Assembly (NCBI GenBank): GCA_963753975.1
Contig: CAVWEH010000002.1
Location: 96,001 to 160,000, forward strand
Source: an uncultured delta proteobacterium
Lineage (GTDB): Bacteria; Desulfobacterota; Syntrophia; Syntrophales; Smithellaceae
Reading direction: 5' to 3'
Length of the DNA stretch: 64,000 nucleotides
Below are positions 1 through 64,000 of this stretch, piece after piece (position 1 is the first letter of the stretch; every line of letters starts with the position of its first letter). The notes below the pieces were generated by a model, which saw only the letters and a program-made list of their open reading frames with translations, did no database searches and was not told where the DNA came from. The translations under genes and the position numbers were made by a program.

Positions 1-1635
1 CCGATATCTCAAAAGGCGAAAAAAGTCCTATCCGATAATCTACGTGGCTTATGGACAAATGCACACATGTTTGATGTTTTGAAGAAATCAATCAAAAGCA
101 TTCATGAACAAGAAGCATGGAATGAAGGCTGGATCGCTATACGCGGAATACTACGATATGACAGTTCGCTCTTTAAAAAGAACATTTTAGAAAGACTGCG
201 TGGGTTAGAAAAACTCATAAGGCCTAGTGATCTTTTGGAACGTGCACGTACTTTCGCATTATCAGACGAACATCACGCCTTCGATTTGGAAGATGATATT
301 GATGATACTAAGGATGCCTCTGAAGGCTGGCGGCGCGTTCAGGATACTACGTATAAAATTGGGTCTCAAGTTGCTAAAGACGCACATGTGTTTACTGTTT
401 TATTGCCAGAACTTGTCTCTAAGCATAATACAAGGCTTTACAGTTTTGGTAGAGGGCTTGCAGATGGTTGTAGTAATAAACAGGAACTTTGGCAGGCTTT
501 TCGCAACCAGGTTGAAAAGACACCGACTGAGAAGAGACAGATTGGGGTAATCCAAGGATTTCTGTCGGCATGTGCGGAGAGTGATTCTGTGTTTTATAAT
601 TCAACATTAGATAATTTGATAAATGATGACTTGCTTGGTGTATGGTTCCCTATCTTTCAAACAACCTCAACTATTGATAAAAGAGGCGTTGAAAGATTAA
701 AAAAAGCCCTAGATAATGGAAAGGCGAATATCCTTGATTTCCAATATATTGCTTATGGGCGTGCTCATGAGTCCATAAGTGATGATGATCTTGCTGACAT
801 TTTGGGGAAAATCATTGCTAAAGAAGAAGGTGTCCGCGTTGCAATTGAAATCATGACAATGAGATTCCATAGACCGAAGGGAGAATATCGCGAATATTCA
901 AGTAATTTAATTAAGATGGCCCGTGATATTCTGACGATGTATTCATTTTCCGGAGAACGCGGAAATCGTGGTGATCGTGATTATGCTTTGGCACAAATCG
1001 CCAGTACTTGCCTTAATGGTCAAGAAGGTTTTAATGCAGCCACTGAAATATGCCAACACTTTGCAGCATCAATCACTGATAACTGTATTTATGCCTTCGA
1101 CTATCCTGATTTATTAAATATCATTGCGCGTGATCAACCCTTTGTGTTTCTAAACACGTTTATTGAAAATGATGAGATAAGAGGCTACCAGCGACGCAGG
1201 ATGTTTATAGATGATTTCGAAAGACGAAGGAATCCTCTCGATCAAATTTCTGATGACGATCTTTTATCTTGGTGTGATGAAGACCCTCAAAAGCGTTACC
1301 CCTTAATTACATCATCAATACAAACTTATACAAAATCAACGGAAGCAAACGGATTAGTATGGAGACCCATTATCTATTCTATCTTTGAAAAAGCACCAGA
1401 TTTAGGAATTATATTTAAGAATCTTGCGGATTCAATGAGACCAACAGCGTGGATGGGTTCATTGGTAGATATTTTACAGAAGCGATCCACTCTGTTTTAT
1501 GATCTCATCCAGCACGGCAATACGGAGATTAGCTCTTGGGCTAAAGGTCAGTATGCGGCACTGCAGGAAACAATAAAAAGAGAGCGTGAACAGGAAGGGC
1601 ATCATAACCGTGAACGAAATGAGAGCTTTGAGTAA
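1..1635 (+). CDS. C-terminal part of a large hypothetical protein (5' end outside window)
   Basis: Frame is open from base 1 (PISQKAKKVLSDNLRGLWTNAHM...), at least 544 codons. Appears helical, no recognisable catalytic motif. Confidence 0.8.
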   Translation, partial: PISQKAKKVLSDNLRGLWTNAHMFDVLKKSIKSIHEQEAWNEGWIAIRGILRYDSSLFKKNILERLRGLEKLIRPSDLLERARTFALSDEHHAFDLEDDIDDTKDASEGWRRVQDTTYKIGSQVAKDAHVFTVLLPELVSKHNTRLYSFGRGLADGCSNKQELWQAFRNQVEKTPTEKRQIGVIQGFLSACAESDSVFYNSTLDNLINDDLLGVWFPIFQTTSTIDKRGVERLKKALDNGKANILDFQYIAYGRAHESISDDDLADILGKIIAKEEGVRVAIEIMTMRFHRPKGEYREYSSNLIKMARDILTMYSFSGERGNRGDRDYALAQIASTCLNGQEGFNAATEICQHFAASITDNCIYAFDYPDLLNIIARDQPFVFLNTFIENDEIRGYQRRRMFIDDFERRRNPLDQISDDDLLSWCDEDPQKRYPLITSSIQTYTKSTEANGLVWRPIIYSIFEKAPDLGIIFKNLADSMRPTAWMGSLVDILQKRSTLFYDLIQHGNTEISSWAKGQYAALQETIKREREQEGHHNRERNESFE

Positions 1636-1874
1636 AATACTTGTGTGAACTTGAGTAATAAAGTTATGACTATATTGCCATTATTAAATTCTCGTCTGCA
1701 CAGGGAATAAGAAATGCGATACCCGTTGTCAAAATAGTGGCGCTGAAAACGAAATTTAATTCCTATTGCAACGCAGGCTGGATTTTGTTATTTTGATAAA
1801 GATTTAAAGAAGGCTTAATCTGTCTTTGCATGACATATGGTTTATGGGAAAACATCCAAAAGGGAGGAAATAAT

Positions 1875-2967
1875 ATGAAGGCAAAATTCATATCGATATT
1901 TATAATACTTGGTCTGTTACTCCTTTTTGCGGGAGCAGGTATTTGCCAGGAAAAAGTCGGCATGAACGACTTGGTGGAAAAATTCAATCAAGGTTCTATT
2001 AACTGGACTGCTGGTTATATTGAAGCTCTTGGCATTGGCGCTCCTTCGGATAAATACGTCGGTAAAATCAATATGCGTCCGATGGCTCTGCGCGCAGCAA
2101 AAATTGACGCCTTCACGCAATTTATTGGAAATAGCCAAAGGTGTTCAAGTTGATTCGAGAACCACCGTTAGAGACTTCGCAGCGAAAAGCGATGTTATTA
2201 ATACGCAGGTGAGCCGTCTTGTACAGGGTGCTGTAGTCGCAGATCAGGAATATATCTCCGATGGAACGGTCGAAGTTAAATTAAGAATGCCCCTTTACGG
2301 AGATTTAGCGCAAGTAGTTTTACCGGCGACGATTGAAAGGCGCAAAGAAGTAAAGGAACAGGAAAAGCCTGCCGCGCCTGCTCCGCCTCCAGCCACACCG
2401 TCTGCGGTAACACCACCTGCTCCTTCCGCAGCGGAAGCACCAGCACCAGCGCACTCCAGCCAGCAGCCGCCAGCTCCTGTTGCACCTGCTTCGGCTGTAA
2501 CAGCTTCCCCCGTCCCGCCGGCACCTGCTCCGCCTGTGGCCGCGCCATCGGCATCACCTGCTTCTTCCACAGCGGAAATAGCAGCACCAGCGCCCGCTCC
2601 GCCTGCGGCCGCACCTTCTGCGCCTGTTGTTTATACAGGCATGGTTGTAGATGCCCGCGGAATTCAGGCCCGTCCGGCAATGTCGCCCCGCATCTTCGAT
2701 GAAGACGGAAAAGAAGTTTATGGCTCCGCCAATGTTGACCGTGAATTTGCGGTAAAGCAGGGCATAAGCGGTTACACACGTGACCTTAGCGCCGCCCAGA
2801 GTAACCAGAGGGTAGCGGCAAATCCCGTGACGGTTAAGGCGCTGAGAACATCCGGCCCCGGCAAATCCGATCTCGTTATCAGTAATGCCGATGCACAGCA
2901 AATAAGAGCTTTGGCGGAAAGTGCCGCGTTTATGAAACAGTGTCGAGTGATGATTGTTCTGGACTAA
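1875..2967 (+). CDS. Exported LPP20-like protein with Pro/Ala-rich linker; +1 frameshift near 2110-2118
   Basis: GGAGG RBS and signal peptide at 1875. ALRAAKIDA in one frame continues as RNLLEIAKGVQVDS in the next. C-terminal YTGMVVDARG...PAMSPRI domain. Confidence 0.7.
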
Positions 2968-2994
2968 AAGAAGAATCTCAGTTCGCGCAAGCTT

Positions 2995-3045
2995 GAAAAA
3001 AACAGCCGCAGTCACGAAGGTATTTGGTGGCTGCGGCTGTTTTTC
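2995..3045 (+). terminator. Probable bidirectional intrinsic terminator
   Basis: AAAAACAGCCGCAGTCAC ... GTGGCTGCGGCTGTTTTT inverted repeat after stop. Confidence 0.75.
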
Positions 3046-3082
3046 TGATTATAGATCAAAGTCATTTATTTAAGCACCATTA

Positions 3083-3168
3083 CTCCCCTCTTTATTAAAG
3101 AGGGGGTGGGGGAGATTTTTAGACGCCAATAAAATCCCCCTGTATCCCCTTTTATTAAGGGGGGATTT
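3083..3168. repeat. REP-like paired palindromic element
   Basis: CCCCTCTTT-ATT-AAAGAGGGG and ATCCCCTTTT-ATT-AAGGGGGGAT hairpins in inverted arrangement. Confidence 0.7.
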
Positions 3169-3184
3169 GCAGAGGAAATAGATA

Positions 3185-4973
3185 TTGTCTAAGCGCATAG
3201 TCATTTTATCCGAAGAAACGGCCAATAAAATTGCTGCCGGCGAAGTAGTGGAGAGACCAGCTTCTATTGTCAAAGAATTGGTGGAAAATTCCATTGATGC
3301 CGGAGCTGGAAATATCCGCATAGAATTGGAAAAGGGCGGCTGTCAATCAATCAAGGTCGTCGACGATGGTTCGGGAATCGAAAAAGAGGACGTGGCGCTG
3401 GTTTTTGAAAGGCATGCCACCAGTAAAATTAATAAATTTGAAGATATTTACAGTGTGCCATCTTTCGGTTTCCGCGGCGAGGCCATGCCGAGCATCGCTT
3501 CCATTGCGCACGTGGAGTTATTAACGCGCCGGGAAGGTGATTTAGAGGGCACAAAAGCTGTCGTGGAAGCAGGCAAAATCAAAGAAATAGCGCCCGCTGG
3601 ATGTCCTTTAGGCACGCAAATATTTGTGAACAGAATATTTGCCAATGTTCCCGCACGTAAGAAATTTTTAAAAACAGAATCTACGGAACAGAGTTTGTGC
3701 ATGGATGTGATTACCCGTTTGGCCCTGGCTCATCCGGAGATCCGCTTTAAAGTTTTAGTCAATGGGCGTGAAGTACTCGCCCTACCGGAGGCGAGCGAAA
3801 TAGCGGAGCGAATTGCCCTGGTAATGGGAATGGACTTTTCCGCCCATTGTATTTCCGTCCAGGAACAGAAGGATAGTGTCAGTTTGACTGGCTTCATTTC
3901 GCATCCGGAGTTTACCCGCTCCAACTCCAAAAGTATTTTTTTGTTCGTCAATAAACGTTTTATCCGCGATAACAGCATAACGCACGCCATATTATCCGCC
4001 TACCGTCAGGTTATTCCGCCACGGCGCTATCCGGCAGCTGTTTTGTTTATTGATCTGCCTCCCTTCGATGTTGATGTTAATGTTCATCCGGCCAAGATGG
4101 AAGTGCGCTTTAAGGATTCACGCGGAATTTATGAATTGGTTTCCGGCACAATTGCCCGGAATCTGGCTTCAGCGGGAAACCTGAAAGGAAGCTTCATCTA
4201 TCGGCTGGAACCGCGGGAAAAATCAATCAGTACGGGAATCGCGCGCCGGCCAGAAAAAATTCAAGAAAAATCAGCGGGTTTATTTTCCAGGCAAAATTTG
4301 CAGCAGGCGATTGATAATGATTTGCTCGCACGTTCAGTTTCGGAAAAAATAGCGAGTATCGAAAGCAGTGATGCCGCAGTAAAAGAACCTATAACTTTTA
4401 TCGACTTTAGATATTTGGGGCAATTTTTCAATACCTATCTCGTTTTTGCGGGCGATGATGGAATGCTTCTCATCGATCAACATGCCGCACATGAACGGAT
4501 AATGCTAGAACGACTTAAAAAAAGCAGAAGGACAGAAAATTATCTCTCAGCAATTGCTGATGCCCGAAGTCGTCAGCTTAAATCCTGCACAGATAGAATT
4601 ATTTTCCGGCTATATCGATTTTTTGAGCCAAATCGGTTTGGAAATTGAAATATTCGGCCGGGATGCAATTGTCGTTAAAGCGCTTCCCGCAATTTTATCC
4701 TCCATAGAGTCCAAGGAAATAGTTTATGATATTGCCGATCAATTAAGCGATCAAACTCGGGCATCTTCTTTGGAGGAAAAAAAGGAAAAAATATTTGCGT
4801 CGCTGGCTTGCAAAGCGGCAATCAAAGCCAATAGTCCTCTTTCTTCCGAAGAAGCAGAAGCACTTTGTCGCGATCTTACAGCAACTCCTTTTAATCTTAC
4901 CTGTCCCCATGGCCGTCCCATCAGTATTAAGTTCTCGCTCACTGAAATCGAAAGACTGTTCAAAAGAAAGTAA
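3185..4973 (+). CDS. mutL: DNA mismatch repair endonuclease MutL; +1 frameshift in A7 run 4517-4523
   Basis: IAAGEVVERP, GFRGEA, DQHAAHER, then ACKAAIK and CPHGRP in the second frame. Confidence 0.93.
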
Positions 4974-4974
4974 A

Positions 4975-5904
4975 ATGAAAAAATTGCCATTGGTCATAAT
5001 TAATTCGCCTACGGCCACGGGTAAGACCGGACTGGCGATTGAACTGGCGCTGGATTTCGGAGGTGAAATAATCAGCGCCGATTCACTGCAAGTTTACCGT
5101 TACCTGGATATCGGGACGGCAAAACCGACAATGGAACAGAGAAATAAAGTTAAACATTATTTGATCGATGTTGTTGACCCCGACGAGGAATTTAACGCCG
5201 CTATTTTTACCGAAAAAGCGCGTACTATCATTGCCGAATTAGCCAGGAAGCGCAAGCCTGTATTTGTTGCGGGAGGAACGGGGCTCTACATCCGCGCACT
5301 ACTGCAAGGAATTATTGAAACGCCAAAGGTAGATGAAGATATAAGAAATTATTACCGTCATCTTGGCGAAATCCACGGAAAAGAATATCTTTTTAATTTA
5401 TTGCAAAAAAAGGATGCGCAAGCAGCGCAAAAAATAAAACCTAATGATTCAATCAGAGTGATCCGCGCGCTGGAAGTTTTGGACCAAAGCGGCGAATCAA
5501 TTATAGCCAAACAAAGCAGGCATTCATTTGCAGACAGTCCTTACCATACTTATAAAATCGGTCTGCAAGTTGATTCAGTGCAATTAAAAGAGAGAATTGC
5601 CCAAAGAACGGAGAAAATGATAGCTCAAGGATTGGTAAGCGAGGTGGAGAATATTTTAGAACGCGGTTACAGTAAAAAACTTAAGCCTTTGCAATCATTA
5701 GGTTATCGGCAGGTTATTAAATATTTATCGGGTGAATGTAAGTGGGAAGAGGCAGTGCGTTTAATTAATCGCGATACCAGGCATTACGCCAAGAGGCAGA
5801 TGACCTGGTTTGCCGCCGACAAGGAAATAAATTGGTTTAATCCTGATAGCTCAGAAGAAATAAAAAAAAATGTCGAGAGATTCTGGAAAGAAAATAGCTA
5901 TTAA
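4975..5904 (+). CDS. miaA: tRNA dimethylallyltransferase
   Basis: PTATGKT, ADSLQVY, IGTAKP, YAKRQMTW; follows mutL. Confidence 0.96.
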   Translation: MKKLPLVIINSPTATGKTGLAIELALDFGGEIISADSLQVYRYLDIGTAKPTMEQRNKVKHYLIDVVDPDEEFNAAIFTEKARTIIAELARKRKPVFVAGGTGLYIRALLQGIIETPKVDEDIRNYYRHLGEIHGKEYLFNLLQKKDAQAAQKIKPNDSIRVIRALEVLDQSGESIIAKQSRHSFADSPYHTYKIGLQVDSVQLKERIAQRTEKMIAQGLVSEVENILERGYSKKLKPLQSLGYRQVIKYLSGECKWEEAVRLINRDTRHYAKRQMTWFAADKEINWFNPDSSEEIKKNVERFWKENSY

Positions 5905-6037
5905 TAAGGATATGCAATATTACTTGACATCGGCAGGCGGTGAAGATAATTACATAAATCGGTTTCTATAGTTGTTGTTTTTAAAAAATAATTTCTTTTA
6001 AGAGTGCGTACAAATCCTTAAAGAAAAGGAAAATTAT

Positions 6038-7204
6038 ATGTTGGGTCCAGTCAGAATCAGCAAGATATTCGCTGCTTTTGTTTTTTTTGTCTGTTTTTTG
6101 TTGTTAGTTTCCTGCGCACCGAAGGAAAGGGTGGCGACAAGTCAACTGGATACTCCTGAACATCATACCTATACGGGATTAAAATTAATCGATCAGGAAA
6201 AATATGCCGATGCGCAAAGGGAATTTGAACTGGCGATTCAAGTGGATGCAAAGTATTCTAAAGCCTATACCGGAATGGCATTGGTTGAAATTTATACGGG
6301 TAATGTTGATGCCGCTTGGGATAACCTCAAAACCGGCCGGAAATATGCCAGGACTAATGAAGAAAAAATATTCGTTTATGTCAGCCGCATTCAGTACTAT
6401 ACACTAAGCAAGAGTGAAAAAAAATGGCTCGCCCTCGCTAAAGATGATTTCGATGAAGCCATAAAGCTTGATCCGAAAAATTCTGGTGCTTATTATTTCA
6501 TGGGTTTGGCTTACGAAGCCGGTCTAAATTTTGATTTGGCCGGTCAGATGTTTACAAAAGTGTTGGAACTGAAAACCGGTTATGTAGATAAGGCCGATGC
6601 ACAGTGGAAATTCCTGCAAAAAGTTCAGCAGGCAATGCCCGAAACAGCCACAGGGAAGCAGATTGCTCTGGTGGAGCGTCTTACCCGAGCGGACGCGGCG
6701 GCATTGTTCATGGAGGAATTAAAGATAGATGTGCTTTACAAAAAAAGAACACCGAAAACTATTGACACTTCATTTAAGAATCCGGAAAAGGCTGCAACAA
6801 AAACTGCCAAAATAACGGCCAAAGATATTGCCGATCAACCTTTAAAAAAAGATATCGAAGGTATCCTGCAAATCGGATTACACGGATTGGAAAATTATCC
6901 GGACGGCAATTTTCAGCCGGAAGAATTGGTTACCCGAGCCGCTTACGCAATGATGTTGGAAGACGTATTGATTAAGGTGAGCGGAGATAATTCCTTGGCG
7001 ACAAAATTTATCGGTTCGGCTTCTCCTTTTCCTGATTTGAGGGCTGACTCGCCTTATTTCAACGCGATAATGGTTGTTACTTCCCGGGGTATCATGGAGG
7101 CAAAGAATATAACTACCGGTGAATTCGCGCCGCTAAGTCCCGTGGCCGGTGTTGATGCCCTTTTGATTATTCGCAAAATCAAGGAAGAATTGAAGTTTGA
7201 TTAA
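6038..7204 (+). CDS. Lipoprotein with TPR repeats and C-terminal SLH-like domains
   Basis: LVSC lipobox, TPR-like repeats, YPDGNFQPEELVTRA and FPDL SLH-type motifs. Confidence 0.8.
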   Translation: MLGPVRISKIFAAFVFFVCFLLLVSCAPKERVATSQLDTPEHHTYTGLKLIDQEKYADAQREFELAIQVDAKYSKAYTGMALVEIYTGNVDAAWDNLKTGRKYARTNEEKIFVYVSRIQYYTLSKSEKKWLALAKDDFDEAIKLDPKNSGAYYFMGLAYEAGLNFDLAGQMFTKVLELKTGYVDKADAQWKFLQKVQQAMPETATGKQIALVERLTRADAAALFMEELKIDVLYKKRTPKTIDTSFKNPEKAATKTAKITAKDIADQPLKKDIEGILQIGLHGLENYPDGNFQPEELVTRAAYAMMLEDVLIKVSGDNSLATKFIGSASPFPDLRADSPYFNAIMVVTSRGIMEAKNITTGEFAPLSPVAGVDALLIIRKIKEELKFD

Positions 7205-7232
7205 TCGGATTTTTATATGAATAGGTTTAAAC

Positions 7233-7265
7233 GGGCGGGATATTTTATGTCCCGCCTAAATTTTA
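7233..7265 (+). terminator. Probable intrinsic terminator
   Basis: GGGCGGGATA-TTTT-ATGTCCCGCCT hairpin after the stop. Confidence 0.55.
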
Positions 7266-7306
7266 ATGAGCAGTTTGCGGAGAAGTTAATAAAGGGCGTG
7301 CCGCCC

Positions 7307-7401
7307 TTTTTATTTGTGAAACTCCAATTCCGTAAGCGAAGCACAACGAAATTGGTTAGTTGAACAATCCCGCAAAGCGGAGGGTACATAATACCCGTGA
7401 T
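7307..7401 (+). repeat. Modular intergenic palindromic repeat, copy A (minimal form)
   Basis: TTTTTATTTGTGAA...CCAATTCCG..AGCGAAGC...AATTGG..AGTTGAACAATCCCGC-AAA-GCGGAGGGTA...ATACCCGTGAT; colinear with 27545-27710 and the reverse complement of 57136-57337. Confidence 0.85.
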
Positions 7402-7431
7402 TAATGCTCAATCGGAGTGAAAGTTTTAAAA

Positions 7432-10089
7432 ATGGCAAGAAGAGAATTAGGCAAGGCATTTGAACCGCAGGAGGCGGAAAAAAGGCTGTACGATTACTGG
7501 CTGAAGAATAATTTATTTCACGCCCATGATAAAAGTAAAGCTCGAGCTTTTTCCATAGTAATACCGCCTCCCAACGTAACCGGAATGCTGCACATGGGGC
7601 ATGCTTTGAATAACACCCTGCAGGATGTTATTATTCGTTTCAAAAGGATGCAGGGTTTCAATACCCTTTGGATGCCGGGCATGGATCATGCCGGGATTGC
7701 GACACAAAATGTAGTGGAACAGGAATTGGCCAAAGAAGGACTATCGCGTCACGATCTAGGGCGAGAGAAATTTATTGCCCGCGTCTGGAAATGGAAAGAA
7801 AAATACGGCGGCGTAATTATCAATCAATTAAAGAGGCTGGGTTGCTCCTGTGACTGGGAAAGGGAGCGCTTTACGATGGACGAAGGTTTATCTCAGGCGG
7901 TGCGGGAAGTCTTCGTCCGGTTATATAACGACGGATTGATTTACCAGGGAGACTATATTGTCAATTGGTGCCCGCGTTGCCATACGGCTATTTCGGATTT
8001 AGAAGTGGAATTCAGAGAGGATGCGAGTTTCCTGTGGAATATCCGTTATCCTTTTGCCGATGGCCATGGAGAAATCATTGTAGCTACAACACGTCCGGAG
8101 ACAATGCTGGGCGATACCGCAGTGGCGGTGAATCCCCAGGATAAAAGATACAAAGATAAAGTCGGCCGATATGTAATTTTGCCTTTAGTCAATAAAAAAA
8201 TCCCTATTATTGCCGACGAATATGTAACAATGGACTTTGGCTCGGGCGCAGTCAAGATTACGCCCGGCTCGGACCCCAATGACTTTGCCATGGCCCAGCG
8301 CCATAATCTGGAAATCATCACGATAATGGATGGCAAGGGTATAATTAATGAAAACGGCGGAATTTACCAGGGACAGGACCGTTACGAAGCGCGCAAAAAT
8401 GTAATAGCCGATTTGGAAAAAGGCAAATATCTCGTCAGCACTGAACCCTACTCGCACAGTATCGGCCAGTGTTATCGCTGTAAAACAGATATCGAGCCGA
8501 TGGTTTCCAAGCAGTGGTTTGTAAAAATAAAACCGTTGGCCAAGCGGGCGATCTGGGCTGTAGTTGAAGGTAAAACAAGGATCATCCCCAATACCTGGGA
8601 GGCAACTTACTTTGAATGGATGAACAATATCCGTGATTGGTGTATTTCCCGGCAATTATGGTGGGGTCACCGGATTCCCGTTTGGTATTGCGATAACTGC
8701 GGCAAAATAATTGTGACGACGAACGATCCGGATAAATGCCCGGGTTGCGGCGGCGGATCGTTGAAGCAGGATGAAGACGTTCTCGATACCTGGTTTTCCT
8801 CCGCTCTCTGGCCCTTTTCCACATTAGGCTGGCCCGCAAAAACACAAGCCCTGAAAACATTTTATCCCACATCCTTGCTGATTACGGGATTTGATATTCT
8901 TTTTTTCTGGGTGGCGCGCATGATGATGATGGGTCTTTATGTTATGAAGGAAGTTCCATTTAAGGACGTTTATTTGCATGCCCTTGTACGGGACGAAAAA
9001 GGGGAGAAGATGAGCAAATCCAGCGGCAATATTATTGATCCGCTGGTAATGATCGAGAAGTACGGTACGGACGCTTTTCGCTTCACTCTGGCGGCTTATA
9101 CTGCGCAGGGACGCGATGTGCGCATGTCGCCGGAGAGAATTGAAGGGTACAAATTTTTTGTCAATAAGATCTGGAATGCCGCAAAGCTCACTTTCAGCAA
9201 TCTGGAAGACTATGATGAGCAGAGTGTTGCATCGTCAACAGAATCGCTTCCCGATAAATGGATTAAGGCCAAATTTAACAAAGTCGTGGAAGAAGTTACA
9301 AAGAGTCTTGACGAGTATCGCTTCAATGATGCCGCTGCGGCCATTTATCGGTTTATCTGGCACGAGTTTTGTGACTGGTATCTGGAACTCAGCAAACCGG
9401 CCCTTTACGGTAAGGTTGGCGTTAAAGAACGACAAGCGGCTCAACGAACGCTGTATGATGTATTTGGAGCAACGCTTAAACTATTGCACCCGTTTATGCC
9501 TTTCGTTACAGAAGATCTTTGGCAGACATTATCCCAAAGCACGGAGAAATCAATTATGGTCGCCTCCTTCCCTTCGCTGAATAAAACATGGAAAGATGAA
9601 AAGGCCGAGAAGGAGATGCAATTCTTAATGGATATTATTACGAGCATCCGCAACATTCGCGGAGAAATGCGAATACCTCCGTCCCGTAAACTGCAAGTTC
9701 TAATTTCTGCGCCTGACGAGCAGGCAAGAAATATAATTGCCGACGGAAAAGATTACGTAACTAACATGGCTAATCTGGAAACATTGAAAGTGGGGACAGA
9801 TTTAATTGAGCCTAAAGGAGTGGCCACGGGAGTCGTCGGTTCGACAAAAATATTTGTTCCTCTCGCCGGCATCGTCGATGTAACCGATGAAAAAGCTCGC
9901 CTGCAGAAAGAAATTGCAAAAATCGAGAAAGATTTGCAGCAGACCTCGAAAAAACTTTCCAATCGGGATTTTATAGAAAAAGCTGCGGAAGCTATCATAA
10001 AAAAAGAAGAAGAAAGATTAAGAGAATTTAAAGAGCGGCATGCCGCATTGGAGGCTGCTTTAAAGAAGTTGCAAGAAATTATTATATAG
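7432..10089 (+). CDS. valS: Valine--tRNA ligase
   Basis: PPPNVTG..HMGH, DWCISRQ, KMSKS, C-terminal coiled-coil arm. Confidence 0.98.
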   Translation: MARRELGKAFEPQEAEKRLYDYWLKNNLFHAHDKSKARAFSIVIPPPNVTGMLHMGHALNNTLQDVIIRFKRMQGFNTLWMPGMDHAGIATQNVVEQELAKEGLSRHDLGREKFIARVWKWKEKYGGVIINQLKRLGCSCDWERERFTMDEGLSQAVREVFVRLYNDGLIYQGDYIVNWCPRCHTAISDLEVEFREDASFLWNIRYPFADGHGEIIVATTRPETMLGDTAVAVNPQDKRYKDKVGRYVILPLVNKKIPIIADEYVTMDFGSGAVKITPGSDPNDFAMAQRHNLEIITIMDGKGIINENGGIYQGQDRYEARKNVIADLEKGKYLVSTEPYSHSIGQCYRCKTDIEPMVSKQWFVKIKPLAKRAIWAVVEGKTRIIPNTWEATYFEWMNNIRDWCISRQLWWGHRIPVWYCDNCGKIIVTTNDPDKCPGCGGGSLKQDEDVLDTWFSSALWPFSTLGWPAKTQALKTFYPTSLLITGFDILFFWVARMMMMGLYVMKEVPFKDVYLHALVRDEKGEKMSKSSGNIIDPLVMIEKYGTDAFRFTLAAYTAQGRDVRMSPERIEGYKFFVNKIWNAAKLTFSNLEDYDEQSVASSTESLPDKWIKAKFNKVVEEVTKSLDEYRFNDAAAAIYRFIWHEFCDWYLELSKPALYGKVGVKERQAAQRTLYDVFGATLKLLHPFMPFVTEDLWQTLSQSTEKSIMVASFPSLNKTWKDEKAEKEMQFLMDIITSIRNIRGEMRIPPSRKLQVLISAPDEQARNIIADGKDYVTNMANLETLKVGTDLIEPKGVATGVVGSTKIFVPLAGIVDVTDEKARLQKEIAKIEKDLQQTSKKLSNRDFIEKAAEAIIKKEEERLREFKERHAALEAALKKLQEIII

Positions 10090-10123
10090 ACAGAAACGTT
10101 TTATTTAAACAAGAGCGATAGGT

Positions 10124-10984
10124 ATGACAAAAAAGGAAAAAACGTTCGACAAAGAAATACTGCGAATTATAAAAAATGCGCTTGCTGAAGATATCGGCAG
10201 AGGAGACATAACCACACAGGCAATTATCCGTGAAGATAGGAGAGGGCAGGCACAAGCCATTGCGAAAGATGATTTTACCATAGCGGGAATTGATGTTTTC
10301 CAAAAAACGTTTCTTTTTTTGGATGAGCACATCGAATTTGAGGTTTTAATCGGTGACGGGAAAAAAGTAAAAAAAAGCGAGACTATCGCTCATGTTACCG
10401 GACCGCTTGCCTCAATTCTTGGGGCCGAGCGAGTAGCCCTCAATCTTTTTCAACGGATGTGCGGTATAGCAACTTTAACGGGAAAATTTGTGGAAGCCGT
10501 GCAGGGGTCAAAAGCAAAAATTCTCGATACCCGCAAAACAGCGCCCGGTTTGCGTCTCCTGGATAAGATGGCTGTTAAGATTGGTGGAGGATTTAACCAC
10601 CGGATGGGGCTCTATGACGGCGTTTTGATCAAGGACAATCACATTGCCGCTGCGGGCGGTATTACCGCCGCGGTAGAGGCGCAAAGGCACAGCCTGACCA
10701 AAAAGTTGAAAATTGAAGTAGAAGCCAAAAACTTAACGGAAGTCGAGGAAGCGTTAAAATCCGGTACGGATATTATCATGCTTGATAATATGCCTGTCGA
10801 GGAAATGTCGAAAGCCGTGGCGCTGGTCAAGGGGAGGGCGCTTCTGGAAGCATCCGGCAATGTCAGCATGCAAAATGTCGCCCGGATTGCGGCTACCGGC
10901 GTAGATTTTATTTCAGTGGGGGAAATTACGCATTCGGTAAGAGCGGCAGATATTGCTTTAAAAATTATGGCTGTCGCAATTTGA
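10124..10984 (+). CDS. nadC: Quinolinate phosphoribosyltransferase
   Basis: DTRKTAPG, NHR, IKDNH, IMLDN, EASG motifs. Confidence 0.97.
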   Translation: MTKKEKTFDKEILRIIKNALAEDIGRGDITTQAIIREDRRGQAQAIAKDDFTIAGIDVFQKTFLFLDEHIEFEVLIGDGKKVKKSETIAHVTGPLASILGAERVALNLFQRMCGIATLTGKFVEAVQGSKAKILDTRKTAPGLRLLDKMAVKIGGGFNHRMGLYDGVLIKDNHIAAAGGITAAVEAQRHSLTKKLKIEVEAKNLTEVEEALKSGTDIIMLDNMPVEEMSKAVALVKGRALLEASGNVSMQNVARIAATGVDFISVGEITHSVRAADIALKIMAVAI

Positions 10985-11137
10985 GAAATTTATTATTTGT
11001 TTAAGATGTTTAAATAAAAAAATTGACAAAAAAATGCCAATATTATTTATTGCCGGAATGCACTGCAAGTAATTACATTAACGAAGTTTCACCGATGGAA
11101 TAAATTATAACTATAAAATATTTAAAGTGGAGTGGAT

Positions 11138-11644
11138 ATGGCAATCGAACAAACATTGATCCTTATTAAACCCGACGGGCTTGTTAAATCGCTCACTGGT
11201 AACGTCATTTCCAGATTGTCGGAAGCAAAACTGATTATTATGGGAGCGAAAGTTGTACGCGTCAATCGGGAGCTTGCTGAAAAACATTATGAACATCTCA
11301 AAGAAAAACCATTTTTTGCCGAATTAATCAGCTATATCATGGGAGATGTGCACAAAACGTATAGAGTGCTTGCTTTAGTGTATCAGGGTGAGGATGCTAT
11401 AAAGAAAATCCGGGATATTGTGGGTGATACCGACCCGGAAAAGGCAAATCCGGTATCAATAAGAGGAGCATATGGAAGAATTACGACAAGTGGGGTATTT
11501 GAAAATGTTGTCCACGCCTCCTCTAATCCTGAAGACGCGGAAAAAGAGATAAAGCTCTGGTTTCAGCCCGATGAGGTCGTCGAAGATTTATATCCGATAA
11601 AAGAAGTGACCATTAATAATTTAAAAAAGGTCGTTTGGGCGTAA
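11138..11644 (+). CDS. ndk: Nucleoside diphosphate kinase
   Basis: TLILIKPDG, SIRG, NVVHASS. Confidence 0.95.
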   Translation: MAIEQTLILIKPDGLVKSLTGNVISRLSEAKLIIMGAKVVRVNRELAEKHYEHLKEKPFFAELISYIMGDVHKTYRVLALVYQGEDAIKKIRDIVGDTDPEKANPVSIRGAYGRITTSGVFENVVHASSNPEDAEKEIKLWFQPDEVVEDLYPIKEVTINNLKKVVWA

Positions 11645-11757
11645 TAAAAACATCAAAGTCAAAGCCCGGACGCCGTCTTTATAAAATTTAATATCTGTGG
11701 TTGAAATTGTTATTCGAAAATTAACCTAAGATATTCTCTCCAAATTATTTTATCTTT

Positions 11758-12573
11758 ATGGCTTATGACGTTCAGTTATTGGAAAATAAGCTTGCGGGAA
11801 GTCTTATCGGACATAAGATCCATTTTTATCCGGGAATCGGTTCCACGAATGATAAGGCATTTGATCTTGCCACCGCAGGTTCGCCGGAAGGGACTGTCGT
11901 AATCGCCGACAGCCAGACCGAAGGCAGAGGGCGCCTGCGGAGAGTCTGGCATTCGCCGGCTGGAAGTAATATTTACACTTCCATTATCCTGCGTCCCAAC
12001 TTAGAGCCGGCTCGTGCGCCGCAGATTTCTATATTGGCCGGTGTCGCAATAGCCGAAATTATGGATAATTTCTGCCCCGGCATGGTTAATCTGAAATGGC
12101 CCAATGATGTTCTTGTGCAGGGGAAAAAAGTATGCGGAATTCTCGCGCAAATGAAAACATCAACAAGCCGTGTTGATTTTATTATCTTGGGTATTGGCAT
12201 TAATATAAATATTAACTATAATCAATTGCCGCAGGATATTAAAAATACCGCTACGTCTTTAGCTATAGAAACAGGCCGGAATATTTCCCGTCAGGAATTA
12301 ATAATTGGCCTGTATGAAAATCTGACAAAATGGTATAAAAAGCTTATTATAGACGGATTTAGCACTGTAAAAGGAAAGTGGTTAAGCATGGCGCCGATGA
12401 TTGGAAAGAGGGTTCAGATAATATCCGGTGATAAAGTGGTAAGCGGGAAGGCCTTGGGCATCGACGAACAAGGTTCACTTCTGCTGCTTACGGCGGAAAA
12501 CAGAAGAATCAAGATATTCGCGGGAGATGCAACAATATTAAAGGAGACTCAAAATAATGTTGCTGGTAATTGA
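11758..12573 (+). CDS. birA: Biotin protein ligase (no N-terminal HTH)
   Basis: STN, QTEGRGR, KWPND, KVCGIL, GIGIN. Confidence 0.95.
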
Positions 12574-13336
12574 CGTAGGCAATACCAATACGGTGCTGGG
12601 ACTTTATGACGGCGATCAGCTGATTCATGACTGGAGAATTCGCACAGAGATTGATCATACAATTGATGAATACGGCATGCTAATTTTTAATTTGTATCAA
12701 TCCAGCAGGATAAAAACTGAGAAACTCAGGGCGGTCAGTGCGATTATTATTTCGTGTGTAGTACCGCCGATGCTTAATATCCTGGAACCTTTGTGCGTAA
12801 AATATTTCAATGTAAAACCGTTGATCGTAGGACCCGGTATTAAAACAGGAATGCCTATTTTCTATGATAATCCCAAAGAAGTAGGAGCCGATAGAATCGT
12901 CAATGCCGTTGCCGCTTACGATAAATACCGGCAGGCGGCGATTATAATTGATTTCGGTACGGCAACGACTTTCGATTATATTTCACCGAAAGGGGAATAC
13001 ATGGGGGGATGTATCGCGCCGGGAATAATGATTTCCAGCGAAGCGCTATTTGAACGGGCGGCAAGGCTTCCCCGTGTGGAATTGAGCAAGCCTAAATCGG
13101 TGGTGACCAAAGATACGGTAAGCGCAATACAGGCGGGAATTATCTTTGGTTACGCTGGACTTATTGACGGCATCGTAGAGAGGATGAAAGCCGAAATAAA
13201 AACCAAACCCCTGGTAATTGCCACAGGAGGATTGGCTAGTTTAGTGACGTCCGAAACAAAATGTATCGATAAGGTCGAAGATATGCTTACTTTGGAAGGT
13301 TTGCGCATCATTTATAATTTAAATAGCAAATCATGA
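12557..13336 (+). CDS. coaX: Type III pantothenate kinase
   Basis: DVGNTN, GADR, DFGTATT, ATGG. Confidence 0.97.
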
Positions 13337-13388
13337 TGGGTCGTCCGGCATTCATGATTTCAGGATTCATTACGGGATTACCAAAAAA

Positions 13389-14027
13389 ATGTTAAACGTC
13401 GGATTGACGGGAGGTATTGCTTGCGGAAAATCTACAGTAGGCCGCATCTTTATTCGGCACGGCGCTCATCTAATTGATTTCGATGAGCTTGCGCACAATG
13501 TCGAAAAACCGGGACAACCTGCTTGGGAAAAAATCGTCGAATATTTTGGCGAAAGTATACTGCTTACGGATAAAAAAATTGACCGGTATAAATTAGCTCA
13601 GATTGTTTTTGCCGATTTACAAAAGCTCAAGACCCTCAATAGCATCGTTCATCCTTATGTATTGGAAGAATGGCGTTCGCATTTAGAAAAAATTAATGAA
13701 AGTGAAAATAACGCCATCGTTTTATCGGACGTCCCTCTCTTGTTTGAAGAAAAGATGCAGCATCTTTTCGACTTAACTTTGTTGGTTTTAATATCTCCCG
13801 CCCAGCAAATTCAAAGGCTGATTGCCCGCAATGGTTTGACGAGAGATGAAGCCAAAAGAAGGCTGATGAATCAAATGCCGATTGGTGAAAAGGCTCGCCT
13901 GGCGGATATTGTGATTGATAATCAAAAGCCCGTTGCCGAAACTGAAAAAAAAGTGGAAGAAGTATGGCAAAAGCTTTTAAAAATTGAAAAAAATAAAACC
14001 CGGCATAAAAGCAGAGAAGAAACTTAA
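13389..14027 (+). CDS. coaE: Dephospho-CoA kinase
   Basis: GLTGGIACGKS, IVHP, DVPLLFE. Confidence 0.96.
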   Translation: MLNVGLTGGIACGKSTVGRIFIRHGAHLIDFDELAHNVEKPGQPAWEKIVEYFGESILLTDKKIDRYKLAQIVFADLQKLKTLNSIVHPYVLEEWRSHLEKINESENNAIVLSDVPLLFEEKMQHLFDLTLLVLISPAQQIQRLIARNGLTRDEAKRRLMNQMPIGEKARLADIVIDNQKPVAETEKKVEEVWQKLLKIEKNKTRHKSREET

Positions 14028-14117
14028 AATTACTGTCTTTCTGATTTTTAAGAATATTATTGCGAAGGCAAAAAAGTGATTGAAAAGTATCTTCCCGATT
14101 TCTGTACACGCAGACCA

Positions 14118-14443
14118 GTAGCGGTAATACGGAATGTAATCTTAGGCAAGAATGTTGTGGGTGATGATTTCAATATGCGGGATGGCGTTGTGATTCACGT
14201 CCGGGAAACTGAAATTTACGGGAAACCGTAGAGAAGAATCTTTGTGAAATGAAAGGAAAGAAATACGCTGTTTATGCGGGCAGCCGCGTTGCGCTCACTC
14301 GCCAGGTGCAAATTCACGGGCCGTCTGTGGTTATGGACAATACTTTTGTGCGCATGAAATTTTTTGTATTTAAATCCATTGTCGGACGCGATTGTGTGAT
14401 TGAACCGGCGGCAGTTCTTAGGGGCGCGAAGATCGCTGAGTAA
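14118..14443 (+). pseudogene. Remnant of Cam-type gamma carbonic anhydrase
   Basis: AVIRNVILGKNVVGDDFNMRDGVVIHVRET, then a frameshift near 14228, then KYAVYAGSRVALTRQVQIHGP...FVFKS..G..CVIEP. Internally deleted and truncated. Confidence 0.8.
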
Positions 14444-14496
14444 ACATTGCTCTGACGAAAGGCTATCTGGCAACGGCAAAAAATAATGGAAGAACT

Positions 14497-15216
14497 TTGA
14501 GAAAAGAAATATCTACAGTTAATAGTGAAAAGCAGAATCGTTGCCTTTCCTGCGGATCAACGGAAAATATCAGAAACCGGAAATATTGTTCGATCAAATG
14601 CCGGCAGAATCTCCGGCAGAAGCTGAATATGAGAAGCGGTTTACTACAGGCGTTAAATACTCGATACGCGGCTTTTTATTTTTCCGACACAATAATTATC
14701 CTGGATATAATGCCCCACGGAGTAAAGGAAATATTCAGATTTACGCAAGAGCGATCAATAAACCACAAGCCGGCGGAAGATTTCGGTAAAATGGCCAATA
14801 TGCTGGGAAGAGCCTGGTGGGAAGAGGAAAAACGCACAACTAAAAAGTATTTAGCCTCCCGCCGCGTGCTGGAATTAGCGACAAAACATCCTGCGCATAT
14901 ATCCTTGCGGCCTACTGTAATAAATATTCCGAGTGTTAAAATTAATGCCTTAAACTACTTGGGAATTAATAAAAGCGATTTAAATTCCATTGAGTTGCGT
15001 AAAATCATTAAAACCTCATACCGCAAGCAGGCTAAAATCCATCATCCCGATCTTGGTGGCCATGCTCCGACTTTTAGAAAACTCCATAAGGCCTATCGGG
15101 AACTTCTTCAATGGGCGGAGAGTCCCAGTTTTATTCACCGTCGTGGTTTTGTAAGTAAGTGGTTTTACGACGGCGAAAATAAAAAATGGGTACAACCAAT
15201 ACCGCTACATGATTAA
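14497..15216 (+). CDS. J-domain protein with N-terminal Cys4 motif
   Basis: CLSC...CSIKC at N-terminus; YRKQAKIHHPD J-domain near C-terminus. Confidence 0.85.
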   Translation: MRKEISTVNSEKQNRCLSCGSTENIRNRKYCSIKCRQNLRQKLNMRSGLLQALNTRYAAFYFSDTIIILDIMPHGVKEIFRFTQERSINHKPAEDFGKMANMLGRAWWEEEKRTTKKYLASRRVLELATKHPAHISLRPTVINIPSVKINALNYLGINKSDLNSIELRKIIKTSYRKQAKIHHPDLGGHAPTFRKLHKAYRELLQWAESPSFIHRRGFVSKWFYDGENKKWVQPIPLHD

Positions 15217-15230
15217 TAATTTATAAAATA

Positions 15231-15438
15231 TTATTTTTTATCGATGTATTTCAAATCTTCCGACGTGTTAATATCAAAGAAGAGACAACCAGAATAATTA
15301 TTTCGGCAAATATATCTTGGTATATGTCGAGAATTCTATCAATGAGCCGAATTCCGTCAATTTTAAGAAATGCTTTTTCGATTCTCATGCGGGAATTTTG
15401 CTACCGGCCAAAATGATTCCGGTAATCGTTTTTATCAT
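15231..15438 (-). pseudogene. mobA: Remnant of molybdenum cofactor guanylyltransferase
   Basis: MIKTITGIILAGSK / SRMRIEKAFLKIDGIRLIDRIL / FFDINTSEDLKYIDKK* spread over three frames; middle of the gene deleted. Confidence 0.8.
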
Positions 15439-15742
15439 ATTAATAATTGCCTCTTTTACGCGAATGAATTTTAAGCAGTTATTAGTTATCTAATTATTTT
15501 TCTGCCTATGGAAACAGGTTGCTTAAACATTAGAGGAACCGATATTGATTCTTAAGTTATGTGTGAATACTTCATGCATAAAGAAGAATAAACGGATATA
15601 TTATAGGCGGTGCAAGTGAACTTAGCTATCAAACATCAGATGAGACGATTTAGGGTATTAAAATAATTAGATTTCTTTCGCCTGCGGAAGTACTTATTAG
15701 GAGCGGTCAATTCTCTGTTCTTCCTATTGCAGCAAGCGATTA

Positions 15743-16397
15743 TTAATGACCTTCTTCCATTGCACCCGAAATGTACATCATCGCCAGCAGCATAAAAACT
15801 ACAGTTTGGATGATCGAAGTGAAAATCATCAACACAAAAACAGGCAAAGGAACAAGTGTCGGTACAAGCAATAATACAACAGCGAGAACTATATCTTCGC
15901 CTTTGATATTGCCGAATAAACGAAAAGTCAGAGAAAGCGGCCGTGGAAAAGTGGCTGATGATTTCAATAGGAACCATGAGTGGAGTAAGCCACCATACTG
16001 GCCCCATAAATTGTTTGAAATATTTCCAGCCATGAGTTCTCACTCCGACTACATGTGTGGAGAAAAAAACGACAATAGCCATGGAAAGAGTAGTGTTAAT
16101 ATCGGACGTAGGTGATTCAAAGCCGGGAATGATACCGAGTAAGTTCGCCGTTAATATGTAAATGCCCAATGTGGCGATAAGTGGGAAATATCTCCGGCCG
16201 TTGTGGCCCATAATTTCATTTAGCAGAAAATCAAATCCGCCGATAATTACTTCCATTACATTTTGAAACCTGCCGGGGTAAATTTCCAGCCGGCGAGTTG
16301 CCAGAAAAGATAGGATTGCCAGCATAATAGCAAGAAACCAGGCGTAAGTTACGTGCGGGGGAAAATAGGAATTCTCCAAAAAAAGCAGAGGGTGCAT
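15743..16397 (-). CDS. atpB: F0 ATP synthase subunit a; +1 frameshift near 15944-15950
   Basis: [20 protein letters not shown] then [12 protein letters not shown] and IQTVVFMLL in the next frame. Confidence 0.92.
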
Positions 16398-16400
16398 ATA

Positions 16401-16796
16401 TTAAATAACCTCCTCAAGAAAGTTTTTTTTTGTAAAGGTAGTAATAACGGTTACAACAATGGTTATTACTACTACCGATAATCCAATAATCAAGCCGATT
16501 ATATTTACGGTGTCGTTCGAAATTAAAAAATATAAAACAACGGCGGTTAACGCCAGCCGAATAAAATATTTAAAGAACACCGCTCCTTTTACGTTTCCCG
16601 TAAGTTTTTCAAAAACACGGCGTAAACTGCGTTCCATCCAATAAAAATTTAGGATGCTGATGAAACCGCCCAGAAGCACACCTAGAGCAAATTTAAAAGT
16701 GCCGAAAATTAAAGAAGGGATAAAAATAAGGCCGAGAATAATCCAGTTAACGATTTCAATTTTTCTTTGGAGCTGGTCTTTGGCGATGAGGTTCAC
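16401..16796 (-). CDS. atpI: ATP synthase protein I (4-TM)
   Basis: Four hydrophobic segments, immediately upstream of atpB. Confidence 0.8.
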   Translation of the reverse strand: MNLIAKDQLQRKIEIVNWIILGLIFIPSLIFGTFKFALGVLLGGFISILNFYWMERSLRRVFEKLTGNVKGAVFFKYFIRLALTAVVLYFLISNDTVNIIGLIIGLSVVVITIVVTVITTFTKKNFLEEVI

Positions 16797-17040
16797 TTTT
16801 TATACTCTTTATTATTGGTTCATCATCAGTAAAATTTTTTTTAATCAAAACATATATGTTACGAAACCCGGCCGCAATACCAATAAACAAGAAAATTATG
16901 GTAAAAACGTGACCGGATTCAAACTTGCGGTCTAGATACGATCCAAACCAAAGGCAGCCAAAAATTGCCAAGACCATGGCAATGCCGATGCTGCTGGCAA
17001 AAGCCATTTGCATGGCATTTTTTTTGGTTTCTTGATCCAT
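16756..17040 (-). CDS. AtpZ/AtpI-family 2-TM protein
   Basis: G.YLD..F and GIAAGF motifs; first gene of the F0 cluster. Confidence 0.85.
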   Translation of the reverse strand: MDQETKKNAMQMAFASSIGIAMVLAIFGCLWFGSYLDRKFESGHVFTIIFLFIGIAAGFRNIYVLIKKNFTDDEPIIKSIKSEPHRQRPAPKKN

Positions 17041-17107
17041 TTATTCAGGCGCTCCTTAACATTAATGAAATCCAAAGTCAAACAAAAAAATGACCGGCGT
17101 TCAGGTA

Positions 17108-18050
17108 TTAACGTGCAATGCGGCGGTTGTTCCTATACCATTCAATTGTTTTCATTAATCCTGTTTCGAAATCAGTGGCGGCTTTAAATCCAAATTCTTT
17201 CATCGCTTTTGAAGTGTCGAGCAGACGACGCGGCTGGCCGTCCGGTTTGGATTTATCCCAAATAATATTCGCCTTTAAAACCGCTAATTTGAGCAATTAG
17301 TTCAACAAGTTCTTTAATTGATATTTCAAAGCCGGCGCCGATATTAATGGGTTCGCTTTTGTTGTAAAATCTGGTCGCTAAGTAAATTGCTTCAGCGGCG
17401 TCCTCCACGTAAAAAAATTCGCGTGTGGCCGAACCAGTGCCCCAGACTTCAATTTTAGCGGCATTTACGTCCAAGGCATCAAAACATTTTTTTATTAGTG
17501 CGGGAATAACGTGAGAGGAGCGCGGAGCGAAATTATCTCCCGGACCGTAAAGGTTTACCGGCAGTAAAAAAATTGAATTGAACGAATATTGTTGACGGTA
17601 CGCCTGAGACTGCACCAGCATCATTTTTTTTGCAAGGCCATAGGGGGCATTGGTTTCTTCGGGGTATCCGTTCCAGATGTTTTCTTCCTTAAAAGGTACC
17701 GGCGTGAATTTAGGATATGCGCAAATTGTTCCCAGCGCGACAAATTTTTCAATTTTGTGCAGATATGCTTCATGGATTAATTGAGCACCCATGATTAAAT
17801 TGTCAAAAAATAGTTCGGCGGGCTTTTCCTGATTAAAGCCGATGCCGCCGACCCGGGCAGCAAGGTGAATGACGATTTCGGGATTGGTCTCTTCATACAT
17901 GCGGCGAATATCGGTAATATTAGTCAAATTGTATTCGGGAAGGTCAGCGATTTTAACATGAACACAGCCTGCACTTTTTAATTTTTTGAGCAAATGGCTT
18001 CCTAAAAATCCTTTTCCGCCGGTAACGGTGATGCGTTTTTCTTTAAGCAT
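17108..18050 (-). CDS. fcl: GDP-L-fucose synthase; +1 frameshift near 17262-17272
   Basis: [22 protein letters not shown], then [14 protein letters not shown] in the second frame; follows gmd. Confidence 0.92.
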
Positions 18051-18067
18051 TTAATAATCTCCGGTTT

Positions 18068-19099
18068 TCAAGTGATGCGATCGCTGCTGTTACATGCGAA
18101 TCCGGCTTCGACTAAAGTCTTCTCTTTCTTTGCCAATTCCAGATCCCCGGCAATCATCATATCGATAAGCTTTTCAAAACCGATTTTCGGTTGCCAGCCG
18201 AGAATTTTTTTCGCTTTGGCGTAATTGCCTAAAAGTACATCTACCTCGGTTGGCCGAAAATAACGCCGATCCACCATTACATATTTATTATAATCCAATC
18301 CGAGTTTGGTAAATACTTTCTCTGCAAACTCCCGTACCGAGTGCGTTTCGCCGGTGGCAATGACGAAATCGTCGGGCTTTTCTTGCTGCAACATCATCCA
18401 CATTGCTTCTACATAGTCTCCGGCAAAGCCCCAATCTCTTTTGGCGTCAAGGTTTCCCAAATAAAGTTTTTCCTTAAGGCCTAACTTGATTTGTGTTGCC
18501 GCGCGGGTGATTTTTCTGGTGACGAACGTTTCTCCGCGTCGCGGCGATTCATGGTTAAAAAGAATTCCATTAGAGGCAAAAATGCCGTAGGCATCTCGAT
18601 AGTTTTGCGCAATATAATAGGCATAAACTTTAGCCGCTGCATAGGGGCTGCGCGGTTGAAATATCGTTTTTTCACTTTGGGGCGGCGCCGCAGCTCCGAA
18701 CATTTCGCTGGAAGAAGCTTGATAAAATTTGGTTTTGATACCGGTTCTACGAATTGCTTCCAAAATTCTCAATGTTCCCATCCCGGTTATATCTCCGGTA
18801 TATTCAGGCATGTCAAAACTTACCCGGACATGGCTTTGAGCTCCCAGGTGATAAATTTCATCGGGGGCAATAGAATGAAGTAAATCCATAAGTTGTCCGG
18901 AAACGCTTAAATCGCCGTAATAAAGAAATAATCTTGTATCCGGGTCATGAAAGTCACGATAAAGGTGATCGATGCGGTCGGTGTTAAAAGTACTGGAGCG
19001 CCGTATCAAACCATGAACTTCATAACCCTTAGTCAAGAGGAGTTCTGCCAGATAGGAGCCGTCTTGACCGGTAATACCCGTAAGAAAAGCTTTTTTCAT
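18068..19099 (-). CDS. gmd: GDP-mannose 4,6-dehydratase
   Basis: [35 protein letters not shown]. Confidence 0.98.
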
Positions 19100-19125
19100 T
19101 TTGCCTCCTAAAAAATAAACAGTGT

Positions 19126-20445
19126 TTATAATCGCCAGTATTTAATACCCAGTTTCCGCGCGCGTTCGGGTTCAAATAATGATTTTATATCAATTAAAAT
19201 GGAACAATCTTTACGACAGAACCCGGCAATGCGCGTTAATCCCAGATCCCTAAAAGCGTTGTGGGCGACGGCGAGCACAACGGCATCGACATCACGGATA
19301 TCACTCAAAGGCACCAGCTCTATGCCGTAATAATGGCGGGCTTCTCCGGGGATTACCAAAGGATCATGTACCATTATATCAACCCCATATTCCGTCAATT
19401 CGGTTATGATGTCGGTTACCCGCGTGTTGCGTATATCCGGAACGTTTTCCTTGAAGGAAAGTCCTAAGACGGCCACACGCGCGTTGTGTACTTGTTTGTC
19501 GGAATCTATAAGCATTTTGATCGTTTGTTGCGCCACGTATTTGCCCATGTTGTCGTTAATCCGTCGCCCGGCAAGAATTACTTCGGGATGGTAACCTATG
19601 CTTTGAGCTTTATAAGTAAGGTAATAGGGATCAACACCGATGCAGTGACCGCCGACCAAACCGGGACGGAATGATAAAAAATTCCATTTTGTTTCCGCGG
19701 CTTCCAAAACTTCGATGGTGTCGATTCCCATTTTATTAAAAATTATAGACAGCTCATTCATCAAAGCGATGTTGATATCGCGTTGAGTATTTTCTATTAC
19801 CTTTGCCGCTTCAGCAACTTTTATTGATGAGGCCTTATGCAATCCGGCTTTGACTATTAAGCTATATATCCCTTCCAAAAAATCCAGAGTTGATTGATCG
19901 GATGCGGAAATAATTTTTATCGTGTTATCGATGGTATGCACCTTATCGCCGGGATTGATGCGCTCGGGCGAGTAGCCGACCGTGAAATCACGGCCGAATT
20001 TAAGGTTTGATTCTGCCTCCAAAATAGGGATGCAAATATCTTCGGTAGCGCCGGGATAAACGGTGGATTCATAAACTACACAGGAACCGGATGACATATG
20101 CCGGCCAATTAAGGCGGAAGCATTTTTTATCGCGCGCAAATCGGGAACACGGGAATCGTCTACCGGCGTGGGAACGGCAACTATGAAAAGCCGGCAGCCG
20201 GAAAGCTCGGTGGCGTCAGATGTAAAATGAACATCGACTTTTTTTAATTCGGCATTGGTAAGTTCCAGAGTGCGATCATGGCCTTTTTTTAATTCAGCAA
20301 TATTGACTTCATTATTGTCATAACCAATAACTTTAAAGTTACGTGATAAGTGAGCGGCCAAAGGTAGTCCCACGTATCCCAAGCCGATAACAGCAATTAT
20401 GTCTTTTTTGGCAAGAAAAGATTGAATGGATAACTGTTTTCCCAT
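19126..20445 (-). CDS. UDP-N-acetylhexosamine 6-dehydrogenase (TviB/WbpO type)
   Basis: [30 protein letters not shown]. Confidence 0.9.
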
Positions 20446-20517
20446 AACTCGTTTCCTCAGATAAATTTATAATATAAATTAACGCAAACATTACAGTAAT
20501 GACAGGCGGTTGTCAAT

Positions 20518-20654
20518 CCCGCGACCTGGAGTCTGTCGGCTCCAGTTCCAAGAGGAGAGTACCGTGACCCGCGGGAGGTCGCGTTATTTTAGAGAACCTC
20601 CGGCTCCTGTAACCTAAAGGTCATCTGCGACCGGAGGGGACTCCACTTAGGTGG
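20518..20654. repeat. GC-rich palindromic intergenic element containing the TAACCTAAAGGTCA module
   Basis: CGCGACCT...AGGTCGCG and CTGGAG...CTCCAG stems; module shared with 27584 and 57222-57235. Confidence 0.55.
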
Positions 20655-21938
20655 TCACAGCTTTTTCAATGCAGAGGCGCAAGCATCCAGGGTAAAAGCA
20701 ATATCGGCATCACTATGGGCAAAGGACAGGAAAACTGCCTCAAATTGTGAAGGAGCCAACCATATATTTTTTTTCAATATACTATGAAAAAAACGGGCAA
20801 ATAGCGCCGTATCTGATTTTTGGGCGGAAGTTAAATCATAGATTGGTCCTTCCTGGAAGAATATCGTAAACATCGAATGAACGCGGCTTATACAAGCGGG
20901 AATTCCTTCGGCGGCAAATAGGTTTTCCATACCTGTGCAAAGTTTATTAGTTTTATCATCCAGTGCTAAATAAGAGGAAGCTTTGGCTTTAAGGATTTGG
21001 AGAGTCGCTAAGCCCGCGGCGATAGCCAAAGGATTGCCGGAAAGAGTGCCGGCCTGATAGATTTCACCCATCGGAGCAATCTTTTCCATGATTTCCTTTT
21101 TGCCGCCAACGGCGCCGACGGGCATCCCTCCGCCGATTATTTTGCCCAAACAAGTTAAGTCGGGTTTGATTTTTATTAAATTCTGATAACCGCCGAAGGT
21201 AAAACGAAATCCTGAAATTACTTCATCGAAGATTAAAACTATGCCGTATTTTTGAGTAAGTCTTCTTAGCTCTTCTAAAAATCCAGCCTGCGGAGGAATT
21301 ACTCCCATATTGCCGGCTACCGGCTCAATAATAACGGCTGCGAGCCGTGAACCATGGCGCTCGATCGTTGTTTTCAGGGCTTCCAGGGAATTATAAGGCA
21401 GACTCAAGGTTAAACGTGATAATTCATCAGGAATACCCGGAGACCCGGATAGACCCAAGGTTGTCACGCCGGATCCTGCCTTGACCAAGAGTGAATCGAC
21501 GTGGCCGTGGTAACAGCCGTCGAATTTAGCGATCATATCCCTGCCGGTAAAGCCGCGCGCCAGACGTATGGCCGTCATTGTTGCTTCCGTACCGGAACTG
21601 GTCATTCGCACCAGCTCTATAGAGGGTATTGCCAAACGGATGAGCTTGGCCATTTTTGTCTCCGCTTCAGTCGGCGCGCCGAAGCTTGTTCCCTTTTGAG
21701 CAGTGCGGCAAATAGCGGCGATTACGTCAGGATGAGCGTGACCTAAAATCATCGGCCCCCAGGATAAGACATAATCAATATATTTCTTACCGGAGATATC
21801 ATAAATTTTACTGCCTTTAGCACGGCTGACAAAGAGAGGACTACCGCCGACCGCATTCCAGGCGCGTACGGGAGAATTAACACCGCCGGCGATAACCTGC
21901 CTGGCTTCAGTAAGATAATCCGACCGTGTTTTGGGCAT
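20655..21938 (-). CDS. hemL: Glutamate-1-semialdehyde 2,1-aminomutase
   Basis: GGVNSPVRA, SGTEA, GKIIGGGMP, YQAGTLSGNP. Confidence 0.97.
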   Translation of the reverse strand: MPKTRSDYLTEARQVIAGGVNSPVRAWNAVGGSPLFVSRAKGSKIYDISGKKYIDYVLSWGPMILGHAHPDVIAAICRTAQKGTSFGAPTEAETKMAKLIRLAIPSIELVRMTSSGTEATMTAIRLARGFTGRDMIAKFDGCYHGHVDSLLVKAGSGVTTLGLSGSPGIPDELSRLTLSLPYNSLEALKTTIERHGSRLAAVIIEPVAGNMGVIPPQAGFLEELRRLTQKYGIVLIFDEVISGFRFTFGGYQNLIKIKPDLTCLGKIIGGGMPVGAVGGKKEIMEKIAPMGEIYQAGTLSGNPLAIAAGLATLQILKAKASSYLALDDKTNKLCTGMENLFAAEGIPACISRVHSMFTIFFQEGPIYDLTSAQKSDTALFARFFHSILKKNIWLAPSQFEAVFLSFAHSDADIAFTLDACASALKKL

Positions 21939-22405
21939 TAAAAATACTCCGGAGATGTCTTTTTATATTCTTTTAAGCTTTCCAAAATTAGAAAATCATA
22001 AATATCAACGGAAGCCGCCATTTTATTTACCAGAGAAGTCATGTCTTCGCTTTTGGTGTGCAGCATTGTAAACAGATTGTATTTGAACTTAAATAGCGGA
22101 TTCCTTTCGTAGCAATGGGAGATAAAGGGAAAAGAAGCAAAAGTCCTTCCGGCATCTTTTATTTTATCCTGCGGTACGGACCAGACAACCAGCGCGTTTT
22201 TTGCGTAGCCGATTTTAGAGTGGCGCAAAATAGCTCCAAACTTACGTATATAACCTTCCCTGTTCAGCTTCTTTATTATATTAATAATTTCTTTTTCAGT
22301 TACGCCGCAGGAATCCGCGATCTGGCGGAAAGGACGGCTTTCTAACTGAATATCGCCCTGAAGCAGGCTGGCAACTTTAATTTTTTTAGCGGTTATTCCT
22401 TTCAC
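21938..22405 (-). CDS. ahbB: Siroheme decarboxylase subunit (Lrp/AsnC-like AhbB); start approximate
   Basis: LQGDI..RPF, FGAILRH..G, SHCYER, YNLFTMLH, EYKKTS; coupled to hemL. Confidence 0.75.
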   Translation of the reverse strand: MKGITAKKIKVASLLQGDIQLESRPFRQIADSCGVTEKEIINIIKKLNREGYIRKFGAILRHSKIGYAKNALVVWSVPQDKIKDAGRTFASFPFISHCYERNPLFKFKYNLFTMLHTKSEDMTSLVNKMAASVDIYDFLILESLKEYKKTSPEYF

Positions 22406-22596
22406 AGGATAAATTTTAACCTGCTTAATAAATAAAATCAAGAAGTGTGTTATAAGTAAATATTTCTTGACAATTATTATGTGGAACATTAAAAATTAAT
22501 TGACGTGAAGGTCAGATAGCAAAAAAATAAATGAAAGGAGGCGTGGATAAGTTTATATTTTAGTAAATTAATATTAATTAAATAAGGAGAATTAAA

Positions 22597-22962
22597 ATGA
22601 AAAAGGGTTTTATTTACACGCTAATGGCTACATTATTGGTTATTGTTTCTTCTCCCTTTGCTTTTGCGGCTGCTGAAGCAGCGAAAACGGCAACTGTCGA
22701 TTATACAAAAGCAATTATAGTTGGCTGCTCCCTGCTGGTTGCCGGTTTAGCCATAGCTTTTGGTACAATTGGTACAGGCTTGGGTATGGGCAACGGATTA
22801 AATGGCGCTACTAATGCTGTAGGGAGAAATCCGGAAGCGCAAGGCAAGGTACTTCTAACCATGATGGTTGGTCTGGCCATGATTGAATCATTGGCCATTT
22901 ACGCGCTGGTAGTTTCTTTAATCTTGCTTTACGCTAATCCACTTTTGAAGTATATTGGCTGA
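22597..22962 (+). CDS. atpE: F0 ATP synthase subunit c with N-terminal signal-like extension
   Basis: GxGxGxG helix, RNPE loop, IESLAIY. Confidence 0.96.
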   Translation: MKKGFIYTLMATLLVIVSSPFAFAAAEAAKTATVDYTKAIIVGCSLLVAGLAIAFGTIGTGLGMGNGLNGATNAVGRNPEAQGKVLLTMMVGLAMIESLAIYALVVSLILLYANPLLKYIG

Positions 22963-22985
22963 TAATTGGTGCTATCATAAAAATT

Positions 22986-23024
22986 AGGGAGGGGAAGCGT
23001 GCATCGACTTTCACTCCCTTTTTT
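22986..23024 (+). terminator. Probable intrinsic terminator of atpE
   Basis: AGGGAGGGGAAG...CTTTCACTCCCT followed by a T run. Confidence 0.6.
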
Positions 23025-23364
23025 AGTTAGACTCAAACAGGACAAGCGTAGCGCAGTCATGTTTGGTAGTCTAACTTATCCCCGAAGCGTAGCGTAGGGG
23101 GTTAATGACACCGTATTTAGGAGCAAAGTGCCGCATTATCTGCAAGTCGAATTGATCCCTCCATAGGCGGAGGGCATTGCAGATGCCCGTGGTAATGAGC
23201 CTCAAATTCCGAAAGCAGAGCGCATCGGAATTGGTAAGTTGAATTAATGACACTCGTTGAAAACGAACGAACCCCATTAGAAAGGCGCACTTTCTAACGG
23301 GGTGAAGTGAAGTTTGAAGCTTAAGTGAAATTATCCCGCAAACGAAGTGAAGCGGGAATAATGA
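23025..23364 (+). repeat. Compound array of modular palindromic repeats, copy B
   Basis: Successive hairpin units, several beginning TAATGA; segments match copies A/C and the 79-bp unit at 43309. Confidence 0.8.
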
Positions 23365-23407
23365 TATCGCATCAAAGAAACTAAAAAATTGCAACTGTCC
23401 TATTCAG

Positions 23408-23815
23408 TTAATCATCAGCAATAACTCTTCCGCGTAAAACCTTTTTTTCAGCTTGTTTATGCTTGGCGGTAAGAATTTTTTCTTTTGCGCGCTTCGTACG
23501 CTTCCTCTTTTGGCGGCGGATCTTTTCGATTTTATCTTTTTTCTCCGCGATAAAACCTCTTTGCATCAATTCAATTTTATCTAATAGTAAACGGCGAGCT
23601 AAATAGCGGTTTAATGTCTGTGATCGCTCCCGCTGACATTTAACTGAAAGACCGGTAGGAATGTGGACCAGGTAAACACAAGAGGAACTTTTATTGACTT
23701 TCTGTCCGCCCGGTCCGGAAGAACGGATAAAAGATTCTTCCAGGTCACTTTCCGTGATCCCCAGCTGCAGCATTCTTGCCGACAAGGCTTCTTCTTTTTC
23801 CCGGGAAACAGGCAT
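23408..23815 (-). CDS. ArfB/YaeJ-like peptidyl-tRNA hydrolase (release-factor-like)
   Basis: RSSGPGGQKVNK, RSQ..NR, basic C-terminal tail. Confidence 0.88.
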   Translation of the reverse strand: MPVSREKEEALSARMLQLGITESDLEESFIRSSGPGGQKVNKSSSCVYLVHIPTGLSVKCQRERSQTLNRYLARRLLLDKIELMQRGFIAEKKDKIEKIRRQKRKRTKRAKEKILTAKHKQAEKKVLRGRVIADD

Positions 23816-23829
23816 GATTGATTTAACGC

Positions 23830-24261
23830 TTACGGGATGGAATAAATTTCGTCGTAGATTAAACGAATCCAGTTTTGAGTGAGAATTTCTTTGGCTTCTT
23901 CCAGTTTATCAACGCCGATTATCAGGATAGTTTCTTTGCCGATGCGATTAATTGTAGTGTAAAGATAATGGATATTGATTTCCGCTTTGGCCAGGGGTTT
24001 CAAAATAGCATTCATGCCTCCCGCATGAAGGGGAACTTCCACGGCCAATACAGGTGTAACTTCGAAGTTGAAGCTGAAGCTTTTCAAAACCGCAGCGGCA
24101 CGATCCGGATCATTTACAACAAGCCGGACGGTACTATCGACGGCAGTGCTGGCCGCGGATACGGCCTTGGTGCTGATATCTTCGGAATCCAGAATATGAG
24201 TAAGTTTCGCAAAAGAACCGGGGACGTTGCCCAGAAGGACGGAAATTTGTTTTACGGCCAT
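23830..24261 (-). CDS. Tandem ACT domain protein
   Basis: QISVLL.N.PG, VRLVVND, NIHYLY. Confidence 0.85.
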   Translation of the reverse strand: MAVKQISVLLGNVPGSFAKLTHILDSEDISTKAVSAASTAVDSTVRLVVNDPDRAAAVLKSFSFNFEVTPVLAVEVPLHAGGMNAILKPLAKAEINIHYLYTTINRIGKETILIIGVDKLEEAKEILTQNWIRLIYDEIYSIP

Positions 24262-24272
24262 AGGTGAATCCT

Positions 24273-24815
24273 TTATTTGTCCTTAAGATAATCGAATCCG
24301 GCGGCAAAAGCTTTGCGGTTGACTTCCGCAGAGGCTTTCTTCTTGCTGCCCATGATTGCCTCCAAGTTTTTCAAGTACATCTCGGCAGAAACCAGATTTG
24401 TTTTCTTGATGAAGGTGCCCATCATGATGATGTTGGCGGCTCTACTATTGCCTATCTCTTGAGCAATATCAGCGCAGGGAATAGCGCAGACCTTAATATC
24501 CGACCGGTTGGGACGAACTTCGACGATAGAAGAATTTAAGAAGATCGTTCCGCCGGAAGTAATTTTATTTTGAAAAGTAAACAGGGAAGGTGAGTTCATC
24601 GCCACTAGGTAATCCGGCTCCGAAGCTACGGGAGAAGCAATTTCTTCGTCGGCTATGGCCACAGTGCAGTTGGCTGTTCCGCCTCTTACTTCCGCGCCGT
24701 AAGCGGGGAGATAAGTTACGTGATACCCGCTGTTCATTGCGCTATGAGCAAGACTTAAGCCCATCATCAAAACGCCCTGGCCGCCGAATCCCGAGAAAAT
24801 TGTTTTGACGATCAT
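24273..24815 (-). CDS. 2-oxoacid:ferredoxin oxidoreductase gamma subunit
   Basis: GFGGQG, YGAEVRGG. Confidence 0.93.
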   Translation of the reverse strand: MIVKTIFSGFGGQGVLMMGLSLAHSAMNSGYHVTYLPAYGAEVRGGTANCTVAIADEEIASPVASEPDYLVAMNSPSLFTFQNKITSGGTIFLNSSIVEVRPNRSDIKVCAIPCADIAQEIGNSRAANIIMMGTFIKKTNLVSAEMYLKNLEAIMGSKKKASAEVNRKAFAAGFDYLKDK

Positions 24816-25585
24816 TATACGGCCTCCGCAATTTTCTTTTTCGGAGTGATATTATCTTTGAAGACACCGAGAGGAAATTCCTTGCTCATCACCTCATCAA
24901 TCCACCTGCAGGCATCTATGGGCATCATTTTCCAGTTCGTCGGGCAGGGGGAGAGGATTTCCACCAGTGAAAATCCCAAGGAGTCAAGTTGGCACTGGAA
25001 GGCCTTTCTTATCGCTTTCCTTGTTTTGTTGATATTAGCCGGAGAAGTTAAAGTGCATCTTTCGACATAAGCTACACCTCTTAAAGGAGAGAAGAGTTCG
25101 CATACTTTAACGGGATAACCATCGAGCGTTTTCTGTCGCCCGGCAGGAGTGGTGGTTGTTCTTTGTTCCAGGATCGTTGTCGGAGCCATCTGTCCGCCGG
25201 TCATGCCGTAAACAGCGTTGTTGATAAAGATAATAGTGATATTTTCTCCCCGGTTGGCGGCGTGAAAACTCTCGGCGATGCCGATGGCGGCAAGGTCTCC
25301 ATCTCCCTGATAAGAAAATACAGCACGATCAGGCAAGATCCGTTTGATCCCCGTGGCCATTGCCGGACCTCTTCCGTGCGGCGCTTCGATCATATCGAAA
25401 TCAAAGTAATTATACGCCAAAACAGCGCAGCCTGCCGGAGGGACGCCAATGGTGATTCCTCTAATACTCAATTCATCAATCACTTCAGCTATAAGGCGAT
25501 GCGCAGTGCTGTGTCCGCATCCGGGACAGTAATGAAAAATATTTTCTTTTAAACTTTTTGGCCGGCCAAAAACTTTTTTTGCCAT
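24815..25585 (-). CDS. 2-oxoacid:ferredoxin oxidoreductase beta (TPP-binding) subunit
   Basis: YCPGCGH, GDGD..IG, YGMTGGQ, CPTNW. Confidence 0.93.
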   Translation of the reverse strand: MAKKVFGRPKSLKENIFHYCPGCGHSTAHRLIAEVIDELSIRGITIGVPPAGCAVLAYNYFDFDMIEAPHGRGPAMATGIKRILPDRAVFSYQGDGDLAAIGIAESFHAANRGENITIIFINNAVYGMTGGQMAPTTILEQRTTTTPAGRQKTLDGYPVKVCELFSPLRGVAYVERCTLTSPANINKTRKAIRKAFQCQLDSLGFSLVEILSPCPTNWKMMPIDACRWIDEVMSKEFPLGVFKDNITPKKKIAEAV

Positions 25586-25615
25586 ATTTCTTCTTGTCCT
25601 CAAGTTCGCTATATA

Positions 25616-26674
25616 TTAATCATTTTTGTCGTAGTTACGAGCAATAACATTGGCCAACTCTGACGGTGTCGGTACGGCGCCGCCCGGGCGGCCGTGAAAA
25701 TCAATATCAGCGTAGCCCTGCAGGGAAAGGCGAACGTCATCGAGCATTTGACCGGTATTCATTTCAAAAACGAGAAAGTTCTTAATTTTCGCCGATAAAG
25801 CGCGCAGATTCAATTCAGGAAAAGGCCAGAGAGTTATCGGGCGAAATAGCCCCACCTTCAGGCCGTTGTCGCGCAGGCGTTTAATGGCTCCCTTGGCAAT
25901 GCGGGCAGCCGTTCCATAGGCGACGATAACGAACCGGGCGTCTTCAATTTGATGCTCTTCATAGCGTATTTCGTTTTCGGTAATAATTTTATATTTGCGC
26001 GCCAATTTCCAATTGTGCTCTTCACAGTCGATGGGATCGAGAAGAAGGCCCCTGATGAATTTGCTTTTACCCGTGCCCGCGCCCTGCAGAATGAATTTTT
26101 CGCTGTATACACGAGCTTTTGGTTTTTTAAATACCACCGGCTCCATCATTTGGCCCATCATGCCGTCGGCAAGGATCATCACCGGCGAGCGGTATTTGTC
26201 GGCAAGATCGAAAGCATCCATCGTTAAATCGGACAACTCCTGGCAGGTGGCCGGAGCGAAAACAATCGTGCGGTAATCACCATGTCCGCCGCCGCGGGTA
26301 GCCTGAAAATAATCCCCCTGTGATGGACGAATATTTCCTAATCCGGGTCCGCCGCGCATAATATTGACGATAATGCCCGGAAGTTCGCAGGCGGCCATGG
26401 AAGAAATTCCTTCCTGCTTTAAAGAAATTCCCGGGCTGGATGAAGAAGTCATGACTCTCGCTCCGGCGGCGCTGGCGCCGGCAATCATATTAATTGCGGC
26501 AATTTCGCTTTCCGATTGAATAAAGACGCCTCCCGGAGTACTGCGCATGTGATCGGCCATATACTCGGTAAGTTCATTCTGGGGAGTGATCGGGTAACCG
26601 GCGTAAAACCGGCATCCGGCGCGAATTGCCGCCTCTCCGATGATATTATTCCCGGACATTAATACTTTATTCAC
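25616..26674 (-). CDS. 2-oxoacid:ferredoxin oxidoreductase alpha subunit (VorB-like)
   Basis: GYPITPQ, ESEIAA, SSSPG, RGGPGLG. Confidence 0.93.
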   Translation of the reverse strand: MNKVLMSGNNIIGEAAIRAGCRFYAGYPITPQNELTEYMADHMRSTPGGVFIQSESEIAAINMIAGASAAGARVMTSSSSPGISLKQEGISSMAACELPGIIVNIMRGGPGLGNIRPSQGDYFQATRGGGHGDYRTIVFAPATCQELSDLTMDAFDLADKYRSPVMILADGMMGQMMEPVVFKKPKARVYSEKFILQGAGTGKSKFIRGLLLDPIDCEEHNWKLARKYKIITENEIRYEEHQIEDARFVIVAYGTAARIAKGAIKRLRDNGLKVGLFRPITLWPFPELNLRALSAKIKNFLVFEMNTGQMLDDVRLSLQGYADIDFHGRPGGAVPTPSELANVIARNYDKND

Positions 26675-26876
26675 GATAAACCTCGATGGCTACTTCCGGA
26701 CACATTATGGCGCATAAAGCGCAGCCGGTGCATTCTTTTTCATTGTTCACACACACAGGATGGTAGCCGCGGGAGTTGTATTCTTTGGTTGAGGTAATAT
26801 GGCCTTGAGGACAGAAATGAATACAGAGGTGACATTCCTTGCAATGTTCTTTATCAATTTTTATGTATCCTTTCAA
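26667..26876 (-). CDS. 2x[4Fe-4S] delta subunit
   Basis: CxxCxxCxxxCP twice; TTG start. Confidence 0.92.
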   Translation of the reverse strand: MKGYIKIDKEHCKECHLCIHFCPQGHITSTKEYNSRGYHPVCVNNEKECTGCALCAIMCPEVAIEVYRE

Positions 26877-27001
26877 AATTCAATCCCCAGAAAAGTTTTA
26901 TGTTGGTATTATAATACTAGCCGAGCCAAGCTATGTTGCGCATAATGGCTGGAAAGTCAAGTATTTTCATGCAACTATTCGAGAAAAATACAATAAATGG
27001 A

Positions 27002-27505
27002 TTAAAGTTTGCTGATTTGATATCCCTCCAATTTCATGGCAACCGAGCGCTGCAAAAGTTCCAGGGTAATTACGAAAAGCTCCTTTTTGAAATCGCTTTT
27101 TACTACGGTACCTTCCAATCCGGCAAACGGTCCGTCGATAATGCGCGCAGGTTCACCCACTTTGGGAAATTTTATGGTAAAAACTTCCGCTTTTGTTTCT
27201 ATCAGGTGCCGGATGGCATTAATTTTATCTTCCGGTACGGCTATAGGTTCGGAATTTTCTTTTTTACCTAAAATACTTACTACACCGGATGTTTTTAAAA
27301 CAGCCAGTTTTGTTTCATTGTCCAAACAAAGAGTTTCTATAAAAAGGTATCCGGGGAAAAGGGGAATAAAAATTTTTTTCTTCCGGTCTTTGCGTTTGCT
27401 CCATACTTCCGTCTGAGGCAGAAAAGTCGTAATGTTTTTTTGGGCAAGGGCAAAGCTTGCTTTATATTCATGGCGGCTTTTTGTGTGTACGGCATACCAA
27501 GGCAT
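27002..27505 (-). CDS. NusG paralog (UpxY/RfaH/LoaP-like antiterminator)
   Basis: WYAVHT, PLFPGYLF, KOW motif I.DGPFAGLEG. Confidence 0.88.
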   Translation of the reverse strand: MPWYAVHTKSRHEYKASFALAQKNITTFLPQTEVWSKRKDRKKKIFIPLFPGYLFIETLCLDNETKLAVLKTSGVVSILGKKENSEPIAVPEDKINAIRHLIETKAEVFTIKFPKVGEPARIIDGPFAGLEGTVVKSDFKKELFVITLELLQRSVAMKLEGYQISKL

Positions 27506-27544
27506 TGATAATATCCGCTAATTCCAATAATATTTTAAAATAGC

Positions 27545-27710
27545 TTTTTATTTGTGAAGCACCAATTCCGAAAGCGAAGCGCATAACCTAAAGGTTACAC
27601 GTCGGAATTGGTAAGTTGAACAATCCCGCGAAGCGGAGGGTATAATACAATACCCCACAGCTTGCTGCGGAATCGTTTCCAAAGCTTGCTTTGGGGTTCA
27701 TGCCCGTGAT
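27545..27710 (+). repeat. Modular palindromic repeat, copy C (copy A plus two inserted modules)
   Basis: Direct alignment to 7307-7401 with extra TAACCTAAAGGTTAC and CACAGCTTGCTGCGG...CCAAAGCTTGCTTTGGGGTTC segments. Confidence 0.85.
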
Positions 27711-27719
27711 CCTTCCAAG

Positions 27720-28805
27720 TTATAAAAAGCGGCTATCGATAATGATGTCCTCTCCACTTCTGATAATTTTGCGAATAGATAAAAATTTTGCCGACTCTAG
27801 TTCCTTAATATTTAAATCTCCTACTGCCTCTATTCCTTTTCCTAAAATTTTTGGCGCGATCACCGTCACCAAGCGGTCAGCTAGGTTATCTCTTAAGACA
27901 GAAGTAATGATTTGAGCTCCGCCTTCTATTAACACCGACGATATTTCCCTTGCCGCAAGTTTTTTTAATAGCTTTTTCAAGTCAACTTTTCCCTCCTTGT
28001 CGGCAGCGACGGTAATTATTTGGGCGCCTGTCGCCGCAATAATTTCGTATTTACGATCGTCCGAATTCTTAATTGTAGCAATAATTGTTTTTGCTTTGAC
28101 GATGTTTTTCAGGACTTTTGCTTGATTACCAATCTGCAACTGCGAATCGACGATAATCCTCAGCGGGTTACGGCCGCGAACTAGTCGCACTGTGAGCTCA
28201 GGGTTATCTTTTTTTACGGTTCCCGCTCCGACCAATACGGCGTCATGTTCGGCGCGGAGTTTGTGAGCATATTTCATGGAAGCCTCAGAGCTTATCCATT
28301 GCGATTGGCCTTTCACTGTTGCTATGCGGCCATCAAGGGTTTGGGCGTATTTAATGGTTACAAAGGGCAACCCGGTTTCCATAAAATGGAAAAAAACTTC
28401 ATTGAGATTGCGGCATTCATTTTCCAGAACCCCGGTTTTTACTTCGATACCTAGGTTTTGCAAATAATTAATACCTTGACAGGAAATCAGGGGATTGGAA
28501 TCTATTGTCCCGATAACTACACGGGCTATATTTTTTTTAGCGATAATCTCCACGCAGGGCGGCGTTTTTCCTTCGTGGCAGCATGGTTCCAATGTAACAT
28601 AAAGAGTTGATCCGGCAATATCGGCGGTTGCGTTTGTGATCGCGTTTACTTCGGCGTGACTCTCGCCGTAGCGCCGATGATAACCGCGGCCGATGATTTT
28701 CCCCTTTTTGACAATCACGGCGCCGACCATAGGATTAGGACTAACCTTGCCCCTGCCTTTGGCGGCAAGCTGCAGAGCTAAATTCATATAGTATTCGTCA
28801 TTCAT
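27720..28805 (-). CDS. ribD: Riboflavin biosynthesis deaminase/reductase
   Basis: PNPMVG, HAE, LEPCCH, PPC, TLDGRIA, EGG. Confidence 0.97.
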   Translation of the reverse strand: MNDEYYMNLALQLAAKGRGKVSPNPMVGAVIVKKGKIIGRGYHRRYGESHAEVNAITNATADIAGSTLYVTLEPCCHEGKTPPCVEIIAKKNIARVVIGTIDSNPLISCQGINYLQNLGIEVKTGVLENECRNLNEVFFHFMETGLPFVTIKYAQTLDGRIATVKGQSQWISSEASMKYAHKLRAEHDAVLVGAGTVKKDNPELTVRLVRGRNPLRIIVDSQLQIGNQAKVLKNIVKAKTIIATIKNSDDRKYEIIAATGAQIITVAADKEGKVDLKKLLKKLAAREISSVLIEGGAQIITSVLRDNLADRLVTVIAPKILGKGIEAVGDLNIKELESAKFLSIRKIIRSGEDIIIDSRFL

Positions 28806-28925
28806 GGTTATAATTACCTCATTGTTAGATCATATGCAAAGAAATTTATTGTCGACAGGTCGCGAGATGTGGTATGAAAAAACAATTTCCAAATGTTTAA
28901 ACTAAAAGCAATTTAAGGAGCGGCC

Positions 28926-29654
28926 ATGAAAGGCGTTGTTCTTGCCGGTGGACTGGGCAGCCGGCTTTACCCCCTGACCAAAGTAACCAATAAGCACTTG
29001 CTTCCCGTTTATAATGAACCGATGATTTATTATCCCATCAGGATTTTAGTAAATGCCGGCATCAGCGAAATATTAATTGTAACCGGCGGCAATAATGCCG
29101 GTGATTTTTTGCGTCTTTTGGAAAACGGCAAAGACTTCGGACTAAAGCATATTAATTATACCTATCAGCAGGGAGAAGGCGGGATTGCCGCAGCTCTTGG
29201 TCTGGCGGAACATTTTGCGGATAGGGATAAAATAGCAGTGGTTTTGGGCGATAATATTATCGAGGGAAATATCAAGACAGCCGCGGAAAAGTTCCGCCAG
29301 CAAAAAGAAGGAGCCCGCATTTTATTGAAAGAAGTGCCCGATCCGCAAAGATTCGGCGTGCCGGTATTCGACGGCAAAAAAATTGTTCGCGTAGAAGAAA
29401 AACCGTCAAAGCCGACATCGAACTATGCCGTTATCGGAATATATATGTATGACTACAGGGTTTTTGAATTTATCAAGTCGCTAAAACCATCCCAGCGGGG
29501 CGAACTGGAAATTACCGATGTAAATAATTTTTATATTTCCGCAGGGAAGATGCAGTGGGATGTACTGGAAGGCTGGTGGTCTGATGCCGGAACTTTTGAA
29601 TCCCTGCAGATGGCTGGACAATTGGTGGCTAGAACAGGAGCAAATAAAATATGA
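28926..29654 (+). CDS. Glucose-1-phosphate thymidylyltransferase (RmlA-like)
   Basis: LAGG.GSRL, KHLLPV, EKP, RGELEITD. Confidence 0.88.
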   Translation: MKGVVLAGGLGSRLYPLTKVTNKHLLPVYNEPMIYYPIRILVNAGISEILIVTGGNNAGDFLRLLENGKDFGLKHINYTYQQGEGGIAAALGLAEHFADRDKIAVVLGDNIIEGNIKTAAEKFRQQKEGARILLKEVPDPQRFGVPVFDGKKIVRVEEKPSKPTSNYAVIGIYMYDYRVFEFIKSLKPSQRGELEITDVNNFYISAGKMQWDVLEGWWSDAGTFESLQMAGQLVARTGANKI

Positions 29655-30106
29655 TCAACGGTGTGATGGTGAAAAAACTCAAAATTATTCCTGATGAACG
29701 GGGAAGGCTGATGGAGATACTTCGTGCCGATGACGAAGTTTTCCGGAAATTCGGCCAGGTCTATATGACCACCGCCTATCCGGGAGTTGTTAAAGCCTGG
29801 CATTATCATAAGAAGCAGGATGATAACATGGCGGTAGTCAGAGGAATGATGAAAATAGTTCTCTACGACAGCCGCAGCCAATCGGCTACTTTTGGCCAAA
29901 TCAATGAAATATTCGCCGGGCTTCATAATCCCGTTTTGGTGCATATACCTCATCTTATTTATCACGGTTTTAAATGCATTTCGGAAGAGGAAGCGATTGT
30001 AATAAATGTACCGTCGGATGTTTATAAATACGATGAACCGGATGAATTTCGCCTCCCCGCTCACGGCGGAGAAATACCCTACGCTTGGGAGAGAAAGGAC
30101 GGCTAA
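29651..30106 (+). CDS. dTDP-4-dehydrorhamnose 3,5-epimerase family
   Basis: DERG, KAWHYH, YHGF; overlaps the rmlA-like gene. Confidence 0.88.
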   Translation: MINGVMVKKLKIIPDERGRLMEILRADDEVFRKFGQVYMTTAYPGVVKAWHYHKKQDDNMAVVRGMMKIVLYDSRSQSATFGQINEIFAGLHNPVLVHIPHLIYHGFKCISEEEAIVINVPSDVYKYDEPDEFRLPAHGGEIPYAWERKDG

Positions 30107-30248
30107 ATTCAACTATTTGTAAAATCAACATTAGCGATAGGGGTTATATTTCTTTGATTTATCGGTGAAAGCACTGCTTGTTCGATGACTATTTTGTAAA
30201 ATAGCTGATATCATTCATTTAATGACAGAATGGTTTTGCAAATTATCC

Positions 30249-30276
30249 TTGACTTTGATTAATAATATTATATAAT
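30249..30276 (+). promoter_or_regulatory. Putative sigma70 promoter upstream of the riboswitch
   Basis: TTGACT-N16-TATAAT. Confidence 0.55.
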
Positions 30277-30284
30277 TTAGGCGT

Positions 30285-30384
30285 AATTCTGGAAAGGGCA
30301 AACCGTTTGAAAAGACGGGACGCAAAGTTACTGACCTAAGTCTTGTAATTTTATAGGGATAGGGTGGCAGAACTGCCGGGTAAC
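30285..30384 (+). ncRNA. c-di-GMP-I (GEMM-I) riboswitch
   Basis: GGGCAAACC-GTTT-GAAA-AGAC-GGGACGCAAAG...CCTAA...GGCAG...TGCC matches the class consensus; upstream of pilD. Confidence 0.92.
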
Positions 30385-30466
30385 TTCCACGGAAGTACAG
30401 CAATTCTATCATTCCCATCCCAGTTACATTACTGAACTGATTAAAATTGGATCGAAAGTAAATTAA

Positions 30467-31228
30467 ATGCTTTTAAATTTATTTGCTTTTATTTTTGGAG
30501 CCGCAGTCGGCAGTTTTTTAAACGTTTGTATTTTTCGCCTGCCGGCGCAGGAATCGATTATAAAACCGCTGTCGCGTTGTCCGCATTGTCAACATCCCAT
30601 TCGCTTTTTTGATAATATTCCGCTCGTCAGCTTCATTATATTAAAGGGAAAATGCCGCGACTGCGGGGCAAAAATTTCCTGGCGTTATCCGTTGGTGGAA
30701 TTAATCACCGCAGTGCTTTCGCTGTTGCTGTTTTTAAAATTTGGGCTAACCTTAAGATTTTTGATCTTGTTTATTTTTACCGCGGTATTAATAGTGATCG
30801 CATTTATTGATTTGGACAATCAAATTATTCCCGATGTTTTGACCTTGCCGGGAATACCTGTATTCTTCCTTTTGGCTGTCTTTGTCTTGAAAGTTGACTG
30901 GCTGGAAGCTTTAATCGGCCTTGCCGTCGGCGGCGGGGTGCTTTTTGCCATCGCCTTTTTTTATGAACTTATATCCAAAAGGGAAGGAATGGGCGGGGGA
31001 GATATTAAACTTTTGGCAATGATCGGCGGATTTTTCGGATGGAAATCACTGATATTTATACTTTTGTTTAGTTCTTTTTTCGGGGCAATAGTTGGTATTA
31101 CGGCTATGATTATTAAAAAGCAGGATATGAAGTACGCGGTGCCCTTTGGACCGTTCTTGTCGGCGGCGGCAGTTGCCTATATTTTTTGGGGTGATTGTTT
31201 CCTGCGCTTATTATTAATGCCATATTGA
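30467..31228 (+). CDS. pilD: Prepilin peptidase
   Basis: GSFLNV, CxxC pairs, MGGGDIKL, PFGPFL. Confidence 0.96.
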   Translation: MLLNLFAFIFGAAVGSFLNVCIFRLPAQESIIKPLSRCPHCQHPIRFFDNIPLVSFIILKGKCRDCGAKISWRYPLVELITAVLSLLLFLKFGLTLRFLILFIFTAVLIVIAFIDLDNQIIPDVLTLPGIPVFFLLAVFVLKVDWLEALIGLAVGGGVLFAIAFFYELISKREGMGGGDIKLLAMIGGFFGWKSLIFILLFSSFFGAIVGITAMIIKKQDMKYAVPFGPFLSAAAVAYIFWGDCFLRLLLMPY

Positions 31229-31397
31229 GAAAGGGTGCGTGAAAATCACGGCAAATATGTTTAAATTAGCAGATGACAAATAAAAAATAAGCAAAGGAAT
31301 AAATTGACAAAAAATATTTTCAAGCATAAGGTATTGTTATTAAAGGATGATCGGCAAATTTGAGAATGAAAAAGATAGTTTCAGATTCGCTGAAAGG

Positions 31398-31414
31398 TTG
31401 GCATATGACTTGCG
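31398..31414 (+). promoter_or_regulatory. Putative sigma54 (-24/-12) promoter of the minor pilin operon
   Basis: TTGGCATATGACTTGCG gives GG-N10-GC spacing. Confidence 0.75.
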
Positions 31415-31454
31415 ATCTTTATTAAAGAATTAAGGCATTATTTTAGAAATACCG

Positions 31455-31961
31455 ATGGGAGTATGTCGGATTGTGAAAGTGAAAAGGACAAGCGGGTTTA
31501 GCTTAATTGAGATGCTGACAGTTATTGCTATTTTGACAATTATATTGGCAATTGCAATGCCTAATTTTAACCACTATATTCACAATACGAATCTTAAAAC
31601 AGCAGGAAGAGATTTGGCCGGAGATATTTTCAACACTAAACAAACTGCAGCAGCTCAAGGTGTTCACTATAAAATAATATTCGATACGGGTGCAAATAAT
31701 TATCGCATGATAAAAGGTGGCCTCAATGATGCTGACGCGTATGATGAAGCAACAGCAGTAACAAAAAGTCTGGGTTCTATTGCCGGCTATATTACAATTG
31801 ACAGTACAACCTATACACCAGATGATAATCCTCAGATAGTGTTTCAACCGCGAGGCACAACTTCCGCCGGTTCGATTACATTGAAAAACGATATAGGTTC
31901 AACAATAGGAATTACAACTTCTGTAATGGGGAAGGTTAGTGTTGACTATACTTTGCTGTAA
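31455..31961 (+). CDS. FimT/FimU/GspH-like minor pilin
   Basis: GFSLIE prepilin motif, F.PRGT. Confidence 0.88.
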   Translation: MGVCRIVKVKRTSGFSLIEMLTVIAILTIILAIAMPNFNHYIHNTNLKTAGRDLAGDIFNTKQTAAAQGVHYKIIFDTGANNYRMIKGGLNDADAYDEATAVTKSLGSIAGYITIDSTTYTPDDNPQIVFQPRGTTSAGSITLKNDIGSTIGITTSVMGKVSVDYTLL

Positions 31962-32355
31962 AAAAGGCATCAGCATGGTAGAGGTGCTGATCGCTGTAGT
32001 TATTACCATAGCTGCCGTATTTTCTTCTTCCATGATACCAGTGGCATGGAGAACGGCAAGTGGCTCGGATTATTTGGGCAGGGCTACCGGGCTTCTGCAA
32101 AATGAACTGGAAAATCGTCAGTATCAAACGATGAGCGGAGTTGATCCCACTACCCTTGAATATCCTGCAGATGGTAAAGCTATTTTAGTGGGTGATACCA
32201 CTTTCACCGTTAAAACGGTTACCAGTAAAGATAACGTTCATCCCAATACATGGGTAGTAAATGTAAATGTCGCCTGGCCCGGAAATGATAATGGTGTAAC
32301 CAGCAGTATGCTTGTAACCCGGCAATTGGGTTTTAACAATCAAGACAATAAATAG
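31939..32355 (+). CDS. PilV-like minor pilin
   Basis: GISMVE prepilin motif; operon position. Confidence 0.8.
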   Translation: MLTILCCKKGISMVEVLIAVVITIAAVFSSSMIPVAWRTASGSDYLGRATGLLQNELENRQYQTMSGVDPTTLEYPADGKAILVGDTTFTVKTVTSKDNVHPNTWVVNVNVAWPGNDNGVTSSMLVTRQLGFNNQDNK

Positions 32356-32374
32356 TTGCTCGGGGTAGGGCGCA

Positions 32375-33172
32375 ATGAATACAATGAATAAAAACGGTTT
32401 TACATTAGTGGAATTAATTGTCGCCGTGGGGGTTGGCTTAGTAATAATGTTTGCCATATATTCTGTCAGTGATATGGCGCAGCGTTCCTCCGTATCTATA
32501 TCGCAGAAAGTTGTAACCCAGCAGGATGCAAGAGCCGTTTTGGACTTAATGGCGATGGAAATTCGTATGGCATCGTACAATCCGACTGTGGCCAATATCT
32601 GGAACACAATTCCCACGAGTACCTGCGCCTCTATAGCACCATATAACGTGGCACCCAATTCAATCTATAAGGGTATTCAAGTAGCCAAAGCCAATACAAT
32701 TCTTATAGCAATGGATATAGGCGGTCCATTAGTCTCAGCCGGCCCACCACCTGTCTATACCTATGGAACAATTGGCGATTTTCCAAATGAATATATACTG
32801 TATTCTTATAATGGAGTGGATACTATTACGCGGAATGTCAGTTGTGGCGGCAATCAGGCCATTCTGGGCGGCGCGGGATCATCTACAACGGTCGTTAATA
32901 ATGCTACTAACCCGGTTGTCAACCTTTTTACGTATTGGGGGCCTGATATAGATAATCCACCAGATGCGAATCATAATCTTGCCGATATAGATATTACGCA
33001 AAAAGTAATTGCCGATCCCGTAAAATGGATACCGCAAATCAGGCGGATCATAATTACCATTGTTGCCGATACCGAGCTAGCGGATGCGACAACGAAAAAG
33101 AAAAGAAGAATGACTTATTCTACAGGTGTTCTGGTGAGGAACCATGTACTTAGTCCGCCAATTCCGTATTAA
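32375..33172 (+). CDS. PilW-like minor pilin
   Basis: GFTLVE prepilin motif, EIRMA.Y.P, terminal VRN. Confidence 0.85.
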   Translation: MNTMNKNGFTLVELIVAVGVGLVIMFAIYSVSDMAQRSSVSISQKVVTQQDARAVLDLMAMEIRMASYNPTVANIWNTIPTSTCASIAPYNVAPNSIYKGIQVAKANTILIAMDIGGPLVSAGPPPVYTYGTIGDFPNEYILYSYNGVDTITRNVSCGGNQAILGGAGSSTTVVNNATNPVVNLFTYWGPDIDNPPDANHNLADIDITQKVIADPVKWIPQIRRIIITIVADTELADATTKKKRRMTYSTGVLVRNHVLSPPIPY

Positions 33173-33629
33173 TAAAAGAAAGTCTGAACGGGGCTTCATA
33201 TTGCTGGCAGCGCTTTTTGCCATGTTGATTCTGATTGCCGTCGGTTTTCTTGCTTTGACCATGACAACACAAGACATCAGAACCAGCGGGCAATATCTTT
33301 GCGAGAGGCGATCTTTTTCCGCAGCGGATGCCGGCCTTACTGCATTGTGCTTAGGCTTTGATCCTAATATTTTAGTCCCGTCAGGCAATATTCAAGTTGA
33401 TCCCGCGAACGACGCTTCATCTACCTATAGCTATACAAAACCAACGCGAGATAGTGGCACGTCTTCCATTCCGGCGACAGGATCCAATATAGTAGAAGGC
33501 AGCGGTGAAAACTGGATTTACGAATTATATAATGGATCAGTTACCGGGACGGGATGTTCTGGTTCGGGAATGAATTTTGATGTGACTCTTAGATATGGGC
33601 CTGTTAGTAATGATACGGGTTACCGGTAA
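33144..33629 (+). CDS. PilX-like minor pilin
   Basis: ERGFIL lacking E5, AADAG; precedes pilY1. Confidence 0.8.
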   Translation: MYLVRQFRINKRKSERGFILLAALFAMLILIAVGFLALTMTTQDIRTSGQYLCERRSFSAADAGLTALCLGFDPNILVPSGNIQVDPANDASSTYSYTKPTRDSGTSSIPATGSNIVEGSGENWIYELYNGSVTGTGCSGSGMNFDVTLRYGPVSNDTGYR

Positions 33630-33708
33630 CCGGCTATTTTTTTAGAGGATTAAAAAAGAATAATTAGTCCCTGTTAATTATTTGTTTATTATTGAGGAGG
33701 ATAGCGCA

Positions 33709-36700
33709 ATGAAAAAAAAATATTTGGTTGTTTTAATAATTATCCTCAACCTGATAATTATATCGCCGGCTTTTGCCGATGAAACGGATACCTTTTCTTC
33801 ACAAAAACCGGATGTTTTGATTATTATCGACGGTTCCGGCAGTATGGTGTATGAGCCTAGCGGGGCTGATTGTCAAAACACTTCCAATACCAGCTATAGT
33901 TGCGGAAATAAAGTTTACGGAGATGCTAACTGCGATAATGCTACCTTTAACACTTATAAATCGTCAGATTCGACCCGTAATACCGACTGTCGAAAAATAT
34001 CAATTGCCCAAAGAGCCATGAGCAAAATCCTGGACAATCAGAAAGCCAAACAGATAATGAGGATGGGTTTCATGGGTTTTACTAATTGTCAAAATAATAC
34101 TGTTGATGAAGGACAGGGAAGCGCAATTGGTCCCAGGACAAACCCACCATCATCGTCAAACGGGACATATGATCCGATCTCCGGTCATACGCACTCCGGT
34201 TGCAACTATGTGCGCAATGATATTTCGGACTATTATAATAGCTCCACGGACAATATCTTCGAGGCTATCCGGACGAATATCAATAATTATGCGGTTACAG
34301 GCGGCACAGTGCTTGTTGCTTCGCTTGCGGAAGCTAAATTATATTTTACGAATTATACGGACGCCGCCAAAGACTGCCGGACTAAATTTGTAATTGTTAT
34401 TACTGATGGCGATGATACTTTTGCTTGCCCCAGTGCTACGGGAAACGAATTGCAAAAAGACCAATACAAAAGACGCCGCGAATCGGTAGCGGCAGTAAAA
34501 GCCCTTTATGATACTTTTTCCAGCAGTACGGATGCAAAACTTGCAGACGAAAAAATAAAAACGTTTGTTATCGGCTTTGGCGCCGCCATGCCTGATTGGT
34601 CGGAAAACACATTAAACTGGATGGCCTACTATGGACAAACCAGTTTCAGTTCGACGGCCACCGTACCGACAACTCTTTATTATCTCGATACCACAAAACC
34701 GGCTTACCTTTATCCCGTGGATCCGGCTACTAATGTTCAAATTACCGCTTGTCAGGATCAAGCAGCATATTTAGAGACGACTTCCAGTTACTATAGTGAT
34801 CATGTTAATCACTGTGACGGCAGCCATACAGGTTGCGTACTTCAACCTAATTATACCCACGGAGGACATACCTATAACGAGCAACTGACTGATCCCGGCA
34901 CTGTTCCGCTTACCGGTTATGCTGCTGTGGCTGCTAATGTAACAGATCTGGATGCGGCGCTGGCATCGGCCTTTAAAGTTATTGAAGCGACTTATTCGTT
35001 TGCCACTTCTTCCGTTCAATCGGTGCGGACAAAAGATGAAAATTATATTTATGAAGCATCATTTTCGGTAAGAACCAGTGACCCTTTTTACCTGGGGCAC
35101 TTAAAACAATATACAATTAATACGGATGGAACTATTCCCACCAACTTTAACTGGGATGCGGGCGCCCTGCTGCAAACCGCCTCGGCAAGTAGTCGGAATA
35201 TTTGGACTTACAAAAGTACCGGTCCGATTGCATTTACCGGTGATGGAAGTATGTCCGGTAATATAAATTATACGGATCTGGGTATCAATACCGGCGTTCC
35301 CGCCAACGATGCTGTTTCTGCCGGCAACATTATTACGTTCATTCGGGGCGGCGATATTACCGGTACTACTGATGCTAATAATGCCTGGAAACTGGGGGAT
35401 ACTTTCCATAGCTTCCCGGTGACAGTGGGAACGCCGGCAACATATTATTGTGATAATGTAGATCCCACAGGTTTGTGCTGCAATAGCCTCACTTGCCAGG
35501 ATCCCTTCACTTGCGATCCACCATATTCCTGCTGCACTTGTGAAAAAGCTTTTGATATATTTCGTGGATATCATCAAAGGTCAACGGTCAAGTACAAACA
35601 GAATGATTGTAACCGGCGCCAATGACGGACAATTGCACATGTTCAGCACCTATAATGGGGCGGAACGATGGAGCTTTATTCCCCCCAATCTCCTTTCTCA
35701 GCTGCAGTATGTTTCCCATCAGACTCATCCGGATACTTCTCAATCTCATACTTATTTTGTTGATGGTCCAATTTCCATTAGCGATATTTGGTTGCCTGCC
35801 GGCGACGCTACTATAGGGGTTGCGAAAACATATTCTGATTGGCATACGTGGCTGGTATTCAGCGAAGGTCGGGGCGCGAAAAATACTTTGTGGAGCAAAT
35901 TTCCTTCGTGTGACAGTAATCTGAGTAAATACTATTCCACGACTTACCAATATTATTGCGGCTATTATGCTTTTGACCTGACTAATATCACCAATACCAG
36001 TCCGACACCTGATGGCCCGAAATGGCTTTTGGGCGTTTCCGAGTGCCGACGCGACTTATTTAGGCGAGCCCTGGAGTAAAATGATTATGGGCCGCGTTCG
36101 AATAGATGGCGATGAAGATTGGGTTGGCTTCATCGGCGGCGGCTATTCCGATTGTTTGAGTACGGATGATTCCAGTTGCACCACTCGCGGTAACGGATTT
36201 TTTGTTGTTAATTTAAAAACAGGAAGCGTGCTGAAGCGGTTTTCTAATGCCACGAATCTGACTATGACCTATCAACTCCCCGCTCCCCCATCTCCAGTTG
36301 ATACTGATAATGACGGCTTTGTGGACATTGTTTATTAGGGCGATTTAGGTAACGACGTCTGGCGGTTCAAAATGTGTTTGGCAGCCGATGATACGGGTAG
36401 CCCAAAATGCGGTATGGGCACGACGGGCAGATGGATTTCAACGGCGCTCTTATCTTCTTCCTCACATTATCGAAAAATATTTACGCAGGCGGCTGTTGCC
36501 AGAGATAATCTCGGTAATATGTGGGTGTATGTCGGCACCGGTGATAAGATGCACCCCGTTGCTGTTCTTAAGGATAGTTCCAATAATACCGTAAACGATA
36601 GGTTATATGCGATTATGGATAATGATCTATCCACCACACATACCTTGAACAATCTGCAGAGATATAACATCAGGGCAGTACTTATAATCCTACTTCTCCC

Positions 36701-37117
36701 ACCTGTAATACTACTCCTTGCAGCGGTTGGTATATTAATCTACAGATAGGTGCTGGAGAAAAAATACTTGCTGACCCGGTAGTCTTTCAAGGGGTAGTTT
36801 ATTTTACGACTTATGTCCCGCCTGCGGGTACGAATGTCTGTGACGTATCCGGTACTGCTTATTTGTACGCTCTTAATTATGTCACCGGTGCTGGAGAATT
36901 TACTGGCGCTACCCCACGATCCGAATTTATCGGTTATGGAATACCATCGTCACCAATTGTTTCTTTAAATCCCTATGGAGGCACCGATATTTATGTTTCC
37001 ACAAGTCAAAAAAATACTCAAACGGCTGATACTTTTGTCAAGAAACAAACTACGCCGACAATAACTAATTACAATAAAACGAACTTGATGATGTGGCGTG
37101 ACAAGCGCGTGCAGTAA
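33709..37117 (+). CDS. pilY1: PilY1/PilC tip adhesin (vWA plus beta-propeller), interrupted by four +1 shifts (~35588, ~36035, two at ~36660-36675) and an in-frame TAG at 36336
   Basis: Signal peptide, MIDAS DGSGS and TDG, KLGD.FHS, GANDGQLH, YFVDG, DTDNDGFVD Ca loop, GTGD, GWYINL..GEK, VYFTTY across the fragments. Confidence 0.85.
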
Positions 37118-37205
37118 GTTATTATGGATATGAAAAATAAAATTTATTGACAGGGAATTGATATATCTATAGCGTAACACGTGAGTTCCAAAGGGTTTGA
37201 TTTAT

Positions 37206-37379
37206 ATGGGCACGGAAAAGAAATATTGTGCGATTTGCGCCTGGCGCGGCAGTTGCCAGAAAAAATTCAGTGTTTCTACGGATGCCTCCGGATATGTTCA
37301 TTGTCCGGATTACTCCCGCGACCTCGCCATTAAAGATCAGGATATTGACGCGGCGGTTAAAAAAGACCAGCAGGCCTGA
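37206..37379 (+). CDS. Small Cys-rich hypothetical protein
   Basis: CAICAWRGSC...CPDY; fills the gap before argS. Confidence 0.65.
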   Translation: MGTEKKYCAICAWRGSCQKKFSVSTDASGYVHCPDYSRDLAIKDQDIDAAVKKDQQA

Positions 37380-37407
37380 CAAAAAAGAATAATAGTTCAA
37401 CTTGCAG

Positions 37408-37450
37408 TGGCAAGCGGCAAATGATATTTATAGCTGCTTGCCATTTTTTT
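37408..37450 (+). terminator. Terminator-like hairpin upstream of argS
   Basis: TGGCAAGCGGC...GCTGCTTGCCA followed by T7. Confidence 0.6.
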
Positions 37451-37473
37451 ATGGAAAAGGTTGAAACTTGTTA

Positions 37474-39141
37474 ATGAAGAATAAAATTACCGCACTTATC
37501 GAAAAAGCGATAAATTCATGCGTAAAGAAGAAATTACTTGGCGCAGTTGATTTGCCCTATATTGAAGTGGAAGTACCGGCGAATCATGATCACGGAGATT
37601 ATGCTTCTAATGCGGCAATGGTTTTAGCGTCTTCCGTCAAACAAAATCCGCGGAAAATAGCCGAAATTATCCAGGCGAATTTAATTGACGCCGAAAAAAT
37701 TATCGAGAAAACTCAAATAGCCGGCCCCGGTTTCCTTAATTTTTTTATCAAAGACGATGTTTGGCAAAAATCTCTCCGGGATATCGAAAAGCAAAAAGAA
37801 AAATATGGTTCAATAAATAGCGGCGACGGCAAGAAAGTTCAGGTGGAATTTGTCAGCGCTAATCCGACGGGTCCCTTGCATATCGGTCACGCTCGCGGCG
37901 CGGTTGTGGGCGACGTAATTGCCAATTTACTGATGGTGGCCGGCTATAAAGTATCGAAAGAATACTATATCAACGATGCCGGGAACCAGATGAATAATCT
38001 GGGCAAATCAGTATTACTGCGATACCGTGAATTATTAGGTAAAAAAATTGAATTTCCCGAAACCTGTTACCGGGGAGATTACATTAAAGAGATTGCCGGC
38101 GACATCATTAAAAGGGAAGGGAATAAATACCTGACGGCGATAAACGAGGAAGAAACGATCCGAAAATTTACCGCTATTGCCGGACAAATTATCATGGAGG
38201 AGATAAAAAAGGATTTATTTGACTTCGGCGTTACTTTTAATGAATATTTCAGCGAAAAAGAATTATATAAAAATAACGGAGTGACTAAACTTTTAGATAA
38301 ATTGCAAAAACAGGGGTTTGTTTACATCGACGAGGAAGCCAAATGGGCCGGGACATCTGGTTACGGTGACGAAAAAGACCGGGTTGTGGTTCGTAAAAAC
38401 GGTGAGCCTACTTATTTTGCCGCCGATATTGCGTATCATCAAAATAAATTTTCCCGCGGCTTTGAGACAATTATCGATATCTGGGGCGCCGACCATCACG
38501 GTTATATGCCGCGCTTGTTTGCCGGTATTCAGGCTCTGGGGCATGATAAAAACAGCTTAAAAATCATTTTGGTGCAATTGGTTAATTTACTGCGAGACGG
38601 AACACCGGTCGCTATGTCCACCCGTTCGGGTGAATTTGTGACTTTGCGGGAAGTACTCGATGAAGTGGGTAAAGATGCCGCCCGTTATAATTTCCTAATG
38701 AGGCGTTCCGACAGCCACCTGGATTTTGATCTGGAACTGGCTAAAAGACAAGTGAGCGAAAATCCTGTTTATTATGTGCAATATGCCCATGCCCGGATTT
38801 GTTCGATTTTAAACATGGCGCGGGAACGCGGCATTCCCCTGCCTAACTACGCAGATATCGAAACGGCCTTATTGAATGAGCCCGAGGAAAAAGTTTTGAT
38901 AAAATTAATGGCTCGTTTCCCGGAAATTATTGAAGGTGCCGCAGGCGCCCTGGAGCCGCATCGGGTTACTTTTTATCTAAATGAACTGGCCGGAGTTTTC
39001 CACAGCTACTATAATAAAAATAAGGTAATTTCCGAAAATAATATGTTGACTGCCGCCCGGCTGTTATTAGTAAAAACAATTGGTATTGTTTTGCGCAATG
39101 CGCTAAAAATATTGGGTGTGAGCGCACCGGAAAAAATGTAA
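37474..39141 (+). CDS. argS: Arginine--tRNA ligase
   Basis: [30 protein letters not shown]. Confidence 0.98.
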
Positions 39142-39224
39142 AAGGAAAGAATTGACTAAAGTTTAAATAATATTTTTTTGTAATTACCATAAAAACAGAA
39201 AAATGGTGTTAGCAGGTAAAAAAA

Positions 39225-39959
39225 ATGACTTCGGGAAATATAAAAAATTTTGAATTGAGATTAAAAAAACTGGGATTAATTATCGTTATTACCGGAATGG
39301 CTGCCCTTATATGTTTTGCTTTTTTATTGGGAGTCACTGTAGGGAAAAATATCGATACTTATCCCGAGCAAATTGCCGCACTGCCCCGGAAGGTATTGGC
39401 ATTTATCTGGCGTCCGGCAGAAATTCAAACTCCTCAAGAAGACTCTAAGGACGGAGAAAATATTGACCTTAACTATTACAATAATTTAACCAGTAAAAAA
39501 GGTACGCCTAAAGAACAAGCCGTGCCGCAGAAAAAAGATAGTACTGAAGTTCTGCCGCAATCGGCTTCCGTGACAAAGGACAATGACGAAAGTTCAAAAT
39601 CAGATGCAAGTATGCAGGCTCAAAAGAAGTCGGTGGCAGTCAAAGAAACAGTTAAAGATGAAAGCAAGTCTAAAACAAAAGAAACTCCGACTCCGGCGTA
39701 TAAACAAAAATTTATAATTCAGGCGGCTTCTTTAAAGGAGAAGGCTAAGGCTTACCAGTTAAATAAGAAAATAGCGGCATTAGGCTTGGAAGGACTGATA
39801 GTTCCGGTAGAAATTAAAGGTAGGGGAATCTGGTATCGCATAATTATTTCCGGATTTGAAAGTAAAACTCAGGCGCAGGCAGCCGCTGCAAAAATCTCTA
39901 AAAAGACAGGAATAAATTGTATCATCAGGAATATTGATGGTAACGTGAAGAAAAAATGA
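39225..39959 (+). CDS. SPOR domain protein (FtsN-like)
   Basis: N-terminal TM, low-complexity linker, IQAAS...WYRI. Confidence 0.85.
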   Translation: MTSGNIKNFELRLKKLGLIIVITGMAALICFAFLLGVTVGKNIDTYPEQIAALPRKVLAFIWRPAEIQTPQEDSKDGENIDLNYYNNLTSKKGTPKEQAVPQKKDSTEVLPQSASVTKDNDESSKSDASMQAQKKSVAVKETVKDESKSKTKETPTPAYKQKFIIQAASLKEKAKAYQLNKKIAALGLEGLIVPVEIKGRGIWYRIIISGFESKTQAQAAAAKISKKTGINCIIRNIDGNVKKK

Positions 39960-39980
39960 GAAGCAGCTAATTATTTGATT

Positions 39981-41315
39981 ATGTTTGAAAATCTATCGGA
40001 AAAATTGGAAAATATTTTCCAAAAATTAAAGGGACGCGGAATTTTAAATGAGGAAGACATAAACACCGCGCTCAAAGAAATACGCATGACTCTTCTGGAA
40101 GCCGATGTAAATTTCAAGGTGGTTAAGGATTTTGTAGAAAATATTCGTGTCCGGGCGATAGGCAAAGAAGTATTGGATAGCATCACTCCCGGCCAGCAGG
40201 TCATGAAAATCGTTTATGATAAGCTCGTTAATTTAATGGGCGAAACCAGCGCCAATATAAAATTCGGTGCCCGTGTTCCGTCAGTCATTATGCTTGTCGG
40301 TTTACAAGGCTGCGGTAAGACAACGACAGCCGTGAAACTGGCGCGTTTATTATCGAATGAGCAAAAAAAAGTTTATCTTGTTTCAGCCGATATTCACCGT
40401 CCGGCGGCTATGGAGCAGCTTAGTGTATTGGGAAGAAAGATAAACGCCGGCGTTTTTGAAGCCGGCAGCATGCTGGAAGAGCCGGCGGAAATTTGTGCTA
40501 AAGCTTTGGAGAAGGCCAGAAAAGAAGGCTATGATGTAGTAATTATAGATACAGCCGGAAGATTGCATATTGACGATTTATTGATGAAAGAACTAAAAAA
40601 TATCAAGGATAAAATCAATCCGGCGGAAATCATTTATGTTGCTGATGCAATGATGGGTCAGGATGCCGTCAATGTCGGCACAAAATTCAATGAATTGATC
40701 GGTATTGACGGCGTTATTATGACCAAAATGGACGGTGACGCACGCGGCGGTGCCGCGCTGTCGCTGAAAGCGGTTATCGGGAAACCCATTAAATTTATCG
40801 GTGTTGGAGAAAAAATCGATGCCCTGGAGGTCTTTCATCCGGAAAGAATGGCTTCGCGCATTCTAGGCGGGGGCGATATCCTGACATTGATGGAAAAAGC
40901 TAAAGCCTCTATCGATGAAAAGAAAGCACGTGAGCTTAATAAGAAAATAAGAAAAAAAGAATTTAGCCTGGAGGATTTCCGTGATCAATTAGAACAAATG
41001 AAAAAGATGGGATCGGTAAAAGATGTTTTAGGTATGGTTCCCGGTTTAGGAAAAGTAAAAGCCCTAAAAGAAATTCAACCGGATGATAAGGAACTTATTA
41101 AAATAACGGCAATTATAGATTCCATGACACCAAAAGAACGCTGCAATTACCAAATTATCGACGGACGAAGGAGAAAAAGGATAGCATTAGGCAGCGGTAC
41201 GACAATTCAGGATGTCAATCGTTTGCTGAAAAATTACGGCGAAATTAAGAAGATGATGTTCAGATTTAATCAAAAAGACTCTGTAAAATCTCTACTGAGG
41301 AATTTCCCCTTTTAA
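39981..41315 (+). CDS. ffh: Signal recognition particle protein
   Basis: GLQGCGKTT, DTAGR, TKMDGDARGG, M domain. Confidence 0.98.
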   Translation: MFENLSEKLENIFQKLKGRGILNEEDINTALKEIRMTLLEADVNFKVVKDFVENIRVRAIGKEVLDSITPGQQVMKIVYDKLVNLMGETSANIKFGARVPSVIMLVGLQGCGKTTTAVKLARLLSNEQKKVYLVSADIHRPAAMEQLSVLGRKINAGVFEAGSMLEEPAEICAKALEKARKEGYDVVIIDTAGRLHIDDLLMKELKNIKDKINPAEIIYVADAMMGQDAVNVGTKFNELIGIDGVIMTKMDGDARGGAALSLKAVIGKPIKFIGVGEKIDALEVFHPERMASRILGGGDILTLMEKAKASIDEKKARELNKKIRKKEFSLEDFRDQLEQMKKMGSVKDVLGMVPGLGKVKALKEIQPDDKELIKITAIIDSMTPKERCNYQIIDGRRRKRIALGSGTTIQDVNRLLKNYGEIKKMMFRFNQKDSVKSLLRNFPF

Positions 41316-41386
41316 AATATAAAAAACTGTGGTAAGTAATTATAACTACATAAAATTATTACTTAAGGAGGTTTTACTTAAAATCA

Positions 41387-41641
41387 ATGGCGGTTAAAAT
41401 TCGATTAACTCGTATGGGTGCAAAAAGCAAACCATTTTATCGTATTGTGGCGGCAGATACTGATTTTCCTAGAGATGGAAGGTTTTTGGAGATTTTAGGC
41501 AATTACGATCCCAAGAAAAATCCGGCAGAAATTACTCTCAAAGAAGGACGCGTTCGTGACTGGTTGGCTAAAGGCGCTAAAGCGACTCCGACGGTTGCGA
41601 GCCTCTTGAAAACAAAGGGAATAGAAGCTCGCGTTAAATAA
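41387..41641 (+). CDS. rpsP: 30S ribosomal protein S16
   Basis: VKIRL.R.G, PRDGRF. Confidence 0.98.
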   Translation: MAVKIRLTRMGAKSKPFYRIVAADTDFPRDGRFLEILGNYDPKKNPAEITLKEGRVRDWLAKGAKATPTVASLLKTKGIEARVK

Positions 41642-41781
41642 AAGTGATTTAAAATTTTAATCATTTGTGACTGTGAAATGACGAGGGTCTTTGTATGACA
41701 ACGCATCGCTTGAACAAAAGAATTGTGATTGATAAAATAATTTCGCCAAAGGGTTAATCAAAACAAGTGGAGGTAAGGACG

Positions 41782-42012
41782 ATGAAAGAGTTGATCAAGT
41801 ATATATCTCAGTCGTTGGTAGATGATCCGGAAAAGGTTGAAGTAACTGAAATCGTCGGCGAACAAACATCTGTGATTGAATTACGTGTAGCAAAAGAAGA
41901 TTTAGGTAAAGTCATCGGAAAACAAGGCAGAACAGCCAAAGCTATCCGCACAATTTTAAGCGCGGCCTCTGCCAAGATTCATAAGCGGTCAGTTTTAGAA
42001 ATTATTGAATAA
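41782..42012 (+). CDS. khpA: KH domain RNA-binding protein
   Basis: [15 protein letters not shown]; between rpsP and rimM. Confidence 0.92.
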
Positions 42013-42018
42013 AGAAAA

Positions 42019-42519
42019 ATGGATCTCTTGGCGATTGGGGAGATCGTGAAAACCAAAGGTCTCCGCGGGTGTCTAAAAATCTTATCATATGCGGCGACGA
42101 AAAAAGTTTTTGCCGGGCTTAAAGATATTTATATAGAAAAGTCGGCGGGGCAAAAAAATCACCATAACATCAGAAAAATTAGTGTCTCCGGCAAGTTTTT
42201 ATTTATTGAACTGGAAGGAATAGACGATGTGGAGTCGGCCGGACGTTTTGTCGGCTCTAAGATTTTTGTGCCGAAAGAATTATTGCCGGACTTGGCGGAG
42301 GATGAATATTACTGGCAGGATATTATCGGGCTTAATGTTTTTAGCGAGGAAAGGGAGCATTTGGGACGGATAGAATCGATTTTCCCCACAGGAAGCAATG
42401 ATGTTTATGTCTGTAAAGGGGGCCCAAGAGAGATACTTCTTCCGGCGATTGCCGATGTTATTCGGCAAATAGATATTCGTCGCGGTATAATGACTGTAAA
42501 AGTGCCAAAAGGGCTATAA
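42019..42519 (+). CDS. rimM: Ribosome maturation factor RimM
   Basis: G.I.K..GLRG, EYYW.D, GSNDVY. Confidence 0.95.
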
Positions 42520-42523
42520 TAAA

Positions 42524-43261
42524 GTGATTAGGTTTGATGTCCTTTCTATTTTTCCCGAGATGTTGGTTTCCCCCATCAGTTTTAGCCTGCTGAAGAAAGC
42601 CCAGGAAAAAGGCCTTGTGGAGGTTTTCTTGCATGATATACGCGATTGGGCGCAGGATAAGCATAAGATGACCGATGATGCCCCTTACGGCAGCGGTTGC
42701 GGTATGGTGATGAAAGTCGAGCCTGTGGAAAAGGCGCTGGCGGCTGTTAAAAATGCCCGGAAAAAAGCTCTGGTGGTACTGATGACACCGCAGGGCGAAA
42801 TCTTAGATCAGGAAATCGCCAAGGAATTAGCCGAAAAAGAGCAAGTAATCATTATTTGCGGCCGTTATGAAGGAGTGGATGAAAGAATAAGAGAACACTT
42901 AACAGATCGGGAAATATCCATAGGAGATTATATTTTAACCGGGGGTGAGCTTTCCGCTTTAGTTTTAATAGATGTCGTATCCCGTTTTATTCCGGGTGTG
43001 CTGGGAAATTCGGAATCAACACTTAGCGAATCTTTTTCCCATGGTTTTTTGGAGTATCCCCAATATACAAGACCTGCTGGGTATAAAGGCTGGAAGGTGC
43101 CGGAAGTTTTGGTTTCCGGAAACCATGCGCAGATTGAACGATGGCGTAGGTATGAATCGCTCAAGAGGACATATAAGCGCCGGCCGGATTTACTGGAAAA
43201 GATCGAACTTTCAGAGGCAGATAAAAAAAATCTGCAAAAAATCAAGTTGGAAGCTACATAA
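42524..43261 (+). CDS. trmD: tRNA (guanine37-N1)-methyltransferase
   Basis: [25 protein letters not shown]. Confidence 0.98.
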
Positions 43262-43308
43262 TATCTTGATTTTGAAAGCCGTTTACGGTAGTTAAACGCA
43301 ACTTTTTC

Positions 43309-43465
43309 AATGACACTCGCTGAAAACGAACAACGCGAAGTTTGAAGCGTTAGTGGAATTGATCCCCAAGGCGAAGCTAAGCGGGATAATGACACTCGCT
43401 GAAAACGAACAACGCGAAGTTCGAAGCGTTAGTGGAATTGATCCCCAAGGCGAAGCTAAGCGGGA
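43309..43465 (+). repeat. Tandem duplication of a 79-bp palindromic repeat unit
   Basis: AATGACACTCGCTGAAAACGAAC...GCGAAGCTAAGCGGGA twice with one mismatch; related to 23246-23357. Confidence 0.92.
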
Positions 43466-43524
43466 AGGGAAGGCCTATACGGGAACTATTTCCCATTAAT
43501 TTATATAAAACCAGAAAAGCACGT

Positions 43525-44076
43525 ATGCTTTATATAGCTCTTTTACATTATCCCGTATACGACAAAGATGGGAAAATTGTGACCACGACTATCGCTAATA
43601 TGGATATTCATGATATAGCCAGGTGCGCCAGGACCTATGATGTCAAAAGTTTTTATATAGTAAACCCAATATCCGCCCAACGGGGTTTGGCAAAAGATAT
43701 CATCAGCCACTGGCGGGATGGTTACGGAGCGAATTTCAATCCATCGCGTAAAGAAGCCTTTAAACTGGTTAGACTAAAGGAAAATATCGAAGAAGTTTTG
43801 ATGGAAATTGAAGGGAAAACGGGATCTGTCCCGAAAACGATTGTAACCGGAGCTAACTTGAAAGACGGGCTTTTATCCTTCACAGATCTAAAAAAATTAT
43901 TAAAAAATGAGGAATTGCCTTATCTTCTAATATTTGGTACAGGTTCCGGCATTGCTAAGGAATTGGTGAAAAAAGCGGATTACCGCCTGGAGCCGATAAT
44001 TGGAGCTAAAAAATATAATCATCTTGCCGTTCGTTCGGCGGCGGCTATAATATTGGATAGAATTATGGGTAACTAG
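43525..44076 (+). CDS. SPOUT-class RNA methyltransferase
   Basis: ALLHYPV, DIHDIAR, FGTG.G, YNHLAVRSA. Confidence 0.85.
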   Translation: MLYIALLHYPVYDKDGKIVTTTIANMDIHDIARCARTYDVKSFYIVNPISAQRGLAKDIISHWRDGYGANFNPSRKEAFKLVRLKENIEEVLMEIEGKTGSVPKTIVTGANLKDGLLSFTDLKKLLKNEELPYLLIFGTGSGIAKELVKKADYRLEPIIGAKKYNHLAVRSAAAIILDRIMGN

Positions 44077-44122
44077 CCTAAATTATTATATATAGGTTGA
44101 GGATTGCAGGAGGGAATGGAAA

Positions 44123-44473
44123 ATGAATATGGTGGAAATGATTGAAAAGGAACACATGAGAGGTGATATTCCCGGTTTCAAAACCGGTGATACGGTGAAA
44201 GTATACGTGCGCATTATTGAAGGTCAAAAACAGAGGATTCAGGCTTTTGAAGGTATAGTCATCCGCAAACGACGGGGCAACAGCCGGGCGAATTTTACGG
44301 TAAGAAAAGTCTCTTACGGTGTTGGCGTGGAAAGGACATTCCCTTTGCATTCGCCGATTATTGACCGGATTGAAGTTGTCAGCAAAGGGCAGGTGCGCCG
44401 TTCCCGTCTTTACTATTTGAGAAACTTAAGAGGCAAAAAGGCGAGGATTAAGGAAGCAACAAGCAGTAATTAA
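44123..44473 (+). CDS. rplS: 50S ribosomal protein L19
   Basis: GDTVKV, GVGVER, LYYLR. Confidence 0.98.
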
Positions 44474-44549
44474 AAGTGGATTTTTTTATTTACGCTGATA
44501 TGCATTGAGTTTATGGTAAGGAAATATTAATCGTTGGTATCTATTGTCA

Positions 44550-45164
44550 ATGGATACTTTTGAAAAACTTGCCCACCATGAAGGATATAAGCAAATTGCC
44601 GGCATTGATGAAGCGGGCCGCGGACCACTGGCTGGCCCGGTCGTTTCTGCGGCGGTAATTTTTCCTATTGGCTATACGAATTCCGAAATACAAGACTCCA
44701 AGAAGCTTTCCGCGCACAAGAGAGAAGAACTCTATGATATAATTATAAGTGAAGCAATTACCGTCGGCGTGGGAGTCACCGACGCAGAAATAATTGATAG
44801 AGTCAATATTCTGCAAGCAACTTTTTTGGCTATGCGCGAGGCTGTACGGGAGCTTTCCCTACCGCCGGATTTTCTCTTAATAGACGGTCTTCATTGTATC
44901 CCCATAGAAATCCCGCAAAAACCGCTGGTAAAAGGAGACAACCTAAGCATCTCGATCGCCGCGGCATCGATCATTGCCAAAGTATCTCGCGACCGGATTA
45001 TGGAAATCTACCATCGTCAATTTCCCCAGTATAATTTTTTGCGAAATAAGGGTTATGGTACCAAAGAACACTGCAATGCCGTAAAAGAATTCGGCCTGTG
45101 TAAAATTCATCGCAGGTCATTCCATATCAAACATTTAAATCAAACGACCTTGGATTTATTTTAA
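44550..45164 (+). CDS. rnhB: Ribonuclease HII
   Basis: DEAGRGPLAGPV, DSKKL, KGYGT. Confidence 0.97.
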   Translation: MDTFEKLAHHEGYKQIAGIDEAGRGPLAGPVVSAAVIFPIGYTNSEIQDSKKLSAHKREELYDIIISEAITVGVGVTDAEIIDRVNILQATFLAMREAVRELSLPPDFLLIDGLHCIPIEIPQKPLVKGDNLSISIAAASIIAKVSRDRIMEIYHRQFPQYNFLRNKGYGTKEHCNAVKEFGLCKIHRRSFHIKHLNQTTLDLF

Positions 45165-45169
45165 GTAAA

Positions 45170-45544
45170 ATGAAAGATAAGACAAAAATTACTACGGGAA
45201 AGGAAGGCGAAAAAATCGCCGCTAATTTTCTGAAGAAAAACGGCTACCGGATTATCGATAAAAATTTCCGTTGCCCTCTGGGTGAAATAGATATAGTGGC
45301 GCGGGAAAAAGGTGCGATTGTATTCGTCGAAGTAAAAACCAGAAAATCAAGCAAATTAGGTTATCCCGAACAAGCTGTCGGAATAAAAAAACAAAAAAAG
45401 ATGTCTCAATTGGCTTTGTGGTTTATGCAAAAGGAAAAATTTATCGATACCAGCGCACGGTTTGACGTGGTGGCCATAACAATGCTTTCTTCCGGAAACG
45501 AAATTAAACTTTTTAAAAACGCTTTTGACTATATTGGTTCTTAG
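45170..45544 (+). CDS. YraN family protein
   Basis: GEIDIV, FVEVK, RFDVV. Confidence 0.92.
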   Translation: MKDKTKITTGKEGEKIAANFLKKNGYRIIDKNFRCPLGEIDIVAREKGAIVFVEVKTRKSSKLGYPEQAVGIKKQKKMSQLALWFMQKEKFIDTSARFDVVAITMLSSGNEIKLFKNAFDYIGS

Positions 45545-46935
45545 GAATTGTTTTCGGTCTGAAAATGGCTCAAAGCCGGTTTACCGATAGGATAAACATT
45601 AAAGCCCAGGCTAAAACATTTCTTGTGGTCGACGATATTTCGTCCATCGAAAAGGAAGGCCGGTTTAACCATAGACTTGTATATTTTCCGAAAATCCAAT
45701 TTTCGGTATAAATCCCAATCGGTAAGAATGGCTAAGGCATGACAGCCGGCGGCGGCGCGGTAGGGGTCTTCAATGTATTTTACACTCCCTTTGACGCCGG
45801 CAAGGTCGATAGCAGCGTTTTTCAGAGCTTGGGGATCGGAGATAATGACTTCAGCGTGTTCCGCAAGCAGTTGGCGCGTAATATAAATGGCCGGACTTTC
45901 TCTGGTATCGCCGGTATTGGCTTTAAAAGCAAATCCCAGAATGCAAATCTTTTTCTCGGCTAGGGTATTAAACATGCTGCGCAGGATGTTCGCTATAAAG
46001 CGGTCCTGCTGGTACTCATTTATTTTCACAACACTTTCCCAATAATCGGCTACTTCCTGTAGCCCGTAATAACCGCATAGATAGACAAGATTTAAGATGT
46101 CTTTTTTGAAACAGGAACCGCCGAATCCTATCCCTGCTTGGAGAAATTTACTGCCTACTCGGCTGTCCATTCCCACAGCTTTGGCGACTTCCGCAATATC
46201 GGCATCGGTTTTTTCACAAAGAGCGGAAATCGAATTAATGGATGAAACACGCTGAGCTAGAAAAGCGTTGGCTACCAGCTTGGATAACTCAGCGCTCCAG
46301 ATATTGGAGGTGATTATTTTTTCTTTTGGAACCCATCTGGAGTAGATATTTACCAATTCCTGACGAGCTTTTAAGCCGTTTCTTGTTTCATGGGAACCGA
46401 TGAGCACGCGATCGGGATTTTCCAAATCTTCAATGGCTGTGCCTTCGGCCAAAAATTCCGGATTGGATAGAACATCAAATATAATTTTTCCCTTTGTTGA
46501 ATTGAGAATTTTTTCCATGGCCAGGGCGGTTTTCACGGGCAGAGTGCTTTTTTCAATTACAATTTTCGATGATTGGGAATTTTCCCGAATTTGCCGGGCT
46601 GTTTTTTCCCAGTATTGTAAATCTGCGGCCATGCCCGCACCGGTGCCGAATGTTTTCGTCGGAGTATTGACGCTAACAAAAATGATGTTATTTTCTTTGA
46701 TCTGTTTTTCAATATCTTTGACGAAGAATAAGTTTTTACCGCGGGTTTTTTTTATAATTTTGTCCAACCCCGGTTCATAAACGGGAAGTTCATTGGAATT
46801 CCAGGCGTCAATGCGTTCGTGATTAATGTCCACTACGGTTACTTTGCAATCGGGGCATTTATAGGCTATCATGGCCATCGAAGGGCCTCCGACATAACCG
46901 GCCCCGATACAAAGTATCTTCTTTTTGAATTTCAT
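45541..46935 (-). CDS. ugd: UDP-glucose 6-dehydrogenase
   Basis: GAGYVG, NPEFLAEG, GFGGSCF. Confidence 0.93.
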   Translation of the reverse strand: MKFKKKILCIGAGYVGGPSMAMIAYKCPDCKVTVVDINHERIDAWNSNELPVYEPGLDKIIKKTRGKNLFFVKDIEKQIKENNIIFVSVNTPTKTFGTGAGMAADLQYWEKTARQIRENSQSSKIVIEKSTLPVKTALAMEKILNSTKGKIIFDVLSNPEFLAEGTAIEDLENPDRVLIGSHETRNGLKARQELVNIYSRWVPKEKIITSNIWSAELSKLVANAFLAQRVSSINSISALCEKTDADIAEVAKAVGMDSRVGSKFLQAGIGFGGSCFKKDILNLVYLCGYYGLQEVADYWESVVKINEYQQDRFIANILRSMFNTLAEKKICILGFAFKANTGDTRESPAIYITRQLLAEHAEVIISDPQALKNAAIDLAGVKGSVKYIEDPYRAAAGCHALAILTDWDLYRKLDFRKIYKSMVKPAFLFDGRNIVDHKKCFSLGFNVYPIGKPALSHFQTENNS

Positions 46936-46958
46936 TTCACTAATAAAGCCTCCGCAAG

Positions 46959-47903
46959 TTAAATATGCTTTAGAATATTACGAAAATACTCGATTGTGTT
47001 TTTCAAACCTTTTTCCAAATCCACTTGGGGTTTCCATCCCAGTTTCTTTCCGGCTAGAGCTATATCCGGCTTGCGTTGAATGGGATCATCCATGGTAGGC
47101 AGATGGAAAACAATCTTCGAGCTGCTTTTTGTCAGTCTAATTATTAATCGCGCCAATTCCAGAATGGTAAATTCTACGGTGTTGCCGAGGTTGACCGGGC
47201 CGTAAAAATCATCAGCACAGTTCATCATTCGGATTAATCCTTCCACCATATCCTCCACGTAACAAAAGGATCGGGTATGACTGCCGTCCCCGTAAACGGT
47301 AATATCCGAGCCCTGCAGGGCTTGAATAATGAAATTGCTGACAACGCGGCCGTCATTAATTGCCATGCGCGGCCCGTAAGTGTTAAAAATACGAACTATT
47401 TTTGTGTTGACGCCGTTTTGCCTGCGGTAGTCCATCATCAGGCATTCCGCAGCTCTTTTCCCTTCATCATAACAACTGCGAATCCCGATAGGATTGACGC
47501 GTCCCCAGTATGATTCTCTTTGCGGATGCATTTCGGGATCACCATAAACTTCCGAAGTGGAAGCCTGTAGAATTTTTGCTTTAGCCCGCTTGGCAATACC
47601 CAGGACGTTGATCACTCCGATGACGTTAGCTTTGATTGTTTTAATCGGGTTGAGTTGATAATGTACCGGTGATGCCGGACAAGCCAGGTTATATATCTCA
47701 TCGACTTCCAGATAAACGGGATTGATTATATCATGGCGAATTAGCTCAAAATGCGGATTACTCAAAAAAAAGGCTATATTATCCTTATTACCCGTATAAA
47801 AATTATCCAGACAAACGATGTCGTTATCATCGTTTAGCAGCCTCTCACAAAGATGAGAGCCTAAAAATCCGGCACCGCCGGTAATTAATATACGCTTTAT
47901 CAT
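46959..47903 (-). CDS. UDP-glucuronate decarboxylase
   Basis: ACPASP, STSEVYG, YDEGKR, FNTYGP. Confidence 0.92.
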
Positions 47904-48003
47904 ATAATTTTATTATTCATTGTGGTAATTATCTTGTGGTTTTGCTATTAAACTTAAACCGGCCTCAGATGTCAACTTAAAAATATATTTTGTGCGGATT
48001 TTT

Positions 48004-48873
48004 ATGGCGGAAAAAACAGGTATAAAAAAAGGGACTCTATATGTTGTTGCCACCCCCATCGGAAATCTCGAAGATATTTCCCTGCGGGCAATCCGCATAC
48101 TGAGAGAGGTCGACCTCGTTGCCGCCGAAGACACTCGCCGTACGAAGAAATTGCTTAATGCTTATAAAATATCAACGCCCCTGATTAGTTTGCATGAGCA
48201 CAATGAGAAGGAAAAAACCGAACTGATCATTTTCAAAATAAATTCCGGAATGAATGTGGCTTATGTGTCCGATGCCGGTACTCCCTGCATTTCTGACCCC
48301 GGTCATTATCTGATAGGTTTCGCGCACGCTGAAAATATCAGAGTCATCCCCGTTCCGGGGCCATCCGCGGTAATTACCGCTCTAAGTGCCTCCGGTTTTT
48401 CCGCGGATAGTTTTTTGTTTTGCGGCTTTTTGCCTGCGCGCGAAAATAAAAGACGAGAATTTATGAAATCTCTGAAAGATGAGGAAAGAACAATTGTTTT
48501 TTATGAATCACCCATGAGGGTTTGCGACTCGCTGAAAACTTTGCAGCAGGTGCTGGGCGACAGGGAAATAGTTCTGGCGCGCGAACTAACCAAAGTATTT
48601 GAAGAAGTTAAAAGAGATAAAATATCGGAGTTTATTATTCGCAAAACAAAATTTAAAGGAGAGATCACAATAATTATCAAGGGCGGACAAAAAAACCCGA
48701 TCGCTTTAACTGATGCAGAAATAATAAACAAGCTAAAGTCATCCTTAAAAAATAAGCACTTATCAATGCGCGATGCAGTGGCCGAAGTTGTAAACCAAAC
48801 AGGTGTGTCCAAAAAAAAGGTTTATGATCTTGCACTCAGGCTTCGTTTGGGAGAAAAGCTACTGAAAGGGTAG
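48004..48873 (+). CDS. rsmI: 16S rRNA C1402 2'-O-methyltransferase
   Basis: ATPIGNL, EDTR, SDAGTP, RELTK. Confidence 0.97.
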   Translation: MAEKTGIKKGTLYVVATPIGNLEDISLRAIRILREVDLVAAEDTRRTKKLLNAYKISTPLISLHEHNEKEKTELIIFKINSGMNVAYVSDAGTPCISDPGHYLIGFAHAENIRVIPVPGPSAVITALSASGFSADSFLFCGFLPARENKRREFMKSLKDEERTIVFYESPMRVCDSLKTLQQVLGDREIVLARELTKVFEEVKRDKISEFIIRKTKFKGEITIIIKGGQKNPIALTDAEIINKLKSSLKNKHLSMRDAVAEVVNQTGVSKKKVYDLALRLRLGEKLLKG

Positions 48874-48945
48874 GTAATGTGTTTAAAATAAAAGTGCAGG
48901 AGAGAATACCCGCACTTTCATTTTTTATCGCTTTCTTTTGCGGCG

Positions 48946-49995
48946 TTACACCTTCAAAGTATTTAGTCTAGCCAAGGTGCCTTCCGTCTCACTGATGATA
49001 CGACTTATAAGTTCTTTTGTAGTGGGTATATCCGTGATACCGCCGCAGCACTGGCCGGCAAAAAGAATACCGCCTTCGACATCGCCTTCGTTCAGGGCCT
49101 TCAGATGCTTCATATTTCCTACAGCCTGACGGGCGAGCACCATAAGCGGATGACCATCTTCGTCTCTTAACATTTCGATGCTAACACCCATAAATTTCCA
49201 AAAGGATAGATTCATCAGGCGTTTGACCAGAAGCGCTCCCTTGATCGCTTCGACAAGCGGAAAGCCGCGTTTCATCATTGCTTGGGCTTCCTTTGTTTTC
49301 AGCACACGGCCGTCCATTCCATCGAACACATTGTCGTAGAGCGTGTCCTGCTCCGTCGCCTGGAGGCATAAGCGCTTGAAATTCTCATGAACCATGCTTT
49401 CTTTGACCACCATAAAACGGCTGCCCATGGAAATACCGTCCGCCCCTAAGGCCAATGCCGCCGCCAGTCCCCGGCCGTCGTAAAATCCTCCCGCCGCAAT
49501 TATTGGCACCTTCACCATGCCGGCCACTAGAGGAATCAGAACCATGGAGGTAGCCGCCGCGCCATGCGCCGCTGCTTCATGACCAGTTACGACCAAGGCA
49601 TCACAACCCAACTGCACAGCCTTTGCGGCGTGTTTGGCTATGGCAATCGTTCCTACTACTTTCCCTCCATAGGCATGCACATCGTTGACAAACCAGGGCT
49701 TACCCAGCGAATAATTAATGATGGGCACCTTTTCTTCAATCGCCACGGCAATATTTTCCTTTGCTCCGGGACCGACCAAAATCTGATTTATCCCGAAGGG
49801 TTTATCGGTTAGGTCTCTAATTTTGCGGATATTTTCTTTTGTTTCCTTGGGAGTACATCGCGCTATAGCCAGTATGCCCAGTCCTCCGGCATTGCATACC
49901 GCTGAAACCAGTTTCGGCTCTGTAATCCAATTCATGCCGGCGAGCATAATCGGATGCTCAATTCCAAACATCTTAGTCATTCTTGTTTTGAACAT
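48946..49995 (-). CDS. Nitronate monooxygenase / FabK-like flavoprotein
   Basis: PI.LAGM, PFGIN, AAGG, GSRF, AGQ. Confidence 0.85.
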   Translation of the reverse strand: MFKTRMTKMFGIEHPIMLAGMNWITEPKLVSAVCNAGGLGILAIARCTPKETKENIRKIRDLTDKPFGINQILVGPGAKENIAVAIEEKVPIINYSLGKPWFVNDVHAYGGKVVGTIAIAKHAAKAVQLGCDALVVTGHEAAAHGAAATSMVLIPLVAGMVKVPIIAAGGFYDGRGLAAALALGADGISMGSRFMVVKESMVHENFKRLCLQATEQDTLYDNVFDGMDGRVLKTKEAQAMMKRGFPLVEAIKGALLVKRLMNLSFWKFMGVSIEMLRDEDGHPLMVLARQAVGNMKHLKALNEGDVEGGILFAGQCCGGITDIPTTKELISRIISETEGTLARLNTLKV

Positions 49996-50310
49996 AATCT
50001 TCTCCTTAATATTTCTTGTCGAAACAGCATAGGAGAACAGCATTCACATGTCAAAGTAATTTTAATGAAGCCATAAGTATCTTGATTGAATATCTTATAG
50101 AAATGCCCAAAAATTATGGACAAAACAATAATAAAATAATTTGCGGTACCGGCATTTTAGGGACAAAGCAATTGTCGAGGTCGTCCCCCCATATCAGGTA
50201 TGGGGCAGGCTGCATAGAGATAGAGGCGCGACACCTGCTCGATACAAAGCCACAGAAGCCGTGTTGCCGCTAAAAATGGTCATCATAATTCTGTATGATA
50301 ATTAAAAAGT

Positions 50311-50343
50311 AAAAAGGGGCCAGAAAACTGACCCCTTTTTTTT
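50311..50343. terminator. Bidirectional terminator
   Basis: AAAAAGGGGCCAG-AAAA-CTGACCCCTTTTT. Confidence 0.7.
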
Positions 50344-50365
50344 AAAATTTGATTCAGTAATTGTG

Positions 50366-50884
50366 CTACTTGGCTTTTGCGGCTCTTTTCATTGCCATCG
50401 CGGTTACGATTTTGTAGATGCCCATTAAGCCGAGAATAGCTAACCCGCCGCCGATGAGCGTAATTGCAATCCATAAATACGGAGCCGTTTTGCTATTCGG
50501 GTTGGGAACGTAGATGGCTATACCGGAGGCGATGTAGAAAAAGAAGGTGTAAATGTTCACTGCCATCGGAATCATTTCACCGAAAGCGACGATGATATAA
50601 ACTACGAGCAGAATAAAGAATATTTTTGCCACGGACATTCCTATGCTGGGTCCAACGTTAAGGACGAAAAACTTAGTTAGAATCAGGCAAATAATTCCGA
50701 CGGAGCCGCCCACCAGGATCGGGAGAGCTGTTTTCTTATCACCATGGGCCATCAGGAAGAAAGCCATGGCCAAGAATGCCGGCCAGAAAACTATATGAAG
50801 TTCCTCCGCTACTACTTCACCTATTGCCACTAGAATAATTAGAAACAATCCGAAAATAAGTCTGTTTTTGTCAAACTTGACCAT
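50366..50884 (-). CDS. Hypothetical multi-pass membrane protein
   Basis: Six hydrophobic segments, WPAF motif, GGAGG RBS. Confidence 0.8.
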   Translation of the reverse strand: MVKFDKNRLIFGLFLIILVAIGEVVAEELHIVFWPAFLAMAFFLMAHGDKKTALPILVGGSVGIICLILTKFFVLNVGPSIGMSVAKIFFILLVVYIIVAFGEMIPMAVNIYTFFFYIASGIAIYVPNPNSKTAPYLWIAITLIGGGLAILGLMGIYKIVTAMAMKRAAKAK

Positions 50885-51159
50885 AATCTTGCCCTCCTAG
50901 TTTTTTTAAAATTTCTCAAGGACTATTTCTTGAGTTTTAACGACGGGGGGATAAATATCACGTCTGAAGCAGAGCATCAACCTATTTTAATGTACTCTGT
51001 TTTCTTAATACAGGTAAGTAACTTTGCCTGTGGATAAAATCGATCTAAGGAAAACGTATTTGAATGATTGCGCGAATTGCTCCGGCAGGAAATATTGTTG
51101 CACAGCTTGATGCTTTTTAGTTGCGTTAACATCGAGGTATTGGGTCTCTTTTTCGCAAT

Positions 51160-51204
51160 AAAAGGGCAAGGTTCCCTCGCTGGAAAAAGAGGGAGCCTTG
51201 CCTG
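51160..51204 (-). terminator. Intrinsic terminator of the acyl-CoA ligase gene
   Basis: GGCAAGGCTCCCTC...GAGGGAACCTTGCC followed by TTTT on the minus strand. Confidence 0.75.
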
Positions 51205-51214
51205 TTAAGCGGTC

Positions 51215-52720
51215 TTACTTCATTTTCCTCAATTCCTTCTTCAGAATCTTGCCCACCAGCGTTTTGGGGAGGGCAGACATGATAACGATTTCCTTGGGGA
51301 CGAAGAATTTCTTAAGCTTGCCTGCGCAGTACTCTTTGATTTCTTCCGGTGTTGCCGGTTGCCCAGGTTTCAATGTCACACAGGCCTTGATATCTTCGCC
51401 ATAGACCGGGTCCTTGATGCCGATTACAGCTGCCTCAGCTATGCCGGGGTGAGCGTAAAGGACTTCCTCAATTGTCCGTGGGGAAATGTTTTCCCCTCCC
51501 TTGATGATGATGTCTTTTTTGCGATCCGTGATAAAAAAGTAGCCATCCTTATCAATGTGACCTATATCGCCCGTATGGAGCCAGCCGTTCTTAATTACCT
51601 CGGCTGTCGCCTCGGGCAGTTTCCAGTAGCCTTTCATAACCATTGGCCCGCGGAGAACGATTTCACCCTCTTGACCTTGGGGTACCTCCTTGTCATTGTC
51701 ATCAAATATCTTTATCTCCATTCCCTTCATGGGGAGGCCTATGGAGCCGGGCTTTTTCACGGCTACATGGGCTTGACCGGAATTGACGGCCCCGGCTTCG
51801 GTTAAGCCCCAGCCTTCGCCGATTTCGCCCCCGAATTTTTCCTTGAACTGTTTCCATGTATCCACGGACAGCGGCGCCGAGCCGCAAACCCAATTCCAAA
51901 CAGAGCTTACGTCATATTTGGCGGCATCCGGATACATGAGCATATAGATATACATGGTCGGAACAGCCGGGACACTCTGAACTTTATATTTTTGAATGTT
52001 GGAGAAAAGTTGTTCGAGATTGAACTGGCGCATAATGACGACCTTGCCGTGATAACGGAGGAAGGCGCCGTTCATCATGCCGACCCCGAAAGAATGGCAA
52101 AGTGGCAAAACGGCAACGGTAACCAGATCCTGCGGAAGGTTGGTCGTCTCCTGCTGGCATTTGGCAACATAATAAAGACCGTAATGTGTGAGCATGACCC
52201 CCTTCGGGGTACCCGTTGTTCCGGATGTATAGATAAGTGCTGCAACATCAGAATCAGCAGTTTTTACAATATCAAGCTTATCTGAATTTTCTTCAATAAG
52301 CTTATTAAAGGGATGTGTACCTTCATGCTCTTTGTCGGAAACCAGGATGATGTTTTTGACAGAGGTAACTTTGGATTGGGCTATCTTTACTTTGTCGAGA
52401 TGCTCAGGGGAGGTAATGATTGTGTTTGCTCCGCTATCCTTATAAATGTAATTGATTTCTTCCTGACCAACAAGATAGTTGATCGGGACGGCGACGGCGC
52501 CTATTTTCCAGATGGCCTGAAAGGCCTGGAGGACTTCCGGGCAGTTCTGCATCTGCATGATTACACGGTCACTCTTTTTCACCCCCAATTTTTTGAGAGC
52601 ATTGCCCAGTTTCTTAGCGTCACGGTCCATCTCCATGTTCGTTATCTGCTGCCCCTCGAAGATATAACTAACATGTTCTCCTACTTCTTGATTTTTTAAA
52701 GCTAATTCAGCGATGTTCAT
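51215..52720 (-). CDS. Long-chain acyl-CoA ligase (FadD-like)
   Basis: YTSGTTGTPKG, GWGLTE, HTGD, DRKKD, GKILK. Confidence 0.92.
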   Translation of the reverse strand: MNIAELALKNQEVGEHVSYIFEGQQITNMEMDRDAKKLGNALKKLGVKKSDRVIMQMQNCPEVLQAFQAIWKIGAVAVPINYLVGQEEINYIYKDSGANTIITSPEHLDKVKIAQSKVTSVKNIILVSDKEHEGTHPFNKLIEENSDKLDIVKTADSDVAALIYTSGTTGTPKGVMLTHYGLYYVAKCQQETTNLPQDLVTVAVLPLCHSFGVGMMNGAFLRYHGKVVIMRQFNLEQLFSNIQKYKVQSVPAVPTMYIYMLMYPDAAKYDVSSVWNWVCGSAPLSVDTWKQFKEKFGGEIGEGWGLTEAGAVNSGQAHVAVKKPGSIGLPMKGMEIKIFDDNDKEVPQGQEGEIVLRGPMVMKGYWKLPEATAEVIKNGWLHTGDIGHIDKDGYFFITDRKKDIIIKGGENISPRTIEEVLYAHPGIAEAAVIGIKDPVYGEDIKACVTLKPGQPATPEEIKEYCAGKLKKFFVPKEIVIMSALPKTLVGKILKKELRKMK

Positions 52721-53455
52721 CTAGGTATTACCTCCTTATAGATTATGGCCATCTCACCCGTTTCAGGGAAGGGATGAGATAAATGCTAAGCTTATGCTAA
52801 ATTGCTTTTCTAGATCGAATTCATTTCAATTTCAGTTTATTGAAGACCTGTTGAGCGACATCAGTACACCGGTTCGATCTATGTCCAGTTGTGACATCTG
52901 ATCAGGGCATTTTACCACCGGAAAGGGCAACATCTTAGGGAGCTTACCGACGATCGCCTCTCAGAAGCATCCCTTGATAACTGCATTCAAAAACTTGAAT
53001 GACCGGTCGGCAGGTGTCACCTTGGGAAATGAGTCTTTTAAATTATGACGATTCAGACGCCCTGCGTATTTTTTATTGCAGAGAAGTACGAATTAATTAA
53101 TTATAATGACTACTTAAAACAAGAGCGAAAGAAAGGCTTTCATTAACTTCACTGCGAATACGTAGTTACCACAAGCAAAGGGCGAAGTCAATTCTAACCG
53201 GAGATTCACTGCAAGATAAATGGCAACATTTTTCGGTTCATTAACCAGCGTTTTTCAATAGTCAAGGGGGAGACTGACTCTCATTGTTTTTTGCATAAAA
53301 ATTATTGACAAATATCTATTGTCTTAATTAGATTTACGCGTTTTATTAGTTGCAACGCTCCAGTTGGATTTAATTTAAAGATGCCTCACGCTGGCCGCTG
53401 TGAGCGGATTTTTCGCGAACGCAGATAAACTTTCCGGAGATAGTGCTTAATATCG

Positions 53456-55810
53456 ATGAAGAAAAAAAATAAAAGATTACAACTGTGGTTTGTGTGGCCG
53501 GTTAGAATCGTTCTTTCCCTTATCGCTATCGGGATTTTGCTTTCCTCCCTTTACATCAATTCGGAGACGACGCAAAAAAAAATCGGTGCCATAATTGCAC
53601 GAGAGTTGGGTGATGTCGTTAAATTTGAGCGCGTCGGTCTTTCGACCTTTCCCAGTCCCGGTCTTGTTTTTCATCAGGTAAAAATAAATATTCCCGGGGG
53701 AACATCTGTCCGGGTGGAATCAACAAAAATTTACCCTCAAATATTACCGCTGTTAATGGGAAAAGTAAGAATTGCGAAAGTAAAGTTTGACGACCCTGAG
53801 ATTATCGTGGATATTTCGGAAAATTCCCAACAAACAGCGGCAAAAGATACGTATTCTCCTCCGGAGGGAGTTCTGGAAAACGTTACCTCGGTAATTTCAT
53901 CAATACAATCAGTTGAGCCCGGCCTGGTTGCAGTAATAAACGAGGGAAAATTGATTGTGCGGAAAAATAACAACGATGTCAGCGCGGTGCGCAAAATTTA
54001 TGCTCGAATTACTTTTGAGCCGAAGGAAGTGGAAGTTAAGGTGAAGGGCGATGTGGACAAATGGGGGGAATTTTCTGTCCGGGGGAATATGCACGCGGAA
54101 AAAAACGGTATATCGGTCGGCGATGGTCTGTCCACAAATTTGATAATGATAAAAAATATTCAGGCTTCCGCCTTGGATTCTTCGCTTGCTGCTTCTGTTG
54201 TAATCTCCCAAACCACACAAGCTATAAATTATACCGATATAGCTATGAGCGGCAAGATTGGCCCGGAAACGATCCGGTGGGTTTCCCAGGCGTTTAGTTT
54301 ACCGCCTGAGCAAATCTTACATGGTCCTGTATCTGTCGCTAATACCCGTATAGTATGGCAGGCTGGAGCAAAATTAGCTATTACTGCGGAAGCGGCTATT
54401 GAGGATGGCCCAATGATATCTGTAATCCTGAGCAAAAATGCCGCGGATCTAGCAATAAATGAGTTAAAAATTTATGATAAAGAGTCGCGGGCGGATATTG
54501 CATTTCAGTACACAAAGAATTTCATCGATGTTTCGTTTCAAGGAAGTTTGACGGAAAGAACCCTCAACAAAATATTCGAGCAAAATTCATTTCATCGCGG
54601 ATGGATAAAAGGGGACTTCCGTGCTCATGTGCAGTTGGATCAGTATGGGAAATCGACAGTGCAAGGACATCTGGAAGGCACCGATTTTATGATCCCTATG
54701 CCGATGAATGTGCCGTTAAAAGTTCGTCGCGTCAGTCTCAGCGGGAACAATAAGACTCTGAAAGTGGAATCCGCCGCTTTAAATTGGGGAGAAAACAATC
54801 TGGACCTGAAGGGTAGAGTAAACACCACCCAGGATGGATTCCGTCTGGATATGGATCTTTCTGCGGACGCGCTAAAAGTGGAAACCATAAAGAAAAATCT
54901 GGCAGGTCCGGAGAAACCGCAAGAAACGAAGCCCTCACGGAAACGTTCTAAAAAGCCGGCGCTCCGGGGGATTATCCGGCTCAGTGCACCATCAATAACC
55001 TGGGGGCGTTATACAGCAGGTCCTCTTCGTGCCAATATTCTACTGGATAATAAAGGTATCAATGCTGAGATTACAGAAGCCTTTCTCTGTGGGATTTCCA
55101 TTCCGGGGAATCTTGTCTTCGGCGGCAAGAGTGTCCAACTGGATTTTAAACCGGTTGCCGTGGGAAAACAGCTCGAACCTATGCTCGATTGTCTTTTTCA
55201 TGAAGACTCGCGCATCACCGGGATTTTAAATTTGAAAGCCGCGGTCAATTCTCGGGGGAAATCCGATACGCTCGTTTCCTCATTGAGGGGAAGGGTGGAA
55301 TTTTTATCGAAAGATGGAATCATTTACCGCTTTCCACTTCTGGCAAAAATTTTCTCATTCTTGAATGTTACGGAGCTTCTGCGGGGAAAACTTCCCGACT
55401 TCACGACAGAAGGATTTAAATATAATTCCATTATCGTTAAAGGCTATATTCGTAGGGGAATCTTTGTGCTTAAGGAGGCGGTCATTGATGGAACTACTAT
55501 GCAGCTTGCCGGGGAGGGCGAGATCAATTTTACCAACAATAAAATTGACGTCACTATTTTGGTAGCACCTTTCAAAACAGTAGATTTTCTTATTAACAAA
55601 ATCCCTTTGGTGGGATACATTCTTAAAGGGACGCTTATTTCCATACCTTTAAAAGTAACCGGCGATCTCGCGGAGCCCACCATAATAGTTCTTTCCCCTA
55701 CAGCAGTCGGAGAAGGAGTGCTGGGGATGATGAAAAGAACTTTGTCTCTGCCTGTAAAAATAATCGAGCCGGTCATTCCCCGCGCTAAAAAAAAGAGAAA
55801 TAACAGGTAA
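53456..55810 (+). CDS. AsmA-like (bridge-like) protein
   Basis: N-terminal TM, repetitive beta-rich body, C-terminal AsmA-type KIPLVGYIL...VTGDL.EP. Confidence 0.8.
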   Translation: MKKKNKRLQLWFVWPVRIVLSLIAIGILLSSLYINSETTQKKIGAIIARELGDVVKFERVGLSTFPSPGLVFHQVKINIPGGTSVRVESTKIYPQILPLLMGKVRIAKVKFDDPEIIVDISENSQQTAAKDTYSPPEGVLENVTSVISSIQSVEPGLVAVINEGKLIVRKNNNDVSAVRKIYARITFEPKEVEVKVKGDVDKWGEFSVRGNMHAEKNGISVGDGLSTNLIMIKNIQASALDSSLAASVVISQTTQAINYTDIAMSGKIGPETIRWVSQAFSLPPEQILHGPVSVANTRIVWQAGAKLAITAEAAIEDGPMISVILSKNAADLAINELKIYDKESRADIAFQYTKNFIDVSFQGSLTERTLNKIFEQNSFHRGWIKGDFRAHVQLDQYGKSTVQGHLEGTDFMIPMPMNVPLKVRRVSLSGNNKTLKVESAALNWGENNLDLKGRVNTTQDGFRLDMDLSADALKVETIKKNLAGPEKPQETKPSRKRSKKPALRGIIRLSAPSITWGRYTAGPLRANILLDNKGINAEITEAFLCGISIPGNLVFGGKSVQLDFKPVAVGKQLEPMLDCLFHEDSRITGILNLKAAVNSRGKSDTLVSSLRGRVEFLSKDGIIYRFPLLAKIFSFLNVTELLRGKLPDFTTEGFKYNSIIVKGYIRRGIFVLKEAVIDGTTMQLAGEGEINFTNNKIDVTILVAPFKTVDFLINKIPLVGYILKGTLISIPLKVTGDLAEPTIIVLSPTAVGEGVLGMMKRTLSLPVKIIEPVIPRAKKKRNNR

Positions 55811-56068
55811 ATTTCTTACCCCGAACACAGAAAAATTATTGACAAATAATGAGCAATTTAATTAGATAAAACCATTCCATTCTTTACAATGCTCTAAATA
55901 GCTTTACATAAAGCGTTCTTAAGTTTGTCTTGACCAGATTTACCAGCTTATTTTTATATATTAAGATCTTACAATTGTTTAATTTAAGGTTTTTCTAGGT
56001 GCCTTTATGGTGTAATTTTGCAGTATTTGAGGGTTTTTACAGAGCGATATAAGGATGTGAGGTGTTTT

Positions 56069-56632
56069 ATGGTTCGTCTGTTTTCATCATTCCTGTTTGG
56101 TATTCTATGCGTAATTCTTTGTTTAAATGCGCAAGCCCAGCAAAACGAGCAAGTACTTGCTGTATCCAGCTTCTATAAAACAATATTAAAATTTAAAGAC
56201 GGCGGTGTTCCTACTCGGAGAAACATCGACCGGCTTTCGCCGTTTATATCGGAATATTTTCGAAATAGTTTACTTCACGCTCGTGATGTTGAAGATAAAA
56301 ACATTAAAAGAACTAAAGGTTCTGAGCCGCCATTGGTCGAAGGCAGCTTGTTCTTTTCTCTCTTCGAAGGCGCAGACAAATACACTGCCATTAAAGCTGA
56401 ACCAGACAAAAACCCTGTCGCGTATTTAGTCAACCTGGAATATCGCGATCCTTATCGAAAACATGAGATAGTAAAATGGCAGGATAGAGCAATCTTGATT
56501 AAAGAAAATAATCAGTGGGTTGTGAATGATCTGGAACTGTTGGGTAAATGGCAATTTGGAGCCAAAGGAAAGTTATCGGAGATACTTCGACGAGTTATCA
56601 AAGAAGGAAAAGAGGCAAATACATTGAAATAG
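56069..56632 (+). CDS. Exported hypothetical protein
   Basis: Signal peptide ending AQA; PP..EG..F.S.FEG and W.VND motifs. Confidence 0.75.
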   Translation: MVRLFSSFLFGILCVILCLNAQAQQNEQVLAVSSFYKTILKFKDGGVPTRRNIDRLSPFISEYFRNSLLHARDVEDKNIKRTKGSEPPLVEGSLFFSLFEGADKYTAIKAEPDKNPVAYLVNLEYRDPYRKHEIVKWQDRAILIKENNQWVVNDLELLGKWQFGAKGKLSEILRRVIKEGKEANTLK

Positions 56633-56659
56633 CAATTTTCGTTAATTAGCGAGGAAAAG

Positions 56660-57028
56660 ATGAAAATTAATAAAATTAACTTTGCCGAAAAACTCGCCAA
56701 ACTGCCGAGGGGAGATTACTCGGTGGGAATCATCGCGAAGATGAACAACTACGAATTCTAGGTGGTTAAATTTAAAGGTGACTTTATCTGGCACAAACAT
56801 GACGACACCGATGAGACTTTTATTGTCCTGGATGGCACACTGCTTATGAACTTCAAGGATCGAACTATAGAAATTAATAAGGGTGAAATGATAGTAATCC
56901 CGAAAGGTGTTGAGCATAAGCCTTCGTCAATTAAAGGGTATAAAGTTTTATTGATTGAACCGGCAGATACCCCCAATACCGGCAATGTGAAAAATGATCT
57001 GACCATAAAGAAAATTGAATGGGTTTGA
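56660..57028 (+). pseudogene. Cupin domain protein with in-frame TAG at 56759-56761
   Basis: GAGG RBS then MKINKINFAEKL...MNNYEF*VVKFKGDFIWHKHDDTDETF...GVEHKP. Confidence 0.8.
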
Positions 57029-57135
57029 TTGGGGAATAGGGAGAATATGTGATCATTATTTCTCTTTGACATTGAAGAATTATTGCCTTAATATTCCTTC
57101 GCATTAAAAGATAGTTCTCGTCTCAAATTTAACAA

Positions 57136-57337
57136 ATCACGGGTATGAACTTCAAAGCAAGTTGCGGTGTATCATACCCTCCGCGTTGCGGGATGATTCG
57201 ACCTGCAAGCTCCAGCAGTAGTGACCTTTAGGTTATGCACTCTGTTTCTGAAGCTTGGGTCTCATTACAACTTAGCAATTCCGACGTATGAGCTTTAGGT
57301 TATGTGTTTCACTTTTGAATTAGAGTTTCACAAATAA
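57136..57337 (-). repeat. Modular palindromic repeat, copy D
   Basis: Reverse complement reads TTATTTGTGAAACT...TAACCTAAAG...GTCGGAATTG...TAACCTAAAGGTCAC...ATCCCGCAACGCGGAGGGTAT...ATACCCGTGAT. Confidence 0.85.
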
Positions 57338-57355
57338 TTATCGGGAGGTTTCCAA

Positions 57356-58288
57356 ATGAAAAAGTTTTCGACGAAAACAATTTTTTTGACGATTGCAGCC
57401 GTTGTAATAATTATTGCAGCGGTACTTTATTTTGCTGCCCCGGCATATTTATACAATAAAGCAATTAACGGATTCCGCAAAGACGCCGGGCTAACAATTA
57501 AATCGGTGAACATTCCTGATTTTAAAATTGTTTACGCGGAGGGCGGAACAGGCGACACAATAATTATGCTGCACGGCTTTGGCGGAAGCAAAGACAATTG
57601 GCTGAGGTTCGCTAAATACTTTACGCCCAATTATCGGGTAATAATTCCCGATCTCCCCGGTTTCGGGGAAAGCTCGAAACCGCAGGACGCGAAATATGAC
57701 ATCATGTCTCAGGTGGAAAGATTAAATCTATTTGTAAAAGAACTGAAACTGACAAAATTTAATATAGTCGGAAATTCAATGGGCGGCGAAATCGCCGGCA
57801 ATTATGCCGCGACTTACCCCGAAATGGTTAAAACTCTTGCTTTATTCGATTCTGCCGGTGTACATTCTCCAATAAAAAGCGAATTTGCTTCACTTTTGGG
57901 AAAGGGCGTTAATCCTCTTGTTGTTAAAGATGAAAAAGGCTATGAAGAATTGTTAGAATTCACTTCTGTGAAACCGCTTAAATTGCCTTCCGTAATAAAA
58001 AATTATTTAGCGAAACAGGCAATAAAAGCCGCGCCTCTTAACGAAAAAATATTTAATGAAATTGGGAAAACCGAGCTGCAAGGCAAATTAAATAAAATTA
58101 AAGCTCCCACACTGATCGTATGGGGAGATTCGGACAAGGTTATTAACGTATCCGCTGTTCAGATTTTTAAGAAAAATATAAAAGGTTCTGAATCAGTGAT
58201 AATAAAAGAATGCGGTCATCTTCCCATGCTGGAAAAACCGCAGGAAACGGCTTCGGCGTATAAGGATTTCTTGCAGGGAAAGAACTAG
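57356..58288 (+). CDS. Alpha/beta hydrolase (lipase-like) with N-terminal anchor
   Basis: HGFGG, DLPGFG, GNSMGG, D and CGH catalytic residues. Confidence 0.92.
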   Translation: MKKFSTKTIFLTIAAVVIIIAAVLYFAAPAYLYNKAINGFRKDAGLTIKSVNIPDFKIVYAEGGTGDTIIMLHGFGGSKDNWLRFAKYFTPNYRVIIPDLPGFGESSKPQDAKYDIMSQVERLNLFVKELKLTKFNIVGNSMGGEIAGNYAATYPEMVKTLALFDSAGVHSPIKSEFASLLGKGVNPLVVKDEKGYEELLEFTSVKPLKLPSVIKNYLAKQAIKAAPLNEKIFNEIGKTELQGKLNKIKAPTLIVWGDSDKVINVSAVQIFKKNIKGSESVIIKECGHLPMLEKPQETASAYKDFLQGKN

Positions 58289-58333
58289 CGCAGTACCCCG
58301 CCCATCGGGTTGAGGTATCGTAGCAGATAAGAG

Positions 58334-58363
58334 AGGGGCGGAGTCTTCATTCCGCCCCTTTTT
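58334..58363 (+). terminator. Intrinsic terminator
   Basis: AGGGGCGGAG...TTCCGCCCCT-TTTT. Confidence 0.75.
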
Positions 58364-58467
58364 GCATTTTAGCGGCAATGTAAAAAGTAATATGACCATA
58401 AAGAAAATTGGATGGGGTTAGGTAGAAAATAAGGCGATGCGCCTATTTAGCGGAGGTTAATATAGCT

Positions 58468-58956
58468 ATGAAAAAACTTTGTATTAGCTTGGCCATGTTA
58501 ATTTTATTTATAGCGGGTTGCAGTGATAATAACGAAATGAGTCAATATCAAAGACAGATAAAGATTGAAAAGTCTAAAATTGCAGTAGAGGAATATACCG
58601 CGGCTGTGAAACAGGCTGAAAATAATGACCCTGCGGGATTCTTAAAACTTTATAAGATGGCAAAAGATGATGCAACTTACACGGTAGAATACAGCAAAGT
58701 TGCTGAAGATGAGCTGTTTTTATTATTATATTCTAAACCCGAATTATGGATCAAGACTTTTGCTCGAGTAGATTTGAGCGAATTTAAGAGCTTCGTTAAA
58801 GGCATTGAAGTTTCTCGATTTCCGGAAGGTGTTGAATCGAATGAGCAGTTTAGAGAGAAAATTTTTATAAGGCTGGAAAAAATCAAAGGTAACGCAAAAG
58901 AAATAGAATTGATTGACTATATTTTTGGGTTATACAATCAAAAAAGGCAGCAATGA
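58468..58956 (+). CDS. Hypothetical lipoprotein
   Basis: GGAGG RBS, IAGC lipobox. Confidence 0.8.
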   Translation: MKKLCISLAMLILFIAGCSDNNEMSQYQRQIKIEKSKIAVEEYTAAVKQAENNDPAGFLKLYKMAKDDATYTVEYSKVAEDELFLLLYSKPELWIKTFARVDLSEFKSFVKGIEVSRFPEGVESNEQFREKIFIRLEKIKGNAKEIELIDYIFGLYNQKRQQ

Positions 58957-58990
58957 GGGGACAAATCTTGGAAAATAATTTACACAACTG

Positions 58991-59122
58991 TTAATGCTCG
59001 CTAATTTGAGAGGCCTCTTGATCTTCCCTGTCAATCCCCAATTTTTCAATCCGTTCGATTTCGTTTAGCTTCATTGTAGAAATTAAGCAGTCCTGATAAT
59101 AAGCGAATAAACGCAAAATCAT
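58991..59122 (-). pseudogene. Fragment paralogous to the C-terminus of the CcmD-like gene at 62011-62265
   Basis: MKLNEIERIEKLGIDRED versus MKLNEIERIQKLGIDKED (16/18). Confidence 0.7.
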
Positions 59123-59279
59123 GATTTTTCGCGGAAGAATAAGAGCATTTACCTACTGAATACCGTTATATCTTCTACCATGTTAATTCCAAGAACATCG
59201 CACTATACTATTTCAAAATAACTTAACTGAAATATCGAAAATGAAGACATAACTTTTTGTGGAATGGAATGACAATGCG

Positions 59280-59975
59280 ATGAAAGACAACATCCATATT
59301 CTTATATTGGAAGATACGGCAAGCGATGCGGCTTTGATGGAAGATGAGCTGCAAAGCGCCGGTCTTAACTTTGCTGCTCAGATAGTTTCCAACAGGGAAG
59401 ATTACTTAATGGCTCTGGATAATTTTTCTCCGGACATTATTCTTTCCGACTATAATCTCCCCCAATATGACGGTGTGACGGCTTTGAACGACGCCAGATT
59501 AAGGCTTCCCGACATTCCCTTTATTCTCGTTACGGGAGCTATTGGAGAGGATCTGGCCATAGATATCTTTATTAACGGCGCGAATGACTATGTAATGAAA
59601 AATCGTCTGCAGCGGCTTGTCCCGGCTGTGCAAAGAGCTCTGGCAGAAGCGGAGGAAATCAATGCGCGAAAAGAGGCAGAGGCAGAACTGCGCAAGGCGC
59701 ATGATGAGCTGGAGATGCAGGTGAAAGAGAGAACCGCCGAATTACAAAGGGAAATTGAAGAGAGGAAAAGGACTGAAGAATCACTGCGTGAAGCAATGAC
59801 CAAAATAAAAACTCTGACCGGCCTTTTGCCGATTTGCGCTGCCTGTAAAAAGATACGCGATGACGACGGCAGCTGGGTGCGTATCGAAGCGTATATAAAA
59901 GATAATTCCTATGCGGATTTTACTCATGGCCTATGTCCTGAATGCTCGATCAAACTGTATCCTAAAAGATCTTAA
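59280..59975 (+). CDS. Response regulator: receiver, coiled coil, Cys/His-rich C-terminal domain
   Basis: LED, SD phospho-site, TG, K; LLPICAACKKIR...THGLCPEC. Confidence 0.9.
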   Translation: MKDNIHILILEDTASDAALMEDELQSAGLNFAAQIVSNREDYLMALDNFSPDIILSDYNLPQYDGVTALNDARLRLPDIPFILVTGAIGEDLAIDIFINGANDYVMKNRLQRLVPAVQRALAEAEEINARKEAEAELRKAHDELEMQVKERTAELQREIEERKRTEESLREAMTKIKTLTGLLPICAACKKIRDDDGSWVRIEAYIKDNSYADFTHGLCPECSIKLYPKRS

Positions 59976-60011
59976 TAAACGGTAATAGAGAACAGCAATA
60001 AGGAGGGTTAT

Positions 60012-60746
60012 ATGGAAAAAAGTAAAATTGTTTTTTTAATTGCAGCAAGCGGGTTTTTAGTCGCTGTAATCTCTGTCCTAATTTCGGCTATCGCCGGGCT
60101 GGGCACAAGATTTCAGTGGTTTTACTTCCGAACAGGACTGGAAATAATGGGTATTGCGGTTATTGTCGGGCTCGTGGCGGGAGTAATATCCATCATCGGT
60201 TTAGTTGCCTATTTATTTACTCCGCTAAACAAGGGGATTTATCTATGTATTCTGGGTCTTATTATCTGCATACCTGTAGCGGTAATTCCTTTGTATATGC
60301 GCTATGAGATGAAGGTGCCCCCCATTCATGATATAACAACTGATATTACCAATCCACCGGCTTTTGTTTCCGTATTGCCTCTGAGGAAAGATGCCTATAA
60401 TAAACCGGAATACGGCGGCCCGGATGTAGCCGTGCAGCAGATAAAAGCATATCCGGACATTAAAACGCTGACTTTAAATATGCCTGTCGATAAGGCTTTT
60501 TCCAAAGCGCTGGCTATCGCCAAAACCATGAATTGGGAAATAGTGGCTGCCGAACCCAACGAAGGGCGAATCGAGGCTACGGCAACAACTTTCTGGATGG
60601 GATTTAAAGATGATATTGTTATCCGGATTAAGGCGCATGGTAAAATGAGCAACGTCGATATTCGTTCCGAATCCCGGGTCGGGAAGGGCGATTTCGGCGC
60701 CAATGCCAAAAGGATAATAATATTTTTGGGCGAAATGCAAAAATAG
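60012..60746 (+). CDS. DUF1499-type membrane protein
   Basis: Three TMs, PPIHDITTD, GFKDD, RSESRVG..DFGANAKRI. Confidence 0.85.
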   Translation: MEKSKIVFLIAASGFLVAVISVLISAIAGLGTRFQWFYFRTGLEIMGIAVIVGLVAGVISIIGLVAYLFTPLNKGIYLCILGLIICIPVAVIPLYMRYEMKVPPIHDITTDITNPPAFVSVLPLRKDAYNKPEYGGPDVAVQQIKAYPDIKTLTLNMPVDKAFSKALAIAKTMNWEIVAAEPNEGRIEATATTFWMGFKDDIVIRIKAHGKMSNVDIRSESRVGKGDFGANAKRIIIFLGEMQK

Positions 60747-60958
60747 GCTTTTGAATAATATCTGATTCTCGCGGATTACTTCTTCGCTTTTGAAAACAGT
60801 GTCGTCTGATGCCTAATGCAGGTAGGATAGGTATGATTTACCTATTAGTATACCCTTTAAAAACTATCATTGCCTTTAATCAAATATATCCTTAACTTGT
60901 CATTAAGTAAGGTAAAAGAACCATTATTCTTAAAAACGAATAAATAAAGGAGGAAATT

Positions 60959-61300
60959 ATGATTTATTGGCCTGTCATTCTTTTTGCTATTGCAGCGGTC
61001 GGGGGTTTAACACTTGCCTACAGGAAATTTGTCGGTAAGGAATTGCCGATTTGGCTCGCAGCTTTTCACGGAATTTTTGCGGCAGCGGGTCTTATCATTC
61101 TGGCCGTTAATGTTTACAATGATTCATCCAATACATTAATGAATATCGCACTCGTGATGTTCATTATTTTTGCCTTGGGCGGTTTTGTTTTACTTTCCTA
61201 TCATGTGAGAAAGAAAGCTCATCCCATTGCGCTGATCGGAATACACGGTGCCGGCGCGGTTATTTCCTTTTTAATACTTTTGGCTGCCGTATTTGGCTGA
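60959..61300 (+). CDS. Small 4-TM membrane protein (two internal repeats, each with HG)
   Basis: GGAGG RBS; A.GG.... and HG..A repeated twice. Confidence 0.8.
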   Translation: MIYWPVILFAIAAVGGLTLAYRKFVGKELPIWLAAFHGIFAAAGLIILAVNVYNDSSNTLMNIALVMFIIFALGGFVLLSYHVRKKAHPIALIGIHGAGAVISFLILLAAVFG

Positions 61301-61427
61301 AAGATGCAGAAAAAAGTACGCTGCCCGTAAATGAGTAGTGATAGGCAAAGTTGTTAGCAAACCAAACATGGCAATAAAACATTTTTTGCCGATGTACTGC
61401 TATAGAAACAATTGAAGGAGACATGAG

Positions 61428-61907
61428 ATGGATAGACGAACTTTTTTAAAAGGGGCCGCACTGAGTTCTGCTTCCATAGGTCTGGCGGGCCTTGTCAGCG
61501 CAGCAGATCTCTATTTTCCCGATAAGGTGGATATGGCCTTATTTGAGGGAATCAACAGAATTAAAGACCCGGCAAAGAAAACTCACCTGGAAAAAACCCA
61601 TGCGCCGTTTATCGTTGCGCCGCGCACGGTCAAAGCCGGTGAAGCATTCGCCGTTGAGGTGAGCGTAGGAGAAAATCTTCATGTTATGATGCCTGCCCAC
61701 TGGATAGAATATATTCAGTTGAGGATCGGCAATGAGCCGGCAGGCCGGATTACTTTCGAACCCCGAGGATATTTGCAGCCAAAGGCAAAATTTAATGTAA
61801 TTTTTACCAAGGACGTAGCGCCGGACGGCAAAGTCACGCTTATAGCCACTCAACATTGTAATCTTCACGGCACGTGGGAATCGACTTTTGATGTTAAGGT
61901 AACGTGA
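61428..61907 (+). CDS. Tat-exported superoxide reductase-like (neelaredoxin-type) protein
   Basis: MDRRTFLK signal; EKTH, HVMMPAHWI, CNLHG iron ligands. Confidence 0.88.
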   Translation: MDRRTFLKGAALSSASIGLAGLVSAADLYFPDKVDMALFEGINRIKDPAKKTHLEKTHAPFIVAPRTVKAGEAFAVEVSVGENLHVMMPAHWIEYIQLRIGNEPAGRITFEPRGYLQPKAKFNVIFTKDVAPDGKVTLIATQHCNLHGTWESTFDVKVT

Positions 61908-61951
61908 CCGGAAAAACGCAATAGAAATCTTTATAGAAATACAAATGCAAG

Positions 61952-61989
61952 TTGCGCACAGTGACTTGTTGAACAGTCATTGTGCGCAA
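61952..61989. terminator. Long hairpin between convergent genes
   Basis: TTGCGCACAGTGAC...GTCATTGTGCGCAA. Confidence 0.65.
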
Positions 61990-62010
61990 AAGGTTTCCTC
62001 GCTATCTCTA

Positions 62011-62265
62011 TCAATTCAGCAGAGGGGCATGTGTATCTTCTTTATCAATCCCCAATTTCTGAATTCTTTCAATTTCATTGAGTTTCATTTTGATAACCAC
62101 AATAAGTCCGATAATGGCGAGCCAGAAAATAGCCAGGCTCGCGTAGACTGTGTAAGCGTCAACCGGTGTAGTAGGAAATACGGGGATTTTATCTTCGGCC
62201 CGGGCCATGAAACTGAAAAAAAAGATAGTGAATGCAGAAAATAATATCTTAATAAAATATTTCAT
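62011..62265 (-). CDS. Small membrane protein, CcmD-like, with signal peptide
   Basis: Signal peptide, one TM (YASLAIFWLAIIGLIVVI), charged tail; 8 bp after cytochrome b. Confidence 0.65.
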   Translation of the reverse strand: MKYFIKILFSAFTIFFFSFMARAEDKIPVFPTTPVDAYTVYASLAIFWLAIIGLIVVIKMKLNEIERIQKLGIDKEDTHAPLLN

Positions 62266-62273
62266 AAGCGCAC

Positions 62274-63338
62274 CTAACTTAAAAAGCCGACCAGAGTCAT
62301 AGTTATAAAATAAAGAAGGTAGATCACAGCAATGACTGTGAAGATTGGGCTTTTCTCTCCTCTGTTTGATTTGCGGTCGATAAATGGAATGAGGAAGAAA
62401 AATAATATTCCGACCGAGACGCAGATAATAGCAATGGTCTCGCCATTGAAACCCCAAATGGTGCCGGGAAAGAGTTTGAGTGTTTCCAACATAAAGAGAA
62501 AATACCATTCGGGTTTGATGCCTTCCGGCGGCGCAGCCAGAGGATTTGCTTTCTTACCGATTTCCGGCGGCAGGAGAATTGCCAGCGTTACCACAATGCC
62601 CAGCACCACCAGCCAGATCATCATATCCTTGTAAAAAACATTGGGGAAGAAGGGTTCTCCTTTGTTTTCTTTCTTTTCCAGAGAAACGGGAATGCTCATG
62701 CCGTGATATTGCACAAAAAGCAGATGCAGGCCGATGAGCAACAGTGAAAATACCGGCAGAATGGCCACGTGGAAGGCGTAGAAGCGGGTGAGGGTATCGC
62801 CGGTTACATCTGTGCCTCCCCTTAAGAAAATTTTTATAAAACTCCCGAGGAACGGCAAAGCGCCCGCGCCTCCTGTAGCAACACGCACCGCGGCAAAAGC
62901 CCGTTCATCCCAGAGCATTAGATAGCCGCTGAGGCCAAAGAAAATGGAGATTACCAGCAGAATAAAACCGGTCACCCAGAGAAACTCCCGCGGCTTGCGG
63001 TAAGATTTAACGAGCAGTGTGCCAAAGAGATGAATAAAGACAAAAACAATACAGAGCTGTGCTCCCCAGTGATGAACAGCCCGGAAAAACCAGCCCATAT
63101 TGATTTTCGTGACGATATCGATGATGCTTTCATAAGCGAAGTCGATATGCGGAATATAATAAAAAGCCAAGAGCATTCCCGTTATAAATTGCAGAATAAA
63201 AAGGAAAAGCGTAATGCCTCCGGTATAATACAGGAAGTCATAACGATGTTGAGGGACAAGCTTGCTTTTGGCAAGTTTCTTCAACTCGGCAATATCATAG
63301 CGCTCCTCAATCCAATTTTTAAACTTTGGCCAGATCAA
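62274..63338 (-). CDS. Cytochrome b of a Rieske/cytb complex (b6 and subunit IV in one chain)
   Basis: GW..R..H.W, four heme His, PRE..W..G, GY...WD, PFFP, KPEWY. Confidence 0.95.
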   Translation of the reverse strand: MIWPKFKNWIEERYDIAELKKLAKSKLVPQHRYDFLYYTGGITLFLFILQFITGMLLAFYYIPHIDFAYESIIDIVTKINMGWFFRAVHHWGAQLCIVFVFIHLFGTLLVKSYRKPREFLWVTGFILLVISIFFGLSGYLMLWDERAFAAVRVATGGAGALPFLGSFIKIFLRGGTDVTGDTLTRFYAFHVAILPVFSLLLIGLHLLFVQYHGMSIPVSLEKKENKGEPFFPNVFYKDMMIWLVVLGIVVTLAILLPPEIGKKANPLAAPPEGIKPEWYFLFMLETLKLFPGTIWGFNGETIAIICVSVGILFFFLIPFIDRKSNRGEKSPIFTVIAVIYLLYFITMTLVGFLS

Positions 63339-63789
63339 CTTTAGCTCCCTTCCTGACTATAATCAGTTTTTCGCCTTTTTCCATTACTTCAAAAACCTGA
63401 AGCGGTTTGGGCGGTGGACCGGCAATGTTTTTGCCTGTGTCGTCAAACCAGCCCTGATGGCAGGCGCAGTAAAACTTCTTTTCCGCCGGCCGATAAGCCA
63501 CGTTGCATTCCATATGCGTGCAGACGCCTTTAAAAGCGGCAGTGCTTCCGTCTTCTCTTTTTAAAAAGATTCCCGGCACTCCACCCCAGGCAAATATTTT
63601 CGCTGAATTTTCGGGAATAGCGTCAAGATCTTTTTTGGCGAGCACTACAAAATCCGGCTCCTTGCCGAGGGTAGGGAAGGCAAATTTAAACAAGGGAAAA
63701 AGCGTAGCGGAAAAAAAAGCCACAAGCGAGCCGCCGAAAAGAGTATTGAGAAATTGTCTGCGTGTAATGAGGGAATATTTCAATTTCAT
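63319..63789 (-). CDS. Rieske 2Fe-2S protein
   Basis: TRRQFL Tat anchor, CTHMEC, CACH, GPPPKPL. Confidence 0.95.
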   Translation of the reverse strand: MKLKYSLITRRQFLNTLFGGSLVAFFSATLFPLFKFAFPTLGKEPDFVVLAKKDLDAIPENSAKIFAWGGVPGIFLKREDGSTAAFKGVCTHMECNVAYRPAEKKFYCACHQGWFDDTGKNIAGPPPKPLQVFEVMEKGEKLIIVRKGAKVDLAKV

Positions 63790-64000
63790 TTTTTTGCTTC
63801 CCTCCGTTCTTTTTTGAATTTATTTTTCAACAGTGTCTTGCGCAAGCCCACAATGCCGTCGGTAGGACGCACATCCTTCGGGCAGGCATCAATACAGCGA
63901 AATACAGTATCGCAACCCCAGACGCCTTTTTCATTATTGAAGATCTCCAGCGCCTGGGCCGATCTTTCATCACGGGAATCGGATGAAAAACGCTGTAATT
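63786..64000 (-). CDS. C-terminus of succinate dehydrogenase/fumarate reductase Fe-S subunit (5' end outside window)
   Basis: Manual translation: LQRFSSDSRDERSAQALEIFNNEKGVWGCDTVFRCIDACPKDVRPTDGIVGLRK...*; DSRD and CxxxxxCxxxCP motifs. Confidence 0.88.
   Translation of the reverse strand, partial: LQRFSSDSRDERSAQALEIFNNEKGVWGCDTVFRCIDACPKDVRPTDGIVGLRKTLLKNKFKKERREAKK

What the first reader, a model, noticed from the sequence alone, without database searches (positions are those of the whole stretch)
62011..64000. SdhB/FrdB translationally coupled to Rieske, cytochrome b and CcmD-like genes: candidate complex II/III hybrid module
Seen: the last 215 bp, absent from the ORF track, encode an SdhB/FrdB-type C-terminus (DSRD, GVWGCDTVFRCIDACPK). 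Its TGA overlaps the Rieske ATG (ATGA at 63789-63786). The Rieske gene overlaps cytochrome b, a small membrane gene follows after 8 bp, and no cytochrome c gene lies downstream. Known: Sdh/Frd normally use SdhC/D, FrdC or SdhE/F anchors, and Rieske/cytb complexes normally reduce a cytochrome c. Inference: the Rieske/cytb pair may be the quinone-reactive partner of the flavoprotein/Fe-S dimer, possibly for reverse electron transport or O2 handling in an anaerobe. Only the 3' end of the operon is visible.
Basis: partly seen in the sequence, partly recalled or inferred. Interest (0 to 1): 0.8.

Follow-up and report, generated by a model that had tools for sequence, protein, structure and literature searches.

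The report
Complex II wired to Rieske/cytochrome b
Many anaerobic, mostly syntrophic bacteria carry one tightly packed gene set that joins succinate dehydrogenase to a Rieske/cytochrome b module with no cytochrome c, likely forming one membrane machine that would push electrons from succinate uphill to a low-potential quinone.

Summary
The window (a Smithellaceae genome) ends inside a six-gene cassette: one three-helix SdhC/D-type anchor, sdhA, sdhB, Rieske, cytochrome b, small membrane protein. The gene order holds in 23 of 23 related genome loci (18 reach the anchor) and 32 of 32 metagenome loci long enough; a second Desulfobacterota clade has it inside TCA operons, and SdhB-Rieske fusion proteins are widespread. 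Corrections: an anchor gene is present upstream, and the small gene is not CcmD (CcmE in 0 of 36 genomes). It likely is the haem-less stub of the nine-haem cytochrome c found at that position beside the nearest Sdh-free cytochromes b. The anchor has Lys where the distal haem His sits, and one genus lost the Qi site while keeping Qo under purifying selection. Best reading: one complex doing proton-motive-force-driven reverse electron transfer from succinate to (methyl)menaquinone. Against: binding untested, the same anchor occurs without Rieske in 4 genomes, 31 of 36 genomes make cytochromes c. No description found in my paper searches; two key reviews were not read. This scan reported the same system before on other DNA.

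The parts
63786..64000 (-). 3' end of sdhB (iron-sulfur subunit). The cassette continues past the window end: sdhB starts at G000:C2:160530 (TTG overlapping the sdhA stop; 1-bp frameshift near codon 38 in this assembly), sdhA (567 aa, active site intact) is at C2:160527-162230 and the single 101-aa three-helix SdhC/D-type anchor (His58 kept, Lys21 at the distal haem His position, invariant His42) at C2:162233-162538
   Evidence: TIGR00384, NF004616, TIGR01812 over cut-off; frame open here in the relatives except L039, which has its own break
63319..63789 (-). Rieske iron-sulfur protein, 156 aa, twin-arginine membrane anchor (RRQFL), Gly and Phe at the two potential-setting positions, so predicted low potential
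   Evidence: rule from PMC3509893 and PMC12954380 passages
62274..63338 (-). unsplit cytochrome b, 354 aa, predicted 7 membrane helices, four haem His (89, 103, 190, 205), Qo motif PEWY, Qi-site Lys-Asp, no haem ci Cys
62011..62265 (-). 84-aa protein: signal peptide, short periplasmic part, one membrane helix, charged tail; likely the haem-less stub of a nine-haem cytochrome c
   Evidence: (dN/dS 0.12-0.14)

Best explanation
This is the 3' end of a conserved six-gene cassette encoding succinate dehydrogenase with a single three-helix anchor beside a Rieske/cytochrome b module whose cytochrome c is likely reduced to a haem-less stub; the products likely form one membrane complex that would use the proton-motive force to move electrons from succinate uphill to a low-potential (methyl)menaquinone. 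Shown by sequence: gene set, coupling, conservation, motifs, fusions. Inferred: the anchor works as a homodimer; succinate electrons cross the membrane at the expense of the membrane potential and reduce quinone at the Qo site of cytochrome b, one electron arriving through the Rieske cluster (fed from the anchor's periplasmic end, in place of a cytochrome c) and one through haems bH and bL. Where Qi is intact (55 of 58 sequences keep the Asp) bH could be fed by quinol, a reverse Q-cycle moving 4 charges per 2 electrons; in the genus that lost Qi, bH would have to be fed by complex II directly (2 charges).
For: Cassette intact in 23 of 23 genome loci and 32 of 32 long-enough metagenome loci, in 16 of 17 close hits of a 401-genome phylum sample with the 17th (G208) keeping all six genes in two places, and in a second clade of 7 genomes, mostly among TCA genes. 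SdhB-helix-Rieske fusions in 7 sampled genomes and 120 of 120 listed homologues; 3 of the 7 have a true Sdh active site. The nearest Sdh-free cytochromes b sit with a nine-haem cytochrome c whose membrane tail matches the small protein (hhalign score 27.0, probability 74%; 0 of 100 column shuffles and 0 of 100 tail-only shuffles reach it; five unrelated comparisons score 10-13); no full-length homologue of that cytochrome was found with this query in 36 cassette genomes. Anchor has Lys at the His47 position of M. smegmatis SdhC, a distal haem ligand, in 58 of 58 sequences, and Trp4 and Phe/Leu70 where the proximal quinone site residues lie (E. coli roles recalled). Genus g32: 4 of 4 genomes lost Qi-lining residues yet keep PEWY, four His and Rieske, cytb dN/dS 0.11-0.17. 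Context supplies succinate: sucCD and acyl-CoA oxidation genes upstream in Smithellaceae, fumarase-like, malate dehydrogenase-like and sucCD genes in the second clade (the first two labelled by eye). G000 has menA-like, menG-like and a PRK08629 radical-SAM gene (MenK identity recalled). With methylmenaquinone at -156 mV a 2-charge enzyme needs 186 mV and a 4-charge one 93 mV (succinate +30 mV recalled).
Against: No expression or biochemical data. The same Lys21/His42/His58 single anchor occurs with sdhAB and no adjacent Rieske/cytb in 4 genomes (L229-L232), so this complex II can likely work without the module and the Lys is not an adaptation to it. 31 of 36 cassette genomes encode cytochrome c maturation, 20 of 36 match a class I cytochrome c family, and G000 has several multihaem cytochromes, so an acceptor encoded elsewhere is possible. 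How electrons reach the periplasmic Rieske head without a His-ligated distal haem is unexplained. The fused forms do carry a cytochrome c and fall in a different cytochrome b clade, and 4 of 7 lack the FAD His and catalytic Thr, so they are analogies, not proof for this cassette. The stub homology is moderate: alone it ranks 26 of 18715 ORFs, E 16. A 4-charge step is costly for a syntroph. Many Smithellaceae lack the cassette (15 of 36 family members matched cytb). sdhB is frameshifted in this assembly.
Confidence: 0.5

Rival explanations
1. Co-transcribed but conventional pair: the homodimer-anchored Sdh reduces menaquinone at its own distal site, and the Rieske/cytb complex re-oxidises the quinol by a forward Q-cycle, handing electrons to a cytochrome c encoded elsewhere (for example the decahaem-porin or other multihaem systems of this genome). 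Net: a succinate:cytochrome c reductase for an external acceptor.
For: Same anchor without Rieske in 4 genomes; cytochrome c maturation in 31 of 36; DmsE/MtrB-type pair and other c-type cytochromes in G000; Qo and, in 55 of 58, the Qi Asp kept; a low-potential Rieske is normal for menaquinol oxidation (established); fused types keep a cytochrome c.
Against: The cognate cytochrome c appears deleted down to its anchor; 5 of 36 genomes (87-97% complete) show no ResB, no CcsB over cut-off and no CcmE; a forward Q-cycle needs Qi, which genus g32 lost under continued purifying selection; Rieske stayed with sdhB, not cytb, when the operon split in G208.
Confidence: 0.25
2. Quinol:fumarate reductase using Qo-site bifurcation: (methyl)menaquinol is oxidised at Qo, the bL-bH electron passes to complex II and fumarate, and the Rieske electron goes to the anchor or to a periplasmic acceptor, generating proton-motive force.
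For: Hosts are anaerobes; complex II is reversible; Qi loss in g32 fits bH discharging into complex II; it parallels the proposal for anammox Rieske/cytb complexes, where the b haems feed a cytoplasmic flavoprotein (PMC12954380 passages).
Against: SdhA has the Gln that the M. smegmatis paper links to succinate oxidation (not absolute); a Rieske cluster predicted near +100 to +200 mV lies above fumarate and its electron would have to climb against the membrane potential; gene context is succinate-producing (sucCD with acyl-CoA oxidation genes).
Confidence: 0.15
3. Two independent modules kept together by co-regulation only, with no electron transfer between them beyond the shared quinone pool and no common purpose.
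For: Operon split in G208; ORFs inserted before the small gene in G421; ATGA overlaps are common.
Against: Order kept across several families and two clades with different flanks; fusions in other lineages.
Confidence: 0.07
4. Oxygen defence: succinate electrons are passed through Rieske/cytb to an O2- or superoxide-removing system.
For: Superoxide reductase gene next to the cassette in the window; bd oxidase in G000.
Against: Superoxide reductase adjacent in 3 of 23 related loci; bd oxidase takes quinol directly (established); no haem-copper oxidase found in G000, 95% complete.
Confidence: 0.03

Closest known systems
Class A dihaem succinate:menaquinone oxidoreductase (M. smegmatis Sdh2, PDB 6LUM; PMC7447783, passages read)
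   Same: Best structural and profile match of the anchor; SdhA Gln, three Fe-S motifs, proximal haem His; pmf-driven succinate oxidation by menaquinone is the proposed function there; also has a tiny single-helix extra subunit
   Different: One anchor gene instead of SdhC plus SdhD; Lys at the distal haem His; linked Rieske/cytb module
Class F complex II (M. smegmatis Sdh1, PDB 7D6V; as described in PMC10238741, passages read)
   Same: Complex II associated with a Rieske-type cluster
   Different: There the cluster is inside a six-helix anchor; here a separate twin-arginine Rieske protein pairs with a cytochrome b that has a Qo site
Anammox Rieske/cytb complexes Kuste4569-74 and Kustd1480-85 (PMC12954380, passages read)
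   Same: Rieske/cytb encoded with a cytoplasmic flavoprotein/Fe-S module proposed to exchange electrons with the b haems
   Different: NAD(P) oxidoreductase rather than SdhAB; they keep multihaem cytochromes c and high-potential Rieske clusters (+303, +335 mV)
Haloarchaeal Rieske/cytb-Nar cluster (PMC3509893, passages read)
   Same: Low-potential Gly/Phe Rieske, no cytochrome c gene, module dedicated to one redox enzyme
   Different: Partner is a nitrate reductase reached through a periplasmic cytochrome b, running forward; here the partner is cytoplasmic complex II
ETF:methylmenaquinone oxidoreductase (EMO) reverse redox loop of Syntrophus aciditrophicus (PMC8805022 and bioRxiv 10.64898/2026.08.18.745454, passages read)
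   Same: Solves the same kind of problem in a related syntroph: pmf-driven uphill reduction of methylmenaquinone
   Different: Unrelated proteins; ETF donor; no Rieske or Q-cycle
Mitochondrial supercomplexes containing complex II (reviewed in PMC10238741, passages read)
   Same: Complex II next to complex III
   Different: There the association is loose and rare, linked by ubiquinone, with cytochrome c1; here it is fixed in one operon or one polypeptide

Membership tests
Complex II superfamily | SdhA with FAD-binding His and dicarboxylate active-site residues | tested here: met
   FAD His loop, QF/YHPT, T/S-E, APRD, HYSMGG, NRLGGNSL in all 21 split-type rows; TIGR01812 over cut-off
Complex II superfamily | SdhB with 2Fe-2S, 4Fe-4S and 3Fe-4S cysteine motifs | tested here: met
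   frameshifted near the N-terminus in G000 but not at that spot in five relatives shown
Class A dihaem SQR | two different anchor subunits (SdhC and SdhD) | tested here: not met
   one PF01127 match in G000, 95% complete; one anchor in 18 of 18 loci that reach it
Class A dihaem SQR | helix I His for the distal haem | tested here: not met
   Lys21 in 58 of 58, aligned to SdhC His47
Class A dihaem SQR | helix II His for the proximal haem | tested here: met
   His58 in 58 of 58, aligned to SdhC His87
Class C SQR (E. coli, mitochondria) | proximal quinone-site Ser (SdhC) and Tyr (SdhD) | tested here: not met
   Trp4 58 of 58; position 70 Phe/Leu/Met/Val, never Tyr; E. coli residue roles recalled
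Class F complex II | Rieske cluster inside a six-helix anchor | tested here: not met
   anchor has three helices and no Cys/His Rieske motif
Class E complex II | SdhE (CCG domain) and SdhF anchors | tested here: not met
   no such gene in the cassette
Rieske/cytb complex | membrane-anchored Rieske protein with both cluster boxes | tested here: met
   (57 of 58 rows with both boxes)
Rieske/cytb complex | four haem His and Qo motif | tested here: met
   His 58 of 58; PEWY 54, PDWF 4
Rieske/cytb complex | Qi site | tested here: inconclusive
   Lys-Asp aligned to mitochondrial cytb, Asp in 55 of 58; the mitochondrial Qi His is Gln here; site appears lost in 4 of 4 g32 genomes; sequence inference only
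Rieske/cytb complex | cytochrome c (c1, f or multihaem) acceptor subunit | tested here: not met
   none in the cassette; likely stub only
b6f-type / green clade | haem ci Cys and split cytochrome b | tested here: not met
   Tyr38 aligns to b6 Cys35; unsplit
CcmD (system I cytochrome c maturation) | co-occurrence with CcmE and match to the family | tested here: not met
   CcmE 0 of 36 genomes; no Pfam hit
Joint II-Rieske/cytb complex | physical association of the two halves | not testable with these tools

The most novel reading that the evidence does not exclude
A new class of complex II: a homodimer-anchored succinate dehydrogenase hard-wired to a cytochrome-c-less Rieske/cytochrome b complex that runs a reverse Q-cycle (4 charges per 2 electrons), or feeds haem bH directly, letting syntrophs oxidise succinate against a highly reduced methylmenaquinone pool; the cytochrome c was trimmed to a structural stub when complex II took over as the Rieske partner, and SdhB-Rieske fusions show the same wiring arising again.
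Probability: 0.35. Interest if true: 0.9.

Novelty: new variant of a known kind. Interest (0 to 1): 0.72.

Why it matters
Succinate oxidation is one of the hardest uphill steps in methanogenic food chains, and the known solution (a dihaem anchor, 2 charges) falls short if the quinone is methylmenaquinone near -156 mV. A complex II fused in function to a Rieske/cytb module would be a second solution, would add an architecture outside classes A-F, would give a living example of a one-gene (homodimeric) anchor, and would show a Rieske/cytb complex working without cytochrome c and, in one genus, without a Qi site. Six small genes make it testable by heterologous expression, native gels and redox titration.

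Tried and rejected
Complex prediction (SdhB + 2 anchors + cytochrome b + haems) was not available, so binding is untested. Sequencing-run search: no RNA holder listed, best DNA share 0.17; no reads were laid, so the sdhB frameshift was not checked against reads. ESM Atlas look-up of the small protein gave no answer. Promoter/terminator scan gave counts at shuffle level (8 vs 7.8; 9 vs 7.5). Longer homologues of the small protein: 3 hits, two with repeat-lengthened signal peptides and one degenerate cytb-small fusion lacking PEWY, none with a haem domain. Idea that cytochrome b completes a 'half anchor': weakened by the four Rieske-free relatives. Idea that cassette genomes lack cytochromes c altogether: rejected (31 of 36). 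Idea that all fusions are succinate dehydrogenases: rejected (4 of 7 lack FAD His and Thr). Known menaquinone head-group pathways not found in G000 (MqnA/D family none, menD below cut-off, mqnC none). No solved structure matched both domains of the fusion (46 hits, each one domain). Foldseek of the anchor gave no E under 0.001; top rows were 6LUM and 1NEK anchors. Trees are quick trees without a clade test; one search left out cytochrome b hits aligned over 240 residues or fewer (such as L183), one search left out 9 split-type rows and the cut L239. Paper searches listed nothing describing this cassette (listings and abstract starts seen; passages read for PMC10238741, PMC12329440, PMC5946492, PMC5606693, none of which mention it). 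Dibrova et al. 2013 and Agne et al. 2021 were not held, and Karavaeva and Sousa 2023 was seen only as a reference; these and their supplements could bear on novelty.
Full report
Observation. The last 215 bases of the window encode the C-terminus of an SdhB-type protein on the minus strand; its stop overlaps the Rieske start (ATGA), Rieske overlaps cytochrome b, and an 84-aa membrane gene follows after 8 bp. The window is G000:C2:96001-160000; the titles of the closest related records name Smithellaceae/Syntrophaceae, and more distant ones Syntrophorhabdaceae. Reading on past the window gives, on the same strand with short gaps: 3-hydroxyacyl-CoA dehydrogenase, thiolase, a glutaryl-CoA dehydrogenase-like gene, sucC, sucD, a carboxyltransferase, acyl-CoA dehydrogenase, enoyl-CoA hydratase, then one 101-aa SdhC/D-type anchor (C2:162233-162538), sdhA (C2:160527-162230), sdhB, Rieske, cytochrome b and the small gene. 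It is the only close sdhA, anchor, Rieske and cytochrome b of this kind found in the genome (95% complete). sdhB has a 1-bp frameshift in this assembly; sucD, fumarase and resB are also broken in G000, so assembly error is the likely cause, not checked with reads.

Conservation. All 23 genome loci found with the cytochrome b hold sdhA (whole or cut by a contig end), sdhB, Rieske, cytb and the small gene in order, and 18 of 18 that reach far enough hold one anchor. Of 80 metagenome loci found with the anchor, 32 have at least 4.7 kb downstream and all 32 hold the other five genes; no shorter locus lacked a gene where there was room. In a 401-genome phylum sample, 17 genomes had close cytb hits (E under 1e-139); 16 have the cassette and G208 has it in two places, anchor-sdhA-sdhB-Rieske and cytb-small. 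A second clade of 7 genomes has the same order, mostly among fumarase-like, malate dehydrogenase-like and sucCD genes (three are cut by contig ends). These sets overlap in part and are related, so they are not independent counts. The cassette is patchy in the family: 15 of 36 members matched the cytb at all. Related anchors carry names from Ca. Aminicenantes and Phycisphaerae; their context was not checked here. All six genes are under purifying selection (dN/dS 0.04-0.17).

Fusions. Seven sampled genomes join SdhB, a twin-arginine helix and a Rieske domain in one ORF, followed by cytochrome b fused to a monohaem cytochrome c, with one anchor gene nearby in six. All 120 listed homologues have both domains and 113 have RRxF in the linker. 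Three of the seven have a normal Sdh active site; four lack the FAD His and have Glu for the catalytic Thr, so likely act on another substrate. Their anchors keep the distal His. In quick trees the fused cytochromes b fall in a different supported group from the split ones, which suggests separate recruitments; no clade test was run.

Anatomy. SdhA has the FAD His, the Gln linked to succinate oxidation and the catalytic motifs. The anchor folds as three helices with a short bridging helix ending at His42 (model of the 95% identical L027 protein). Aligned to M. smegmatis SdhC, His58 matches the proximal ligand His87, Lys21 matches the distal ligand His47, and His42 lies in the bridging helix that lines a distal quinone pocket in SdhD of that enzyme; all three are invariant in 58 of 58 sequences. 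The proximal quinone-site Ser and Tyr of E. coli (roles recalled) are Trp and Phe/Leu. The Rieske protein has Gly at the Ser position in 57 of 57 and Phe at the Tyr position in 49 of 57, predicting a potential under +200 mV (PMC3509893; PMC12954380 notes exceptions). Cytochrome b has seven predicted membrane helices, four His, PEWY, the Qi Lys-Asp and no haem ci Cys.

Two findings narrow the mechanism. First, the small protein is not CcmD (CcmE in 0 of 36 cassette genomes). The four nearest Sdh-free cytochromes b sit with nine-haem cytochromes c, directly downstream in three and upstream of Rieske in one; these end in a membrane helix and a Lys-hydrophobic-Arg tail that matches the small protein (hhalign 27.0, probability 74%; 0 of 100 column shuffles and 0 of 100 tail-only shuffles as high; other cytochrome tails and other membrane proteins 10-13). 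On its own the tail profile ranks the small gene only 26th of 18715 ORFs, so this is likely, not proven. It reads as signal peptide plus anchor with the haem domain deleted. Second, in genus g32 (4 of 4 genomes) cytochrome b has lost the N-terminal Qi-lining stretch and the Qi Asp but keeps PEWY, the four His, Rieske and the cassette, with dN/dS 0.11-0.17 among the three tested. A normal Q-cycle cannot turn over without Qi (established), so bH there likely exchanges electrons with something else, most simply the co-encoded complex II.

Against my reading. The same Lys/His/His single anchor sits with sdhAB and no adjacent Rieske/cytb in four genomes, so the anchor is likely a self-sufficient homodimer, perhaps with an unusual distal haem or quinone site, and the Lys is likely older than the link. 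31 of 36 cassette genomes have ResB and CcsB over cut-off, 20 of 36 match a class I cytochrome c family, and G000 has a decahaem-porin pair; 5 of 36 show none of the maturation genes but are 87-97% complete. No RNA evidence or biochemistry was obtained.

Mechanism. Succinate (+30 mV, recalled) cannot reduce methylmenaquinone (-156 mV) at standard ratios across a 2-charge wire unless the proton-motive force reaches 186 mV; with 4 charges 93 mV suffices. G000 has menA-like, menG-like and PRK08629-family genes but no recognised head-group pathway; that PRK08629 is the methylase MenK is recalled, so the quinone is uncertain. I commit to one complex running succinate to quinone in reverse through the Qo site (0.5), ahead of a conventional II plus III pair with a cytochrome c from elsewhere (0.25), a bifurcating fumarate reductase (0.15), mere co-regulation (0.07) and O2 defence (0.03).

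Known systems and novelty. It works like a class A dihaem SQR joined to a dedicated Rieske/cytb module, as in anammox or haloarchaeal Nar clusters, but fails the defining anchor tests of classes A, C, E and F and lacks the cytochrome c of Rieske/cytb complexes. Eight paper searches listed no description; for nine papers I read passages found by term, none in full; three relevant papers were not held or seen only as a reference. This scan reported the same cassette on other DNA three times and the fusion once (AI notes, three of the four marked as partly fallen on later check); the stub homology, the Qi-less genus and the Rieske-free sister anchors were not in the lines I saw. Class: new variant of a known kind; interest 0.72.

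Noticed in passing
window 59008-59086, minus strand: A decayed second copy of the 3' end of the small gene (76% identity over 68 bp) lies 3 kb downstream, suggesting the intervening block (response regulator, DUF1499, small membrane gene, superoxide reductase) came in with a short duplication.
   Followed up: partly
L027, L028, L031, L032, L036-L040, L047 just after cytochrome b: The signal peptide of the small protein has taken up insertions of repeated short elements (translating as SFPRKRESR- and VIANPLKRMKQS-like blocks), growing from 84 to about 200 aa, mostly with the frame open; they look like palindromic REP-type repeats (recalled).
   Followed up: no
L229-L232 (G447, G299, G181, G148): Complex II with a single Lys/His/His three-helix anchor gene and no Rieske/cytb nearby: a possible homodimer-anchored class on its own.
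   Followed up: partly
L181, L197, L200, L201: SdhB-Rieske fusions whose flavoprotein lacks the FAD His and has Glu for the catalytic Thr; two lie just upstream of dsrAB-like genes (labelled by eye).
   Followed up: partly
L202:5050-5457, L203:5339-5746: An extra stand-alone copy of the SdhB 2Fe-2S domain (136 aa) between sdhA and the SdhB-Rieske fusion.
   Followed up: no
G000:C1:292274-293191, C5:133506-135138, C5:597176-598471: menA-like, menG-like and PRK08629 genes without menD, mqnC or MqnA/D matches; menD and mqnC also not over cut-off in G011 and G029: these Smithellaceae may scavenge the naphthoate precursor.
   Followed up: partly
L157-L168, L192, L193 downstream of the small gene: A roughly 630-aa ORF follows the cassette in most family f25 loci; the one copy scanned had no Pfam match.
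   Followed up: no
G000:C5:653000-664400 (L220): Cluster of multihaem cytochromes: 7- and 10-haem ORFs beside NrfD/NrfC-like genes (labelled by eye), and a DmsE-type decahaem with an MtrB-type porin.
   Followed up: no
L196:7075-9618 (G181): An 848-aa ORF fusing cytochrome b, two CxxCH motifs and a Rieske domain.
   Followed up: no
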